This document shows positions 1 to 64,000 of a DNA stretch of 64,000 nucleotides, piece by piece (positions within the stretch are counted from its first letter, which is position 1; each line of letters begins with the position of its first letter). Made by a program: the position numbers and the translations under genes. Below the pieces are notes generated by a model, which ran no database searches, had not been told where the DNA came from, and saw only the letters and a list, made by a program, of their open reading frames with translations. Source of the stretch: Thermoproteota archaeon (GTDB taxonomy: Archaea; Korarchaeota; Korarchaeia; Korarchaeales; Korarchaeaceae); contig JAOZFN010000005.1 in NCBI GenBank assembly GCA_027492205.1, positions 40,775 to 104,774 on the forward strand, in the 5' to 3' direction.

Positions 1-2
1 TC

Positions 3-119
3 TCTAGAATGCTCAAGAGGCTGGAAGAACTTGGGTTGATAAATAGAACCACCCTGGGGAGGACCAAACTGATCGAACTATCTGAGACGGCCTCTCGATT
101 GCTGAGTTCCTCGGATTAG
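3..119 (+). CDS. 3' end of a winged-helix DNA-binding protein (5'-truncated by the window)
   Basis: Manual translation SRMLKRLEELGLINRTTLGRTKLIELSETASRLLSSSD*, a typical wHTH helix-plus-wing pattern; TAG at 117-119. Confidence 0.6.
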   Translation, partial: SRMLKRLEELGLINRTTLGRTKLIELSETASRLLSSSD

Positions 120-134
120 GTCCCGGGTAAGAGG

Positions 135-223
135 TGGTGCGGGGGGTGGGATTTGAACCCACGCGGGCCTACGCCCAGCGGATCTTGAGTCCGCCGCCTT
201 GGACCAGGCTCGGCCACCCCCGC
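135..223 (-). tRNA. tRNA-Leu(CAA), CCA encoded, no intron
   Basis: Reverse complement GCGGGGGTGGCCGAGCCTGGTCCAAGGCGGCGGACTCAAGATCCGC...GGGTTCAAATCCCACCCCCCGCACCA; cloverleaf with long variable arm. Confidence 0.97.
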
Positions 224-251
224 CCGTGTGTGCTGATAGTGAGAGGACCTC

Positions 252-1079
252 CTATTTGACGTTTTTGCGGGCCGACCACCTCCCGGCTCTCTCGACTATC
301 CTCCCGTAGAACCCCTCTGGTTCCGGATACGTCCTAGCAAATCTCGGCCCATCCCCGACGAGCCTGATCCTCGCCTCCCTCTGTAGTGGGACTTCAACTT
401 GGCCGTCTATGATTCCGACGAGGTCCCTGTTGGACTCCACCCTCACCTCGATGTTCATGGGTGCAACGAAGGAGGTGACCGGCACTATCATGCTTGGCGG
501 CCAGGCTGCCAGCGGGGCGGCCACCAGGGCGTCGACCCTGGGGTCGACTAGCGGTCCGCCAGCAGACAGCGAGTAAGCCATCGACCCCAGCGGGGTCGCG
601 AATATCAAGCCATCCGCAATGAACGAGTTCACAAACGCCCCACCAACGTACACCGAGAGCTTGCTTGCCTTCCCCCTGATGCCACAGGCCAGCAGAACCT
701 CGTTTAACGCGGGGGAAACCGGAACTCCCTCGAGCCGGACGGCTGGGTGCGTGACGACCTCATAGTCCCCCTCGACAAGCCTCCTGAGACCTTTCTGGAG
801 GCTACCTTCATCCAACTCCATTAGGAGTCCGTACGTTCCGTCCTTGACGCCGATCAAAGGGAGGGCTCCCCTTGAGTCGTGATAGGCCTTTAGCAGGGTT
901 CCATCACCGCCGATCGCCATGACGATGGCGCCGGGCCTGGACTCGACCGGCGAGGGCTCTCTGAGTATCTCTACTCCGTGGTCAGAGAGGAACCTGACCG
1001 CCCTCTCGGCCAGCCTGGATGCCTCCGGGCTATCCTCCCTCACGTACAGGTGAACCCTCTCTATCGGGTGAGCTCTCAT
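252..1079 (-). CDS. nadK: NAD kinase
   Basis: GGDGT, LNE, ADGLIFATPLGSMAYSLSAGGP and DGQ motifs. Confidence 0.93.
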   Translation of the reverse strand: MRAHPIERVHLYVREDSPEASRLAERAVRFLSDHGVEILREPSPVESRPGAIVMAIGGDGTLLKAYHDSRGALPLIGVKDGTYGLLMELDEGSLQKGLRRLVEGDYEVVTHPAVRLEGVPVSPALNEVLLACGIRGKASKLSVYVGGAFVNSFIADGLIFATPLGSMAYSLSAGGPLVDPRVDALVAAPLAAWPPSMIVPVTSFVAPMNIEVRVESNRDLVGIIDGQVEVPLQREARIRLVGDGPRFARTYPEPEGFYGRIVERAGRWSARKNVK

Positions 1080-1130
1080 GAGGCTCGCGATCCCTGGCTT
1101 CAGCCAAGTTATTAGGCTGAGGCCCTCACC

Positions 1131-1706
1131 TTGCAGAAGGTGGGACTCCTACCCACGCTGTCGGCCGAGACGTCAAATCTGCTGATTAGTCTCTCAGAGA
1201 TCCGAGTGAAGGTGATTAAGACTGTAGAGGGCCTTCCTGAGGAGTTCCCATGGCCGCTGAAGAAGGGCATGGAGATCGACGTCCCCGCGTGGCTGGCCGA
1301 CACTCTAACATCGCTGGGAGTCGCAGAATATGCGGACCCCTTGGACCTCAAGTCATTCGAAACCCTTCTCAGTAAGGAGCTGGTGACCTCCCGCCTCACG
1401 AGACTCCCGCCGGCTACGTTCACATGGTTCCTGCGAGAGAGAAAGAAGATCGAGGTCGAGGCAGGCGATCCGCTCGCCGCGCGAAGGCTCTACATAACCG
1501 GGCGGGACCTGATCAAGAAGAGACTGTCTAAGGCCCTCAGATACGCTGTTCTGGCAACCGAATCTGAGGTCGTCGAAAAGAGGCTTGTAGAGAGGCTAAC
1601 TCCACCTGAACGAGTTGTCTACGCTCAGATCAGGCTTATAATCGGTAGGTGGATAAGCTTACTCTTGGGCGAGAAGGGGGAGGATGGGGGAGACCGCGGA
1701 GTTTGA
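1131..1706 (+). CDS. GINS subunit Gins23 (Psf2/Psf3-like); start uncertain
   Basis: IRVKVIK...EIDVPAWLADTL B-domain followed by helical A-domain ending LTPPERVVY; overlaps the mcm start. Confidence 0.75.
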   Translation: MQKVGLLPTLSAETSNLLISLSEIRVKVIKTVEGLPEEFPWPLKKGMEIDVPAWLADTLTSLGVAEYADPLDLKSFETLLSKELVTSRLTRLPPATFTWFLRERKKIEVEAGDPLAARRLYITGRDLIKKRLSKALRYAVLATESEVVEKRLVERLTPPERVVYAQIRLIIGRWISLLLGEKGEDGGDRGV

Positions 1707-4700
1707 CGGGGACCTGGTCGCCGTCTACGAGGATTTCATCGTCACGTTCGTTGACGAGGCCGGGGAGAGGAAGTATCTTAACAAGATACCGGAGATGGTG
1801 GAGTCTCGAAAGAGATCCCTGAGGGTGGACTACCAAGACCTCTTCTCCCACCTCCCCTCCAGGGAAATTGCGAAGGATCTGCTGGTGAACCCACAGCGTC
1901 ACCTCGAGGCCGCCTCCCTGGCCTTGGCTAGATTAGTAAGGAGGTACGGCGACATCTCCGGGGAGGAGTTAGAGCTTTACGCTTCCGGTAAGTTCCACGT
2001 CAGGTTCTACAACCTACCCACGACGGCGTCCATAAGAGACCTCCCATCCTACTCCCTCGGAAGGTTTGTCCAACTCTCCGGAATAGTCATCCGCGTCTCC
2101 GACGTATTCGACAAGCCAGTGAAGATCGCCTACGTGTGCCGGAACCCAGACTGCCCGGACTACGGAGTTCCGCTCCTTTTAGATCCCATGGAACCCAAAC
2201 CAAAGACCTGCCCGACCTGCGGGAAAGCCACACTAAAGAGGGACTTGGAGAAGACCGAGCTGGTCAGCTGGCAGGTTATTCGGGTTCAGGAGCGGCCTGA
2301 GGACCTCCCGCCTGGAGCCATGCCTAAGCACGTAGATGCCATCCTAACCGACGACCTCGTCGACGAGGTCAAGCCGGGCGACCGGGTGACTCTCACCGCC
2401 ATAATCAACCTTCGTCCGGCGCGTCGGCAAGAAGACTCCGGTTACGGCATCCTGTTCAAGAGGTACCTCGTCGTGAACGATGTGGAGGTTCCGACAAGGA
2501 CGTACGAGAAGATCGAGATAACACCGGAGGACGAGAGAGCGATATTGGAGTTAGCGCGTGACTCCAAGCTCGAGGAGAAGATCGTCGACTCGATAGCTCC
2601 TTCGATCTACGGCCACAGGATCAAGAAGAAGGCGATAGCCCTGGCCCTCTTCGGAGGGAACCCGGTAGTCCTTCCGGATGGGACCCGAATAAGGGGCGAG
2701 ATTAACCTCCTCTTCGTGGGAGATCCGGGCACGGCGAAGTGCGTGAGTAGAGACACGCTGGTGTTAACCAAAGATGGCCCGACTCGAGTGGACTCGCTCA
2801 TAGACGAGTCTACGGCGTTTGATGCCCCAGACGGGAAGGTCAGCAGGGTCAACACGAGGGTTCTCTCCATGTCTCCGACTCTCTCCTTGGATTGGGTGGA
2901 CCCCACGGCGGCCGCAAAGCGCTCTCAGAACAGCGATCTCTTGGAGGTCCGCACCAAGACCGGCCTGCGGATTAAGGTGACAAAGAACCACCCGTTTCTT
3001 GTCCTAGACACCGACGGCTACGTTAAGTACCTCCCGGCGTCTGAGCTGAGGCCGGGTAGCTTTGTAGCCATCGTGGGCAGCTTTCAGCCGCCGAACGTTC
3101 ATCCTCCCGTCACCCACTGGATCCAGATCACACCTTCCCTCATGGAACTCCTCGGAATCTTGCTCACCAGGGCGAGGATCCTCGACGCCGGTCGAGGGAG
3201 AGAATACCATCTTCTACTGCCACCAAGCGCCGCGCAGAGATTTGCCGAGCTGGCCAAAGAAGTCGGAGTCGTAAGGTTGGAGGAGCACGGAAGGCTCTGT
3301 CACGTGAGGCTCCGCGTGAAGAAGAGGCTGGCAGCTGATCTCTCGAGACTGATACCCACACTTGACGGCCACCCGAGCACCCGCGAAATCCCATTTTGGA
3401 TCGTCTCAGCCGAAGTTTCTCACCTAGTAGCCTTCCTGAAGGGATATCTCAGGGCAGAGTCGTCCTACCTAAAGAAGACTCGTTGTCTGGCAATCGTGGC
3501 CCGCAATCCGAAGATCATGCATCAGCTCCGCCTGATCCTCTCCAGGCTGGGCGTGACACACCCCAGGATTCAGCCCTCCAAGTCGGGCCATCGACTCCTC
3601 TTGTCGGCCTCTCAGATCTCCGTCCTCAACCAAAACGTTGATCTATCCGAGATCCTGCCAGCGGAGGCGTTAATCAAGCGAGACACAGGTGGTTCCGATC
3701 TAAGCGACAAGATCCCGCACGTAGGGAAGATCCTCCACCGGATAAGGCGATCACTCGGCGTCTCCCGGGAAAAGCTGGGAATTCCGATCTCCACGCTCAT
3801 ACGGTACGAGAGGGGTCTCGCCCACATCCCCAGGTCTCGCCTCAGGAAGGTCTTGCTGGAGCTCGAGAGGGCCGCGGGGGACCTCCTCAGGTCATACCCA
3901 ACAGGACGGGAGATCAGGCGTGAGCTGGCCTACCTCAACATGCTAGTTGAGTCTGACGTGGCCTGGGATGAGGTGGAGTCCGTCAGGACGGTCCACGGGG
4001 ACGGCTGGGTGTACGACGTGGAGGTTCCCTACAACAGGAACTTCGTAGCGAACGGCTTCATCGTACACAACAGCCAGCTGCTCAAGTACACTGCTCAGAT
4101 AGCGCCGAGAGGACTCTACACTACGGGCAAGGGGGCAACGGCCGCAGGGTTGACCGCTGCGGTCGTCCGCGACGCGGCGACGGGCGGATGGACGCTGGAG
4201 GCGGGCGCACTGGTTCTGGCGGACAGGGGGGTCGCCTGCATAGACGAGTTCGACAAGATGAACGAGAATGACAGGAGGGCGATCCACGAAGCCATGGAGC
4301 AGCAGACGATATCCATAGCGAAGGCGGGGATAGTGGCAACGCTGAATGCCAGAACGACCATAATCGCGGCCGCCAACCCGAAGTATGGTAGGTACGATCC
4401 TTTGAGGAGCCCTGCCGAGAACATAAACCTCCCGCCCACGATCCTCTCGAGGTTTGACCTGATCTACTTGATCAAGGACGTGCCGGAGGAGGACTACGAC
4501 GCCGGGGTTGCGGACCACATTCTGAAGGCTAGAATGGGCGTAAACCCGGACGTGGAGCCCGCCATCCCACCAGACCTCCTGAAGAAGTACGTAGCGTACG
4601 CCCGCCAAAGAATAAGGCCCCAGATGACTGAGGAAGCCTCTAGGGTGATCAGGGAATTCTACCTGAGCATGAGGAGAGAGGTCGGAAAGCTGGCGGGTGA

Positions 4701-5142
4701 GATGGAGGGGCCGCTCCCAATTCCGCTCACCGCCAGGCAGCTGGAGGCCCTGATAAGGCTGGCCGAGGCCAGGGCGAGGATGTTCCTTCGATCCTACGTC
4801 ACGGAGGAGGACGCCCTGACGGCGGTCGAGCTCATGAGGGAGATGCTCTACGACGTCGGCCTCGATCGGACCACCGGGATGCCAGACATGACGGGCGTCG
4901 TTGGGGCGTACATGTCGGCCACTAGGAGGCGGGAGGAGCTGATGAAGCTCCTGAACGAGATGGCGACAAAGGCGGACTCGAGGATGGTCTCGGAGGAGGA
5001 ATTCATCAGGGAAGCGATGGAGGTCCTCCAGATCGAGGAGAGAATTGTGAGGAACGAGATCCGCGTCCTCAGGGAGAACGGGCTCATATACTCCCCAAGG
5101 CCTGGATTCCTGAAGCCCGCGTCGGGCTCCACGGCGCTATAG
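1684..5142 (+). CDS. mcm: MCM replicative helicase with one intein
   Basis: Zn finger, QERPE, Walker A GDPGTAK|SQLL split by the intein, IDEFDKM, AAANP, arginine finger SRFDL, C-terminal wHTH. Confidence 0.98.
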   Translation: MGETAEFDGDLVAVYEDFIVTFVDEAGERKYLNKIPEMVESRKRSLRVDYQDLFSHLPSREIAKDLLVNPQRHLEAASLALARLVRRYGDISGEELELYASGKFHVRFYNLPTTASIRDLPSYSLGRFVQLSGIVIRVSDVFDKPVKIAYVCRNPDCPDYGVPLLLDPMEPKPKTCPTCGKATLKRDLEKTELVSWQVIRVQERPEDLPPGAMPKHVDAILTDDLVDEVKPGDRVTLTAIINLRPARRQEDSGYGILFKRYLVVNDVEVPTRTYEKIEITPEDERAILELARDSKLEEKIVDSIAPSIYGHRIKKKAIALALFGGNPVVLPDGTRIRGEINLLFVGDPGTAKCVSRDTLVLTKDGPTRVDSLIDESTAFDAPDGKVSRVNTRVLSMSPTLSLDWVDPTAAAKRSQNSDLLEVRTKTGLRIKVTKNHPFLVLDTDGYVKYLPASELRPGSFVAIVGSFQPPNVHPPVTHWIQITPSLMELLGILLTRARILDAGRGREYHLLLPPSAAQRFAELAKEVGVVRLEEHGRLCHVRLRVKKRLAADLSRLIPTLDGHPSTREIPFWIVSAEVSHLVAFLKGYLRAESSYLKKTRCLAIVARNPKIMHQLRLILSRLGVTHPRIQPSKSGHRLLLSASQISVLNQNVDLSEILPAEALIKRDTGGSDLSDKIPHVGKILHRIRRSLGVSREKLGIPISTLIRYERGLAHIPRSRLRKVLLELERAAGDLLRSYPTGREIRRELAYLNMLVESDVAWDEVESVRTVHGDGWVYDVEVPYNRNFVANGFIVHNSQLLKYTAQIAPRGLYTTGKGATAAGLTAAVVRDAATGGWTLEAGALVLADRGVACIDEFDKMNENDRRAIHEAMEQQTISIAKAGIVATLNARTTIIAAANPKYGRYDPLRSPAENINLPPTILSRFDLIYLIKDVPEEDYDAGVADHILKARMGVNPDVEPAIPPDLLKKYVAYARQRIRPQMTEEASRVIREFYLSMRREVGKLAGEMEGPLPIPLTARQLEALIRLAEARARMFLRSYVTEEDALTAVELMREMLYDVGLDRTTGMPDMTGVVGAYMSATRRREELMKLLNEMATKADSRMVSEEEFIREAMEVLQIEERIVRNEIRVLRENGLIYSPRPGFLKPASGSTAL
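2740..4071 (+). mobile_element. Intein (444 aa) in the MCM Walker A; degenerate LAGLIDADG plus XRE-like HTH
   Basis: Starts CVSRDT, block B TKNHPF, ends VYDVEVPYNRNFVANGFIVHN with Ser at +1; removal restores GDPGTAKSQLL. Confidence 0.95.
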
Positions 5143-5158
5143 AAGGAGGAGCAGCCTG

Positions 5159-7315
5159 ATGTCCGTTCGAGACCTCCTACCTCCGGAAGTCGCGGACATC
5201 CTCACCGAGTGGGGCATCTCAGAACTCTTCCCGCCGCAGGTGGAGGTGGCCCGGAGGGGACTGGTGAGGAAGGGCAACTTCGTGCTCGCATCCCCGACGG
5301 CCAGCGGCAAGACCTTGGCCGCCGAGATCGCCGCACTGCACGACCTCTTACACGAGGGAAAATGCGTTTACGTGGTTCCCCTCAGGGCGATCGCATCTGA
5401 GAAGTACGAGTCGTTTAGGGCGCGATACGGGCCCCTCGGGTTCTCCGTCAGGATGTCCGTGGGAGACTACGACTCCTCGGAGGAGCCTCTGGGCAGGCAC
5501 GACGTGATTATCACCACCTACGAGAAGCTAGACTCGATAATCCGCCACGATCCAGCCTGGCTCTCCGAGCTCACGACCGCGGTCTTCGACGAGATACACT
5601 TCGCCCACGACTCCGAGAGGGGGCCGACCATTGAGATGACCGTGGCGAAGCTCATCGACTCCAACCCCAACATCAGGAGAATCGCCCTCTCGGCCACGGT
5701 CGCCAATCTGGAAGAGGTGTCTGCCTGGCTCGAGGCCGAGCCGATCTCAGTCCCCTGGAGACCGGTCCCCCTGAGGGTGGGCGCCTACTCAAGGTCGGGC
5801 GGGATCATCCTCTGGGAGGATGGGGGGGAGGAGAAGATTCCTAGGAGGACGGGGATGCCAGAAGTGGATCTCGCACTGAGGTCCGCCCGCGACGGCGGAC
5901 AAGTCCTCATCTTCTACCCAACTAGGAGATCATCGGTCGCGGGCGCCTTCAAGGTTGCCAGGGCCCTGTCGGCTCACATGATTGGGTTCGACAGAGACGC
6001 CACCCGGGAGCTGGCCGAATCCATCCTGAGCCTAGAGCCGAGGACGCGCCTCCTGGAGAAGCTGGCTGAGGCATGTAGAGGGGGGGCCGCATTCCACCAC
6101 GCGGGCCTTCCTTACAAGGCCAGGCGGACGGTGGAGGAAGCGTTCAGGAGGGGCGTACTGCTCGCGATAGCGGCCACCCCGACTCTCGCGGCCGGGGTAA
6201 ATCTCCCCGCCAGGACGGTCGTGATAAAGAGCCACAAGAGGTACGACCGCACCAAGGGGAGGCAGGCCCCCATAACGGTCATGGAGTTTCACCAAATGGC
6301 AGGGAGGGCCGGCAGACCCGGATTCGACGAGGTCGGCGAGGCCATAGTCGTCGCTTCAAGTCAAAAGGACGCTGAGGAGCTGCTCAGAGAGTACTCGGCG
6401 GGGAAAATCGAACCAATAGTCTCCAAGCTCGACGACCCCCACAAGTTCAGGACGCACCTTCTCTCCCTCATAGTTCTCAAGTCTCCAGCGTCGGCGAGGG
6501 ATGTGTCCACGGTGTTGGAGCGCACCCTCCTCCACATTCAGGCCGGTGAGGAGGTGGTGTCTCGGCTGATACCGCCGGCCCTGGACTTTCTCGTTCGAGA
6601 GGGCTTCGTGAGGGAGGTCTCCGGTGGTAGGTTGGCGGCCACGATGTTCGGCATCAGGACCGCTCAGCTCTACGTGGACCCGGTGTCCGCCCTGATGATG
6701 GCCAAGGCGTCCGAGAGACTGTTGTCCGTGGACGAGAGAGTGAGGGACGCGTCGGCGCTCCACCTGATAGGTCTCCTCCCAGACATGTACAAGGCGCCCG
6801 TCAGATCCAGGGAGCCCCCTGAGGTTGAGGAACTTTTGGAGGAAATTGAACCGCTGATACCACCGGAGGAACTCCCGCTTGAGGTTACCTTCAGCTGGTT
6901 CTCGGCCGTGAAGATGGCCGCCGTGCTCAGGGCATGGATCGAGGAAGCGCCCGAGGCCCTCATCGAGGAGACATACGGCGTCGAGCCGGGAGACCTGAGG
7001 AGCTACGTGGAGGTTGCGACCTGGCTGGCGTACGCGTTTTCCGAGATAGCCAGGCTGTTTGGTAGGCCGAAGGAGGCCGCATATTTGAGGAACCTATCCG
7101 CGAGGCTGGAGGCTGGGGTGAAGCAGGAGATACTCCACCTGACCAGGATTCCGGGCGTCGGCAGGAGGAGGGCGAGGCTCCTGTACTCGGCTGGGTTCAA
7201 GACGCTAGAGGACCTGGCAAAGGCGAGCCCGAAGGCACTCCAGGCCATCCCCGGTATAGGCCCCAAGCTGGCCGAGAATATCATAAGGGAGGCAGCCGCC
7301 CTCCTGCCGAGGTGA
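5159..7315 (+). CDS. hel308: Hel308/Hjm Ski2-like DNA helicase
   Basis: PTASGKT, DEIH, LSAT, FHHAGL, TLAAGVNLP, QMAGRAGRP, RAR motif and C-terminal HhH. Confidence 0.95.
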   Translation: MSVRDLLPPEVADILTEWGISELFPPQVEVARRGLVRKGNFVLASPTASGKTLAAEIAALHDLLHEGKCVYVVPLRAIASEKYESFRARYGPLGFSVRMSVGDYDSSEEPLGRHDVIITTYEKLDSIIRHDPAWLSELTTAVFDEIHFAHDSERGPTIEMTVAKLIDSNPNIRRIALSATVANLEEVSAWLEAEPISVPWRPVPLRVGAYSRSGGIILWEDGGEEKIPRRTGMPEVDLALRSARDGGQVLIFYPTRRSSVAGAFKVARALSAHMIGFDRDATRELAESILSLEPRTRLLEKLAEACRGGAAFHHAGLPYKARRTVEEAFRRGVLLAIAATPTLAAGVNLPARTVVIKSHKRYDRTKGRQAPITVMEFHQMAGRAGRPGFDEVGEAIVVASSQKDAEELLREYSAGKIEPIVSKLDDPHKFRTHLLSLIVLKSPASARDVSTVLERTLLHIQAGEEVVSRLIPPALDFLVREGFVREVSGGRLAATMFGIRTAQLYVDPVSALMMAKASERLLSVDERVRDASALHLIGLLPDMYKAPVRSREPPEVEELLEEIEPLIPPEELPLEVTFSWFSAVKMAAVLRAWIEEAPEALIEETYGVEPGDLRSYVEVATWLAYAFSEIARLFGRPKEAAYLRNLSARLEAGVKQEILHLTRIPGVGRRRARLLYSAGFKTLEDLAKASPKALQAIPGIGPKLAENIIREAAALLPR

Positions 7316-7319
7316 CGCC

Positions 7320-8684
7320 TTGCCCGTACACCCGGTGGAGTATAGATACGGATCGCCTCAGATGCGAGAGATCTTCGATGTCCACAATCGGTACAAATTG
7401 ATGCTAGAGGTAGAAGCTGCCCTAGCGAGAGCGGAAGCGGAAGAGGGTCTGATCCCAAGAGAGGCGGCAGAGGCAATTGAATCAGCCGTTCGGGAGGGCA
7501 GAGTGAGAGTCGAGAGAATACTCGAACTGGAGGGGGAGGTCAAACACGAGACGATGGCGGTCGTGCTGGCTCTTGCCGAAGCCTCCGGGCCTCTGGGGGA
7601 ATATGCCCACTTCGGAGTGACTTCAAACGACATCTTGGACACCGTCTTGGCCCTTCAGATCAAGAGGGCCTGCGGGATAATCCGCGAGAAGCTGGCCAGG
7701 CTCACGCTCGAAGTGGTTCGCAGGGGTCGAGAGACGCTCGACCTGGTCGCGCTCGGGAGGACTCACGGGATGGCAGCCCTCCCAATACCCTTCGGCTTCA
7801 AGTTCGCCGTGTGGAGCTCGATCCTCGTCCGAAACCTGGATAGGCTGGCGGCCGCAGAGGATAGGGCCGCCAGGGGCAAGATAGCCGGAGCCGTGGGCAC
7901 AATGGCCGGCCTCCAGGGAGTCGGCAGGAGGATCCAGGAAAGGGTTATGGAGATTCTAGGGCTTGAACCCTCTGAGATATCCACTCAAGTGGTTCCACGC
8001 GACTCGCTGGCCGAGCTCATAACCACTTTGGCGCTGATCTCGTCGACGCTCGACCTAATGGCCAACGAGGTGAGGAACCTCCAGAGGACGGAGATCGGGG
8101 AGGTCGAGGAGCCGTTTGAGGAGCGGAGACAGGTGGGATCCAGCACGATGCCCCACAAGAGAAACCCCATAATGTCGGAGAAGGTCTGCGGGCTGGCCAG
8201 GGTCATGAGGGGGCTCGCGGTGGCCGCCCTCGAGAACGTGGTCCTGGAGCACGAGAGGGACCTCACGAATAGCTCTACGGAGAGGATAATCGTGCCGGAG
8301 GCCTTTCTCCTTCTAGACGAGCAGCTGGAAACCATGATCAAGGTGGTCTCAGGCCTAAGGATCAGGAGGGAGGCCATCGAGTCAAACCTGAGGAGGGTCG
8401 CCAGCCTGATAATGTCAGAGCGGGTCATGCTGGAGCTGGCCAGGAAAGGACTCGGTCGGCAGAGGGCCCACGAACTCGTCAGATCCCTGGCGATGCGGGC
8501 CATCTCGGAGAAGAAGCAGCTGGCGGAGGTCCTAAAGGCCTCGCCCGAGGTTACCTCGCTGCTCTCTCTCGAGGAGATAGACGCCCTGATGGAACCCTCT
8601 ACGTACCTCGGCGAGGGACCCGAGCTCGCGAGGGCCGCCCTAGACAGGGCAGAGGAGGCGGCCAGGGCGGCGATATCCGGTTGA
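7320..8684 (+). CDS. purB: Adenylosuccinate lyase
   Basis: GSSTMPHKRNP signature, GRTH, HFGVTSND, HERDL. Confidence 0.96.
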   Translation: MPVHPVEYRYGSPQMREIFDVHNRYKLMLEVEAALARAEAEEGLIPREAAEAIESAVREGRVRVERILELEGEVKHETMAVVLALAEASGPLGEYAHFGVTSNDILDTVLALQIKRACGIIREKLARLTLEVVRRGRETLDLVALGRTHGMAALPIPFGFKFAVWSSILVRNLDRLAAAEDRAARGKIAGAVGTMAGLQGVGRRIQERVMEILGLEPSEISTQVVPRDSLAELITTLALISSTLDLMANEVRNLQRTEIGEVEEPFEERRQVGSSTMPHKRNPIMSEKVCGLARVMRGLAVAALENVVLEHERDLTNSSTERIIVPEAFLLLDEQLETMIKVVSGLRIRREAIESNLRRVASLIMSERVMLELARKGLGRQRAHELVRSLAMRAISEKKQLAEVLKASPEVTSLLSLEEIDALMEPSTYLGEGPELARAALDRAEEAARAAISG

Positions 8685-10036
8685 CCGGGGGGCGTGGGTT
8701 GGAGGGGGACTTCTACCTCAGATTCCTAGGAGGAGCTAGGGAGGTCGGCCGATCCAGCGTGGAGCTGGGACTCGGGTCTAAGTCTCTGATCCTCGACTCG
8801 GGCGTCCATGTCGGCGCGAAGACACCCGAGGACAGGTATCCCCTCCGGCCCAGAGGGGAGGTGGAGGCGCTGATAGTCACCCACGCCCACCTCGACCACA
8901 GCGGGTTCTCACCCGCGCTGGTGAGGGACACGGGGTGCCCCATCTACAGCACCCCGCCAACCAGAGACGTGTCTGAGCTGCTCCTGGTTGATTTTCTCGC
9001 GCTTCAGGAGCAGAGCGGTGAGGATAAGCCCTACGAGAACGAGGACGTCATGAGGCTGAGGAGCCTAGAGCACCCAGTGAGCTTGAGGTCGCCCTTCGAG
9101 ATAGGCGACGCCACCATCACGCTCTACGATGCAGGCCACGTCTTGGGGAGCGTCATGGTCAGGATAGAGATACCCGACGCGTTTAGCGTTCTCTACACGG
9201 GTGACCTGAATCTCGGGGGAACTAGAACCCTGTCCGGGGCCGACACGGACATTCCTCCCACGGACTACGTGATAATCGAGTCCACCTACGGTGGGGACGG
9301 GGACGCTCACCCAGCGAGGAAGAAGGTGGAGAGGAAGTTCATCACCGACGTGAGGGAGACCGTGTTGCGAGGGGGCAAGGTGATAATCCCCTGCTTCGCG
9401 CTGGGCCGAGCCCAAGAGGTGCTGCTGACCCTCCTGGCCCACATAGACAGCGGGTCGCTGCCTCCAACTCCGATATTCGTGGACGGCATGATAGTGACGA
9501 TAAATAGGATCTACTCTCTCTACTGGAGCTGGCTCAGGCCAGAACTCCAGAGGAAGGTTCGCCTGTCCAAGAGGAGTCCATTTGACCACGAGCTTGTGGA
9601 GGAGGTCCGCGACCGGAAGGAGATCTTGGAGATCACGGAGCCCTACGTAGTGGTAACGACCTCAGGGATGCTCCAGGGAGGGCCGGTGGTAGACTACCTG
9701 CGCGGCCTCGCTGGCGACTCGAGGAACCTCATCTATCTGACGGGGTATCAGGTCAGGGGGACGAGGGGGAGGGCCCTACTCGAGGGCCAGAGGAGGCTCA
9801 CCCTCGACGAGGGCGACGAGATAGAGGTCAAGGCGAGGGTGGAATTTGCGGAGTTCTCGGCACACTCGGATCAGAGCGGCCTAATCGCGTTTCTCTCCCG
9901 CATACCCGGTGTTAGGGAGGTGTTCGTAGTCCACGGAGAGCCGGAGAAGTCCCGCCAACTCAGCATGAAGCTTGAGTCAAAGGGCACCCTCTCCTACGTG
10001 CCTCGAGTCGGCGAGCGGGTGACGCTCAGAGCGTGA
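8681..10036 (+). CDS. Beta-CASP metallo-beta-lactamase ribonuclease lacking N-terminal KH domains
   Basis: THAHLDH, AGHVLGS, YTGD, ESTYG, SAHSD and VHGE motifs. Confidence 0.9.
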   Translation: MTGGRGLEGDFYLRFLGGAREVGRSSVELGLGSKSLILDSGVHVGAKTPEDRYPLRPRGEVEALIVTHAHLDHSGFSPALVRDTGCPIYSTPPTRDVSELLLVDFLALQEQSGEDKPYENEDVMRLRSLEHPVSLRSPFEIGDATITLYDAGHVLGSVMVRIEIPDAFSVLYTGDLNLGGTRTLSGADTDIPPTDYVIIESTYGGDGDAHPARKKVERKFITDVRETVLRGGKVIIPCFALGRAQEVLLTLLAHIDSGSLPPTPIFVDGMIVTINRIYSLYWSWLRPELQRKVRLSKRSPFDHELVEEVRDRKEILEITEPYVVVTTSGMLQGGPVVDYLRGLAGDSRNLIYLTGYQVRGTRGRALLEGQRRLTLDEGDEIEVKARVEFAEFSAHSDQSGLIAFLSRIPGVREVFVVHGEPEKSRQLSMKLESKGTLSYVPRVGERVTLRA

Positions 10037-10135
10037 TCTGACGTCGGTATTACGTGCGCGCAGCCACCTAATTATTCCACCGCCGTTAGGTCCATCCTGG
10101 AGGGGCCCCTCACCCATCGACAGGGGGAGCCGGCT

Positions 10136-10789
10136 TTGTTCGGGGAAGCTGTCAGGAAGCTGTTAAACTTCTTGCTCGGATCGCAGGAGAGGCAGAAGGT
10201 AGCCTTGGGAATCTACGGTCCGGTGAACTCCGGCAAGACAACCCTCGCCAACCGCATGACCAGGGATTTCACTGGGAAAGACCTCGGATCGGTCAGCAAG
10301 GTTCCACACGAGACTCGGACCATTCAGATAGCCAAGGGGGTCAGAGCGAGGCTCCAGGGCAACGGAGGCAAGGCGATAGTAATGGACATAATCGACACCC
10401 CGGGCATTGCCACCCACATCAGCTACAGAACCTTCCTGAGGTTCGGCTTCACGAAGGACGAGGCCATAAGGAGAGCAGAAGAGGCCGCACGCGGCGTTGT
10501 TGAGGCCATAAAGTCGCTTGACAACGTAGATGTGGCCCTAATAGTCCTAGACTCAGCCAAAGATCCTCTGAGCCAGGTGAACCTCCTGCTCCTGAGTCAC
10601 GTCGAGGCGAAGGGAATTCCGCACATACTCGTGGCGAACAAGATCGATCTCCCCTACGCCCGACCCTGGAAGGTGGCCGAGTCCTATCCCGATAAGATAT
10701 CCGTTCCGGTGTCGGCCCTGAGGGGAACGCACATAGACATGCTGTACAGGAAAATCTACGAGCTGGTTAGCAGAGGTGAGGGCTCTTGA
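10136..10789 (+). CDS. arvA: Small GTPase, ArvA/OapA family
   Basis: G1 GPVNSGKT, PHETR, G3 DTPG, G4 NKID, G5 SAL; amphipathic N-terminus; followed by ArvB- and ArvC-like genes. Confidence 0.85.
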   Translation: MFGEAVRKLLNFLLGSQERQKVALGIYGPVNSGKTTLANRMTRDFTGKDLGSVSKVPHETRTIQIAKGVRARLQGNGGKAIVMDIIDTPGIATHISYRTFLRFGFTKDEAIRRAEEAARGVVEAIKSLDNVDVALIVLDSAKDPLSQVNLLLLSHVEAKGIPHILVANKIDLPYARPWKVAESYPDKISVPVSALRGTHIDMLYRKIYELVSRGEGS

Positions 10790-11073
10790 GATCAAAAGCG
10801 AGAAGAGAGGTGCTTGTCCTCAGCGAAATGCCCCGAGGAGGGCGCGCCCGCGAGATCCTCCAGGAAGTACTCAAAAACAGAAGGACGCTGGTCATAGTCA
10901 GGCCCAACATGGCGGAGATGCTCTCGCTGATTCAGGAGGCCCTCCTACACGGAGATGGGCATGACGGACTGGGGATCAAGGTAGAGACCCTGGGGCGGGA
11001 GGGACCGATGGTAATCGCTCCCGGGGAAGTGGTCCTCAAGAAGAGGAGAGATACCATCACCATGACGCTGTGA
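10786..11073 (+). CDS. Short, divergent ArvB/OapB (DUF2073)-like protein
   Basis: Middle gene of the GTPase/Zn-ribbon triad, 4-nt overlap with arvA; ...GIKVET...MVIAPGEVV resembles the family C-terminus. Confidence 0.55.
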   Translation: MRSKARREVLVLSEMPRGGRAREILQEVLKNRRTLVIVRPNMAEMLSLIQEALLHGDGHDGLGIKVETLGREGPMVIAPGEVVLKKRRDTITMTL

Positions 11074-11074
11074 G

Positions 11075-11434
11075 GTGACCTCGGTGGGATACACCCTGAT
11101 CTTGGTATGCCCTTGGTGCGGATACTCCGAGACGTTCGATCCGGAGGACTCTCCGCCGGAGAGGTGCCCAGCTTGCGGCTCGAGCGAGATCTTAATCATG
11201 GCGTACCGCAGCTTGGTGCACGACTCCAGGGCCGCGAAGGGAGGGGATTCTAAGAGGAAGAGGTTCCGTGTCCCGATTGCGACAAAAATGAAGCCCGTGG
11301 CTCCAATATTTCAGCTTGAGCCGGGAATCTTCAGGGTTGACCTAGAGAGGTTGTTTGAGGCGCCGGTCGAGCTGGCCGAGGAGGGGGTCGGGAGGTTCAG
11401 ACTGCTCACGGGCGAGACGGGAGACGGACGCTAA
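11075..11434 (+). CDS. ArvC/OapC (DUF2072)-like Zn-ribbon protein
   Basis: CPWCG...CPACG and C-terminal IFQLEPGIFRVDLERLF resembling the recalled family motif. Confidence 0.7.
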   Translation: MTSVGYTLILVCPWCGYSETFDPEDSPPERCPACGSSEILIMAYRSLVHDSRAAKGGDSKRKRFRVPIATKMKPVAPIFQLEPGIFRVDLERLFEAPVELAEEGVGRFRLLTGETGDGR

Positions 11435-11436
11435 GG

Positions 11437-12219
11437 TCAATCCACCAGCTTCCTGGATGTTACGACAAACCCGGTGTGGGCGATCATTCTGGACGCTGGA
11501 CGGGTTCTCTGCTCGTTTACCTCATAACCCCGAACTAGAACCTCGACCACCTCAATGTGTCCGAAGCCCCCATCCCTGGCGGCCACCGCGAACTTCTTGA
11601 TCTGCTCGCAAGAGGGGACGAAGACGGCCAGCGGGGCGCCGGGCTTCAGAACTTCCCTGGCCGCCGGAAGCACCTCCCACGGCGCCGCCATGTCCAAGAA
11701 CATCGCGTCGACGTCCCTTTCGGCGATGTCGGTTCTGAGGTCCCCCAACTTCAGCTCCACATTCCTGACCCCCAACCTCCTCAAGTTCTCCTTGGCCATC
11801 TCGTGGAACTTCGGATTCACCTCATAGCTGACGACCTTTCCCGTAGGTCCAACCGACAGCGAGAGAGCGTACGCGAGCGATCCAGACCCCGTTCCACCCT
11901 CAACTACTAGGTCGCCAGGCCTCACCCCGCTCTTGATGATCATGTAGGCGGCGTCCTTGGGGTAGATGATCTGCGTCTTCCTACCGAGCTTCTCCATGAT
12001 GTCGGCAGTGGTCGGGCGGAACACCCTCGCGATTCCCTTCTTGACCTCCACGGAGCATCCCCAGCGACGGCCGATCAGCTCCCCTAGGTCGACGGGACCC
12101 AGGTGCGTGTGGAATACCTTCCCTCTCTCTACCCTCACCAGATACTTCTTGGGACCCTTCCTCCTTCTCTCGAATACGAGGAGGGCGAGGTCTCCCTCCG
12201 ATATTTCAACGGCCATCAA
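11437..12219 (-). CDS. trmI: tRNA (adenine-N1)-methyltransferase
   Basis: TQIIYPKD, EGGTGSGSL, FLDMAAPW, RMIAHTGF. Confidence 0.95.
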   Translation of the reverse strand: MMAVEISEGDLALLVFERRRKGPKKYLVRVERGKVFHTHLGPVDLGELIGRRWGCSVEVKKGIARVFRPTTADIMEKLGRKTQIIYPKDAAYMIIKSGVRPGDLVVEGGTGSGSLAYALSLSVGPTGKVVSYEVNPKFHEMAKENLRRLGVRNVELKLGDLRTDIAERDVDAMFLDMAAPWEVLPAAREVLKPGAPLAVFVPSCEQIKKFAVAARDGGFGHIEVVEVLVRGYEVNEQRTRPASRMIAHTGFVVTSRKLVD

Positions 12220-12493
12220 GGGAGGACGTGAACTTCGCAGTCAAAAAGCGTGACCTGAGCCCTCCATCGTCAGGAGACGAACCTCCCGCAGCCGCTAGGC
12301 CAAACTAAGCAGCGCCTCGAACACCAGACCAGCGATCCACCTTGGACGATCTGTGTGATCTCCCACCGCCCTCGGTCGAGCCGAACTCAGAGCGTGAATC
12401 TTTTTATTTGGGGCCGTATAGTAACGTCGTCCCGCCCATATGGGCGGCGTCTCCCGGGCTTAAACGTCCAAAAAGTGTGCCCGGTGGGGGAAA

Positions 12494-12730
12494 TTGAGGA
12501 TAATACTGAACGCACACCTGAAGATTCTCCGGCGACTGGCTTACGCCGGTGACGAAGGTGTTGTCGCCTCTGAACTAATCCCAAGCAGGGTGGACAGGGA
12601 GCAAGTCCTGGGCTTCTTGTCAGAGATGGGTTGGATCGCACGGCAGAGGAGGTTCAGAGGGGAACGAGTCTTCATCACCAAAAAGGGACTTCTTTTCCTT
12701 GAGAACCACGGCGACGGCTACGACGCATAA
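12494..12730 (+). CDS. Small winged-helix DNA-binding protein
   Basis: LGFLSEMGWI...VFITKKGLLFLE wHTH wing signature; upstream TTTTTATT and a palindrome. Confidence 0.6.
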   Translation: MRIILNAHLKILRRLAYAGDEGVVASELIPSRVDREQVLGFLSEMGWIARQRRFRGERVFITKKGLLFLENHGDGYDA

Positions 12731-12783
12731 CCCCCCGCCCCTCTTCATTTATTTTCCCCGGAGTTCCATCGCTAGGAATCCGC

Positions 12784-14550
12784 ATGCTGGGAGACTTAAG
12801 AGTGAGGGCATCCGACGCTTCAGCTAGGCTCGCTGAGCTCGAGACGAAGAGCGGAAAGCTCAGACTCCCCGCATTCCTACCAGTGTACAATCCCAACAAG
12901 CCCTACGTCTCGCCCTCGGAGATGAGGAGGGTGGGCGCCCAGGCGATATTCACGAACTCCTACATAATATGGAGGACCCCGCGCCTGAGAGAGGTAGCCC
13001 TGGAGCGGGGCGTCCACGGCCTGCTTGGATTCGACGGCATAGTATTCACGGACTCGGGTGCCTACCAGATCTACAGGTTCGGCGGGATAGAGGCCACCAA
13101 CCTAGACATGCTCAGGTTCCAGCACGCCATAGGATCGGACGTCGCGTCAATAGTGGACGTTCCCATGGCATCCCACCTCCCCAGGAGGGAAGCCCTCGAT
13201 GGCGTGAGGATGACCGTCCGCAGCGCGAGGGAGTGGAGAGAGCACAGGGACGAACTCCAAGGCACCCTCTGGATTGGAACCCCGCAGGGATCCACCCATT
13301 GGGACCTGATAGGGTACACCGCCAGGGAGATGGCCGCCCTGGGGTTCGACTACTACGGCGCCGGCTCTCTTAAGGTGGCCCTGGAGACCTACGACTTCAA
13401 GGTCCAGGTCGATCTCCTCCTCGCAATCAGAAGGTGGCTCCCGGCTGGTAGGCCGATACACTTCTGGGGGGTTGGCCTCCCATCGGCGCTGGCCCTGTTC
13501 ACAGCGCTGGGGGCGGACAGCTTTGATTCAGCCTCTTACGCCCTGTTCGCGGAGAGTGGGCGGTACATGACCCCACACGGGACCCTCCTCTTAGACGAGC
13601 TTGAAGAGTTTCCCTGCGATTGCCCCGTCTGCTCGAACTGGACCCCCAGGGAGATAAAATCCCTCCCCAAGGCGGAGAGGGTCTCGTTGCTATCAAAGCA
13701 CAACCTCCACGTCCTGCTGAGCGAGATGAGGCTGATCAGAGAGGCAATAAGGGGCCAGTGGCTGTGGGAACTCGTTCAGGAGAGGGTGAGAGCCCACCCG
13801 CGCCTCTTAGAGGCCCTCCAGTGGGCACTCTCGAAGTACCGGGACATCCTGGAGGAGAGGGAGCCGTTCACCAAATTCCACGGCCTCTTCTACTCCGGGC
13901 CCGAGTCCGAGCACAGACCCGAGGTCATTCGAGCTAAGAAGGCTTTGAAGAGGGTTTCCGCGGGAGGTCGGGTCTTCGAGCACCCTATTTTTGGCAAGGT
14001 GCCCATCGGCCTCAGATACACGTACCCATTCGGACAGTCCATTGTCCCGGGTTGGACCGAGCCCTCGGCGTCCCCCAGTGACTCGGAACTGATCTCAGCC
14101 ATTCTCCAGTATCAGTTCGGCGTTAAAGCACCGGCAGCCTTTCGATCTCTTCGGCTCACTCGGTCGAGGGCGACTGGAATGCCCCGCGATGTGTACGACG
14201 GAGAGACTAGGGTGGGTAGCATAAGGCCGGCTGACGGCATGTTCGTCCCCTCTTTAGAAGGAGCGATCAGGCTGATCAAGGCCCTCCCGTGGCCAAAGGG
14301 GAGGGTTGTGGTGAGGGACGAGTACGCCGATAGGGTGGCCAGGGGCACGACGGTGTTCGTGAAGTTCGTCAAGGAGGTTGATCCGGAGATAAGGCCCGGA
14401 AGCGAGGTTATAGTCGTAGACGGCAGCGACAACGTTCTGGCCGTTGGAAAAGCCATCCTATCTGCGGCTGAGTACAGATCATTCCGCAGACATCAGTTCA
14501 TCCGTCTGAGGCATCACTCCCTCCCAAGAGAGACCTCGGGGGAGGGTTGA
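12784..14550 (+). CDS. tgtA: Archaeal tRNA-guanine(15) transglycosylase with PUA domain
   Basis: TDSGAYQ, FDSASY, Zn site CDCPVC...HNL, C-terminal PUA. Confidence 0.95.
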   Translation: MLGDLRVRASDASARLAELETKSGKLRLPAFLPVYNPNKPYVSPSEMRRVGAQAIFTNSYIIWRTPRLREVALERGVHGLLGFDGIVFTDSGAYQIYRFGGIEATNLDMLRFQHAIGSDVASIVDVPMASHLPRREALDGVRMTVRSAREWREHRDELQGTLWIGTPQGSTHWDLIGYTAREMAALGFDYYGAGSLKVALETYDFKVQVDLLLAIRRWLPAGRPIHFWGVGLPSALALFTALGADSFDSASYALFAESGRYMTPHGTLLLDELEEFPCDCPVCSNWTPREIKSLPKAERVSLLSKHNLHVLLSEMRLIREAIRGQWLWELVQERVRAHPRLLEALQWALSKYRDILEEREPFTKFHGLFYSGPESEHRPEVIRAKKALKRVSAGGRVFEHPIFGKVPIGLRYTYPFGQSIVPGWTEPSASPSDSELISAILQYQFGVKAPAAFRSLRLTRSRATGMPRDVYDGETRVGSIRPADGMFVPSLEGAIRLIKALPWPKGRVVVRDEYADRVARGTTVFVKFVKEVDPEIRPGSEVIVVDGSDNVLAVGKAILSAAEYRSFRRHQFIRLRHHSLPRETSGEG

Positions 14551-15346
14551 GGAGCGAGTTATAGATGTAGCACTCCCCGGGTTCAACCCTCAAATCATCC
14601 CCCCCGCGGCCGGGATCCGGCTCAACCCCCTCCCAATCGATCAGGGCGAAGGGGGTCTTCTCGGCCGACTCTCCCATTACCAGCGCCGCCGAGGCCGCCA
14701 GACTGTCGGCCACGTTTACGACCGTGAACCTGAGAGGCTTCCCGTAGATGTCCGGTTTTCCCCTAAGGTCCCGAAGGGGCTTCAGCCCCCACACGCCCAG
14801 CGCTACCCCTATGACCCCCCTCCTGAACAGCGTGAGCCTGCTGTCCACGATGATCGCCCCCACAGCCACACCCCGGCGGTCTAGGAACCACTCAACTATC
14901 CTCCTGGCCTCCCCGTCCGGATCGACGGGATGGAGAACCACGTAGCCCGGAGGTGAGTTAGATCGATCGATACCGGCCGAGCCCACCGGTATTCCGTTCT
15001 TGTAGGTGAACAGGTACCCTCTGTACCCGCCCAAGAGAAGGTCCGCCTCTTCGAGAACGGCGGAAGTCTTCCAGGGTTCCGCCCCGTAGTGTTCAGCGAT
15101 CCGCTTAGCTAGGTCGCTAACCTCAGACCACCGGCTGATGGGGACCACCCTCCCCTGACTGTAGGAGACGACCTTGCTGGCTACCGCTATTACCTCCCCG
15201 TCCGAGAGGTGGATGCCCCTGTAATCGAGTTCCTGGTCGAGTCGGGCCAAGTAGTCCTCTCCGATTCCGATTGGGGGATCTACCGGACCTATCGGTCGAA
15301 CCCTCAGCACTCCAGTCCCCCCTGATGCCCACACGGCTCGAAGCAC
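14498..15346 (-). CDS. cofE: Coenzyme F420-0:L-glutamate ligase family protein
   Basis: VASKVVSYSQG, SAGIDRSN, DLRGKPDIYGKPL, ADSLAASAALVMGE. Confidence 0.88.
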   Translation of the reverse strand: MLRAVWASGGTGVLRVRPIGPVDPPIGIGEDYLARLDQELDYRGIHLSDGEVIAVASKVVSYSQGRVVPISRWSEVSDLAKRIAEHYGAEPWKTSAVLEEADLLLGGYRGYLFTYKNGIPVGSAGIDRSNSPPGYVVLHPVDPDGEARRIVEWFLDRRGVAVGAIIVDSRLTLFRRGVIGVALGVWGLKPLRDLRGKPDIYGKPLRFTVVNVADSLAASAALVMGESAEKTPFALIDWEGVEPDPGRGGDDLRVEPGECYIYNSLLNPPPRSLLGGSDASDG

Positions 15347-15876
15347 CTCTCGAGCAGCTCTACGGCCTCTGCCCTCCTCCCTTCATCGACTCTAACCACC
15401 ACAGCCCCCCGCCCTGGCTGCCCGTAGACTACCGCCGCGTCCGTGGGTGAGAGGATAACCGCGGGGAAGCCCAGCAGATCCTCCTCTCCATCGACCAATA
15501 CGGTGACCCTCTCCCCCCCGATCGCGGAGGCAATCGCGTCCTTCACGGACCTCCAGGCCTCTCTGGTTATCGTGCCCGCGGGATTTCCTGTCTCAATGAC
15601 CCTCCTCCCCAGAAGGAGGGCTGGCAAGTCGACCTTCTCCCTCTTCTCCATCATGTCCACTATGGCCACGTCGGGTTCAACCCCCGCCTCTACCATGCTC
15701 GCCGAGACCCTGTCACCAACGGCCACGATGAGACTGCAGCCTCTGAATACCTCGGCCCCCAGAGACCCCCGCAACGGGCCTCTGGGTTTGGCCAATATAG
15801 CCCTGCACTCGTCTCTGAGCCTGACGTCGACGATGAGCTCATCTCCCTTTAGCAACATCTCCGTTACGGCCGCCAC
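15304..15876 (-). CDS. GTP-dependent dephospho-CoA kinase (DUF359)
   Basis: VGDRVS, NPAGTIT, VDGEEDL, YGQPGRG. Confidence 0.9.
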   Translation of the reverse strand: MAAVTEMLLKGDELIVDVRLRDECRAILAKPRGPLRGSLGAEVFRGCSLIVAVGDRVSASMVEAGVEPDVAIVDMMEKREKVDLPALLLGRRVIETGNPAGTITREAWRSVKDAIASAIGGERVTVLVDGEEDLLGFPAVILSPTDAAVVYGQPGRGAVVVRVDEGRRAEAVELLERCFEPCGHQGGLEC

Positions 15877-15908
15877 CTGAATATAATCCAGGAGGGCGCT
15901 CCACCCGG

Positions 15909-17486
15909 ATGAAGGTACTCTTGGTCGACGCGCTTGCTTCAGGCTCAGGCAGAAGGAGATCCTCCATTGACGTGATCGGGGCAGGGCCTAGGCAGATTGC
16001 CGGGATTCTAGAGACGTTCGGAATTGAATACAGGTTGGTCACCGCTGAGGACGCCCTGATATCCAAAGCTAGGGAGTTTGACGTCCTGATGGTCAGCGCC
16101 ATGACCATGGACGCGCCGGCCGCTCGGCGGCTGGCGGCCCGCCATCGTAGGGCCGTCAAGGTCTTGGGTGGGCCGATAACCAACGACCCCACCGTCGTCT
16201 CTAGGCTAGGGTACGACTTCGGGATCTGGGGTGAGGGCGAGGCGGCGCTGGCGCGGGTAATTGAGGCTGGCGGACTTTCAGAACCGAGCCGCCTGACCCC
16301 CGATATCCCGAATTTGCTGCTGAACCGCGGGGGCAGAGTGGTGGCGGGACCGAGGAGAAGGTTAACCCCCGGTGAATTCAACTCTCTCTCACCGTCGACG
16401 GAGGCGGTCAGGCACTACAGATCCAGACCCCACTACCGCTACGCACGGGTTTACGTTGAGGTCGAAAGGGGCTGTTCAAATTTCATTAGACCGGCGCTGA
16501 CGGCAGATCGAAAAATCTGCGATGTCTGTGGAGCCTGTCTCGGAAGCAGGCCGCCGCTGGAGGTATGTCCCCAAGGGATACCCCCTGGATGCGGTTACTG
16601 CTCGATTCCAGCAACGTACGGTGCACCCAAGTCCAAGGACGTCTCCAACGTTGTGCGCGAGGTCGAGAGCCTGATAGCGCTGGGCGCTCAGCGGATCATA
16701 CTAAGCGGCGCCGACTTTCTCGATTACGGGCGGGATCGGGAGGGAGGTGCGTTACACCCGTGTGAGCCGGGACCGAACCTGGGTGCCGTCGAGGATCTCC
16801 TGCGGTCAATAGCGTCAATACCGCAGGTGAGGGACGGCGAGGTCTACGTGGGGATTGAGAACGTTAAACCCTGTCTCTTGACCGACGAGGCGGTATCTCT
16901 GCTCTCGCACTACCTGCCAAACTCCGTCGTTCACGTGGGGATTGAGACGGGGGACGACCCTCACGCGAGGATCCTGGGGAGGCCCTGCAGCTCGACACTC
17001 GCTGAGGAGAGGGTTAAGGCGGCGGCGGAGGACGGCCTGAGGGTATACGCGTACTTCATCCACGGCCTCCCAGGGCAGTCGATGGCGACGGCTAGGGCTA
17101 CCGTGGAGATGATGGAGAGGCTCTACAGGGCCGGTGTCGAGAAATTCACCGTCTACAGGTTCAAGCCCCTCCCGGGTTCGGCCTTCGAGTCCCTTCAGCC
17201 GGGCCCACCTGCCAGAGAAGACAGGGCCTCTGCGCTCATAGAGTCAACGGCCAGGAGGCTCAACGTCGCCCGCAAGCGCGGGATGATGGGAAAGAGGCTC
17301 GAGGTCATCTTCTCGTCCAACTTCCACAGGGGCGCCAGGGTGGCCTACCCGATCCGCGAGGGCCCAACTTGCCTAGTGAAAGGCGCTCCCAAGTCTGTCA
17401 GGGTTGGCGACAGGGGTTACGTCCTCGTGACGGGTCTCGTGTCGGATAGGGCGCTGCTGGCGGAGTTTCTCAACAAGGAGACTTGA
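15909..17486 (+). CDS. B12-binding-domain radical SAM protein with Cys-rich insertion and TRAM-like C-terminus
   Basis: N-terminal B12-binding-like region (LGGP, GEGE), ERGC...CGYC, GIETGD, YFIHGLPG, FKPLPGS. Confidence 0.85.
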   Translation: MKVLLVDALASGSGRRRSSIDVIGAGPRQIAGILETFGIEYRLVTAEDALISKAREFDVLMVSAMTMDAPAARRLAARHRRAVKVLGGPITNDPTVVSRLGYDFGIWGEGEAALARVIEAGGLSEPSRLTPDIPNLLLNRGGRVVAGPRRRLTPGEFNSLSPSTEAVRHYRSRPHYRYARVYVEVERGCSNFIRPALTADRKICDVCGACLGSRPPLEVCPQGIPPGCGYCSIPATYGAPKSKDVSNVVREVESLIALGAQRIILSGADFLDYGRDREGGALHPCEPGPNLGAVEDLLRSIASIPQVRDGEVYVGIENVKPCLLTDEAVSLLSHYLPNSVVHVGIETGDDPHARILGRPCSSTLAEERVKAAAEDGLRVYAYFIHGLPGQSMATARATVEMMERLYRAGVEKFTVYRFKPLPGSAFESLQPGPPAREDRASALIESTARRLNVARKRGMMGKRLEVIFSSNFHRGARVAYPIREGPTCLVKGAPKSVRVGDRGYVLVTGLVSDRALLAEFLNKET

Positions 17487-17492
17487 GCGAGG

Positions 17493-17569
17493 TGGTGGGG
17501 CCGCCGGGATTTGAACCCGGGACCACCAGCGCCCCAGGCTGGCATCCTACCAAGCTAGACCACGGCCCC
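17493..17569 (-). tRNA. tRNA-Pro(GGG), CCA encoded
   Basis: Reverse complement GGGGCCGTGGTCTAGCTTGGTAGGATGCCAGCCTGGGGCGCTGGTGGTCCCGGGTTCAAATCCCGGCGGCCCCACCA. Confidence 0.97.
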
Positions 17570-17633
17570 ACGGCCAAACCATCTCGTCCCAGCTCTGGTT
17601 ATAAACAGTTTGTCTGAGCCGGTCTGATCTGCG

Positions 17634-18062
17634 TCAGGTTAGAGGGCCTCGCTTTCCCCTAGGACCATATGCCCACGCCTCTTTGAAGACCCTGTCTGCC
17701 ACTATGAGAACGTAAGCTTCAGTCTCCGGTCTCGCAATGAGAAACCTCCCGTCTAACATTTGGTGCGGCCACTTCCTGCTCGCCACACTTCGATAGGGCA
17801 GCCATCTAACTCTGTAGAACCTCTTCTCCACATACACTCTAGCCCTCGTGGCGGGTAGGGGCAGCTTCTTCCAGGCGCCAATGCCCTCGGCATCCCACAG
17901 GACTATCTCGCTGGCCCTCTCGCCAGAGGCTGTAGTCGCTTTCCTGGAGTACCTCGCGATTCTGACAACCCCGACGGAGTAAACCCGATCGAGCCTGTAC
18001 TCTCCGACTGGTATGAGCTTGCCGCGCCCGTCTTTGAATCTGTCACTGTAGGGAAGAGGCAC
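17634..18062 (-). CDS. Hypothetical basic protein
   Basis: 142-aa ORF with a TTTATA box about 25-30 nt upstream of the GTG (leaderless geometry); no recognised motif. Confidence 0.55.
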   Translation of the reverse strand: MPLPYSDRFKDGRGKLIPVGEYRLDRVYSVGVVRIARYSRKATTASGERASEIVLWDAEGIGAWKKLPLPATRARVYVEKRFYRVRWLPYRSVASRKWPHQMLDGRFLIARPETEAYVLIVADRVFKEAWAYGPRGKRGPLT

Positions 18063-18307
18063 TTAGACCTTCCATTTGGCGTAACTATAAATCCTAGGGT
18101 TCTGTAGACGAATGCAAACACGCCTAACGAAGTAAAACGTCTAGAGGACGAGGTTCAACCCACACTTTTGATGAACTCCCCATTTGAATGCTTATGTCCA
18201 ATCCTGGGATTGCAGAGGGGACGCTAATCTGAAGTGAATTCAGAGAAAACTTCCCCAAAGAGACACCGGTCTCACTAGATGCGGCATTCATAGTTTTGAG
18301 GTTTCCG

Positions 18308-18547
18308 ATGAAGTCAAGTAAAAGGAACCGAGGCCCTAGCCCCTTTACAACGGGCGCGCTGGTGTCGGCCGTCATCGCATCCCTCCCCGAACCAAACGGG
18401 TGGATAAAGGGCTTGACAGTCCTGTCACTTGCAACCGTCTTGGGCGTCACCTTCACTGGGAACGTGACGGAAGGGCTCTTGGAGTCCCTGCTGGGGGCAT
18501 TCACTTCTGGGGCCATAACCCGCCTCCTGCAGTCGCTGGGTAGGTAG
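18308..18547 (+). CDS. Small hydrophobic, probably membrane, hypothetical protein
   Basis: GAGGT SD-like site before the ATG; basic N-terminus followed by Gly/Ala/Leu-rich segments. Confidence 0.45.
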   Translation: MKSSKRNRGPSPFTTGALVSAVIASLPEPNGWIKGLTVLSLATVLGVTFTGNVTEGLLESLLGAFTSGAITRLLQSLGR

Positions 18548-18597
18548 CAGAGTCGACGCGCATGCGGCCCACGGCCGGCCGGGCCTGCTGAAGGCCT

Positions 18598-18643
18598 AAA
18601 GTTCTTTATAACACATACGAAAGTTTTATATAGCGAAAACTTT
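18598..18643 (+). promoter_or_regulatory. tfb promoter: two BRE/TATA-like boxes, the proximal one within an 8-bp inverted repeat
   Basis: AAAGTTCTTTATA and AAAGTTTTATATA; AAAGTTTT-N8-AAAACTTT at 18620-18643. Confidence 0.6.
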
Positions 18644-18651
18644 GAAAATGG

Positions 18652-19644
18652 ATGGTGGGGGATCCCTTGGAGGGTGGCCGGAAGAGCGATAAGGAGAGCC
18701 TGTTTACTGAGGTAAAGTTTACCTGTCCCCGCTGCGGGAGCGATCAGATAATCAAGGACCCGAACACTGGGGAGCTGGTCTGCGCGAGCTGTGGGTTGAT
18801 TCTAAGCACGGGTATGGTTGATACGGATAAGGACTGGAGGGCCTTCGACGCCGATGAGTACATGGATAGGGCGCACACCGGGGCCCCAGTAACCCCAACC
18901 CGATCCGGATACGGCCTAGACTCCGACATCGCCATGACCAGCGGATTGAGCAGGAAGTCCGTTCAGACCCTCAGGAGGACCCACAGGCACGTCAGCGATG
19001 CTAGGGAAAAGGCGGTGGAGCCAGCCCTCAGGAAGATAAGACTCGCGGCCGAGACCCTGAACCTGCCTCCTGAGACCGTGGAGGACGCCGCCATGCTCTA
19101 TCGGAAGGCGGCCGGTGAGGGTCTGGTGAAGGGTAGGAGCATGGACGCCATGGTGGCCGCCGTGATCTATGCGGCGTGCAGGAGGACGGACGTGCCTCGG
19201 TCGCTGGAAGAGGTCGCCTCACTCTTCAACTTGAAGGAGAAGGAGGTGGGAAGGAGCTTTCGCTTCCTGTTCAGGAAGCTGGGCATAAGGATACCGCCTC
19301 CCAAGCCGGAGAACTTCGTCTACGCAATATGCGCCAAGCTGGGGCTGCCCGAGAGGGTGGCTACCCAGGCCATCAGGATACTGAAGATAGCCCGTCAGCA
19401 GGGGGCGACTATGGGGAGGGAGCCCGTCGGCGTCGCGGCGGCTGCCATATACATGGCCAGCCAGGAGTTCGGTGAGCACAAGACTCAGAGGGAGCTTGCT
19501 CAGGCCGCGGGCGTCACCGAGGTCACGGTCCGAAACAGGTACAAGGAACTCCTCGCCAAGGTCCACAAGCTCTGGCTGGAGCAGCTTCCGGAGGACCTGA
19601 AGAAGCAGATGGCCTCCTTCCGCGAGTCAGCCGAGGGTCAGTAG
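18652..19644 (+). CDS. tfb: Transcription initiation factor IIB
   Basis: Zn ribbon CPRCG...CASCG, DWRAFD, two cyclin repeats, VTEVTVRNRYKEL. Confidence 0.97.
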   Translation: MVGDPLEGGRKSDKESLFTEVKFTCPRCGSDQIIKDPNTGELVCASCGLILSTGMVDTDKDWRAFDADEYMDRAHTGAPVTPTRSGYGLDSDIAMTSGLSRKSVQTLRRTHRHVSDAREKAVEPALRKIRLAAETLNLPPETVEDAAMLYRKAAGEGLVKGRSMDAMVAAVIYAACRRTDVPRSLEEVASLFNLKEKEVGRSFRFLFRKLGIRIPPPKPENFVYAICAKLGLPERVATQAIRILKIARQQGATMGREPVGVAAAAIYMASQEFGEHKTQRELAQAAGVTEVTVRNRYKELLAKVHKLWLEQLPEDLKKQMASFRESAEGQ

Positions 19645-19698
19645 GCGAGACGACAGGTTTTTACACCATGAGGTCTTGCCCCTCGAGAGGAGGCTAAG

Positions 19699-19842
19699 AT
19701 GTACGTCTGCCTCAGGTGCGGGTACGTCTTCACGAAGGAGGAGATGGAGGAGTACTTCAATGTCTTCAAGTGTCCGAGGTGCGGCTACAGGATCCTCCGA
19801 AAGGTGAGGAGAGAGACTCCTAAGAGAGTTAAGGCAATCTGA
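19699..19842 (+). CDS. rpoP: RNA polymerase subunit P (Rpo12); absent from the supplied ORF track
   Basis: Manual translation MYVCLRCGYVFTKEEMEEYFNVFKCPRCGYRILRKVRRETPKRVKAI*; GGAGG upstream. Confidence 0.92.
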   Translation: MYVCLRCGYVFTKEEMEEYFNVFKCPRCGYRILRKVRRETPKRVKAI

Positions 19843-19845
19843 GGG

Positions 19846-20481
19846 GTGATACCGAAGATGCCCGACGTTAAAGGGCCCCTCAAGGAATTACTGATGCTGG
19901 CAGCGGTCGCCGCCCTCCTCTTCCTGTTCTTTCGAGTAGTGCTTCCCCGGGCCATGGGGGTCGATTCCCCGATCACCGTAGTTCACGGTCCTTCAATGGA
20001 GCCGACGTATGAGGATGGGGACATCCTCTTGGTGAAGCACGTCGATCCGAGTAGCCTCAAGGTCGGCGACGTGATAGTTTTCCTGAATCCCAACGTGCCC
20101 CAGTGCAAGTCGGATCCAGACTTCTCACCGAGGTGCAGGATCGTCCACAGGATAGTTGGAATAGAGACTGAGGGAGATAGGCTCTACTTCGTAACCCAGG
20201 GGGACAACCCGGTCACCAATCCCAGGCCGGACTGGGGCAGGGTGCCGCCTGAACTTATCCTGGGGGTTCCCGTCCTCCACATAGCGGTCCCTCAGATGGG
20301 GCATCTCCTCCTCTTCCTGCAGAAACCACTAGTCAGGGTGGCAATAGCGTCGGCACTGGTCTTGTTAATCGTGTGGGACTTCCTGGCGTCCGCTAAGGAA
20401 GAAGGCGAGCAGACGCAGGAGTCTGAACCGGGGTTCAGCGATGAATCTCACCATGGAGACCCGTCGCGCCTCCCTGAGTGA
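19846..20481 (+). CDS. Signal peptidase I (Sec11-like)
   Basis: TM helix, GPSMEP (Ser), IVHR (His), TQGDN, C-terminal TM. Confidence 0.9.
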   Translation: MIPKMPDVKGPLKELLMLAAVAALLFLFFRVVLPRAMGVDSPITVVHGPSMEPTYEDGDILLVKHVDPSSLKVGDVIVFLNPNVPQCKSDPDFSPRCRIVHRIVGIETEGDRLYFVTQGDNPVTNPRPDWGRVPPELILGVPVLHIAVPQMGHLLLFLQKPLVRVAIASALVLLIVWDFLASAKEEGEQTQESEPGFSDESHHGDPSRLPE

Positions 20482-20502
20482 TTTATAAAGGAGCCTTTAT
20501 AA
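20482..20502 (+). promoter_or_regulatory. tbp promoter with two TATA boxes forming a palindrome
   Basis: TTATAAAGG-AG-CCTTTATAA at 20483-20502, about 20 nt before the ATG. Confidence 0.6.
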
Positions 20503-20523
20503 GGCCCGACAGAGGTTTCTGGA

Positions 20524-21141
20524 ATGCCCCCCGATAAGGAAAAGCAGGGAGAGGTCGTCGCGGGGATCAGGTTTCCACGTGAACCCGAGATTAACATCCA
20601 GAACGTCGTGTCCTCCGCTGACATTAGGCAGAAGCTGAACCTCAAGGAAATAGCTCAGAAGATCAAGGAGTCGAGGTACGAACCCAACAAGTTCCCGGGT
20701 CTGGTACTCAAACTCAAGGAGCCAAAGGCCGCCCTTCTGGTTTTCAGCAGCGGGAAGTTCGTGTGCACGGGGACGAAATCTGTCGAGGAGTCCGCCCTGG
20801 CCGTCAATAAGGCCATCGACCTCATGAAGCAGCACGGCATCAAGATCAGCAACAGACCCCTGGTCAGGGCCGAGAACATCGTCGCGTCCGCGAAGCTGTT
20901 CCTCAAGGTTGACATAGAGAGGTTGGCCATGGAGCAGCCCAACACTCTCTACGAGCCGGAGCAGTTTCCGGGACTCATATACAGGATGGACGATCCGCCG
21001 GTGGTGTTTCTGGTCTTTGCCTCCGGGAGCTTGGTGTGTACCGGAGCCAAGAAGGAGGCGGACGTTAGGAGGGCGGTCTACAAGCTGAGGAGGGTGTTGG
21101 CAGAGGGCGGATACTTCATAACTGAAGAGGGCGTCGGTTGA
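20524..21141 (+). CDS. tbp: TATA-box-binding protein
   Basis: Two repeats of NVVSS/NIVAS...YEPxxFPGL...LVFxSGxxVCTG. Confidence 0.98.
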   Translation: MPPDKEKQGEVVAGIRFPREPEINIQNVVSSADIRQKLNLKEIAQKIKESRYEPNKFPGLVLKLKEPKAALLVFSSGKFVCTGTKSVEESALAVNKAIDLMKQHGIKISNRPLVRAENIVASAKLFLKVDIERLAMEQPNTLYEPEQFPGLIYRMDDPPVVFLVFASGSLVCTGAKKEADVRRAVYKLRRVLAEGGYFITEEGVG

Positions 21142-21148
21142 GGGGGCT

Positions 21149-21784
21149 ATGACGCTGCAGCTCACCGACGAGGAGGGCGGGTACCTAGTTAGGCTTGCTA
21201 GGCGGGCCATTACCCTCTTCTTAACCGAGGGAAAGACCCCTGAGGAGCAACCACCCAACCCCAGGCTCCAAGAGAAGGCGGGGGCGTTCGTCACGCTGAA
21301 GACCTATCCAGAGGGACGCCTGAGGGGGTGCATAGGCTATCCGGAACCCACCCTCCCTCTCTACCGAGCAGTCATTCAGGCAGCCATATCCGCGGCCACG
21401 CAGGATCCTAGGTTCTATCCAGTGACGCCGGGAGAGCTCCCTAACATCACGGTGGAGGTCAGCGTTCTAACGCCGCCAGAGCCGCTCAGAGTGGACGACA
21501 GGAGGGAGCTGCCCGGCCTCATAAGGGTGGGTCGGGATGGCCTGATCATTCAAGCCGGACATTGGAGCGGTCTCCTCCTACCCCAGGTCCCGGTCGAGTG
21601 GGGCTGGGACTCCAGAGAATTCTTGGACCAGACCTGCGTGAAGGCCGGGTTGCCGCCAGGCTGCTGGATGAGACCCGATGTGGAGGTGTTCAGGTTCACC
21701 GCCATAGTGTTCGCGGAGGAAAAACCCATGGGGAGGGTGGTTCGAGAGAGGCTGACGGCGGGCGAGGGTCATGGGTTGCGATAG
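21149..21784 (+). CDS. AMMECR1-domain protein
   Basis: GAFVTL, LRGCIG, DPRF, EVSVL, GLLLPQVP, KAGL. Confidence 0.93.
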   Translation: MTLQLTDEEGGYLVRLARRAITLFLTEGKTPEEQPPNPRLQEKAGAFVTLKTYPEGRLRGCIGYPEPTLPLYRAVIQAAISAATQDPRFYPVTPGELPNITVEVSVLTPPEPLRVDDRRELPGLIRVGRDGLIIQAGHWSGLLLPQVPVEWGWDSREFLDQTCVKAGLPPGCWMRPDVEVFRFTAIVFAEEKPMGRVVRERLTAGEGHGLR

Positions 21785-22311
21785 GCTCGGTCTATCGCCC
21801 ACCTCATCTCATTGACCAGCTTGTCCATCTCGTCCGCTGGAACGCCCCTCACGACTATGCGCCTAAGTGCCCCATCCTCTGCCTCTATGTTGTAAGCGAC
21901 CCCGGGGGACGATCTCCTCAGCTCTCTCAGCCTTCTAGTGAGCCACCCTATGGGACCAGAGTCGGCCCTGACGTCCCCTTCCGTCTCAAGTATGAGGATG
22001 CCCTTCGCTCTATTGACCAGTATTCTCCCAATCCTCTCCTCTCCGGAGAGGATCTCCCTCTCCTCGACCTCCTGCGGTGATGGAGGCTCCAGGCGTTCCT
22101 CGACCTTTGTACCCTCCTCGGGGACTGCGGCAGGCGACGTTAACGTGTCGGCGGTAGTTATTGTCGCCTCCAATAGGATGTCATCGAGGGCGTCCAGCAT
22201 CGACCGCAGCCTCAATAGCTCCTTCTCCAGCTCGTCTATCCTGGTCTTCAACATGTTTCTGAGCTCAAGGAGATTTCTCATCCTATCTTCTCTTTTCAAG
22301 CCTAACCCCAT
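21769..22311 (-). CDS. Hypothetical protein with N-terminal coiled coil
   Basis: Heptad LLELRNMLKTRIDELEKELLRLRSML, linker, small alpha/beta C-terminal domain; directly downstream of lysS. Confidence 0.75.
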   Translation of the reverse strand: MGLGLKREDRMRNLLELRNMLKTRIDELEKELLRLRSMLDALDDILLEATITTADTLTSPAAVPEEGTKVEERLEPPSPQEVEEREILSGEERIGRILVNRAKGILILETEGDVRADSGPIGWLTRRLRELRRSSPGVAYNIEAEDGALRRIVVRGVPADEMDKLVNEMRWAIDRAYRNP

Positions 22312-22315
22312 CCTC

Positions 22316-23938
22316 TCAAGAATAGTTTGAGATTGACTTGCGTATTAAGGACTTGGCCCTCTCAACCCCCAGACGCTTCATAAGCGGGCCAAGCCTCGGC
22401 CCACTCTTGGCGCCCACCAGTAGCGTGTAGACGGCCGAGAAGAACTCCTTCGGCTTCACTCCACTGGACCTGCAGACCTCGAAGGCGCGGGACTGAATTT
22501 CCTCAGCATCCATGCCCTCGTCGATCTCAGCGAGAAATTTCTCTATGGCCGCCAGGACCTCGGGGCTCAGCTCGGGCCTCTCCTCGATGAACCTGGACTT
22601 GATGTCCCTGACGTAGTTCAGGGCCCTCTTGAACCACTCCCTGAACGTCTGATCCGTCAGGAGCGAGCCAGATTCAATTTCGTAGTACTCGGACACGAAT
22701 TCCACCACGGCAGAGAGGAGCTCCTCTTCCTTCATCTCCCTCCAGGGGAGCAGCTCCACGATGTTGATGAGCGACCTGAAAGCATACTTGGGGGGCTGCG
22801 GAACCTCCCTCAGCAGGTACGCGTACTCTACGAGTCTCTTTACGGTGATCCTGTCCCTCTCGGAGGGTATCCTGTCCAGGTTCCAGTAGAGCCTGAGGTG
22901 CCTCTCCAGGTCCTCGACGTACTCGGGCGCCCTCTCTAGGGAGATCGCGCGGGTCCCCCTGTACCTCTTGAACATCAGGAGCCTCAGGCTCTCGGGCGGC
23001 GCGTAGCGGAGCCAGTCCTGGGGGGTGATGACGTTCCCCTTGGACTTTGAGATCTTCTCTCCGGTCGCGTCGAGGAACATCTCGTACCTTATCGTCAGGG
23101 GCGGCTCGAATCCAAGGACTTCCCTGGCGATCCTCTGATTCACCCTGAAGCTGTCGGCGATGTCCTTGCCGTGTGGCTCGAACACGACTCCCAGCGCGGC
23201 CCACCTGGCGGCGAACTCCCCCCACTTCCAAGGCAATTTGCCGGACCCCCTCCTGTAGCTGACCTCCCCCCTGTAGCCGCACCCCTTGACCCCCTTGAAC
23301 TCCTGATCACACACGTAGACTACCTTACCCTCCTCCGGGTGAACCTCGACCACTCGGGTGGTGTATATCCGACCACAGTTCTCGCAGACGGGCCAGTAGG
23401 GAATCCAACCCTCTGGCCGGCTGGTCCCCACCTCCTCCCGAACGATCCTCTCGACTTTGTGCCTCTCCCTCAGGATCTTGTCAATGTACTGGTCGAGCAG
23501 ACCCGACCTGTAGACCTGAGTCCCCGAGTAGAACTCGTAGTCGACGCCGAGCTTGTCCAGCGCGTCCATGAGCATGGAACTCATGTGCTCCCCGTAGCTT
23601 CCGTGGCATCCCCAGGGATCGGGAATGTCGGTGACGGGCATTCCGAGGTACCTTTCGTAATCCGACGGAACCCCCGCGGGCACCTTCCGCAGGCCATCCC
23701 TATCGTCGCTGAAGGCGACGAGTCGCGACCAGTGTCCGAGGTCCTCCAAGGCCAACTTCACGCCGTAAGCCCTCAGGGAATCGCCGACTGACCCTATGTG
23801 CGGGAACCCGCTGGCACCGATGCCCGATTCCACGGTGTAGACCTCTATCCCCCTGTTCAGGCGAGCCTCTCTCTCCACCACCTCGAGGGCCAGCTTGTCC
23901 AGCCAGAACATCGGCCCGCGCTTAAACCGCAGCCCCAT
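22316..23938 (-). CDS. lysS: Lysyl-tRNA synthetase, class I
   Basis: GFPHIGS, DGLRKVP, GKLPWK, KISKSKG, GPRLG; start moved to ATG 23938. Confidence 0.95.
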   Translation of the reverse strand: MGLRFKRGPMFWLDKLALEVVEREARLNRGIEVYTVESGIGASGFPHIGSVGDSLRAYGVKLALEDLGHWSRLVAFSDDRDGLRKVPAGVPSDYERYLGMPVTDIPDPWGCHGSYGEHMSSMLMDALDKLGVDYEFYSGTQVYRSGLLDQYIDKILRERHKVERIVREEVGTSRPEGWIPYWPVCENCGRIYTTRVVEVHPEEGKVVYVCDQEFKGVKGCGYRGEVSYRRGSGKLPWKWGEFAARWAALGVVFEPHGKDIADSFRVNQRIAREVLGFEPPLTIRYEMFLDATGEKISKSKGNVITPQDWLRYAPPESLRLLMFKRYRGTRAISLERAPEYVEDLERHLRLYWNLDRIPSERDRITVKRLVEYAYLLREVPQPPKYAFRSLINIVELLPWREMKEEELLSAVVEFVSEYYEIESGSLLTDQTFREWFKRALNYVRDIKSRFIEERPELSPEVLAAIEKFLAEIDEGMDAEEIQSRAFEVCRSSGVKPKEFFSAVYTLLVGAKSGPRLGPLMKRLGVERAKSLIRKSISNYS

Positions 23939-24064
23939 CACCGTCCTGCCGCCAAGTACGCCTGGCTTTTTAGCTCGACGGCAGGCGCAGAGCGGAAAGA
24001 CTTTGGCCAAAAATAGTGAGAAGGGGAAAGGGGAATCCCTCAAAAATCGCGGGGAGAGATCGGC

Positions 24065-24346
24065 TCACACCTGGGTGAGCTCGATCTCGATGACGCTTAT
24101 GTCCCTCCTGCTGCCGTCCTCGTCTATTATCTCCTCGGTGCCCGTCCTAATGTCGGTTATCTTGAGCTTACCAGGGAAGTACTTGAGCCTGGTGATCTCG
24201 GCGACATCCACGGCCCTCGAGATGGACCTGCCCCTGGCCTTGAGGACGATCTTCTTCACGCCCCGGTTGATCTGGAGCGTGGTAGCCATCACGTAGTTGA
24301 TGGCGGGCTTCTTACCCACGTACACGATTCCCTCCTCGGCAGACAT
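24065..24346 (-). CDS. albA: Alba DNA/RNA-binding protein
   Basis: YVGKKP..NYV, LKARGRSISRAVDVAE, ISVIEIEL; ATG follows a GGGGTG SD. Confidence 0.96.
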   Translation of the reverse strand: MSAEEGIVYVGKKPAINYVMATTLQINRGVKKIVLKARGRSISRAVDVAEITRLKYFPGKLKITDIRTGTEEIIDEDGSRRDISVIEIELTQV

Positions 24347-24459
24347 GTCGTACACCCCCTTACTCTTGCCCACAAGGTCCGCCAGGTCTCAGTGGGACTG
24401 CGCCTGGCAGCGTGCCAGGGGCGCCTCCTCACATAATAAACATTTACCGGATAGCGGGT

Positions 24460-24714
24460 TCAGCCGAGGAGATCGTCTAGATCAACGATGATCTCCCTGT
24501 CGAGGACGCGCCTGACCAGTTTGACGGGAATTCGACCGAGCTTCAGTTCGAGTTCGGCGAGTTCCACCGGGTCGGTGACCCCCTCGGGTATCTCGTCGTC
24601 TTTAAGAAAGAGAGGAGAGCCGGCGGCGATCTGCTGAGCCCTGAACGCGATGATCCTCGCCTTCTCGTACCGCGTGAGCTTCTTTGGGCCCAGCAGATCG
24701 CCCTTGCCGGTCAA
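24460..24714 (-). CDS. rpoK: RNA polymerase subunit K (Rpo6)
   Basis: LTRYEKARIIAFRAQQIAAGSP...DPVELAELEL...IP. Confidence 0.95.
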   Translation of the reverse strand: MTGKGDLLGPKKLTRYEKARIIAFRAQQIAAGSPLFLKDDEIPEGVTDPVELAELELKLGRIPVKLVRRVLDREIIVDLDDLLG

Positions 24715-24715
24715 C

Positions 24716-26353
24716 TTACTCCTCCTCGCCGCCCTTCTCCTTGCCGAACTTCTTCGCGGAGGCGGCTATGATGTCGTCGATCTTTAGGATGGTCTCTGCG
24801 AACTCGGCGGCGGACTCTACGGCGTTCTTGATGACTCTGGCCGGCTCGATGACATCTTTCTCCTTCATATCCACGATCTCGCCGGTGAAGACGTCAAACC
24901 CGTGGTGTACCTTGCCTTCGGTGTGTGCCTTCACAAGCTCGGCCATGAGGACCACGGGGTCCTTGCCCGAGTTCTCTATAAGCGTCCTGGGTATGACCTC
25001 TATGGCTTCGGCGAACCTCTGGACGATGGTCTGCTCCTTCCCGCCGAGCTGCTGGGCGTACTCCTTCAGCCTGAGGCTCAGCTCCATCTCGATGGCCCCG
25101 CCGCCGACGACGATCTTGCCGTCCTCGATGACGTCCCTCACGACGCTGAGTGCGTCGTGGACGGTCCTCTCGGTCTCGTCGATGACCTGCTTGGAACCTC
25201 CCCTGATGAGGATGGACACGGCCTTCGGATTCTTGCACCCCTCGACGAAGACCATCTTGTCCTCGCCGACGCGCCTCTCCTCCACGAGCTCGGCGTAGCC
25301 TAAGTCCTCGGGCTTGATCTCCTTGACGTTCACCACGATCTTGGCGCCTGTGGCCTTGGCCAGCTTCTCCATGTCAGACTTCCTGACCCTCCTGACCGCG
25401 AGGATGCCCCTCTTGGCGAGGAAGTGCTGAGCCACATCGTCGATGCCCTTCTGGCAGAATACCACGTTGGCGCCGGCCTCGGCGATCTTGTCAACCAGCT
25501 CCCTGAGCATCTCCTTCTCCTGTTCGAGGAAGCCCTTGATCTGGGTCGGCGAGACCACCTTGATCTTGGAGGACAGCTCTGGCTTCTTGACCTCCAGCGC
25601 GCTCTCGATGAGGGCTATCTTGGCCCCGGCTATCACCCTGGGCATCCCGGGGTGGACGACCTCCTTGTCGATCACTATGCCCCTGATGAGGGCGGTGTCG
25701 AATATGGAGCCCCCCTCCTTCTTCTCCCTCTTGATGTTGTCAAGGTCGACGGTCCTCTTGCCGTCCTTCTCCTCGACCACGGCCAGGGCTGCCTCGACGG
25801 CGATCTCCGCCAGATGCTCCCTGGCGTGGGCGACGGCCTTGGACCCCATGGCCAGCTTGGAGATCTTCTTCAGCACCTCCTTGTCGTTCCACGGCACCTC
25901 GATGGAGAGCTCGTCGATGAGCTCTGAGGCCTTCCTGGCGGCCTTCCTGTAGCCTTCTATGATCAGGGTCGGGTGGATGCCGAGGTCCATCAGCTCCTCC
26001 GCCTTGGCGAGGAGTTCACCTGCGAGCACGACCACGGTGGTAGTTCCGTCACCGGCCACCTGTTCCTGACTCTTGGCCAGGTCAACCAGCATCTTCGCGG
26101 TCGGGTGCTCGACCTCGATCTCCTTCATCACCGTGGCACCGTCGCTGGTGATGATCACGTCGCCGAACGGGTCGACGAGCATCTTCTGCATGCCCTTCGG
26201 CCCAAGGGTACTCTTTACGGCCTCAGCTATGGCCTTGGCCACGGTTATGTTGAGCCGAACGGCTTCCCTGCCTCTGGTCCTGGAAGTGCCCTCCTTCAGG
26301 ATCAAAACCGGGATGGCACCCCCAGCTCCGCTAGCTCCTCCAGCTGCGGCCAT
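24716..26353 (-). CDS. ths: Thermosome subunit (group II chaperonin)
   Basis: [33 protein letters not shown]. Confidence 0.98.
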
Positions 26354-26507
26354 CTCAGCTCACCCCCTATCAATACGGATGTCCGGCCCTTCGCGCTGCA
26401 GGGCTTGGCGCGGATAGTCGCCCTTATCCCCATTTAAAACTCTTTACCAATGGGCACGCCGCCGAAAGGGGCGTGCAGCGCCGCTTTAATTCCCCCTGGG
26501 ATCCAGA

Positions 26508-29372
26508 TTGCGGGTGCCTACGGTCTTCGACCAACTCCCGGAAGAGATGAGAGAGGCGCTGGCTTCTAGGGGGATAAGGGAGCCCACGCCCGCACAGGCG
26601 GAGGCAATCCCCCTCATACTCAGCGGCAAGAACGTCCTGCTGGTGGCCCCCACGGGATACGGCAAGACGGAGGCCGCCGTCCTTCCGCTGCTAGCGAGGC
26701 TCAAGGCTCAGCCAGCTGGGGAGGGAGTCAAGCTCCTTTACGTGACTCCGCTCAGGGCCCTGAACCGGGACCTCGAGGACAGGATCCGGTGGATGGCCTC
26801 CAGCGTGGGCCTCTCGGTGGCTGTCAGGCACGGCGACACCACCCAGTCGGAGAGGAGGAGACAGTCTCTCCACCCACCCGACGTACTCGTGACGACCCCG
26901 GAGACCCTGCAAGTCCTGCTCGTGGGCCGAAGGCTCAGGTCTCACATGAGGTCCGTCGCGGCCGTCGTAATCGATGAGGTACACGAGCTGGTGGACGACA
27001 AGCGCGGAGTGCAGCTCGCCGTGGCTCTCGAGAGGCTCAAGGAGCTGGTTGGGCGCCCATTCCAGAGGGTGGCCCTCTCAGCAACGGTCGGCGACCCGCG
27101 CCTGGTCGGCAGGGCGTTCTTCGGCGGCGAGCCCTTCGAGGTGGTTGACGTCTCGGCCATGAAGGAGATGGAACTGAGGGTTCTGCTCCCGGAGCCATCC
27201 GAAGAGGATGTCAAGTTGGCAAGCGAGACGGGTGCCGACCCGGGCGTCGTCGCGAGGATCAGGACCATCACGGAGGCGGCCTCCTCCGCAAGCTCAACCC
27301 TCCTATTCACGAACACGAGGTCTGCGGCTGAGGCCCTCGGGCACAGGCTCGCAAAGTGGTTCCCCAAGCTCGCGGTGTCGGTACACCATAGCTCCCTCTC
27401 CAGGGATGTCAGGGTTGAGGCAGAGCGAGCGCTCAAGAGCGGCGAGCTGGACACGCTCGTCTCCACCAGCTCCCTCGAGCTCGGCATAGACGTGGGCCAC
27501 GTAGACCTGGTGGTCCAGTACATGAGCCCCAGGCAGGCGACGAGGCTGGTGCAGAGGGTGGGCAGGAGCGGCCACAGGGTTGGGGAGGTCAGCAGGGGGG
27601 TCGTCGTGACTTCGGATGCGGACGAGTTTCTGGAGTCCTTGGTGATATGCCGACGGGCCAAGGGCGGCGAGCTGGAGGTCCCAAAGATACCGCCCAAACC
27701 TCTTGATGTGGCCCTCCACCAGACCGTCGGCCTCCTCTTGGAGTACAGGAGGATCCCCACAGTGAGCGCCCTCTCCATACTCAGGAGGGTCCACGCCTAC
27801 GCCGAGCTAACGAGGGACGAACTCGTGGAGACGCTCAGGTACGTCTACTCCAGCTGGAACAGGCCCCTGTGGATCTCAGAAGATGGCGAGTTCCTCGCGC
27901 TGCCGCACAGGCGCGAGAACTCGTACCGCTACTACTTCGAGAACCTCTCGACCATTCCCGACGAGCGTAGGTACCCCGTGGTCGAGGAGAGTTCGGGCCT
28001 TCTGATAGGCTATCTCGACGAGGCGTTCGTGCTGGACGATCTGTACCCGGGGGTCAAGTTCGTGTTCAAGGGCTCCGTGTGGGTCTTCAGGAGGATAGAG
28101 GCTGGCAGAGTGCTGGTGGTCAGGGCCGAAGATCCCACTGGCGCTATACCGAGCTGGGTTGGGGAGGACCTCCCCGTCCCGTTTGACGTGGCCGTCGAGG
28201 TTGGCAGGCTCAGGCGGATTGCTGAGGAGGAAATCAAGTCGGCGGGGGTCGAAGGAGCCGTTCGAACCATCCTGAGGGGCTACCCCTTCGCCGATGCGGA
28301 GGACGTGAGGAGGGCCATTCAGCCGATACGGGAGCACGTCAAGCTTGGAGTCCCCGTGGGGACGGACAGGAGGGTGGTGATCGAGGGATTCTCAAACTAC
28401 GCGGTGATCCACTCCTGTGCGGGGACCTTGGTGAACAGGACCCTCTCCCGCCTGCTGGGCCAGGTCATGGTCGAGGAGGTCGGGCTGGGCGTGCTCACCA
28501 ACTCTGACCCCTACAGGATAATCCTGAAGCCGGCCAGCGTGGAGATCGTGGAGAGGGCGCTTCACTCCCTCCTCGAGAGGGACTTGAGGAGTCTGCTGCT
28601 CAGGATCCTCCCGAGGACCGGCAGGTTTGGCGTGAGGGTTCTCCAGGTGGCGAAGAGAATGGGGCTCATCTCCAAGGCCGCGAGCTTGAGGGAGCTCAGC
28701 CTCAAGAAGATAGTCGAGGCCTACGAGGGCACCCCTGTCTACAGAGAGGCGATATCGGAGTCTCTTAACAGGGACTACGACTTGGAGGGCGCCGAGAGGC
28801 TCGTGTCCTCGATGGAAACCGGTGAGACCCAGATTGTGACCGTCGTGAGGGACTCGCCCAGCCCCCTAGCCTGGCTGGGACTGCGCCGCTCTCAGTTCTT
28901 CCTTGAGATACTCCCGCCGGAGAGCCTCGAGAGAATTCTGCTGCAGGCGGCTAAGGCGAGGATTCTAGGCACGGATCTCGTGGTGGTCTGTCCCTTCTGC
29001 TGGTCCTGGTGGACGAGCGTGAAGGTGAAGACGCTCCTAGACACCCGCATGACGCTCACCTGCCCGTCCTGCGGATCCAAGGCGCTGGCCGCGTTCTCTG
29101 GCAGGTGGGCCTCCCGCGCAGTTCAGGCGGTCGAGGAGGCAAGGAAGAGAGGCAGACCGGCGGTCTCAGACTCAGAACTCGCTGATCGGGCTTTCAGACT
29201 TGCCACCCTGACCGAGAGGTTCGGGAGCCTGGCCCTGGTGGCGGCCGCGGCCAGGGACGTAGATCCGGAGGACCTCAGTTTTCTCCTGACAAGACACGAG
29301 GAGGCCGACGACGAGTTCTTCAGGGAACTCGCCAGGCTGGAGTCCGAGTCCATACGCAGGAGGTACCTGTGA
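26508..29372 (+). CDS. lhr: Lhr-like ATP-dependent helicase with C-terminal Zn finger
   Basis: APTGYGKT, DEVHE, LSAT, SSLELGIDVG, QRVGRSGH, IPSWVG, CPFC...CPSC. Confidence 0.93.
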   Translation: MRVPTVFDQLPEEMREALASRGIREPTPAQAEAIPLILSGKNVLLVAPTGYGKTEAAVLPLLARLKAQPAGEGVKLLYVTPLRALNRDLEDRIRWMASSVGLSVAVRHGDTTQSERRRQSLHPPDVLVTTPETLQVLLVGRRLRSHMRSVAAVVIDEVHELVDDKRGVQLAVALERLKELVGRPFQRVALSATVGDPRLVGRAFFGGEPFEVVDVSAMKEMELRVLLPEPSEEDVKLASETGADPGVVARIRTITEAASSASSTLLFTNTRSAAEALGHRLAKWFPKLAVSVHHSSLSRDVRVEAERALKSGELDTLVSTSSLELGIDVGHVDLVVQYMSPRQATRLVQRVGRSGHRVGEVSRGVVVTSDADEFLESLVICRRAKGGELEVPKIPPKPLDVALHQTVGLLLEYRRIPTVSALSILRRVHAYAELTRDELVETLRYVYSSWNRPLWISEDGEFLALPHRRENSYRYYFENLSTIPDERRYPVVEESSGLLIGYLDEAFVLDDLYPGVKFVFKGSVWVFRRIEAGRVLVVRAEDPTGAIPSWVGEDLPVPFDVAVEVGRLRRIAEEEIKSAGVEGAVRTILRGYPFADAEDVRRAIQPIREHVKLGVPVGTDRRVVIEGFSNYAVIHSCAGTLVNRTLSRLLGQVMVEEVGLGVLTNSDPYRIILKPASVEIVERALHSLLERDLRSLLLRILPRTGRFGVRVLQVAKRMGLISKAASLRELSLKKIVEAYEGTPVYREAISESLNRDYDLEGAERLVSSMETGETQIVTVVRDSPSPLAWLGLRRSQFFLEILPPESLERILLQAAKARILGTDLVVVCPFCWSWWTSVKVKTLLDTRMTLTCPSCGSKALAAFSGRWASRAVQAVEEARKRGRPAVSDSELADRAFRLATLTERFGSLALVAAAARDVDPEDLSFLLTRHEEADDEFFRELARLESESIRRRYL

Positions 29373-29378
29373 CAGCCT

Positions 29379-29687
29379 TCAGGGCGCCGCGGCCTCATAC
29401 GCCTGCAGCGCCCTCTTGACGACGTAGAAGAAGATCGCCGTTGCCCCCATGGCTGCGGCCACGAGGACGGCGGCCAGCCAGCCCGGTACCTCCCTCCCGT
29501 ACGCGAATATGAAGGGGCCTACGATCACAAAGCCCCCGCCAGACCCCCCGCCCTCCAGAGATCCCAGCGCGAGAAGGAGGGTTCCTATGAAGATCATCGC
29601 CACACCGAGCAGGAACAGGGCCGCCCTGAAGAAGGCTCGCTGGATCTCCCTGCCTATCTCGACGTCCAAGCTCTCCCCGACCCCCAC
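29379..29687 (-). CDS. Small membrane protein, DUF131-like
   Basis: Two TM helices flanking GGFVIVGPF. Confidence 0.65.
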   Translation of the reverse strand: MGVGESLDVEIGREIQRAFFRAALFLLGVAMIFIGTLLLALGSLEGGGSGGGFVIVGPFIFAYGREVPGWLAAVLVAAAMGATAIFFYVVKRALQAYEAAAP

Positions 29688-29690
29688 GCC

Positions 29691-29960
29691 TCATCCCCCC
29701 GTCATCACGTAAAGAGCCAGGAGGGTTATTGCCATGGCGAGCCCCGAGAGCACGAGCAGCAGTAGCATCCCTTTTGTCAAGTTCCTTCCGAACACTATGG
29801 GTACGGGTCCTATCAGGATGATTCCCCCCACGACCTCGGACCTCCCCTCCCCCTCCCCTCCCCGCCCTTCCCTTCCCCTTCCAGGGACGAGGAGGGAGAT
29901 CACCATCAGCAGCAGGCCCGTCACCAGGAGGAAGAGACCGAGGGTCTGAACCGGATTCAC
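29691..29960 (-). CDS. Small membrane protein DUF131
   Basis: GGIILIGPVPIVFG signature. Confidence 0.85.
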   Translation of the reverse strand: MNPVQTLGLFLLVTGLLLMVISLLVPGRGREGRGGEGEGRSEVVGGIILIGPVPIVFGRNLTKGMLLLLVLSGLAMAITLLALYVMTGG

Positions 29961-29967
29961 CGGTCCA

Positions 29968-31335
29968 TCACCTCCCGCACGCCGCCCTCAGTCTCTCCAC
30001 GAACCCTCTCTCTCCTAGGACCTTGATCACCCCCTCGGCGGTGAGGGTCATGCCCGGCTCAGGGTAGGAGGCCCTGCCGCGGCGGTCGTACACCGCGACG
30101 ACCGTCAGGTTGAACTCCTCCTGGACCTGGCTTACTGTCATCCCGTTCACCCGCCCGCCTACTCTCAGGGCTGCGTAGACGGGCGCACCCTCCTCAAAGT
30201 GTGGGGAGGACGGTTGAAGGCTCTCGAGATCTGTCGCCGCTATGATCTCGGCTATCCGCTCCCCAGCTCTCCCGTCACCGAAGGGATTTCTGGCCTTTCT
30301 GATTCTCCTCCTCCAGGACGACTTGTAGAAGAAATCTCTCACCGCCTTGACGATCCGTCCCGGATGGGCCCCGACTATCAACCCGCCGCCCAGCTCTATT
30401 ATCTCGGGCCTCTCCGTGTTGTCCCTCAGTATTGCGCAGGGCACCCCGAGCGTGAAGGCTTCCTCCTGAACCCCCCCAGAGTCGGTTGCTACAGCTGTCG
30501 AGGCCGAGAGGAGGCTCAGAAAATCTAGATAGCCGAGAGGTTTCATCACCTTGATGTGAGGGGCCCTGACAAGGTCATCCAAGAGCCTTCTCTCTCTCAG
30601 CACCCTCGCCGCGTGGGGGTGGAGGGGCCACACGACGAGGGCCTCGTCAAGCTCGAGGAGGGCCTCCACTATCCCCGTTAGCCTTTCAGGGCGGTCCAAG
30701 TTCTCCCTCCTGTGAACGGTCACCAGGAGGGTCAGCTTGCTGGAATCTATCCGGAGCTTCCTGAGGATCTTGGACCTCTCCCTCGCCGCTGGGAGCATTG
30801 TGTGAACCGCGTCCACTACCGTGTTCCCGGTGAGCCTGACCTTGGAGGGGGGAATGCCCTCGTTCAGAAGGTTCTCCACCGCCCTCGCCGTGGGGGCGAA
30901 GTTGAGGGCGGCCAGGTGGTCGGAGACCCTCCTGTTGATCTCCTCGGGCATGGTGAGGTCGAAGCTCCTCAGCCCCGCCTCCACGTGGAGGAACGGGATT
31001 CCCAGCTTGGTGCAAGCTAGGGCCGTCCCAAGGACGGCGTTCGTGTCCCCCACCGCCAGGACCGCCTCGGGAAGAAACTCGCCGAGCACCTCCTCTGCCC
31101 TCATCACGGTCTCAGCCGTCTGGTAGGCGTGACTGCCAGACCCGACGCCCAGCTCGGCCACCGGCTCGGGCAGCCTGAACTCGTCGAGGAACACCCTGCT
31201 GAGCTCCCTGTCGTAGTGCTGCCCGACGTGGACGAGGTCGACCGGGATGCCCCTCCTCTCCAGGGAGTGTATCACCGGCGCCGCCTTGATGATCTCCGGC
31301 CGCGTGCCCACGAAGAATAGGAGGCTCCTGCCCAT
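29968..31335 (-). CDS. wecB: UDP-N-acetylglucosamine 2-epimerase with C-terminal RCK_C/TrkA-C-like domain
   Basis: GTRPEIIK, GQHY, GDTN, HVEAGLRS, PEEINR, HRREN, TDSGGVQEE, NPFGDG, plus about 75 extra C-terminal residues. Confidence 0.93.
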   Translation of the reverse strand: MGRSLLFFVGTRPEIIKAAPVIHSLERRGIPVDLVHVGQHYDRELSRVFLDEFRLPEPVAELGVGSGSHAYQTAETVMRAEEVLGEFLPEAVLAVGDTNAVLGTALACTKLGIPFLHVEAGLRSFDLTMPEEINRRVSDHLAALNFAPTARAVENLLNEGIPPSKVRLTGNTVVDAVHTMLPAARERSKILRKLRIDSSKLTLLVTVHRRENLDRPERLTGIVEALLELDEALVVWPLHPHAARVLRERRLLDDLVRAPHIKVMKPLGYLDFLSLLSASTAVATDSGGVQEEAFTLGVPCAILRDNTERPEIIELGGGLIVGAHPGRIVKAVRDFFYKSSWRRRIRKARNPFGDGRAGERIAEIIAATDLESLQPSSPHFEEGAPVYAALRVGGRVNGMTVSQVQEEFNLTVVAVYDRRGRASYPEPGMTLTAEGVIKVLGERGFVERLRAACGR

Positions 31336-31441
31336 GTTCTCACGTCGGCGCCCGCGTCACCTTTTTTAAAGTCGGCGTGAACCCGCCCCCGGCGATCTTT
31401 GCCTCCAGCGCCTCGGCAGAGGAGGGAGAGAGGGGGTTTAC

Positions 31442-33796
31442 ATGATCATCCCGGAGCCCGTCAAGAAATTTTACGCATACACGTCCAAGAACCTCCGCAG
31501 GGACCTGGCGGAGGCGCTCGTCGAGTTTGACGAGGTCCACATGGAGCGGCCCGAAGATGTCCCCGGGTTGAAGCCGCCCTCAGAAGTCTCGACTGAACAT
31601 CTGAGGCTCTACTCTGAACTCAAGAGGTCGGCAGAGAGGCTGATAGCCCACCTCGGGAAGGCGCCGGGGATCGAGTGGACCGGAGGAGATCTCACGCTCG
31701 AGGAGATTAGGGCCCTGCCCGACGAGGTCGACCGGGCAATAGGGGAGCTCCTCGAGATCCAGAGGGAACTGGACCTGGCGACCGCGGCGAAGAGGACGCT
31801 CAAGGATCTCGAAAAGAGGAGGGTTGAGCTAGAGGGGAAGATCGAGGAGCTCGAGGCGATGATCAGGCAGTACTACGAGGCCGCCGCTGCCGCGCTGGAG
31901 ACCGACCCCCAGAAGCTCCGCCTGGCCAGGGCGCTTATTGACATGGACCGCTCCCTGGCCAGAGTCCTCTACCTCGTAGAGGCCGGGCTGTCCCCAACGT
32001 CCAGCGTGTCAGACAGGGTAGAGGTGGTTGATCGGGCCCTCGACGCGCTCGACACGCTCCGAGCGAATCTAGAGGAGGCCGCCGACCTCATGGGCGACGA
32101 GGCGACTGCCCTTCGGGACATCCTCTCGAGGCTGGAAGAGGCCCTGAAGGTCGCCGCGGCCAAGTTCTCGGAGGCCCAGTCCGCCGAAGAGAGCCTGGCG
32201 GAGATGAGGCTCGTCGAGCAGATGTGGGACAGGATAGTGGAGGCCGGCAAGAAGGTCCCCGAACTGGCCCCAATTCTGGCCGAGAGGGAGCCCAAGCTTG
32301 AGAGGCTCAAGCAGGAGATGGAGGCGCTGGAGGCCAGAAGGGACTCGCTCGTTGAAGAGGGCGTGAGGAGACTCGAGACCGCGAGAGAGGCCGCTGAGGA
32401 AATTCGGCTCAAGGTCTCCGAGTTCAGGGCGAAGGCCATAACCATCAGGGCGGTGGAGGCCGGCGAGGCGGCCTATAGGATCTCAGACCTAGTCAAAGAG
32501 GCTCAGCCGCTGCTGTCCGAACTCTCGAAAGTCAAGGAGGAGATGGACAGGCTGACCAGGTATGCAGAGAAGGGCGTCAAGAAGAAACTCAAGGAGGCCA
32601 GGGCCAAGGCGCTCACGGATCTCGAGGCGATGTTCGCCAAGGTGGTGCACGCCCTCGGTCAGATAAGGGGAGAGGCCGCCGTTGAGAAGCTTGAATCCGA
32701 CTATATGCTCGAAGGGGTGGAGCTGGTCCTCACTCAGGGTTGGGTCCCAGCAAACAGGGCGGAGGTCCTAAAAGAGAAGCTCTCGAACAAGCTTGCGGGA
32801 TTCTTGGGAATAGAGTTCGAGGAGCCGAAGAAGGGGGACAAGCCGCCCACGTACATCCGAGTCAGTAAGATCTTCAGGCCGTTCAGGCTGTTGACTCACA
32901 AGATGTACGGCCTCCCCAGGCTGAGAGAGCTAGATCCGACCCCGATCACGACGATACTTTTCTCCCTGATGTTCGGCTTCATGTACGGTGATCTGGGTCA
33001 CGGACTAGTCCTAGCGGCCCTAGGGGCGCTTCTCATGAGGAGGTCAAAGAGCGAGAATATGCGCGAGTTCGGGGGAATTCTAATCTACGCGGGCCTGGCG
33101 GCGGCTCTGTTCGGCTTCTTGTACGGAGAGGCGTTCTTCATCCACCTAACAGAGCATAGCATCCTCCCCGCCCCCTCGAAGGAGCCTATGGGGCTGATTT
33201 CCCTTGCGGTGCTCTTTGGCGCGATCGAGCTGTCCATCGCCTTCATCCTCCAGGGCATCAACAAGATCGTCGAGGGAGACCTGCTCGGATCTCTCCTAGA
33301 GTTCCGAGGTTTTGGGACGTTCGCAGCCTACACTCTTGCGGTCTACGCTGCCTACCGGAACGGCGCGGACATCGCAACCACGATGACAGACCCCCTGTTC
33401 CGAGTGGCTGCCGGATTGGTGGTGATGACAGTAATCTATCCGATCTTTGAGTCCCTGAGGCACGGACACGGCGTCGGGGAGGGTGTGGTCGAGGGGATAA
33501 CCGTCTTCCTAGAGAGCACACTATCTCTCCTCAGCAACAGCCTCTCATTCCTAAGGCTGGCCGGATTCGCGATATCGCACGCAACCTTTGGAGTCCTGGC
33601 CCACGAACTCGCAGAGCACGCCACATCGACTCTTGGGCACGTCATGCCGATAGTTGTGTTCAACATCTTCGCGATGGGGCTAGAGGGAATGGTATCGTTC
33701 ATCCAAGCGCTTAGGCTCACCTTCTATGAGCTGTTCACGAAGTTCTTCTCGGCCGCCGGTCGCAGATTCGTAACGATCAGAGACATGCTTGGGTAG
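31442..33796 (+). CDS. atpI: A/V-type ATP synthase subunit I (a)
   Basis: Coiled-coil N-terminus, GWVP, PPT, DPT, MFGFMYGDLGHG, SFLRL, LRLTFYELFTKFF. Confidence 0.93.
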   Translation: MIIPEPVKKFYAYTSKNLRRDLAEALVEFDEVHMERPEDVPGLKPPSEVSTEHLRLYSELKRSAERLIAHLGKAPGIEWTGGDLTLEEIRALPDEVDRAIGELLEIQRELDLATAAKRTLKDLEKRRVELEGKIEELEAMIRQYYEAAAAALETDPQKLRLARALIDMDRSLARVLYLVEAGLSPTSSVSDRVEVVDRALDALDTLRANLEEAADLMGDEATALRDILSRLEEALKVAAAKFSEAQSAEESLAEMRLVEQMWDRIVEAGKKVPELAPILAEREPKLERLKQEMEALEARRDSLVEEGVRRLETAREAAEEIRLKVSEFRAKAITIRAVEAGEAAYRISDLVKEAQPLLSELSKVKEEMDRLTRYAEKGVKKKLKEARAKALTDLEAMFAKVVHALGQIRGEAAVEKLESDYMLEGVELVLTQGWVPANRAEVLKEKLSNKLAGFLGIEFEEPKKGDKPPTYIRVSKIFRPFRLLTHKMYGLPRLRELDPTPITTILFSLMFGFMYGDLGHGLVLAALGALLMRRSKSENMREFGGILIYAGLAAALFGFLYGEAFFIHLTEHSILPAPSKEPMGLISLAVLFGAIELSIAFILQGINKIVEGDLLGSLLEFRGFGTFAAYTLAVYAAYRNGADIATTMTDPLFRVAAGLVVMTVIYPIFESLRHGHGVGEGVVEGITVFLESTLSLLSNSLSFLRLAGFAISHATFGVLAHELAEHATSTLGHVMPIVVFNIFAMGLEGMVSFIQALRLTFYELFTKFFSAAGRRFVTIRDMLG

Positions 33797-33889
33797 GACA
33801 ATTGAGTACGGTCAAACGTTTTTATATTCTGAAGAGAGCCCGCACCCGGCCGGATCGTGGCTCAGCATGAGCTATGACGGCTGTCAGGG

Positions 33890-34246
33890 GTGTTGAGTAT
33901 GGCTAGAAGGCTTGGGTTCGTAAAGAACAAGATACTTGCGGCCATAGTACTCGCCCTGCCGATAGTGCTCCTACCTGCCTCTGTGTCGCTGGCTAGTCAG
34001 GTGGTTCAGGAGGAGGGTGCTCCCGTTGGCCAGGGGGGCAACCTCGGGTATATAGGCGCGGCCATCGCCGTAGTCGGCAGCACAATAGCCGCAGGCATAG
34101 CCCTATACGGAGTGGCCGTCGGAGGCAGCGCCCTCCTCGCCGAGAGGCCAGACATGTTCACGGCTGTGGTCGTGCTGGGAGGTCTCTCGGAGGGAGTCGC
34201 GATCTACGGGTTCCTCATAGGGTACCTGATCCTCGGCAAGCTCTAG
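33890..34246 (+). CDS. atpK: A/V-type ATP synthase proteolipid subunit K (c)
   Basis: N-terminal signal-like helix, one hairpin with AERP loop and LSEGVAIYG carrying the essential Glu; own TTTTTATA box upstream. Confidence 0.9.
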   Translation: MLSMARRLGFVKNKILAAIVLALPIVLLPASVSLASQVVQEEGAPVGQGGNLGYIGAAIAVVGSTIAAGIALYGVAVGGSALLAERPDMFTAVVVLGGLSEGVAIYGFLIGYLILGKL

Positions 34247-34260
34247 GCAGGAGGTCCCCC

Positions 34261-34290
34261 TCTCTCCTTTTTCGATCACCGTTTTTTGGA
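34261..34290 (+). terminator. Poly-T terminator after atpK
   Basis: CCTTTTT and GTTTTTT tracts just downstream of the stop. Confidence 0.5.
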
Positions 34291-34359
34291 TCCTCTATCG
34301 GTGGGGGCGTCTCGTGGCTACCCTCTCCCGCCCGTTCGGGTAACCGAGTCCGGGCCAGA

Positions 34360-35385
34360 CTACCTCTCCTTGACTAGGTCGTACACCCTGTCACCGGTCA
34401 GCCCTGCTATCCGCGAGAGGAGGAGGGTCTTGATCCTGACCGCCTCCCACTCGACCTCTATCAGGTACGTCAGCAGGTATGCAGGCGAGATCGGCTTCTT
34501 TGTCCCGTACCTAAGGGCCCATGTCGATATGTCCCTGTAAGCAGCCAGCTCGAGGATCCACGGCTGCCCGACCTTCTTGTACGAGTCCAGGACCTCCGTG
34601 GCCAGGTGTCGGTATCTCTCTATCCTGCCCAGCGCGACCAGCGCATCCCTCAGGTCTTCGGCCGAGCGGAGTATCTTGTACGCCGCAGGGTCCAGCCTGC
34701 CCTCAAACAACGTTAGGGGACTCCTCTCCCCTTTCAGCAGCGCCTTGAGCCCTGAGACCAGGAGTACCCTGTCCAGGTAGAGAGACAGGATCTCGTTGAA
34801 GGCCCCGTCCTTCCTCAGCGGCTTGGCTGCCTGGGCGCTGGACACAACGAGGTCTCTGTAGGCGACGTCGAGCGTCAGATCGAGGGCGGTGAGGTCCTTG
34901 TCTCCCTCTGCCAGCCACCTCCTCAGCTGACTCTTGATCTCCTCTACCCTTATCAGATCCACCAGCTGCTCCACGGAGTTAGCCTTGGCCAGCACGGCGA
35001 CGTCGAGCACGAACCCCTGTATCGGCAGGAGAGCGGTCTCCTCTAGGGCCGTGGCCCTCACCAAGGAGTATATTATCCTCCTGATGTTCTCCAAGTCGTA
35101 CTTCGCCATGTACGCCTTGAAGAACTCGGCAATCCCGCCGGTGACGAGGGATGTCACCTGCCTGGCTCTCCTGGCCATCACCCTGGCGTGAGCCTCCTCA
35201 ATCTTGTCCGCCCTTCTAAGGTCCTCGGGCCCCGCGAAGAACGGGCCGTACTCGGTCTTCGCTAGCTCAGAGAAGAGGGCCTCGTCGTCCCCTACGAACG
35301 CCCAGGACTTCAGGGTCTCCTCGGGCACGAGGTGAGTCTTGAGGCCATGGGCCCGGACGATCGCGTACCTGAGCCTGCTGCCCAA
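34360..35385 (-). CDS. atpC: A/V-type ATP synthase subunit C
   Basis: YAIVRAHGLKTHL, KYDLENI, YLIEVEWEAVRIK; operon position. Confidence 0.85.
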   Translation of the reverse strand: MGSRLRYAIVRAHGLKTHLVPEETLKSWAFVGDDEALFSELAKTEYGPFFAGPEDLRRADKIEEAHARVMARRARQVTSLVTGGIAEFFKAYMAKYDLENIRRIIYSLVRATALEETALLPIQGFVLDVAVLAKANSVEQLVDLIRVEEIKSQLRRWLAEGDKDLTALDLTLDVAYRDLVVSSAQAAKPLRKDGAFNEILSLYLDRVLLVSGLKALLKGERSPLTLFEGRLDPAAYKILRSAEDLRDALVALGRIERYRHLATEVLDSYKKVGQPWILELAAYRDISTWALRYGTKKPISPAYLLTYLIEVEWEAVRIKTLLLSRIAGLTGDRVYDLVKER

Positions 35386-35386
35386 C

Positions 35387-36004
35387 TCACTCCCTCCCCT
35401 TCACCGACTTGTACTTCTTGACCCGCAGGAACTCCTCCAGGCCCTCTTCCTCCAGCACCTCCTCGATGTACTTGATTATCTCCTTGTGCTCCGGTATGAC
35501 GAGCTTCTCCAGCGCGTTCACCTTCCTCATGGTCTCCGCCAGGCTCTCGGCGATCCTCTCGAACCTCGCCTCCACGTTCGCGGACTTGATGATCTCGTTG
35601 AGGGCCTCGGCCATCTTCTCCGCGGCAGCTATGACGGCGGCGTTGAGGGACGGCGTGGTGACGACCTCCAGCTCCCTCACCTCGATCTCCGGGACCTCCA
35701 CCCCTATCACGCTCCTGACCCTCATCTTTGTCCTCATGGGCCTAGCTAGGAGGGCCGCCTTGGACGCCTCTGACGGCCCCGCGGTGGCGTAGGCCAGCCT
35801 CAGGAGCTCGTACGCCTCGACCATCTTCTTCTCTGCATCTTCCCTGATCTTGAGTTCCTTGATCAGCGCCTGGGCCTCCTTCACGAGCTGGTCCCTCTTC
35901 ATCTTGAGGGCCTCAACGCCCCTCTCGAGGAACGAGACCCTCTCCCTCAGCCTGATCAGGAAGCCCTTGGTCGGGACGACCCTTCCGACGGACCTGGAGG
36001 ACAA
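35387..36004 (-). CDS. atpD: A/V-type ATP synthase subunit D
   Basis: PTKGFLIRL, LKMKRDQL, RKVNALE..IP. Confidence 0.95.
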   Translation of the reverse strand: MSSRSVGRVVPTKGFLIRLRERVSFLERGVEALKMKRDQLVKEAQALIKELKIREDAEKKMVEAYELLRLAYATAGPSEASKAALLARPMRTKMRVRSVIGVEVPEIEVRELEVVTTPSLNAAVIAAAEKMAEALNEIIKSANVEARFERIAESLAETMRKVNALEKLVIPEHKEIIKYIEEVLEEEGLEEFLRVKKYKSVKGRE

Positions 36005-36019
36005 TGCCCCTCACCGGAG

Positions 36020-39000
36020 TTAGGCGTAGATCTCGGTCTTCCCCTCGGGGCCCTCCTCTCCAGACCCCCTGTGCTTTGGATGATACTTCGCGATTGTGGC
36101 GTCGCTTATCCTGGTGAGCTCGGCCTCCGGCAGCATGTCCAGCAGGTCCCAGGCTATCTCCAGAGTCTCCTCGATGGGCCTCCTCTCCCTGAAGCCCTGG
36201 GCCACGAACTCCCTCTCGAACCTGTCGGCGAACCTCAGGTAGGTCCTCTCCCTCTTGCTGAGGCCCGCCTCGCCTATGATCTGCACCAGCTCTCTCGCCT
36301 TGGTCCCCTCCCTGTAAGAGGCGTAGAGCTGGTTCGACACCTCCATGTGGTCCTCCCTCGTCTTGCCCCTCCCGACTCCGTCCTTCATCAGCCTGCTGAG
36401 GCTGGGGAGCACGTTGATCGGTGGGTAGATGCCCCTGTTGAACAGGTCGTAGTCCAGGAAGATCTGCCCCTCCGTGATGTATCCGGTGAGGTCGGGTATC
36501 GGGTGCGTCAGGTCGCCTCCTGGCATTGTGAGGATCGGCATCAGCGTTATCGACCCCGCCTTGCCCTTGATCCTCCCCGCCCTCTCGTAGATGCTGGCGA
36601 GGTCGCTGTACATGTACCCCGGATAGCCCTTCCTGCTTGGCACCTCCTCCCTGGCCGCGCTGAGCTCTCGCAGGGCCTCACAATTTGAGGAGATTATCCC
36701 ATTCTCGACGACCAGCGTGTGGGTTGGGATCACGGTAACGTCGTATACATAGTCCTCCTCGGGGGCCACGTACTCAACTCCTACCACCTCGTCGAGCAGG
36801 TAGTTCCCCTTCACCAAGTCTAGGAGCTTCCTATAGGCTGGATCATCCTTTTCCACAAAGTCAGCCATCTTCGTAATCCACTTCTCCAGGATGAATCTGC
36901 TCACCCTCCGGATTCCCCTTTCAACCTGGGACACGGTGCTGCTGGGCCCTACATCTTTTTCCCTCAGCCCATATCTAAGCCTAACTTCCCTCAGAAGCTT
37001 CCCGCATATCATGGGAGCTAAGTAGTGCTTGCACTCCCTCCTAACTCTTTGAGAACGTGCTAGACGAAGCAGCTGCTCCAACTTGATCCTCTTGTCGCTG
37101 TGAAGCGGTTTCAGCCACGAGGCGAGGGAAATTATGTCTCTACGCCCTCTCACCACCACGTCGTAGGTTTGGGATTTCCCGTACTGGGTCTCGGACTTGG
37201 GCCTGATCTGAATGGTGCTTGCCACACCTAACCTCTTGAGCAAGAGCTGAATCCTCTTTGCCCTGACCTCGTCGCTGGTCGTGAATATGATGGCTGCCCT
37301 GCCCGTGGACACCTGCCCGTCTCCATCCAGATAACCGGAGAGGAATGCGGCTATGAGCTTCTCTGGCAAGCCGATCAGCCTGACCAGACCCCCCTCCTCC
37401 AGACTCCTGAAGATAGAGGTCACTACCTTGCTGTTGACTCTGGCTATGAGCGTCCCGTTTTGATTTCTATCCAGCCTTACCTCCACGCCTGGAAAGACCT
37501 TCTCCATCCTCCTGACGAACTCCTCCACCAGCCTCTCATTCGAGTTGCTGAAGCTCACGTAATAGGATCCGGTTGACTTGTCCTCGAATACTGTGCCATC
37601 CGAGGCGACCCAGCCAAGCAGGAGGGCTAAGTCCTCGTTCACGGCTGAGGTTCCCAGGCCTATTCTCTTTTTGCCGCCAGCCGTTATGAACTCAATTTTC
37701 CTGCTCACTTCGCCTAGATCTAGACGAAGCTCCTGAACTACCCTGATCAACTCATCCAGCCTGAAAGATCTCTTGTCGAAGGAGTCGGAGACTCTCTCGT
37801 ACTTCAGGTTCAATGCCGAGCTGCCGGACTTCAAGCTCCCAAACCTCTCCGCAAGCTTTGCCTCCATCGAGCGGTCTTTCATGTGGACGAAGAACTCATC
37901 TCCCCTCTCCGAGAGGAGCTCCAATATGTGTGGTGCTCTTGATTTCACTTCTATCTTCCTTACGGAGTAGAGTTCCATCCCCTCCCTTATCTCCCCGGCT
38001 GGAATTAGCTCAGGTCCAGACTCACCGTCGACCAGAAGCTTGTGGTCTTCGGTCACTGTCAGCTCGGCTCCGGATCTGGTTCTTATCCTGATGAGCCTTT
38101 GTGGGGCGAGGACCTTTTCAACTGCGACCAGCCTTCCCCGCCTAACCCCGTTCTCCCAAGAGAGAAGAGGTCCCACAGCTGAGGCGGCCCTAGATCTCTT
38201 TAGGAGGAGAAGGCCCCCTCCAGCCTCAACAGGCTGATACTCTCCCTCCTCAGATGCCAAGCGTTCTACCAGTTCTCTTATCTTCAGGATTGAGCCGTCA
38301 TACATGATCACCTCGGTGTCTCCGCTAAAGCAGTAGTTGGTCATGTCCGTGAGTATGACCAGGACGTCCATGTCCAGGTCGAAGGCCAGGTACTCCGCCG
38401 CCGTGAGCGCCACCCTGGGGGTCATTATCCTCTCTATCACCGGGTCGTTGGCCAGGTTCAGGAACAGGATGGACCTGCTGAGGGCGCCGAACTCCTCGAA
38501 CTGCTTCCTGAAGTAGAGCACCTCGTCGTGCTTGAGCCCTATGGCCGCGAACACTATGGCGAACCTCTCCGCCTTGCCGGGAACCACGGCCTGCCTGGCG
38601 ATCTGCGCGGCGACCTGGTTGTGAGGGAGCCCAGACTCGGAGAATATGGGGAGCTTCTGCCCCCTCACGAGGCTGAGCATCCCGTCGATCGCCGAGATGC
38701 CCGTCTCCACGAACTCGTCGGGGTAGTCCCTCATCGTGGGGTTTATGGGGGCCCCGTTGATGTCCCTGTGGTCCTCGGCCCTAACCGGCGGCCCCCCGTC
38801 GATGGGCACGCCGGAGCCGCTGAAGACCCTGCCGAGCATTTCCTCGGCGACGGGGAGCTTGAGCGTCTCTCCGGTGAACTTGACGATGACGCCGGAGTCT
38901 ATGCCCTCGGTGTCTCCGAGGACCTGGATCACCGTGGCCTCCCTGCCCGCCTCCAGGACCTGGCCCACCCACTCCCTGCCTTCCTCTGAGAATATCCTGA

Positions 39001-39100
39001 CGACCTCGCCAAATCGGGCCTCGGGAACGCCCTCCATAAACAGGAGAGGCCCTTTGACCAGCCGGATGCCCTTCCTGGCGGAGCCGTAGATTAACGCCAT
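36020..39100 (-). CDS. atpB: A/V-type ATP synthase subunit B with one intein
   Basis: [33 protein letters not shown]|CEALRE split by the intein, [18 protein letters not shown]. Confidence 0.97.
36683..38332 (-). mobile_element. Intein (550 aa) in AtpB with LAGLIDADG endonuclease and HTH
   Basis: Starts CFSGDT, block [16 protein letters not shown] and [10 protein letters not shown], ends VYDVTV...NGIISSN with Cys at +1; more AT-rich than flanks. Confidence 0.95.
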
Positions 39101-39103
39101 TCC

Positions 39104-40888
39104 TCACCTCACCTCCGCCATCAGCATGCTGGCCTCGGTCTCGAGCTTGGTGAGCGCCTCCTTGAGCGCCTCCTCGAACTCGTCCTCAGGGACGAACTTG
39201 AGCCTCATCAGGAGGCCCACAGAACTCATCTCCCTGATGGAGGACATGGGAACTCCTGCCTCGACCAGAGGCCTGGCGCGGTCGTAGAACTCGACGAGGG
39301 CCTTTAGCAGCATGGCCTGCTTCTTCGGGGAGCAGTAGGTGTCAACCTCGTGGTAGGCGTTCTGCACGAGGAAGCCCTCCCTGATCATCTCGGCGGCTAG
39401 CAGTACGAGCCTGTTCTCGTCGCTCAGGGCGGCCTCTCCGACGACCCTCGCCACCTCCTCCAGGCTGGAGGCCTTCTGCAGGATCTCCATGGCGCGCTCT
39501 CTGTACTCCATCATGTCGTAGCCGGTGTTCTCCATCCACCAGTACTTGAGCTCCGCCGCGTACTTAGAGAAGCTCTTGAGCCAGTTTATGGCCGGGAAGT
39601 GTCTCTTGAACGCGAGATCCTTGTCCAAGGCCCAGAAGGCGCCCACGAACCTCATGGTGTGCTGGGTCACGGGCTCGTTGAGGTCCCCGCCAGAGGGGCT
39701 GACCGCGCCGATCACGGCGACTGAGCCCATCTCCTCTCTCCTGCCCAGAACCTTGATCCTCCCCGCCCTCTCGTAGAAGGAGGCGATGTAGTCCGGCAGA
39801 TAGGCGGGGAACCCCCTCTCCGACGGGATCTCCTCCAGCCTGGACGAGAGCTCCCTCAGCGCCTCGGCCCACCTGCTGGTGGAGTCGGCCGTGAGCACCA
39901 CGTCGAGGCCCATGTCCCTGTAGTACTCCGCGTACGTTATGCCGATGAAGATGCTGGCCTCCCTCGCGGGCACGGGCATGTTGCTGGTGTTGGCGATGAG
40001 CACGCTCCTCTCAAGCAGGGGCCTCCCAGTCTTGGGGTCGGTGAGCTTCGGGAAGTGCTGGAGCAGGTCCGTCATCTCGTTTCCGCGCTCTCCGCACCCG
40101 ACGTAGACCACGACGTCGGCGTCGGCCCACTTGGAGACCTGGTGAAGGGTCACGGTCTTCCCCGTCCCGAAGCCTCCAGGAATCGCGGAGGCCCCTCCCT
40201 TCACTATCGGGAAGAACGTGTCTATGACCCTCTGGCCCGTCACCAGGAGCATCGTAGGCTCCAGCTTCTCCTCGAATGGCCTGGGCATCCTCACGGGCCA
40301 CTTGTGGTACAGCTTGATCTCCTGTCGAACGCCTCCAGCCGACTCGACGACCGCAATGACCTCCTCAACCGTGTAGTCGCCCTCCGGGGCCATCTCCACG
40401 ATTCGACCCGGCTGGGCGTTGGGGGGGACCATGATCTTGTGGGTCACCGCGCCCTCGGGAACCGTGCCGAGCACGTCCCCGGGCACGACCCTCTCGCCCA
40501 CCTCGACGGTGGGCTTGAAGTGCCACTTGACGTCGCGCGGGAGGGTGGGGAGCTTTACCCCCCTGGTGATGAAGGGCCCCGTCATCTCAGCTATCTTGGG
40601 AAGGGGCCTGCCGAGCCCGTCAAGCACCTGACCGAGCAGGCCTGGGCCCAGCTCAGCAGACAGGGGCTCTCCAGTCCTTTCAACAGGCTCTCCAGGTCTC
40701 ATCCCCTCGGTGGGCTCGTAGACTTGTATGACGGCCCTGTCACCCTCTATCCTGACGATCTCACCTATGAGCTTCTCCTCGCCCACGAGAACTATCTCCC
40801 TGATCCGGGCCCCCTTCATTCCATCCGCGACGACTATGGGGCCCTTGATGTGGGAAACGACTCCGGTAACCTCCTGCTCAACTGCCAA
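39104..40888 (-). CDS. atpA: A/V-type ATP synthase catalytic subunit A (no intein)
   Basis: GGFGTGKT, VGCGERGNEM, NTSNMPV, DSTSRWAEALRE, PAINW. Confidence 0.98.
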   Translation of the reverse strand: MAVEQEVTGVVSHIKGPIVVADGMKGARIREIVLVGEEKLIGEIVRIEGDRAVIQVYEPTEGMRPGEPVERTGEPLSAELGPGLLGQVLDGLGRPLPKIAEMTGPFITRGVKLPTLPRDVKWHFKPTVEVGERVVPGDVLGTVPEGAVTHKIMVPPNAQPGRIVEMAPEGDYTVEEVIAVVESAGGVRQEIKLYHKWPVRMPRPFEEKLEPTMLLVTGQRVIDTFFPIVKGGASAIPGGFGTGKTVTLHQVSKWADADVVVYVGCGERGNEMTDLLQHFPKLTDPKTGRPLLERSVLIANTSNMPVPAREASIFIGITYAEYYRDMGLDVVLTADSTSRWAEALRELSSRLEEIPSERGFPAYLPDYIASFYERAGRIKVLGRREEMGSVAVIGAVSPSGGDLNEPVTQHTMRFVGAFWALDKDLAFKRHFPAINWLKSFSKYAAELKYWWMENTGYDMMEYRERAMEILQKASSLEEVARVVGEAALSDENRLVLLAAEMIREGFLVQNAYHEVDTYCSPKKQAMLLKALVEFYDRARPLVEAGVPMSSIREMSSVGLLMRLKFVPEDEFEEALKEALTKLETEASMLMAEVR

Positions 40889-40894
40889 TCAGCC

Positions 40895-41527
40895 TCACCT
40901 CCCAAACAACAAGTCAGCGATCTCGTGGAACTTCTCCTCCTGGACGCGCCTTAGCCTGCCCTCGATGGTGTTGTAGAACCTCTTCTTATCCTGGGGATCC
41001 CTCGCCACGACCCCTCCCACGATCCTCAGCGTCGTCTCGTCCACCCTCACGGCGACTCCGAGCTTCTTGGAGAGATCCGCCGCGATCTCCCCGAGGATCT
41101 CCCTGTCAGCCTCCCTCCCTATCAGGTACACCTCCGCCCCTCCAACTCCCCGCACCGCCTCCTCTGCCAGGCTCGCCAGCACCTCGCGGTAGTCCACGCC
41201 GGGGTACTTCCCCGCGACGACCTCGTTCAGGGCGTCCTTGGCCCGGTCTATGGCCTCTTGGACGTACCTCGTCTCCACTTCCATGAGGATCTTCCTGGCG
41301 TCCACCTCGGCCGCGCTTCGCTTCCTCTCGATCTCCTCCTCCATCTCCCTTAGTGCCCTCGCCCTCCTCGCCTCGATTATTCTCTCCGCTTCCCTTCTGG
41401 CCTCCTCGACTATCTCCTCTGCCCTCTTCTTGGCCTCCTGGACCTTCTCCTCCGCGCGCCTCCTGGCAAGCTCCAGGAGCGCGGCCATCACGGCGTCCTC
41501 TTCCGCGACCTCACCCGCCACCCCCAA
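40895..41527 (-). CDS. atpE: A/V-type ATP synthase subunit E
   Basis: Charged coiled coil, IVGGVVAR...YNTIEGRL. Confidence 0.88.
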   Translation of the reverse strand: MGVAGEVAEEDAVMAALLELARRRAEEKVQEAKKRAEEIVEEARREAERIIEARRARALREMEEEIERKRSAAEVDARKILMEVETRYVQEAIDRAKDALNEVVAGKYPGVDYREVLASLAEEAVRGVGGAEVYLIGREADREILGEIAADLSKKLGVAVRVDETTLRIVGGVVARDPQDKKRFYNTIEGRLRRVQEEKFHEIADLLFGR

Positions 41528-41810
41528 GCACCTCCCTCACTATGAACTCGACCGCCCTCTCCATGTTCGTCTTTGCCTTCCTCTCCATCTCCTCGGCCTG
41601 CTTCTTAGCCTTCTCAAGGATCCCCCGTATCTCATTCTCGACGTCTGCCCTGACCTCGACCTCTATCTTGGCCTCCCTCGCCTCCTTTAGGATCCGGTCG
41701 CGCTCCTCCTCCGCCTCCCTGAGTATCCTCTCCGCCTCCCTCTCGGCCTCCTCCAGGATTCGCTTTGCCTCCTCCTCGGTTCGAAGGACGACCTCAATCA
41801 GTCTAGGCAT
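41511..41810 (-). CDS. atpH: A/V-type ATP synthase subunit H (G)
   Basis: E/A/R/K-rich coiled coil ending NMERAVEFIVREVL. Confidence 0.82.
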   Translation of the reverse strand: MPRLIEVVLRTEEEAKRILEEAEREAERILREAEEERDRILKEAREAKIEVEVRADVENEIRGILEKAKKQAEEMERKAKTNMERAVEFIVREVLGGGG

Positions 41811-41825
41811 TCCCCACCCCTCCTC

Positions 41826-42176
41826 TCAGATCTTGAGCTCCTCGGTGCCGAGGGCCCTCAGAAGGAGCTGACGGAGCTGGCGTAGCCTAACCCCCCTCGG
41901 CTTCTCCAGGTCAGGCACAACGGCAAAAACAGGTTTGATCTTACCTTTCCGGAGCATGTCGGACCTGTAAGACTCTATCTCCTCGAAGACCCTCTCGTTG
42001 ACGAACACGACGTGCGGAAGCGATCTCTCCCGCTCTCTGAAGAACTCGAGGAGCTTCCGCCTTCCCCTCAGGACCACCGCCTTCACTCCCACCATCTCGA
42101 AGCCGAGAGCCAGTATCTCGTTGTCCACCACTGCCAGCGGTATCTCCTCCGTCCTGCCCTCGCTCAACGCCGACAC
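41826..42176 (-). CDS. atpF: A/V-type ATP synthase subunit F
   Basis: LAVV...GFEMVGV...PVFAVVPD...RALG. Confidence 0.85.
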   Translation of the reverse strand: MSALSEGRTEEIPLAVVDNEILALGFEMVGVKAVVLRGRRKLLEFFRERERSLPHVVFVNERVFEEIESYRSDMLRKGKIKPVFAVVPDLEKPRGVRLRQLRQLLLRALGTEELKI

Positions 42177-42244
42177 CCGACCGGACTCAGCGCGCCCCCG
42201 GCTGCCCCTAACCTATATAAGTGCGGTCAGGGCCCTGACCGCGG

Positions 42245-42332
42245 GCGGGGGTGGCCGAGCCAGGTCAAAGGCGGCGGACTTAAGATCCGCTCCCTAAGGG
42301 GTTCGTGGGTTCGAATCCCACCCCCCGCACCA
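42245..42332 (+). tRNA. tRNA-Leu(TAA), CCA encoded
   Basis: GCGGGGGTGGCCGAGCCAGGTCAAAGGCGGCGGACTTAAGATCCGC...GGGTTCGAATCCCACCCCCCGCACCA; TATATAA upstream. Confidence 0.97.
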
Positions 42333-42370
42333 GGCCCCGCCGCCTCTCCCCCACCCGGAGGTTCTCAGAG

Positions 42371-42934
42371 TTGCCGGTCGAGGAGGAGGCAAAGCTGAGG
42401 GTGTCTCACGGGGAGTTTCTCGAGGCCCTGAGACGCGCGGGCGTGTCCTTTCGCCTGGGGAAGCCTGTTGAGCAGGTCGACACGTTCTACGACTACCCAG
42501 ACCGCAGGCTGACCAGCAGGGGGGTCGCCCTGAGGATTCGCAGGTCGGGAGGTGGAGTCGTCATTACCTTCAAGGGCCCCACGAGCTTCGAGGGGGGTGT
42601 TAAGTCGCGGGTCGAGCTGGAGGGCCCTCCAGGAAGTGCCGAGGCCGCCAGGGCCTTGGAGGCCGCGGGTCTAAACCCGACGTCGGATCCGGAGAGGGCG
42701 ATAGTCTCCGGGGGCCTGACCCCCCTGGTGGTCGTGAGGAAGGTCAGGGTGCCCGTCAGACTCGAGGGCCTCAGGTCTAGGGCCTACCTCGACAGGGTCG
42801 ACGGCCTGGGTGAGTTCGTGGAGGTAGAGGGGCCGGCGGATGAGGTCAGGGACCTGCTCCGCCGGCTCGGCCTTGATGAAAGGGCCGTCCCTCAGACCTA
42901 CGCCGAGATGCTCGCCAAGCTCAGGCGCCGCTGA
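42371..42934 (+). CDS. cyaB: CYTH-domain protein (class IV adenylate cyclase/triphosphatase)
   Basis: EEEAKLR, QVDTFY, LRIR, TFKGP, LDRVDGLGEFVEVE; start moved to the TTG after the tRNA. Confidence 0.88.
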   Translation: MPVEEEAKLRVSHGEFLEALRRAGVSFRLGKPVEQVDTFYDYPDRRLTSRGVALRIRRSGGGVVITFKGPTSFEGGVKSRVELEGPPGSAEAARALEAAGLNPTSDPERAIVSGGLTPLVVVRKVRVPVRLEGLRSRAYLDRVDGLGEFVEVEGPADEVRDLLRRLGLDERAVPQTYAEMLAKLRRR

Positions 42935-44258
42935 GGAAGGACTCCACTCCACCCTTCTCCATGAGCCTAAGAGCCGCCTCCTCGGCTCTTTTGACGATCT
43001 CCCAGGAGTCGGCCGTCACGAGTTCGCCGTCCTCTATGGAGAGCTTCCCGCCGACGAACACGTGGGTGACATCCGTGGACCTGGCCGCGTAGACGATGTG
43101 CGAGACTATCGAGTGAAGAGGCCTCCACCACGGCGACTCGGTCGCGACCAGCACAATGTCCGCCAGCTTGCCGGGCTCGATCGACCCCACGTTCAGGCCG
43201 AGGGCTCTGGCCGGGAGGATCGTGGCCATATCCAAGACCTCTTGTGCGGAGACCACCCTCGGGTCGCCGGTGTACCCCTTGTGAATCAGGGCCGCGACCT
43301 TCATGGTCTCAAACATGTCTAGGCAGTTGTTGCTCCCGGCTCCGTCCGTGCCCAGGCCGACAAGCACGCCCTGCCTCAGGTAGTCAGGGACCGGGGCGAA
43401 TCCGGCGCCGCACTTCATGTTGCTAATCGGGTTGTGGGCGACGAGCACTCCGCGCTCCTTCAAGATCCGGATCTCGCCGTCCCGCGGGTGGACCACGTGG
43501 GCCGCGATGACCCTGTTACCCTCAAACAGCCCGAGCGACTCGACGTGCCTCACGGGGGTCTTCCCATAGTCCTTCGTCACCCTCTCGACCTCGGACCTGT
43601 CCTCGGCCAGGTGGATCTGCAGCGGGACCTCGAGCTCCCTCGCCGCTTCTGCTGAGGCTCTCAAGAGGTCCGGCTCGACCGAGTATGGGGCGTGCGGCCC
43701 CAGCGAGGGAGTTATGAGCTCGTGCCTGCCCTTCCACCTCTTGACGAACTCCTTCGCGTACTCAAAGGCCTTCCAGCCGTCCCGCACGACCGGGCTCCCG
43801 AATCCGATGTAGCTCTCCGCGAGGACGGCACGGATGTTCAGCCTGATGGCCTCCTCGGCTATGGCGTCCTCGAAGAAGTACATGTCTGCGAAGGTGGTCG
43901 TCCCGGTCCTGAGGGCCTCGTACATCCCCAGCGCTGCCCCGGCGGCGACCTCCTCGGCGGTCAGGTGCGCCTCCATGGGCCATATCTTCTCTTGGAGCCA
44001 GGTCATCAGGTCTAGGTCGTCGGCGACCCCCCTGAACAGGGTCATGGGTATGTGGGTGTGCGCGTTGATGAGCCCTGGGATTGCGACCTTCCCCCTCCCG
44101 TCGACGACCACGTCGGCGCCGCCGGGGAGGTCGCGCCCGACCGCGGCTATCTTGCTCCCCTCGATGAGAATGTCCACGTCTCGCAGGACTCTCCTCTTCT
44201 CGTCCTGAGTGACCACCGCCGTGAGACCCCTGATCAAGACCCTCTCCAAGTCGGTCAC
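42921..44258 (-). CDS. mtaD: Amidohydrolase, MTA/SAH deaminase-like
   Basis: INAHTH, PHAPYS, IHLAE, AHVV, NPISNMK, GTDGAGSNN. Confidence 0.88.
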   Translation of the reverse strand: MTDLERVLIRGLTAVVTQDEKRRVLRDVDILIEGSKIAAVGRDLPGGADVVVDGRGKVAIPGLINAHTHIPMTLFRGVADDLDLMTWLQEKIWPMEAHLTAEEVAAGAALGMYEALRTGTTTFADMYFFEDAIAEEAIRLNIRAVLAESYIGFGSPVVRDGWKAFEYAKEFVKRWKGRHELITPSLGPHAPYSVEPDLLRASAEAARELEVPLQIHLAEDRSEVERVTKDYGKTPVRHVESLGLFEGNRVIAAHVVHPRDGEIRILKERGVLVAHNPISNMKCGAGFAPVPDYLRQGVLVGLGTDGAGSNNCLDMFETMKVAALIHKGYTGDPRVVSAQEVLDMATILPARALGLNVGSIEPGKLADIVLVATESPWWRPLHSIVSHIVYAARSTDVTHVFVGGKLSIEDGELVTADSWEIVKRAEEAALRLMEKGGVESFLSGA

Positions 44259-44302
44259 CCGCGGCAGCCGTCCGGTGAAACTAATTAATTCGGAACGGCG
44301 GA

Positions 44303-46105
44303 GTGCTGATCGTGGCAAGGAAGATCCACGTGGCGCTGGCGGCGCTCCTCCTTGGGGTCCTGTTCGTCACTCCCCACTCGGCGGTCTCAGAGGCCGCGAC
44401 CAACCAGGGACACTTCACCTACGAGTTCACAGTCCACGAGAACGGCACAGTATCCCTGGTGGCGAGGTTCACATCCGATGCGCCGGGGAGGGCCTGGATA
44501 ATGGTCCCCAAGTTCAGGGAGTACTCCCTGTCCCGGCAGGGGGTCACCTCAACAAGCCTACAGCGAGACACGGCCTACTACTTCTACAGCAATCTCTCTT
44601 TCGAGTTCGAGGCCGGCGCCTTGCTGGAGATGAGCTATAGCTACAGGTTCGGCTCGTTCATAGTTGAACCTAACGGGGTCTTCTTCTCCACGCTCGTGGG
44701 GTACGACCCGAGCTATCCCGGCCAGGTAATCGTCCGGATGCCCGCCAGCTTCGAGGTGGAGACCTCGTTCGTCGACGGAGTGGAGAAGTCCCCCGACTCG
44801 CAGGAGGCCTCCGGTGATCGACTCTCGCTTACCTTCGAGATACCGCCTGAATCCGACATCGGCCACAGGGTGATGGTGGTCTTCAAGACGACCGAGGAGC
44901 CCGAGTTGGTCAACCTCACCGCCGGAGCCCTGACGATAACCACGCCCAAGAGGTACGTTGACGTGGCCGAGAACGTCACCGAGATCTACCTGAAGTTCCA
45001 GCCGGCCGTCTCGGATGTGACGGACATGCCGGAGATCCCCATATCAATGAAGTTCTTCATTCCCTCGGATCCCGAGGAGATCGCCGTCCTCGGCTTCACC
45101 AGCGTGTCCAGCCCCGCCATGCTGATGGAGGACGTGATCACTCCGGGCAAGGTGTCGCTGAACCTCATGCTGGTGAGGTACCCGGAGAGCTACCTGCCGG
45201 AAACCCTCGTCCACGAGCTCCTTCACCAGTACATGCTGCGGGCAGGCCTATCCACAGAGCTCAGGTGGGCGCACGAGGGGCTCGCCCAGTACCTAAGCTA
45301 CCTCATTCTCCGAGAGAACGGGTACCCGGACGCGGGTCGGGAGGACATCAACCTGTCCAGGCTCGTGTTTCAGGAGATTCGAAACCTGGGGTTCCTGCAG
45401 GACTGGAGGGGCGGCGGATCTCCGCCCGACGTCGCGACCTACTACTTGGCGAGCCTCTACATCTTCTCAGATCTGGGCGATAGGTACGGCGGGCTCGACT
45501 TCTACAAGCGATTCTTCTCCGAGATCCGCTCTGACGGCGCCGAGGTGGACGAGATCGGTGAGCTGGTCTACTACCTGAGCAAGGCTGCCGGGGAGGATCT
45601 GACCGATTACTTTGCTGCGATGGGCTTCAACATCCCCCTCCAACCGATGACCATGGGTGATCCCATAGAATCCCGGGCCCGATTCGTGATGGCGCTCCTC
45701 AACGGAACCCGCCCGCTGAACCCACTCGCCCCCCAAGTGGAGGATCTGGTGGAGGCCGCGAAGGGGTACCGGCTGACCGGCGACTTCCTGTCGGCGTACA
45801 GGGCGCTGGACGAGGCTCTTGCCCTCTCCCTACTGGGCCCGCTGATCCCCCTCGCGCTCCTTGTGGCCTCGGTGACGGCCCTGTCGAGCTTGTCCCTCAG
45901 GCGGCCCCTCAGCGAGGACCTCGAGACGCGGGAGCTGGAGGCCAGGCTAGCTGCCCTGCTGTTTGAGGAGCCCGTGGAGCGCTGGCAGCTGGTTGCCGAG
46001 GTGGTGAGGATGTCCAAAAAGAGAGAGTACGAGGAGGCGCTCCGTGAGGCCCTCCAGAGAGCAGAACTCGGGTACCTGGGGTTCGAGGACGGCGAGGCCG
46101 CCTGA
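44303..46105 (+). CDS. Secreted, membrane-anchored gluzincin metallopeptidase
   Basis: Signal peptide, HELLH...WAHEGLAQY, YYLAS, C-terminal TM and charged tail. Confidence 0.8.
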   Translation: MLIVARKIHVALAALLLGVLFVTPHSAVSEAATNQGHFTYEFTVHENGTVSLVARFTSDAPGRAWIMVPKFREYSLSRQGVTSTSLQRDTAYYFYSNLSFEFEAGALLEMSYSYRFGSFIVEPNGVFFSTLVGYDPSYPGQVIVRMPASFEVETSFVDGVEKSPDSQEASGDRLSLTFEIPPESDIGHRVMVVFKTTEEPELVNLTAGALTITTPKRYVDVAENVTEIYLKFQPAVSDVTDMPEIPISMKFFIPSDPEEIAVLGFTSVSSPAMLMEDVITPGKVSLNLMLVRYPESYLPETLVHELLHQYMLRAGLSTELRWAHEGLAQYLSYLILRENGYPDAGREDINLSRLVFQEIRNLGFLQDWRGGGSPPDVATYYLASLYIFSDLGDRYGGLDFYKRFFSEIRSDGAEVDEIGELVYYLSKAAGEDLTDYFAAMGFNIPLQPMTMGDPIESRARFVMALLNGTRPLNPLAPQVEDLVEAAKGYRLTGDFLSAYRALDEALALSLLGPLIPLALLVASVTALSSLSLRRPLSEDLETRELEARLAALLFEEPVERWQLVAEVVRMSKKREYEEALREALQRAELGYLGFEDGEAA

Positions 46106-46114
46106 GGCTCTCCC

Positions 46115-47008
46115 TCAGAGGAATATCGTCCCCTGAGCTTCGAGCCTCTCCAGCGCCTCCCACCTGGACAGGAAGGCCCTCTCCAGCTCCTCTATGTCCG
46201 CGTCGGTCAGGTGTCTGAACCTCTTCTGCAGGCTGACGTAATCTTTCAGCGGCCTCCTGCGCGGCTTCACGGTTATCTTCAACTTTCCGTGCTCTACCTC
46301 GAACAGCGGCCATACGTACGTGTCCACAGCCAGCTTGGCGATCTCGACAGTCTTGTCCACGGGGAAGTTCCACCCCGTCGGGCAGGGTGCGAAGATCTGG
46401 ATGTACCTGAAGCCCCTCATCTGCTTGGCCTTCTCCAACTTCTTCAGGAAGTCCGCCGGGTAGCCTATGCTCGCCGTGGCCACGTACGGGACGCCGTGGG
46501 CGGCCACGATCAGCGCCATGTTCTTCTTCATCTCGGCCTTCCCCGTCGGGGTCGTCTTCGTCCAAGCCTTGGGCGGGGTCGCCCCGGACCTCTGGATTCC
46601 GGTGTTCATGTACGCCTCGTTGTCGTAGCAGATGTAGATCATGTCCTCGTTCCTCTCGGCCGCCCCCGAGAGGGCCTGGAGGCCGATGTCGTACGTGCCC
46701 CCGTCTCCGGCCCACGCCACCACGTGGACGTCTTCCTCGCCCATTGCCCTCAGGGCCCTGGCCATTCCCGAAGCCGTGGAGGCCGCGGCGGCAAAAGCCA
46801 TGTTGTACACGGGGAACTTGAAGGCGCTCTTCGGGTAGGGCCCCTGGATGACGCTGGTGCAGCAGGCCGGTATGACGAAGACGGCCCTACCCCCCAATAT
46901 CTTCAGGACCCACTTCAGCGCGATCTGGGCGCCGCAACCCGGACATGCCGCAGACCCCGGGAGGACGTACTTGGGACCCCTCGCCAGGTCCATGACGGTC
47001 TTCGCCAT
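46115..47008 (-). CDS. porB: 2-oxoacid:ferredoxin oxidoreductase beta subunit
   Basis: ACPGCG, GDGGTYDIG, DNEAYMNTGIQRS, PCPTGW. Confidence 0.93.
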   Translation of the reverse strand: MAKTVMDLARGPKYVLPGSAACPGCGAQIALKWVLKILGGRAVFVIPACCTSVIQGPYPKSAFKFPVYNMAFAAAASTASGMARALRAMGEEDVHVVAWAGDGGTYDIGLQALSGAAERNEDMIYICYDNEAYMNTGIQRSGATPPKAWTKTTPTGKAEMKKNMALIVAAHGVPYVATASIGYPADFLKKLEKAKQMRGFRYIQIFAPCPTGWNFPVDKTVEIAKLAVDTYVWPLFEVEHGKLKITVKPRRRPLKDYVSLQKRFRHLTDADIEELERAFLSRWEALERLEAQGTIFL

Positions 47009-47015
47009 CCAAACA

Positions 47016-48218
47016 TCACCTCCTCAGCTTGTACCACTCCACGGGCCTGACCCTGCCCTCTTTCACCCTCTCCTCCGCGATCTTCACGATCTCAGCTATG
47101 TCCTCGTAGGTTATGTCGCGCCCGCCGAGCCCCGTGACGAACCCGACGACGGGGGTCGACACCCCAGCGGTGAAGAGGGCGGCCCTGATGTCGGTGGCCA
47201 GCGGGCCAGCCTGACCGAACGAGAGGCTCCTGTCGAGCACGACGATCGCCTTTCTACCCTCCGCCAGCCTCGCTATCTCTTCCCCTGGGAACGGCCTGTA
47301 GCTCCTCACCTTAACGAGCCCTACGCCCTTGCCCCCAGACCTCAGGAGGTCCACGGCCTCCTCGGCCTCCGAGGCCAGGGTCCCTGTGGCCACGACGAGA
47401 ATGTCCGCGTCTTCTGTCTCGTACTCCCACAGGAGGTCCCCGTGGTACCTGCCAAAGGCCCGCTTGAACTCCCCGGCCACCTCCCTGATGGCCTCTTTGG
47501 CCCTGAGCATGGCCTCGTGGATGGACCACCTCATCTCCATGTACTCCCTCTCCGGCATGACGAGGTTACCGTAGGTGATCGGCCGATCGGGGTCCATGGC
47601 CCAGTGAGGAGGCCTGTACTCGGGTAAGAAGGCGTCCACATCCGCCTGATCCGGTATGTGGACGGGCTGGAACGTGTGGCTGAGCACGAACCCGTCGAGG
47701 CAGACCATGAACGGGAGGAGCACGTCGGGCCTCTCGGCCACCTTGTACATCATCAAGACGGTGTCGAGGGCCTCCTGGTTGGAGGAGACGAACTGAATCA
47801 TCCAGCCGGTGTCCCTCTGGGAGACGGCGTCTTGGTGATCCACGTGGATGCTCCAGGGGGGCCCCACTGCCCTGTTCACCACGGCCATCCCGATCGGCAG
47901 CCTCGAGCCGACGGCCCAGTGGAGAACCTCGTGCATCAGCAGGAGCCCCTGGCTGGCGGTGGCCGTGAAGGTCCTGGCGCCGACGGCCGCGGCCCCTATG
48001 GCGGCGGCCATGGCGCTGTGCTCGCTCTCCACCCGAATATACTCGGCGTCCATCTCTCCCCTCTCGATGAAGTCCGCGATGTACTCCACTATCGTGGTCT
48101 GCGGCGTGATCGGGTATGCTGGAACGACCTTGACGCGGGCCAGCCTGGCCGCGTGCGCAACGGCGTGGTTTCCCGTGATTATGTCCCACTTCCCCCTCTC
48201 TGCCTGCCTCTGGATCAT
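47016..48218 (-). CDS. porA: 2-oxoacid:ferredoxin oxidoreductase alpha subunit
   Basis: YPITPQT, ESEHSA, TASQGL, DGFVLSH, GLGGRD. Confidence 0.94.
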   Translation of the reverse strand: MIQRQAERGKWDIITGNHAVAHAARLARVKVVPAYPITPQTTIVEYIADFIERGEMDAEYIRVESEHSAMAAAIGAAAVGARTFTATASQGLLLMHEVLHWAVGSRLPIGMAVVNRAVGPPWSIHVDHQDAVSQRDTGWMIQFVSSNQEALDTVLMMYKVAERPDVLLPFMVCLDGFVLSHTFQPVHIPDQADVDAFLPEYRPPHWAMDPDRPITYGNLVMPEREYMEMRWSIHEAMLRAKEAIREVAGEFKRAFGRYHGDLLWEYETEDADILVVATGTLASEAEEAVDLLRSGGKGVGLVKVRSYRPFPGEEIARLAEGRKAIVVLDRSLSFGQAGPLATDIRAALFTAGVSTPVVGFVTGLGGRDITYEDIAEIVKIAEERVKEGRVRPVEWYKLRR

Positions 48219-48481
48219 TCTCTCACCTCCGGCACCATATCTATGGCCTTAGTGGGGCACTCGTTCGCGCAGATCCCGCACCCCTTGCAGAACTCGTAGT
48301 CCACAACCGGGTATCCGTCCGGGCCCTCGTCGATCACATCCTCCATGCAGTAGAGGGCGCACACCCAGCACCTGACGCACTTGCCCTTGTCTATCACGGG
48401 TTTGAATACCCTCCACAACCCGGTCCGACCAGCGGCAGCCTCCGCCGGGTTCGAGATCGGAATGACAACGTCAGAAGGCAT
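48215..48481 (-). CDS. porD: 2-oxoacid:ferredoxin oxidoreductase delta subunit
   Basis: TGLWR..KPVID, CVRCWVCALYC, CKGCGICANECP. Confidence 0.93.
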   Translation of the reverse strand: MPSDVVIPISNPAEAAAGRTGLWRVFKPVIDKGKCVRCWVCALYCMEDVIDEGPDGYPVVDYEFCKGCGICANECPTKAIDMVPEVRE

Positions 48482-48624
48482 GCCTTTACCTCACCAACCC
48501 TCACGGAGGCCCGGGCCCCGAATCGACTAAATCTTTTCCATACTATGTGGAGCGGCCTGACGGTCTACGGCGGCCGCGCGCCGCGCGCGGTGAGCCAAAA
48601 ACGGTAGAAAGAGTATCGGGGGGC

Positions 48625-48876
48625 TCAGAAGCCCCTCTCGGGTCTTCCGCCCCTCTCGGGCATGGCCTCCTCCTTGACGAGGAGGGTCATGCCCTCAAAC
48701 TGGAGCTCCAGGGTGCTTCCGCCCAGCGCTCCTGGCTTGACGCTGACCTCAATCGGGTCAGTCTCCCTCATGGGATAGAAGATCTTCCAGACCTGGCTCT
48801 TCAGCCCGGGCTGCCTCTGCTCCAGGAACTCCAGTATCCGGTCGGTCATCGGCACACCGACGCGTCTGGCAGACAT
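48625..48876 (-). CDS. Small hypothetical protein (83 aa)
   Basis: Host-like codon usage, GGTGA SD, TTAAATA box upstream and T-tract downstream. Confidence 0.7.
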   Translation of the reverse strand: MSARRVGVPMTDRILEFLEQRQPGLKSQVWKIFYPMRETDPIEVSVKPGALGGSTLELQFEGMTLLVKEEAMPERGGRPERGF

Positions 48877-49262
48877 GATCTCACCCTACCTCGCTCTGCC
48901 CCGAGCGGGGCGCGGTGGCACGGAGGTCTGCAGATATTTAAGGATTTTCGCATATTGTCTGGAAAATAAGGATTCAAACAGACATGGATCTCTGCAGGAC
49001 GGTATGTGAGGCGAATATGCGATGAACCCGGCTTATCTGGACCCTCAGAGCTTCCGATTCAAGGGAGTAACATTTCACGGATGTAAAATATAGCTTTGGG
49101 ATGGAGGGGTGGCGAATAGGCCAGCTGGTTTAACATAAATCTCGGATAGAGGACAATATTATCGACGAGTATACCCTACGTCCGGCTACAAAACGACCGA
49201 TGTCTAATGACGAAGCTTAGTTTATTAGGTTCCGACCTCCTATAGAGACCGGGGGTGATGGG

Positions 49263-49448
49263 ATGGAGATCGATTACATCGATGGTGCGTCCCCCATTGT
49301 AGCCGATGACTGGGATACCGCCTTGTACGTGATGTACCTCTACCTCGCCTCAAGGCCCGAGTTCGAGCCGCTAGTGGAGGTGGAGGTTACTAGGGCCGAG
49401 GGTGAGTCGCGCCCGGAGAAGGTTAAAGGGACCGTCGTATCCGGCTGA
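49263..49448 (+). CDS. Small acidic hypothetical protein (61 aa)
   Basis: GGGGGTG SD and TTTATT box upstream; 19 nt before speB. Confidence 0.5.
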   Translation: MEIDYIDGASPIVADDWDTALYVMYLYLASRPEFEPLVEVEVTRAEGESRPEKVKGTVVSG

Positions 49449-49467
49449 GCCGGGGTAGCAGTCCCGG

Positions 49468-50355
49468 ATGACCAGGCCGAAGGGGCCTTGGGGCCCAGAG
49501 CGAGCCTTTCTAGGGTATAGTGTGCCCTACGAGGACGCACGCTACGTCATCTTGCCCGTACCCTACGACTCCACCGCCAGCTGCCGGCCCGGGGCCAGGT
49601 TCGGCCCGAGGCAGATAATAGACAGCTCTGCCCTCTTGGAGACCTTTGACCCCTACACGGGACGCGACCTGTCTGAGCTGCCCATTCACACTCTCCCTGA
49701 GGCCTCGGTTCCAAGGGCTGATCACGACAAGGCCTTGAGGCTCGTCGAAGACATAACGCGGTCGATAGTCTCAGACGGGAAGGTTCCGATAATCCTCGGG
49801 GGAGATCACAGCGTGACCATAGGCGCGTTCCTGGGGGCTCAGTCGACGGGGCGCCTCGCGTTCATCAGCTTAGATGCTCACCTGGACTCGTACGGAGAGT
49901 TCGAGGGAAGTCCACTGGGTCACGCGTCCGTCACTGCCAGGTGCTCGGAGCGGGCCGTCGCGTCGATTGTGGTGGGCGCCAGGGCCGCCGGTCGGGAGGA
50001 GGTGAGGGTCGCGCGAGAGAGGGGGGTCGAGATCATCTGGGCGTGGGAGCTGAAGGAGAATCTCTCCAAGCTGGCCGCCGCGCTCGAGAATCTCCAGGGA
50101 ATGCGGGCCTACATCAGCTTTGACGTCGACGTCCTGGACCCCTCACTGGTACCCTGCACGGGCTGTCCGGAGCCTGGAGGCCTCGACTGGTACGAGGCCG
50201 TCCGGGCCCTCGAACTCATAATGCGAGCGGTGAGGCCAGTCGCACTCGACTTCGTGGAGTTAGGTGACTGCCGTGCCCGGCCCGACGCCCCATACCTCGT
50301 CGCAAAGTTGGTGGCTCACGCCCTCGGCGCGTTGGACTCTCTAAGTAACGTCTGA
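49468..50355 (+). CDS. speB: Agmatinase (arginase family)
   Basis: PYDST, GARFGP, GGDHS, DAHLD, DVDVLDP, PEPGG. Confidence 0.9.
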   Translation: MTRPKGPWGPERAFLGYSVPYEDARYVILPVPYDSTASCRPGARFGPRQIIDSSALLETFDPYTGRDLSELPIHTLPEASVPRADHDKALRLVEDITRSIVSDGKVPIILGGDHSVTIGAFLGAQSTGRLAFISLDAHLDSYGEFEGSPLGHASVTARCSERAVASIVVGARAAGREEVRVARERGVEIIWAWELKENLSKLAAALENLQGMRAYISFDVDVLDPSLVPCTGCPEPGGLDWYEAVRALELIMRAVRPVALDFVELGDCRARPDAPYLVAKLVAHALGALDSLSNV

Positions 50356-50918
50356 GTTCTCATCACCCTGACCACCAGGATTTCCGCGATTCCGGCCAAC
50401 GCCAGGATCTCGACCCAGGCCTTCAGGAGTATCCCGAGAATAACCCCCCTCGACAGGAAGGCCGCCTGCTCGGGAGGGAGCAGGACCCTCCTCGCGAGTT
50501 CCAGCGTTGCGTAGGTGAATACAGACTCTGGGACGTATCCCAAGGGGACCGCGAGCGAGGGTCGAAGCTTTCGCCCCAAAACCCCGACGAAGAAGCCCGT
50601 CATGGCCTTTCCCGGAAATATCAGCAGGCCGATCACTATCGGGAGGTATCCCATCAGGGAGAACCTGACGAACGGGAAGGCCGCCACTAGTGCGCCTGTC
50701 AGGGCCCCCCAGACCGGCCCCAGGGTGTACGCGGCCACTATCGTGGCGAGGTGGGAGAGGTCAAGCGCGATCTGCGGGTGAAGGTTCCCAACTTCCATTG
50801 AAAGCACCGCGAGGGCGTTCCCTAGCGCCCCCAGCATGCCCGCGAAGACCGCCTTTCCGTTGACATCGGATCTCTGGGCCGGCCGATCCATAGTGACTAC
50901 AAATGGGCAGATATCCAC
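50316..50918 (-). CDS. ECF transporter S-component-like membrane protein
   Basis: About six TM segments; AGMLGALG...LDLSH...LGPVWGALTG pattern. Confidence 0.7.
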   Translation of the reverse strand: MDICPFVVTMDRPAQRSDVNGKAVFAGMLGALGNALAVLSMEVGNLHPQIALDLSHLATIVAAYTLGPVWGALTGALVAAFPFVRFSLMGYLPIVIGLLIFPGKAMTGFFVGVLGRKLRPSLAVPLGYVPESVFTYATLELARRVLLPPEQAAFLSRGVILGILLKAWVEILALAGIAEILVVRVMRTQTLLRESNAPRA

Positions 50919-50932
50919 TTATGGTATAAAGG

Positions 50933-52075
50933 TTACGGGACCTCCGGGAGCACCACGCCCCTGCCCTCCAGCTGCTCCGCCATCTCACCCACAAGCCTCT
51001 TCAGGCCCAGACCGGTCTTGGCCGACACGGTTATGTGGGGGGCCTCCTCAATCAGGTCCACGTAGTCCCTGACTCTCGCCCTGAGCGTGGCGTCGTCGAG
51101 CAGGTCGGCCTTGTTGAACACAACGAGGATGTCCTCCGGACCCTTCCCGAGCTCCCTGAGCAGCCTGAGCGACTCCGATATCTTCACCTCGGCCACCTCG
51201 GGCTTGTCAGCGACGTCGACGACCATCAGGGCGAGCTGCGAGTACTGCATGTCGATCACGTTCAGCCTGAACGAGTGGATGAGCCTCGGGTCGAGGTCGA
51301 GCACGAACCCGATCGTGTCCACGAGGTAGACCCGACCGTCCATGAGCCCGGCGTACTTGCTGGACAGTGTGGTGAAGGGCTGGGGGCTGACCGGCTTGTC
51401 CAGACCCGTGAGGGCATTGAACAGGCTGGTCTTGCCGGCGTTGTAGTAGCCAGTGATGACCACGATCTTCCCGCCGGACTCCAGGCGCTTCCTCACCCTC
51501 TCCAGCTTCTGCCTCTCCAGCCTCTCGATCTTCCTCCGGAGGATCTTCATCCTCCTCTGAACCGCGTTCACCGCCCTGTGGTAGGCGTACTCACCCCCGC
51601 CGAGGAAGCCGGCGCGCATCCTCAGGAACTTCTTCGCGGCGGCCAGCTTGATGTAGGGGAGGGCCTTGCTGAGGGCGGCCAGGTCTATCTGGAGCTTGGA
51701 GATGACGTCGCTGGCCGCCTCCCTGAAGATCCTGAGGGTGACCTCATACCTGTCAACCACCTCGACGCCGAGGGCCCCCTCGAGGTTCCACTTCTGCTTG
51801 CTCGTCAGCGTGTTGTAGAACACCACGAGGGCTGGGTCTATCTGCCTGACCTTCTCTCGGAGTTCCTCGACCTTGCCCCTGCCCAGAACGTAGTTGACGG
51901 TTGGCTTCGTCCTGACCTGTATCACACGGTAGACTGGCGCGTAGCCCAGCGTCTGAAGCAGGTTCTCCAGCTCCCCCATCTGGATCTTGTAAAGGTGATG
52001 GTCGTGGGGGTTGGTCTTCACCATCACCGTGATTACCTTGGGCCTCCTAGCCACTCTTCGCCCTCCCCTTCTCAC
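50933..52075 (-). CDS. hflX: GTPase HflX
   Basis: GRGKVEE, GGGE, GYYNAGKT, FTTL, DTIGF, NKAD, SAKTG. Confidence 0.92.
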   Translation of the reverse strand: MRRGGRRVARRPKVITVMVKTNPHDHHLYKIQMGELENLLQTLGYAPVYRVIQVRTKPTVNYVLGRGKVEELREKVRQIDPALVVFYNTLTSKQKWNLEGALGVEVVDRYEVTLRIFREAASDVISKLQIDLAALSKALPYIKLAAAKKFLRMRAGFLGGGEYAYHRAVNAVQRRMKILRRKIERLERQKLERVRKRLESGGKIVVITGYYNAGKTSLFNALTGLDKPVSPQPFTTLSSKYAGLMDGRVYLVDTIGFVLDLDPRLIHSFRLNVIDMQYSQLALMVVDVADKPEVAEVKISESLRLLRELGKGPEDILVVFNKADLLDDATLRARVRDYVDLIEEAPHITVSAKTGLGLKRLVGEMAEQLEGRGVVLPEVP

Positions 52076-52117
52076 CTGGCCGTCGGCGATCCGGGTTAAT
52101 TAATCTATCCGTGACTC

Positions 52118-53473
52118 TCAGCCGAATTTTGGCCTCTCGTAGAGCTCCTTGGGCCCCTTTATCGTGGCGTCGATGATCATCTTCGCGTAGGGAAGCCTCA
52201 CCCTCCGGACCTCTCCATCGATCTCCACGAGCGCGAGGTTGCTGTGGTCGAGGGAGGAGCCGAGGACGTTCCCTATCACCATGAAGTCCCTGGGCGGGTA
52301 GGTCCTCTGGACGACGGCCCTCATGAGCTGCTCGTAGTCGTAGACGTCCACGTCGGAGTCAACGACTATGACCCTCTTCAGGCTCTTGTGGGCCGCCATC
52401 ATGGCCAGGGCAACCTGGACGGCCTGACCCTCGTACTCCTTCTCAATAGCGACAGCCGCCTCTATCCACCTTCCCCCGGCGGGGGTCATGGCGACCCCGA
52501 CCACCTTGGCGTGCCTGGAGGCGGCCTCCCACAGGACTGGCTCGACCGGGAGGCCCATCAAGAGCTCGTGCTCCCTCCCGCCGGGCAGGATCGCCTGATA
52601 GATGGCGTCGGACCGCATCCTGATGGACTTGACCTCCATCACGGGCTGCTTTCGAACTATGTCCTTCCCGAAGATCTCGTAGAATGGACCCTCGTCCGCC
52701 CGCTCTCCGGGGAGTATCCGACCCTCCAGGAGAATCTCGGCCTCGACAGGAGCGTCCGCGTCGACGCTCTCGCACGGCGTGAGCCTGACGGGCCTCCCCT
52801 CCACGGCGCCGGCGATCGCGAGCTTGTCCCTGTCCTCAGCAGGGATGGCGCCTGCCAGCATCAGTCCGGGGCCCACGCCAATCGCCACCGCGACGTCGAG
52901 GGGCCTCCCCTCCGCCTCGGCTTCGGCTATCAGCCTGTGGAGCTTCCGGCCCTCGACGGCCCTCAGCACCACCCTGTCTCTCGAGATGGGCATCATCCTG
53001 TGGTACGAGGCGGAGTACCCCCCCGTGGCCTCGTCCCTGACCACCACTATTCCGGCCGTGATGTAAGGGCCGGCCTCTCCAACGTAGTGCCTCAGTATGG
53101 GGAGCCTCTCCAGGTTCACCGGCTCCACCTTCAGGTCCCACTCTGGGGTGTGGCCAGGGCTCGGCGGCACTCCCGAGTCCACTGCCGACCGGAGGACGCG
53201 CCAGATCTCCCTCGGGTTAACGCCTAGGAGTTTTGCCATCAGCTCCCTGCCGGACGCCACTCCCCCCACCACCCTGAACTGACTGATCTCCCCCGTCCTG
53301 AGCACGGGAGACGTGAACAGGGCGGCGGAGCGGCCTTCCGTAGACGCCAAGCTCTTGGCTATCTCGTAATCCACGCTGAGCCTGTCTCCAAAAACCCTCA
53401 GCAGGCCCGCCTCCTCGAGGTCCTCCAGAGACCTCCTCAGACCTGTTGCCGTCACCTTGGGCTCTCTCGGCAA
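52118..53473 (-). CDS. UbiD-family (prFMN) decarboxylase
   Basis: GPYITAG, SYHRM, EGPFYE, VVDSDVD, SSLD, KMIIDAT; substrate not determinable. Confidence 0.9.
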   Translation of the reverse strand: MPREPKVTATGLRRSLEDLEEAGLLRVFGDRLSVDYEIAKSLASTEGRSAALFTSPVLRTGEISQFRVVGGVASGRELMAKLLGVNPREIWRVLRSAVDSGVPPSPGHTPEWDLKVEPVNLERLPILRHYVGEAGPYITAGIVVVRDEATGGYSASYHRMMPISRDRVVLRAVEGRKLHRLIAEAEAEGRPLDVAVAIGVGPGLMLAGAIPAEDRDKLAIAGAVEGRPVRLTPCESVDADAPVEAEILLEGRILPGERADEGPFYEIFGKDIVRKQPVMEVKSIRMRSDAIYQAILPGGREHELLMGLPVEPVLWEAASRHAKVVGVAMTPAGGRWIEAAVAIEKEYEGQAVQVALAMMAAHKSLKRVIVVDSDVDVYDYEQLMRAVVQRTYPPRDFMVIGNVLGSSLDHSNLALVEIDGEVRRVRLPYAKMIIDATIKGPKELYERPKFG

Positions 53474-53519
53474 GCCCGCGGAACCATTTAAATAAGCGGA
53501 TCTGCGGGATGGGCTGAGA

Positions 53520-54827
53520 ATGTCTTCTGGGTCGGGGGAAGTGGCGAGGACGCACCTGATCTCACAGGTCGGGCCCGACCTGGAGGGACAGGAGGTCGGC
53601 CTGGCTGGCTGGGTCTACCGATATCGAGACCTGGGCTCCGTCGTCTTCATCGTGCTGAGGGACGCCACTGGCATAATTCAGGCGGTAGTCAGGTCGGAGG
53701 AGGTGGAGCCGGATAGCTGGGAGGCGGCCAAGAGGGCCGATGTGGAGGCCTCCGTGAAGCTGGCAGGCGTCGTGAGGCTGGATCCCAGGGCCCCCGGCGG
53801 GGTGGAGGTCAGGGCCACCAGGTTCAAACTGGTCGGCGAGTCTCCGGACTTCCCCATAAAGAAGGACACCGGAGTGGAGTTCAGGCTCGACAAGAGGCAC
53901 TTGGACATCCGGAGCAGGAGGATGTGGGCGGCCCTGAGAATTCGAGCTGAGTTCATAGCGGGCCTGAGGGAGTGGTTCGACTCCAACGGCTTCATCCCGG
54001 TTGAGGCCCCGACGTTCGTCAGCGCCGCGGTGGAGGGGGGAGCCACCCTCTTCGAACTCAACTACTTCGGCAGGAAGGCCTACCTCACCCAGAGCTCCCA
54101 GTTCTACCTTGAGGCCGCGATCTTCACCTTTGAGAAGGTCTACACAATCCAGCCGAGTTTCAGGGCGGAGAAGTCCAGAACCAGGAGGCACCTCACCGAG
54201 TTCTGGCACGCCGAGGCCGAGATGGCCTGGCACGACCTCGACGCGATGATGGACGTCGCGGAGGCTCTGGTGGATCACGCGGTTCATCGGGTGTACGAGA
54301 ACAGGAAGGAGGAGCTTGAGATACTTGGAAGGAAGTTCGAGCCACCTCAGAGGCCCTATCCTCGGATCTCCTACGACGAGGCCATAGACATAGCCCAGTC
54401 CAAGGGAGTTCAGATCGAGTGGGGGGACGACATGTCCACCGAGGCTGAGAGGGTCGTGTCGCTGGAGTTCGACAGGCCGGTCTTCGTCTGCAGGTATCCG
54501 AAGCAGGCCAAGGCCTTCTACCACGCGCCCGACCCAGCGAGACCCGAGGTGGTCCTCTGCGCGGATCTCCTCGCCCCCGAGGGCATAGGGGAGATAATAG
54601 GCGGCGGCCAGAGGATACACTCCTACGACGAGCTGGTGGCGAGGATCAGGGAGGAGGGCCTCAGGGTTGAGGACTACGAGTGGTACCTCGACCTGAGGAG
54701 GTACGGTTCGGTCCCCCACGCCGGCTTCGGCCTCGGCGTCGAGAGGACCGTCAGGTGGATCGCAGGCATACCGCACATCAGGGACGCGGTGGCCTTCCCG
54801 AGGACGCCGACGAGGCTGACCCCCTAA
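53520..54827 (+). CDS. asnS: Asparaginyl-tRNA synthetase
   Basis: OB domain, EGGATLF, YLTQSSQFY, FRAEKSRTRRHLTEFW, WYLDLRRYGSVPHAGFGLG. Confidence 0.93.
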   Translation: MSSGSGEVARTHLISQVGPDLEGQEVGLAGWVYRYRDLGSVVFIVLRDATGIIQAVVRSEEVEPDSWEAAKRADVEASVKLAGVVRLDPRAPGGVEVRATRFKLVGESPDFPIKKDTGVEFRLDKRHLDIRSRRMWAALRIRAEFIAGLREWFDSNGFIPVEAPTFVSAAVEGGATLFELNYFGRKAYLTQSSQFYLEAAIFTFEKVYTIQPSFRAEKSRTRRHLTEFWHAEAEMAWHDLDAMMDVAEALVDHAVHRVYENRKEELEILGRKFEPPQRPYPRISYDEAIDIAQSKGVQIEWGDDMSTEAERVVSLEFDRPVFVCRYPKQAKAFYHAPDPARPEVVLCADLLAPEGIGEIIGGGQRIHSYDELVARIREEGLRVEDYEWYLDLRRYGSVPHAGFGLGVERTVRWIAGIPHIRDAVAFPRTPTRLTP

Positions 54828-54832
54828 CCCCC

Positions 54833-55495
54833 TCACTCAAACCGGGCGAGGGACCCGCCCCCCTCCCCCTCCGTCTGACCGTTGTAGCGAGCCTCCAGGA
54901 GAGACCTCAGCCTCCGCGCCCTCTTCTCGCCAATCACCGACCTGAGTTCCGGGAAGCTGGCCTGGAAGACCCTCTTGAGCGTCCCGAACCTCTTGAGGAG
55001 GGCCTCCGCGCTCTTGGGGCCTATGCCTGGGACGCTGGTCAACACGTAGAGCTGCGCCTCGGACAGGCTCGCGAGCTTGGGTCGCCTCCTCGCCACCACG
55101 GGGCCGCCCCGCCCCTCCCTGGCCAGCGCGGCGATGAACCAGCATGTCTGGTCCCGGTCCGCCAGGCAAACCACGCTCGCGCCCATCCGCAGGAGGCCCG
55201 CCATGGCCCCCGCGATCACGCGCCCCTCCCTCTGGGTCAGGCCCAGGAAGGGCCCCTCTATCAGGAGGATCGCCCTCTCGTACACCTCCAAGATCCTCTT
55301 CACCTGGTCGAACACCCTGCCGTCGTAGATCGAGTTCAAGAAGTCTCGGGGGGTCTTCCTCTCGATGCAGACCTCTCCCCCAATCAGGTAGTCGCAGGGC
55401 TCCAGCCTCCTCCTGTCGACGCTGTTGAGGAGGCTCTTGAGGGCTTCGTAGATCTCCATCGGCTCGTTAGAGTCTACGACGACCCTGGCCGGCAC
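54833..55495 (-). CDS. xpf: Short XPF/ERCC4 structure-specific nuclease (nuclease + HhH2)
   Basis: VVDSNE, DYLI...IERKT..DF..SI.DGR..DQ, VPGIGPK. Confidence 0.92.
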   Translation of the reverse strand: MPARVVVDSNEPMEIYEALKSLLNSVDRRRLEPCDYLIGGEVCIERKTPRDFLNSIYDGRVFDQVKRILEVYERAILLIEGPFLGLTQREGRVIAGAMAGLLRMGASVVCLADRDQTCWFIAALAREGRGGPVVARRRPKLASLSEAQLYVLTSVPGIGPKSAEALLKRFGTLKRVFQASFPELRSVIGEKRARRLRSLLEARYNGQTEGEGGGSLARFE

Positions 55496-57158
55496 TCATA
55501 CTCCCCCTCATCCGCTCGATCTCGCTCAAAAGTAGCCTGACCTCGCTCTTAGGGTCAGCGAAGTCCATAGACTCGGCGAACAGCTTGATGAGCCCGGTGT
55601 CCTCTTGGTACCTCAGCCTGCCCCTGGCCACCACCTCCCTGCCCACGAGTCTCTTTGCCAGCTCGTCGGCCGGATACGAGTCCTCTTCGTACCCCTGCTG
55701 CTCTATCTCCTCCAACATGTCTTGGACGGTCTTCCCCAGGAGTTCCTCGGCCTTCCTCCCTATGAAGATCACCCGGGCAACCCCCGTCCCATCGTCGATC
55801 GTCAGGTGGAAGATCGGCCTGGGCACGGCCTCGGCGATCTCCCCACAGTTGGGGCACTGGAAGATGCCGTACTCCTTCGCGACCCTGGAGCCGCACTCCG
55901 GGCAGTACCACAGGATCCTCACCGGGTCGGAGACCCCGAGGACCGTGCCCCTGACCTCGCGGAACCCCTCCCCCTCAGTCAACTCGAGCCACGTCCTCTT
56001 GTACTTCAAAGAGCGGGCTATTCTGGCCGCGGACTCCGGAACCCTCCCCTCTCCCTCCGCCAGCACCTCTATCCTCCCGTAGTCTCCGACGTTGAGCACG
56101 CGGTCTCCATTCCTTATCGTCCAGAAGTGGTTCACCAGCCTGACCCTGGCCGGCAGGCGAATCGAGAGTACCTCTTCGGCCCGCGCCCCCCAGGCCCGCG
56201 CCAGGACAGGGCCGTCGGGTGTGGCAAGCACGAAGTCCACGACTGTCCGCCTTCCTGCCCTTGAGAAAGTCTCGCTGGGCTCGAATACGTATATCACGTT
56301 CCCCTCAACCTCTTGGGCGGTTCTCCCACCCTCTCCGGGCTGTATCACCCTGACGTCGGTTCTCGGCGTGCTGTGCAGCTCTATGGACTCGTCCCTAACC
56401 GCGACCCTGACGGACCTGACCTCCACCACGGAGCCCAGTGGAACGTCCTCCAGGAGCCGGGACTTGTCGTCCCACATCACCAGCCTGACGTCCTCGTCGA
56501 CCTTCTCGTCCGCCAAGACGGCGCTGGCTATCATTCCGGGGCGTCCATCCTTCCTCTTGAACTCCCTCGGGGCGCTCGCGCTGGTGAGGACCCCCCTAAC
56601 GTCGACCTCCTGTCCGGCCAGATCCTCCGTGATCTCGGCCACCGACAGGGGTTCCACGTCTTCCACGGGGAGTTCCGGGAACTCCCCCTCTAGGCGCCTC
56701 ACGGTCGAGCGGGAGTCCAGGTGCACCGTCAGCATGTTACCCCTCGGCCTCACGCGGCCCCCGCTGATCTCCACCACGTCCCCCTCTCGCACCTCCCCCG
56801 ACCTGATCATCTCGATGAGGTCCTTTGACCAAACGACGACTAGGACGACGCCGGTCTCGTCAGCCAGTCGGAACTCCGCCCTCTCGCCCGGCGCGCCGTC
56901 TCTCCTCGTGAACTCTATGACCCCGTGCATCCTGGTTATCCTCCCCCTCAACTTCACGCGGGACATGCCCGGGAACAGGCTCGCTATCTGGAGCACGGAC
57001 TCTGGCCGCTCGGTTGGAGTCTCCTGAATGCTGACCCCGAGGTCCGTCGCCACCAGTATCAGGGCCGCGTCCGGCTTCAGCAGCCCCCTGAACTCGTCGA
57101 CGTACTTCTTCATCCTCTCCCTGATCTCCTCCTCGGATACTCCGGCCGCCTCGGCCAC
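55467..57158 (-). CDS. rpa: Replication protein A, multi-OB with Zn finger
   Basis: Repeated OB motifs (DETG..VVW, LVMWD, DDGTG), CPEC...CPNC; start uncertain. Confidence 0.85.
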   Translation of the reverse strand: MAEAAGVSEEEIRERMKKYVDEFRGLLKPDAALILVATDLGVSIQETPTERPESVLQIASLFPGMSRVKLRGRITRMHGVIEFTRRDGAPGERAEFRLADETGVVLVVVWSKDLIEMIRSGEVREGDVVEISGGRVRPRGNMLTVHLDSRSTVRRLEGEFPELPVEDVEPLSVAEITEDLAGQEVDVRGVLTSASAPREFKRKDGRPGMIASAVLADEKVDEDVRLVMWDDKSRLLEDVPLGSVVEVRSVRVAVRDESIELHSTPRTDVRVIQPGEGGRTAQEVEGNVIYVFEPSETFSRAGRRTVVDFVLATPDGPVLARAWGARAEEVLSIRLPARVRLVNHFWTIRNGDRVLNVGDYGRIEVLAEGEGRVPESAARIARSLKYKRTWLELTEGEGFREVRGTVLGVSDPVRILWYCPECGSRVAKEYGIFQCPNCGEIAEAVPRPIFHLTIDDGTGVARVIFIGRKAEELLGKTVQDMLEEIEQQGYEEDSYPADELAKRLVGREVVARGRLRYQEDTGLIKLFAESMDFADPKSEVRLLLSEIERMRGSMSAGQGRRRL

Positions 57159-57195
57159 CTGCTTGACCCTCTCATCGATCTCCCCGTCGTCCAGC

Positions 57196-58245
57196 TCAGC
57201 TCACCCCCTTCCCCTCGACCCTCAGGAGCCACCTGGGCCCGTCCCTCGTCACGTCGAACTTAACGCCGAGCATTCTCCCCACGAGCCACACGTTAGACTC
57301 CGCGTGCGAGGTGAACTCCGTCAGGGTCACAGCGGACCTGCCCCTCGCCAGGGCCAGGTAGGGGATTATCATGTCCCCGGTGTGCCTATCGAACGCGGCG
57401 CCCGGCCTCAGCTCTCTGAGCAGGCTCTCAGCGGCCTCCCGGCCGACCACCTCGCTGGGCTTGCCCCTCTTCCCCAGAGAGTCCCCTCCAAGCGTAGACC
57501 CAGAGGAGCAGTTGGCCCAGATCGTTATGCCGGCCCCCGGCCCCAGGTGCTCGTTGGGAGACCAGTCTATCCTGATGTCGGCGTTCTCCCCGGCCTCGAG
57601 GAGGAGCTTCCTCGCAGAGTCGGCTATCCTCTCCGCAACGTGCTTCGGGAGCTTGACGGCGTGCGCGACGCCGAAGATGCCCTCAACCCTTCCCCTCTCG
57701 GTCAGCTCCAGCGCGGCGAGGGTGCGGGCGGGGCTCACCCTCAGCTTCACCTGCCCGCCCCCTCTCGGGTAGTGGCCTCTTCTCAAGAGCTCAACTTCGA
57801 CCTGAGCGCCCAAGAGACCGAGGTTCCTCGCGAAGACGAATTTCATGTAGTCGATCGGAGGCGCCATCGGGACGTCGGTCCCTCCGGTCAGCCTGACCTC
57901 CACTGGGGAGTCGGCGAAGAGAGCCACGGGCAGGATTGCCTGGATTATCAGGCTTACGCTCCCAGCGGTTCCGACGTCTAGCACGTATCTCCCGCCCCTA
58001 CGCTCTCGGGGGACGAATTTGACGCGCGTGGACCCGACCCTCAGTCCCTCTACGTCCGCGTCTGTCATCTGGACCAGCAGCCTGGCGGCCGAGAGGTGCT
58101 GCGGCCTGAGGCCAGGCCTGCTCCTCTTCGCCCTTATGTTGTAAACCTCCACCGGGGTGAGCGACACGGAGGCCAGAGCGAGGGCGTACCTGAAGATGGA
58201 GCCGCCACCTTCACCGTAACTGCCGTCTATCCGCACGAGCTCCAT
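57196..58245 (-). CDS. rtcA: RNA 3'-terminal phosphate cyclase
   Basis: IDGSYGEGGG, PGLRPQH, GGTDV, RGHYPRGGG, DRHTGD. Confidence 0.96.
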   Translation of the reverse strand: MELVRIDGSYGEGGGSIFRYALALASVSLTPVEVYNIRAKRSRPGLRPQHLSAARLLVQMTDADVEGLRVGSTRVKFVPRERRGGRYVLDVGTAGSVSLIIQAILPVALFADSPVEVRLTGGTDVPMAPPIDYMKFVFARNLGLLGAQVEVELLRRGHYPRGGGQVKLRVSPARTLAALELTERGRVEGIFGVAHAVKLPKHVAERIADSARKLLLEAGENADIRIDWSPNEHLGPGAGITIWANCSSGSTLGGDSLGKRGKPSEVVGREAAESLLRELRPGAAFDRHTGDMIIPYLALARGRSAVTLTEFTSHAESNVWLVGRMLGVKFDVTRDGPRWLLRVEGKGVS

Positions 58246-58315
58246 TAAGGGCCCGCTAATCGGCGATCACCGTCTTAAATAAGGTTCGGCGCCGACATTG
58301 CGAGGTAAAGGGGGA

Positions 58316-58939
58316 ATGCCAACGGCCGAGGTGTGCGTCGAGCAGGTCTCTGAGGGCCTCGTTGCGCTCGCCTTCCGGGGATCTAGGCTGATGTGCAACA
58401 CAATTCCCCTGGAGAGCGAGAGGTCGGCCCTGAGGCACCTCAGGATCGCGTGCGAGAAGGCTTGGGGCAGAGTGAAGCTCAAGAGAAATCCCTTCTGCGG
58501 CCCTCAGGCAGAGACGGTGGCCTCCCTCGTGAATCGGCTCTACTTGGGGGATCCGGTGGACGCGGGGGACGTTCAGCTGGAACCCCCCAGGTCGGAGTCG
58601 ATGAGGAGGGTCCTGCTCGCAGTCTCGGCGATTCCCCGGGGGAGGGTTACGACCTACGGTGCCCTGGCCAAGGCAGTCGGGCTGTCCCCTCGCGTGGTGG
58701 GCTCCAACCTCGGAAGGAACCCCTTCCCGCTGCTGGTTCCCTGCCACAGGGTCGTGAGGTCCGACCTGACCATCGGGGGGTACTCGTACGGCCGCCTCGT
58801 CAAGGCCTACATCCTCATGCGCGAGGGGGTGGAGATAGACCTGGAGACCGGCAAGGTCGACAGGAGGGCCCTCTTGCCGGCTTGGGTTCTGAAGGGTAGG
58901 CTGCAGGTCGCCCTCCAGGGCGTCGAGGCGGGGTGGTGA
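58316..58939 (+). CDS. ogt: Methylated-DNA--protein-cysteine methyltransferase
   Basis: IPRGRVTTYG, RVVG, NPFPLLVPCHRVV, GGY. Confidence 0.9.
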   Translation: MPTAEVCVEQVSEGLVALAFRGSRLMCNTIPLESERSALRHLRIACEKAWGRVKLKRNPFCGPQAETVASLVNRLYLGDPVDAGDVQLEPPRSESMRRVLLAVSAIPRGRVTTYGALAKAVGLSPRVVGSNLGRNPFPLLVPCHRVVRSDLTIGGYSYGRLVKAYILMREGVEIDLETGKVDRRALLPAWVLKGRLQVALQGVEAGW

Positions 58940-60209
58940 GGAGGGTGGCGGAGAACAGGCCCGTCTTCGGGATGGACTACGGGACCTCCTACTTCAAGTT
59001 CGGGCCCCTCTGGCTCGGGAAGTACCCGGAGATGGTGGAGAACAGGGGGTACTTCCCGAGGATGTCCAAGGTGGTGGCCGAGATCAGGGGGATCGAGCCA
59101 AGGGAGATCGTCGTCGGGCCCGAGGTCTCCGAGTACCTGGAGTCCAGGGAGGATCTCGAGAGGCTCTACTACCCCATGAGGAACGGAGTCGTCCCTCGGG
59201 ACGACGAGCGTGGCTGGAGGGTCGTCAAGGAGTTGACGAGGTTCGCCCTCCTGAAGCACTATCCGGGCGCGCAGAGCCCCCTCGGCGGCAGGTTCACGGG
59301 GTTCTACGTCGTCGCGGCCCTCGCCGCGCAGGCCCCTACGTACATGTACGAGAGGCTCTTCGAGATCCACGGCCAGCTAAACTCCGAGGAGGGGAAGACG
59401 CTCGTCCGGGCCATGACCATAATACCCCAGCCGCTCGCCGTGGCGATTGCCGAGAAGGCGACGACCTGCGTCGTCCTGGAGGGCGGACACGGAAACACGC
59501 AGATCACCCCAATAAGCCGGGACGTGATTCGAGGGGCCGTGATACCGCTGAACAGGGGAGGGTCTGATTCCGACGCCATAGCCAGGCAGATCTTGAAGGA
59601 CCTCGGCTATCCGGATCTGGCCAGGGAGGACAAGTTCGTCAGGATGTTCAAGGAGATGGCTGGCCTCGTTCCGCTCGACCTGAACTCTGCCATCTCGTGG
59701 GCCAGGGAGCACCCGGCCGCCCTGACCTCCAAGTTCAGGATCCCCGGGACGACCGTCGAAGTGGACATGGGGGACAAGGCGTGGCAGAGGTTCCTCATCG
59801 GGGAGTTCTACTTCAACCCGGGGCACGAGGTCTTCGAGAGCTACTACTCCAGGGGCTTCCCCGGGCCCAGGGACACGATAGTGGGCGACAGGGTCATACC
59901 AGGCAAGGTCTCCCTGGCGGAGGCCATCAGGGAGGCCGTCTCGAGGACGCCGGTCGAGATCCAGTCGACGCTCCTGAGGAACGTGATACTGTCCGGCGGC
60001 GCATTCAGCTGGACGGTTCCAGCTGGACTGGAGGGCGTGGCGGTGGACAGCCCCACGAAGCTGTCTAGGATGCTTCGGGACGCCGGGATCGAGACACAGC
60101 CCAAGATGGTAAGGGAGCCCCAGTTCTCCGTCTGGAGGGGCGCCGTGGTCTACGGACTCTTCCTGCCCGAGGGGGTCAGGTGGGACTGGTCGACCATGGA
60201 GGGCTGGCG

Positions 60210-60225
<16 letters not shown>
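58933..60225 (+). CDS. Crenactin (archaeal actin)
   Basis: DYGTSYFKFG, EGGHGNTQ, ILSGGAFSW, QPLAVAIAE, EPQFSVWRGAVVYG and EGWRY closely follow Pyrobaculum crenactin as recalled. Confidence 0.92.
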
Positions 60226-62065
<1,840 letters not shown>

Positions 62066-62080
62066 CCGACCCCAGTCGTG

Positions 62081-63211
62081 TCAGCGGACCGCGTCGGGGG
62101 CGAGGTAGCCCCAGCGGTCCACGGCGACCCTCATCTCCTCGCTCGCCTCCACCGCCTCGAAGAACCCCTCGCCCCTGAGGGCCGCGTCTATGGCCGCCCT
62201 CGCCGCCGAGACGCCGCTCTTGTAACCCCAGGGGTGGTCGTAGACCCCCTCGTCGAATAGGAGCACTTGATTGGCCCCGAACAGCGAGACGTTCGCCTCC
62301 ACCGAGCCCGGGTGCATGACCCCCCTGGCCGAGGGCATGGCGCTCCGGATCCCCTGAATCTTCCCTAGGAGGGCCGAGTCCGTCTCCTCTATGCTGGCCC
62401 TCGGCGCCGAGCCAGCCGAGGGTCTCTCGACCATCCCCGCCCCAGCCAGCCTGAGCAGGGTGGCGCACGCGCCGGGCGAGAGCCAGCGCATGGGGACGTA
62501 GCCCGGACCTCCCCGGGCGTACACGCCGATCTTGACGTCCAAAGCCGCTATGGCCTCTATGCTCGCCAAGCTTGACGCTTCCACCGCCGCGAACGGAAGG
62601 CCGGCGTCTGCCGCCTCCTGAACCCGATCCACGAGCGCGTCGGCTCTCGATTCGACCGACACCACGTAGATCGGCCTCCTACCTGTTTCCTCCTTCACCC
62701 TGTCCATCATGTCGGCGGCATGAGACGCGCGGGCCGAGATGGGCGAGTCGGGATGATCGACCAGGAACTCCGGTTCCAACCCGAGGTCTGCTCCGGACGC
62801 GGCAAGCTCATAGAACCTCTTAGCGAGCTCAAACGGTTCTCGGCTCTCTGCCCTTATCACGACCCCCAGCAGCGGGCCCCTTATGCCGGTGTACCTGCGA
62901 ACGTCCTTGAGCCCCAGCCTGGGCCCCCTGAACAGCCCCTCGGGGACGGCGAGGCGGGACACCCTCGCTTCAGCCGGGATGGCCCTGAGGACGCTCCTGA
63001 GCATCTGGGCCAAGTGGGTGGCCGGAGAAGCGGGGTCGACGATATCTCGCGGTATCTCCACGGTCAGCCTCTCCCCGTCGGCCACCCTCTTGACCCTGGG
63101 TGCCGGATCTCCCAGCCCCCTGAACGCCGAGTTTAACGCCTCCACAGCCGCCTCCACGGCTTCGTGATCTTTCAGGTTGAGCTCGGCCACGATGTCAGCT
63201 GAACTCGACAT
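62081..63211 (-). CDS. Degenerate form III RuBisCO-like protein, predicted catalytically inactive
   Basis: Scaffold motifs FRGPRLG, PLLGVV, GAD, EETG, RLAG, HPG, HPWG...AARAAIDA, RWG retained; KxK, KDDE, HR, SGG and GGG absent. Confidence 0.8.
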   Translation of the reverse strand: MSSSADIVAELNLKDHEAVEAAVEALNSAFRGLGDPAPRVKRVADGERLTVEIPRDIVDPASPATHLAQMLRSVLRAIPAEARVSRLAVPEGLFRGPRLGLKDVRRYTGIRGPLLGVVIRAESREPFELAKRFYELAASGADLGLEPEFLVDHPDSPISARASHAADMMDRVKEETGRRPIYVVSVESRADALVDRVQEAADAGLPFAAVEASSLASIEAIAALDVKIGVYARGGPGYVPMRWLSPGACATLLRLAGAGMVERPSAGSAPRASIEETDSALLGKIQGIRSAMPSARGVMHPGSVEANVSLFGANQVLLFDEGVYDHPWGYKSGVSAARAAIDAALRGEGFFEAVEASEEMRVAVDRWGYLAPDAVR

Positions 63212-63263
63212 CCCGCGGCCCTCCTGGTAAACTCCTTAATGGTTTTTGCCACGGGAAATCCAG

Positions 63264-64000
63264 ATGGCCCTCGACGCCGAGGAGGGCTCAGAGGTTACGC
63301 TAGAGCCGGGTCAGGGATTCGTGGTCTACGGACCCCTCAGGGTCTCGACCCTAGAGGGGGAGGTGGAGGTCTGGGGGGCGCCCGCTGACGAGGTGATTGT
63401 GGACCATCCCGACGTGCCGGTCCTCGTGAGGGCCGTGGAGAGGTCGAGGGTCCTCGTGGCGGGAGCCGGCAGCGTCGAACCCCTCGAGGATCTCATTCCA
63501 GAGTCTTGGGAGGAGGTCGCCGGTTCCATCGAGCCGGGAGACACCCTCGTCGTATTGGGCGGGGTCGACGTCGGCAAGAGCGGGCTGCTTACTTTCCTCA
63601 CGAATCGACTGGCCGCCGAGGGCATGAGGGTGGCGCTGCTCGACGCCGACGTCGGGCAGTCTGACGTGGGCCCCCCGGGGACCATGGGCCTCCTGCTTGC
63701 CGACTCCCCGCTGATCCACCCAAAGCTCTCAGAGCCCTCGGCGCTGTTCTTCGTGGGGGACGTGACGCCCCGGGGTCACCTGCTTCCGATGGTGGTCGGC
63801 TCTCTGAGACTGGCGAGGCTCGCCCGGGAGAGGGGCGCCGACGTGACTCTGGTGAACACGACCGGCATGATAAGGGGGGGCGCGGCGAGGGCGCTGAAGA
63901 GGTTCAAGCTCGCCGCCCTGAACCCGACCAAGGTGCTGATGATCCAGAGGGAGGGGGAGGCCGAGCACATCAGGCGGCTCATTCCCGGGGGCGCTAGGGT
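63264..64000 (+). CDS. Clp1/Nol9-type polynucleotide 5'-OH kinase (3'-truncated; absent from the ORF track)
   Basis: Manual translation: GGVDVGKS, LDADVGQSDVGPPGT, FFVG..TP, VNTTG. Confidence 0.9.
   Translation, partial: MALDAEEGSEVTLEPGQGFVVYGPLRVSTLEGEVEVWGAPADEVIVDHPDVPVLVRAVERSRVLVAGAGSVEPLEDLIPESWEEVAGSIEPGDTLVVLGGVDVGKSGLLTFLTNRLAAEGMRVALLDADVGQSDVGPPGTMGLLLADSPLIHPKLSEPSALFFVGDVTPRGHLLPMVVGSLRLARLARERGADVTLVNTTGMIRGGAARALKRFKLAALNPTKVLMIQREGEAEHIRRLIPGGAR

Follow-up and report, generated by a model that had tools for sequence, protein, structure and literature searches.

A Korarchaeal clade of RuBisCO-like proteins that has lost the carbamate and metal machinery and is under purifying selection

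One gene in the window, by which we mean the whole 64,000-nucleotide stretch of DNA analysed here, encodes a true homologue of the RuBisCO large subunit in which nearly all of the catalytic residues have been replaced. Its orthologues form a clade of their own, for which we coined the name RLPx (for RuBisCO-like protein, RLP). With a probability of roughly 0.55, we favour the reading that RLPx is an undescribed, form III-derived clade of selected, non-carboxylating proteins, and most likely a non-catalytic pseudoenzyme whose binding or scaffolding role would depend on the fold. No description of the clade was found in the searchable literature, although an RbcL tree (fig. S11 of PMC12787533) may include such sequences.

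Gene, fold and active site

The original prediction had described an uninterrupted ORF with an AT-rich box of its own, ending 15 bp from the stop codon of a functional-looking ribose-1,5-bisphosphate (R15P) isomerase gene, and all of these points were confirmed (Table 1). The RLPx ORF starts with ATG and has no internal stops, and the region that it shares with the divergent Clp1-like gene reads, on the RLPx strand, AAACCATTAAGGAGTTT, then GGAGGG, and then the RLPx ATG. The A/T-rich box is a putative promoter.

Table 1. Features of the RLPx locus, in positions of the window
Feature	Position	Strand	Description and basis
DUF72 protein	60210..60992	-	Pfam DUF72, 139.5 bits; member of the conserved block
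R15P isomerase (e2b2)	61064..62065	+	333 aa; 436.5 bits on TIGR00511 (cut-off, 314.1)
Spacer from the RLPx stop codon to the convergent isomerase stop codon	62066..62080		15 bp; ORF list
RLPx gene	62081..63211	-	376-aa RuBisCO-like protein plus stop codon (62081-62083); ORF list
C-terminal TIM-barrel domain, aa 93-376	62084..62935	-	8 beta/alpha repeats in the model; MtnW/form III alignment
H326-P-x-G ... D342 ... R346-G347-E348	62168..62236	-	Most conserved segment of the clade; clade alignment
D320-E321-G322 (DEG)	62246..62254	-	For canonical GGG, G403-G404-G405
E262-R263-P264	62420..62428	-	For the H327 strand end; alignment
YARG			For canonical HAHR; alignment
GADLGLEPE, aa 140-148	62768..62794	-	For GMDYIKDDE (G-x-D-x-x-K201-D-D203-E204)
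GVVIRAE, aa 116-122	62846..62866	-	For canonical GTVPKPK (T173-K175-K177 strand motif)
N-terminal alpha/beta domain, shortened, aa 1-92	62936..63211	-	Alignments; DSSP of the model
Divergent intergenic region, common to RLPx and the Clp1-like gene	63212..63245		34 bp; A/T-rich box and GGAGGG
Clp1-like P-loop protein, divergent neighbour	63246..63998	+	Pfam CLP1_P, 103.9 bits; cut by the window end

The RuBisCO scaffold is retained, as had been claimed. Pfam PF00016 matched RLPx with 44.3 bits (cut-off, 30.1) over aa 286-367 only, and full-length alignments were obtained to MtnW and form III chains. The AF2 model has a pLDDT of 96.4 and a pTM of 0.94, and Foldseek aligned it to form III RuBisCO with TM 0.82-0.86 and to RuBisCO and RLP chains with TMq 0.80-0.86. 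The PF00016 match and the two-domain architecture place the protein in the RuBisCO large-subunit superfamily, and with its substituted active-site residues it is, in the broad sense, a form IV RLP. The N-terminal domain is indeed shortened, to about 92 aa from the approximately 140 aa of the canonical protein (about 48 aa shorter); DSSP of the model gives it a beta-alpha-beta-beta-alpha-beta order, the alignments show that it lacks the E60/T65/W66 loop and N123, and the Pfam N-domain model PF02788 did not match RLPx. The best-scoring NCBIfam model was TIGR03326 (form III), at 98.6 bits against a cut-off of 497.45, followed by NF007095 (MtnW; 84.8 against 409), TIGR03332 (69.7 against 513.6) and the OiaX model (41.4 against 700), all below their cut-offs.

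We judged the motif replacements against the genome's own form III RuBisCO (L001:1078-2409) and PDB chains, with residues (K175, K201, D203, H327, K334 and so on) numbered as in spinach RuBisCO. The loss is concentrated at the active site, as had been proposed: 15 of the 17 C-domain catalytic positions are replaced, among them K175, K177, K201, D203, H294, R295, H327, K334, S379, G381, G403 and G404, and the N-domain catalytic residues E60, T65, W66 and N123 are also replaced or deleted. The claim that every element had gone was slightly too strong, since E204 (E148) and G380 (G297) survive. The carbamylated lysine K201 has become L145 and the Mg ligand D203 has become P147, leaving E148 as the sole remainder of the K201 and D203/E204 set that marks a bona fide RuBisCO; within the clade, this position is still Glu only in the protein of the window and its two closest relatives, which are part of genus g1. 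At the K175 position the protein of the window has Arg (R120), and the 97%-identical relative has Lys. Additionally, canonical HVGT..GKLE has become ERPSAG-SAP, SSGG has become SARGV, and G403-G404-G405, presumably the P1 phosphate site of RuBisCO, is replaced. The substrate and phosphate residues by which form III is recognised are thus missing, along with a score above the TIGR03326 cut-off. Because the carbamylated Lys, the loop-6 Lys, a Mg ligand, both phosphate sites and the N-domain residues that serve the partner subunit are gone, RLPx is predicted to be incapable of RuBP carboxylation and of the carbamate- and Mg2+-dependent enolisation of the superfamily.

RLPx has the same two-domain fold as form III RuBisCO (T. 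kodakarensis 1geh/3a12/3kdo and P. horikoshii 2d69), and the two have in common the C-terminal GHPxG...WG region and a genomic association with R15P isomerase; unlike form III, RLPx has no carbamylated Lys, no loop-6 Lys and no N-domain catalytic loop, and it is without one Mg ligand and both phosphate sites. The best PDB sequence match was 2oej (E 2e-23, approximately 25% identity), the MtnW/YkrW protein of Geobacillus kaustophilus, whose counterpart in Bacillus subtilis is 2zvi. These proteins, form IV RLPs that act as 2,3-diketo-5-methylthiopentyl-1-phosphate enolases, are non-carboxylating RuBisCO homologues, as RLPx would be; in the alignment, however, MtnW keeps the K-D-D-E metal/carbamate motif and is an enzyme, whereas RLPx has lost the motif. 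To our knowledge, the RLPs whose functions have been assigned are all enzymes that reuse the carbamate/Mg2+ enolisation machinery.

Short and very divergent 'Form IV-like' RLPs with modified key residues are described from phages and Beckwithbacteria by Jaffe et al. (bioRxiv 10.1101/386292 / MBE 2019), according to whom most of the phage sequences still have some of the key form IV residues. They resemble RLPx in being short, divergent versions of the RuBisCO fold and differ from it in host range and lineage. None of them is among the five RLPx matches with E<1e-30. In a comparison of features with the ESM-Atlas, a viral RuBisCO_large cluster came nearest (score 0.94), a match that we treat as a lead only.

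A separate clade and its intermediates

Intact RLPx orthologues, with 26-97% identity, were found in 22 of the 40 genomes of the class; these counts leave out the profile matches in three extra genomes (G040-G042). In the phylum profile search, the scores of RLPx from genus g3 (123-188 bits) overlapped those of canonical RuBisCO (146-210 bits), and sequences were therefore assigned to RLPx by their motifs and their places in trees. All clade members in the sequence sets searched come from Korarchaeota. The RLPx carriers are one group of hot-vent archaea.

The RLPx orthologues form their own clade, outside form III and the MtnW-type RLPs: a branch supported at 100/100 separates the 17 RLPx rows from the rest, and the split was recovered in 100% of 200 bootstrap trees. 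The MtnW representative P0027 falls in another part of the tree. The IV-Photo and DeepYkr clades gave weak PDB matches only (1ykw, E 1e-9; 2qyg, E 4e-8) and were left out of the tree, so that the proposed position outside the characterised RLP clades holds, by the sub-cut-off MtnW and OiaX scores and the 100/100 branch, for the clades included. We rejected the idea that RLPx is a recent duplicate of the Korarchaeal form III gene because the form III sequences of Korarchaeota sit well inside the form III group, apart from RLPx.

The basal member P0006 is half-degenerate. It keeps E60/T65/W66, K175, K177, R295 and G380-G381, is already without K201, D203, H294, H327, K334 and G403/G404, and carries the clade signatures EAN and RGE; against the form III model it scores 283 bits, compared with the value of 98.6 for the protein of the window. 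We propose that RLPx arose from a form III-like RuBisCO by stepwise dismantling of the catalytic apparatus and would since have been inherited vertically in Korarchaeota. A second degenerate form III-like pair, P0018/P0019, likewise lacks K175, K177, K201, R295, H327 and the GGG motif; unlike RLPx, it branches inside the form III group, in a quick tree of 128 rows as well, and its degeneration is independent of that of RLPx.

A bolder version of our reading, which we regard as possible and hold tentatively, is that with RLPx the RuBisCO superfamily would have its first lineage of true pseudoenzymes: a degenerate rbcL from an ancestral AMP-pathway gene cluster, still in situ and turned by Korarchaeota into a non-catalytic scaffold, for example one that senses or sequesters a sugar bisphosphate or holds a protein partner, with P0006 as a surviving intermediate that records the order of dismantling.

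The former pocket and the isomerase neighbour

The old pocket drifts, and no part of the RLPx barrel is less conserved than the ex-active-site columns. Within the clade, the 17 ex-catalytic columns have a mean pair score of 0.03, as against 1.17 over all 281 barrel columns, and 99% of random barrel column sets score above them; in canonical rows, the same 17 columns score 5.61 against a background of 3.28. The acidic phosphate pocket of the original prediction finds no support across the clade as a purpose-built feature: D320 is the one replacement with good conservation (present in 7 of 9 divergent representatives). Conservation lies elsewhere. The strongly conserved columns are mostly Gly and Pro in common with RuBisCO, joined by the clade-specific residues G109, G112, P126, F133, N307, Y324, R346 and E348, and the RGE triplet (R346-G347-E348) is clade-specific and invariant. 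What selection would preserve, on our proposal, is the RuBisCO fold with its two domains, together with a surface at the C-terminal end (HPxG...D...RGE, WG), and the old pocket would be let go.

This drift speaks against a rather unlikely alternative, namely that RLPx has rebuilt its active site and become a new enzyme, which would bind a metal and a phosphorylated sugar and act, next to the isomerase, on an intermediate of pentose-bisphosphate or nucleotide-salvage metabolism. The candidate constellation consists of the Arg that replaces K175, an acidic residue at 146, E262/R263, D320/E321 and H326; in the model, barrel strands 1, 2, 6 and 8 carry these residues at their C-terminal ends. The isomerase-linked genera largely keep R120, the acidic residue at 146, R263, D320 and E321, and among their 12 sequences R263 and E321 each reach at least 90% and D142 is invariant; the precedent of the known RLPs, all enzymes, also favours this alternative. 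Against it, genera g2, g3 and g6 differ at most of the constellation positions, and no polar constellation extends across the clade except R263 (15 of 16 members) and D320, a non-conservation that could also mean that different activities evolved in each genus. A further argument against it comes from g3, which keeps RLPx without the pathway.

The pathway in question is the pentose-bisphosphate (AMP) pathway. The isomerase beside RLPx is the only copy above the cut-off in the genome, and its residues C133 and D202, whose equivalents are presumably catalytic in the Thermococcus isomerase, are invariant in 12/12 aligned orthologues. The active rbcL and AMP phosphorylase sought elsewhere in the genome are present, as a canonical form III RuBisCO (G000:C5; L001:1078-2409) and two AMP phosphorylases. 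The convergent RLPx-isomerase pair occurs at all 12 genome loci outside g3 and at 11 of 13 metagenome loci, and no genome with the pair lacks form III RuBisCO or AMP phosphorylase. In the family f2 genome G004, the pair persists in a different neighbourhood (pyrB and pyrC-like genes and a phosphoesterase), which counts in favour of the new-enzyme alternative as well. The expectation of orthologues with shared substitutions and synteny held for K201, absent from all 22, and for the pairing outside g3; it failed for g3, where the isomerase is missing. There, AMP phosphorylase was found in 0 of 21 genomes, with no R15P isomerase above the cut-off and no canonical RuBisCO, yet 10 of the 21 genomes carry an intact, constrained RLPx. 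Conversely, the g4 genomes G032 and G033 have isomerase, RuBisCO and AMP phosphorylase and have cleanly lost RLPx.

These two distributions weaken the suggestion that RLPx is an obligate partner of RuBisCO or the isomerase, and we consider it improbable that RLPx serves either of them as a non-catalytic partner or regulator, for example as a hetero-oligomer subunit, an inhibitor or a channel between the two enzymes. The pairing and its co-occurrence with the other two enzymes would fit such a role, and pseudo-subunits derived from paralogues are a common fate of pseudoenzymes. The two genes are convergent, however, and are therefore not co-transcribed. N-domain loops complete the active site of the partner subunit in RuBisCO dimers, and these loops are deleted in RLPx. 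A complex prediction for the isomerase and RLPx scored 0.00 (mark, 0.32), which speaks neither for nor against pairing.

Much of the synteny, moreover, belongs to a block of unrelated housekeeping genes that is conserved as a whole. The Clp1-like neighbour is common to the RLPx loci of g1, g2, g3 and g5, and in g3 the DUF72 gene follows immediately downstream of RLPx, with an overlap between the two; a functional link between DUF72 and RLPx was dropped because 38 of 40 genomes have DUF72, whether or not they carry RLPx. An unrelated metagenome contig carries a canonical deoA-e2b2-rbcL operon, the usual linkage of these genes. We suggest that RLPx arose beside the R15P isomerase and is possibly what remains, in situ, of an ancestral pair of e2b2 and rbcL genes; the two may be neighbours for purely historical reasons, and the present role of RLPx would be separable from the AMP pathway.

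Selection, loss and meaning

RLPx is intact and selected, as the original prediction had held. Pairwise dN/dS across the orthologues is 0.05-0.24 and never near 1: within the genus of the window gene it is 0.19 at dS 0.07 and 0.20 at dS 0.83 (unsaturated), in other genera it is 0.05-0.14, and in g3 it is 0.09-0.14 at dS 0.13-0.70. Relatives with an intact KDDE motif and dN/dS near 1, which would have pointed to decay, were not found among the 22 orthologues. As an enzyme homologue without catalytic residues under purifying selection, RLPx would qualify on sequence grounds as a pseudoenzyme. The g3 copies are not pseudogenes, because the in-frame stops reported for four matches fall outside the ORFs, which are intact at 358-361 aa. 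Among the sequencing runs listed for the locus there was no RNA run; all were DNA, with word shares of 0.24 or less. The gene has been lost cleanly at least twice independently, in the g4 pair G032/G033 and in a g3 subclade, and is therefore dispensable; tblastn found no meaningful RLPx match in the gaps at the deletion sites of L045, L046 and L065-L069. That RLPx is a decaying relic, a dead rbcL copy heading for loss, is very improbable: the loss of catalytic residues, these deletions and an evolutionary rate above that of the neighbouring isomerase (dN/dS 0.03-0.08 on the same pairs; 3-6 times higher in RLPx) would suit it, but it is contradicted by the dN/dS values and opposed by intact ORFs across the whole identity range in all copies, the well-packed, very high-confidence fold and the invariant clade-specific residues.

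The RLPx clade has discarded the carbamate/Mg2+ machinery entirely and is still under purifying selection; it would therefore extend the known functional range of the RuBisCO fold, which is among the most studied of all protein folds. It also offers a natural series of active-site dismantling with the fold kept, from the half-degenerate basal member to the fully stripped proteins. Since automated pipelines annotate RLPx genes as RuBisCO large-subunit-like, metabolic reconstructions of Korarchaeota could wrongly count these genes towards carbon-fixation or AMP-pathway capacity.

The window protein and its former active site

The original prediction, read by eye, described an intact open reading frame with an AT-rich box upstream and a functional-looking ribose-1,5-bisphosphate (R15P) isomerase gene adjoining it, and both points are borne out by the ORF coordinates and flanks (see table): the 34-bp divergent intergenic region 5' of the ATG contains an A/T-rich box and GGAGGG, and the neighbour scores 436.5 bits, above the NCBIfam equivalog cut-off for this isomerase (314.1). 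We refer to the clade of the encoded RuBisCO-like protein as RLPx. In the window protein, Pfam detects no RuBisCO N-domain and matches RuBisCO_large only over the C-terminal third (aa 286-367; 44.3 bits, cut-off 30.1); the best NCBIfam model is form III RuBisCO (98.6 bits, cut-off 497), followed by MtnW models (85 and 70 bits; cut-offs 409 and 514). The AlphaFold2 model, obtained from a 114-sequence alignment (pLDDT 96.4, pTM 0.94), comprises an N-domain with four strands and two helices and an eight-stranded barrel. Its top Foldseek matches in the PDB are the form III RuBisCOs 2d69, 3kdo and 3wqp (TMq 0.82-0.86), with the RLPs 2oej, 2qyg and 1ykw nearly as good; as modelled, this is a real, well-folded RuBisCO-fold protein.

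Features and coordinates (G, genome, G000 being that of the window; C, contig; L, locus; bare coordinates refer to the window)
Feature	Coordinates	Strand	Remarks
RLPx ORF	62081-63211	-	ORF list; 376 aa, ATG start, uninterrupted
R15P isomerase ORF	61064-62065	+	ORF list; convergent with RLPx, stop-to-stop gap 15 bp
Crenactin-like gene	58933-60225	+	430 aa; Pfam Actin, 45 bits
Conserved block	53520-63998		loci L039-L052
Canonical form III RuBisCO	L001:1078-2409 (G000:C5)		443 aa, all motifs intact
ORF divergent to canonical RuBisCO	L001:1-843	-
AMP phosphorylase	G000:C4:103694-105181 (L003)		above TIGR03327 cut-off
AMP phosphorylase	G000:C9:173489-175000 (L004)		above TIGR03327 cut-off
RLPx and DUF72 in g3	L039:6553-8360		same strand, overlap ~22 nt; also in other g3 loci
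Metagenome deoA-e2b2-rbcL operon	L081:1282-4906		co-directional
Third RuBisCO-family gene, g5	G039:C8:169-1176 (L037)		440 aa
Extra open frame, g3	G020:C9:4596-5504		413 aa; RuBisCO_large, 79.6 bits

Every motif substitution that had been proposed was confirmed by comparison with the canonical RuBisCO of the same genome and with PDB alignments. In canonical positions (spinach numbering), the changes are T173 to V117, K175 to R120, K177 to a gap, K201 to L145, D203 to P147, H294 to R233, R295 to G234, H298 to G237, H327 to E262, K334 to S268, S379 to R296, G381 to V298, G403 to D320 and G404 to E321, and the sole catalytic survivors are E204 (as E148) and G380 (as G297). The N-domain is indeed shortened, by ~48 residues relative to the canonical protein, and both the E60/T65/W66 loop and N123 are missing. 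Since the carbamate lysine and one Mg ligand are gone, we infer that RLPx does not catalyse superfamily-type chemistry; canonical RuBP binding also appears unlikely, because acidic residues occupy the positions of G403 and G404, the glycines whose backbone amides line the P1 phosphate site.

Across nine divergent RLPx representatives, the mean BLOSUM pair score is 0.03 for the 17 columns that correspond to catalytic residues of the C-domain, compared with 1.17 for 281 barrel columns, and the ex-catalytic set is outscored by 99% of random column sets (98% without the two loop-6 columns); in canonical paralogues, those 17 columns reach 5.61 versus a background of 3.28. Strongly conserved RLPx columns are mostly Gly, Pro and other residues common to RuBisCO, those specific to the clade being G109, G112, P126, F133, N307, Y324, R346 and E348, and conservation is densest in H326-E348, plus W367-G368. 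Selection thus keeps the fold and a C-terminal surface rather than any clade-wide pocket chemistry. Because constraint across the clade is weakest in the old pocket, we favour, with a probability of roughly 55%, a non-catalytic but fold-dependent role, for instance in ligand or partner binding or as a scaffold. An enzyme with a rebuilt active site ranks second and seems rather unlikely. D320 is the lone well-conserved replacement among the catalytic positions (7/9 representatives), and R263, one residue past the H327 column, is present in 15/16.

Genomic context and the isomerase

The prediction had called for a search for an active rbcL (RuBisCO large subunit) and AMP phosphorylase elsewhere in the genome (1.94 Mb, 17 contigs, 96% complete), and we found a canonical form III RuBisCO and two AMP phosphorylases; the one R15P isomerase above cut-off is the RLPx neighbour. 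The ORF divergent to the canonical gene resembles, we presume, fructose-1,6-bisphosphate aldolase/phosphatase. Most relatives outside genus g3 likewise have two AMP phosphorylase paralogues.

The convergent RLPx/isomerase pair is present in 12/12 loci of genera g1 (that of the window), g2, g4, g5 and g6, and in 11 of 13 metagenome loci, the other two being a canonical deoA-e2b2-rbcL (AMP phosphorylase-isomerase-RuBisCO) operon of another organism and one partial match. In that operon, a fully canonical RuBisCO is followed by a Ser/Thr kinase-like ORF. Most of the adjacency belongs to a larger block kept across family f1, in the order Asp/Asn-tRNA synthetase-like (class II aaRS), ERCC4 nuclease, OB-fold protein, RtcA RNA cyclase, MGMT-like protein, crenactin, DUF72, (isomerase), RLPx, Clp1-like kinase, glycerate-kinase-like protein (DUF4147+MOFRL), TRAM and TrmB. 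Several of the genes flanking RLPx (RtcA, Clp1-like, TRAM) are RNA-end-processing genes, and the crenactin-like gene is 80-84% identical across g3. G004, a genome of family f2, retains the pair alone, bordered by a metallophosphoesterase with pyrB/pyrC-like genes and, at the opposite end, by a TPR/CdvA-like region, and is an independent datum for the pairing; its survival there makes a functional link possible.

In g3, AMP phosphorylase was found in 0/21 genomes, and neither a canonical RuBisCO nor an isomerase scoring above cut-off turned up, but ten of these genomes keep RLPx, directly upstream of DUF72. The shared strand and ~22-nt overlap suggest that the two genes may be co-transcribed there after loss of the isomerase gene; DUF72 itself, in 38/40 genomes, is too nearly universal to be informative on RLPx. 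Two g4 genomes, G032 and G033, have lost RLPx but retain the pathway, with the isomerase still in place at the locus. The marker tree requires at least two independent losses, and no RLPx remnant was seen in 5/5 RLPx-less g3 genomes examined, where Clp1-like and DUF72 lie ~170 bp apart. The proposed coupling to the isomerase is weakly supported: the pairing, G004 included, speaks for it, but g3 and G032/G033 do not follow it, and the adjacency may be left over from an ancestral e2b2-rbcL pair such as that of the metagenome operon. That RLPx is an obligate partner of RuBisCO or of the isomerase, our third-ranked explanation, is improbable, since g3 keeps RLPx without the pathway enzymes.

Distribution, selection and descent

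Genome searches recovered RLPx orthologues in 22/40 genomes of the class (g1, 4/5; g2, 1/1; g3, 10/21; g4, 2/4; g5, 4/5; g6, 1/2; g7, 0/2), several RLPx-negative genomes being merely 63-87% complete. They share the same losses: the ORF is intact in 22/22, K201 is present in 0/22, and the other catalytic residues are absent throughout. Apparent in-frame stops in some matches lie outside the ORFs and are not disruptions. By word-indexed search, relatives came up at 75%, 56% and 54% identity, and a 97%-identical relative occurs in a Thermoproteota MAG. When 1.84 billion representatives were scanned exhaustively with HMMER, 437 matches reached E<=0.001, only 5 of them below 1e-30. Among the sequences seen, the clade is restricted to Korarchaeota and related metagenome sequences.

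Pairwise Nei-Gojobori dN/dS for RLPx is 0.19 (dS 0.07) and 0.20 (dS 0.83) in g1, 0.09-0.14 in g3 (dS 0.13-0.70) and, with dS close to saturation, ~0.05-0.11 in g4 and g5; the adjacent isomerase gives 0.03-0.08 for the identical genome pairs. RLPx is a conserved family under purifying selection, stripped of its catalytic residues, and with these values and intact orthologues a decaying relic is effectively excluded.

In the main tree (IQ-TREE, 59 rows, LG+C20 PMSF), the 17 RLPx rows are split from all others by a single branch (support 100/100), recovered in 100% of 200 bootstrap trees. The Korarchaeal form III sequences are a separate clade deep within the form III group, and the MtnW representative falls in a third group; the RuBisCO/RLP tree envisaged by the prediction therefore gives RLPx its own branch, and a quick tree of 128 rows is concordant. 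From outside to inside, RLPx branches as P0006, g5, g2/g6, then g1 and (g4, g3), and its inheritance looks vertical because this order agrees with the tree built from three housekeeping proteins linked to it. P0006, a 422-aa metagenome protein whose form III model score is 283 bits, retains the N-domain loop (E60, T65, W66), K175, K177, R295 and G380-G381, and lacks K201, D203, H294, H327, K334 and G403/G404, with the clade-specific motifs EAN and RGE already in place. Judging from its residues, it is an intermediate, the metal/carbamate site having been lost first and the phosphate and N-domain sites later. RLPx descends from a form-III-like ancestor and historically adjoined the R15P isomerase.

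Other divergent members of the superfamily were also seen. A second form-III-like pair, P0018 and P0019, lacks K175, K177, K201, R295, H327 and the GGG motif and branches within the form III group, apart from RLPx, which points to independent degeneration. The third RuBisCO-family gene of one g5 genome, ~10 kb from its RLPx, encodes a protein that keeps K-D-D-E, bears the substitutions MIKPCTG and GHMDCAG, and clusters with the RLP-type sequences P0034 and P0055; the extra g3 frame is separate from the RLPx of that genome.

Members of the window protein's 90% cluster, from Candidatus Korarchaeota, are named 'hypothetical protein' or 'RuBisCO large subunit C-terminal-like domain-containing protein', and we found no description of the clade in the full-text literature searched. 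The accessible passages of two Korarchaeota genomics papers (PMC12787533, PMC10667645) mention form III-b RuBisCO, DeoA and the isomerase alone; in the former, RbcL was chosen by above-threshold K01601 hits, a selection that likely misses RLPx. Other highly divergent 'form IV-like' proteins are described, in phages, in the available part of Jaffe et al. (10.1101/386292), and in an ESM-Atlas feature search the cluster nearest to RLPx is viral RuBisCO_large (0.94), a lead rather than evidence of kinship. The finding is real, and firmer than a reading by eye allowed: RLPx is new as a clade, within the already known kind of RLP.
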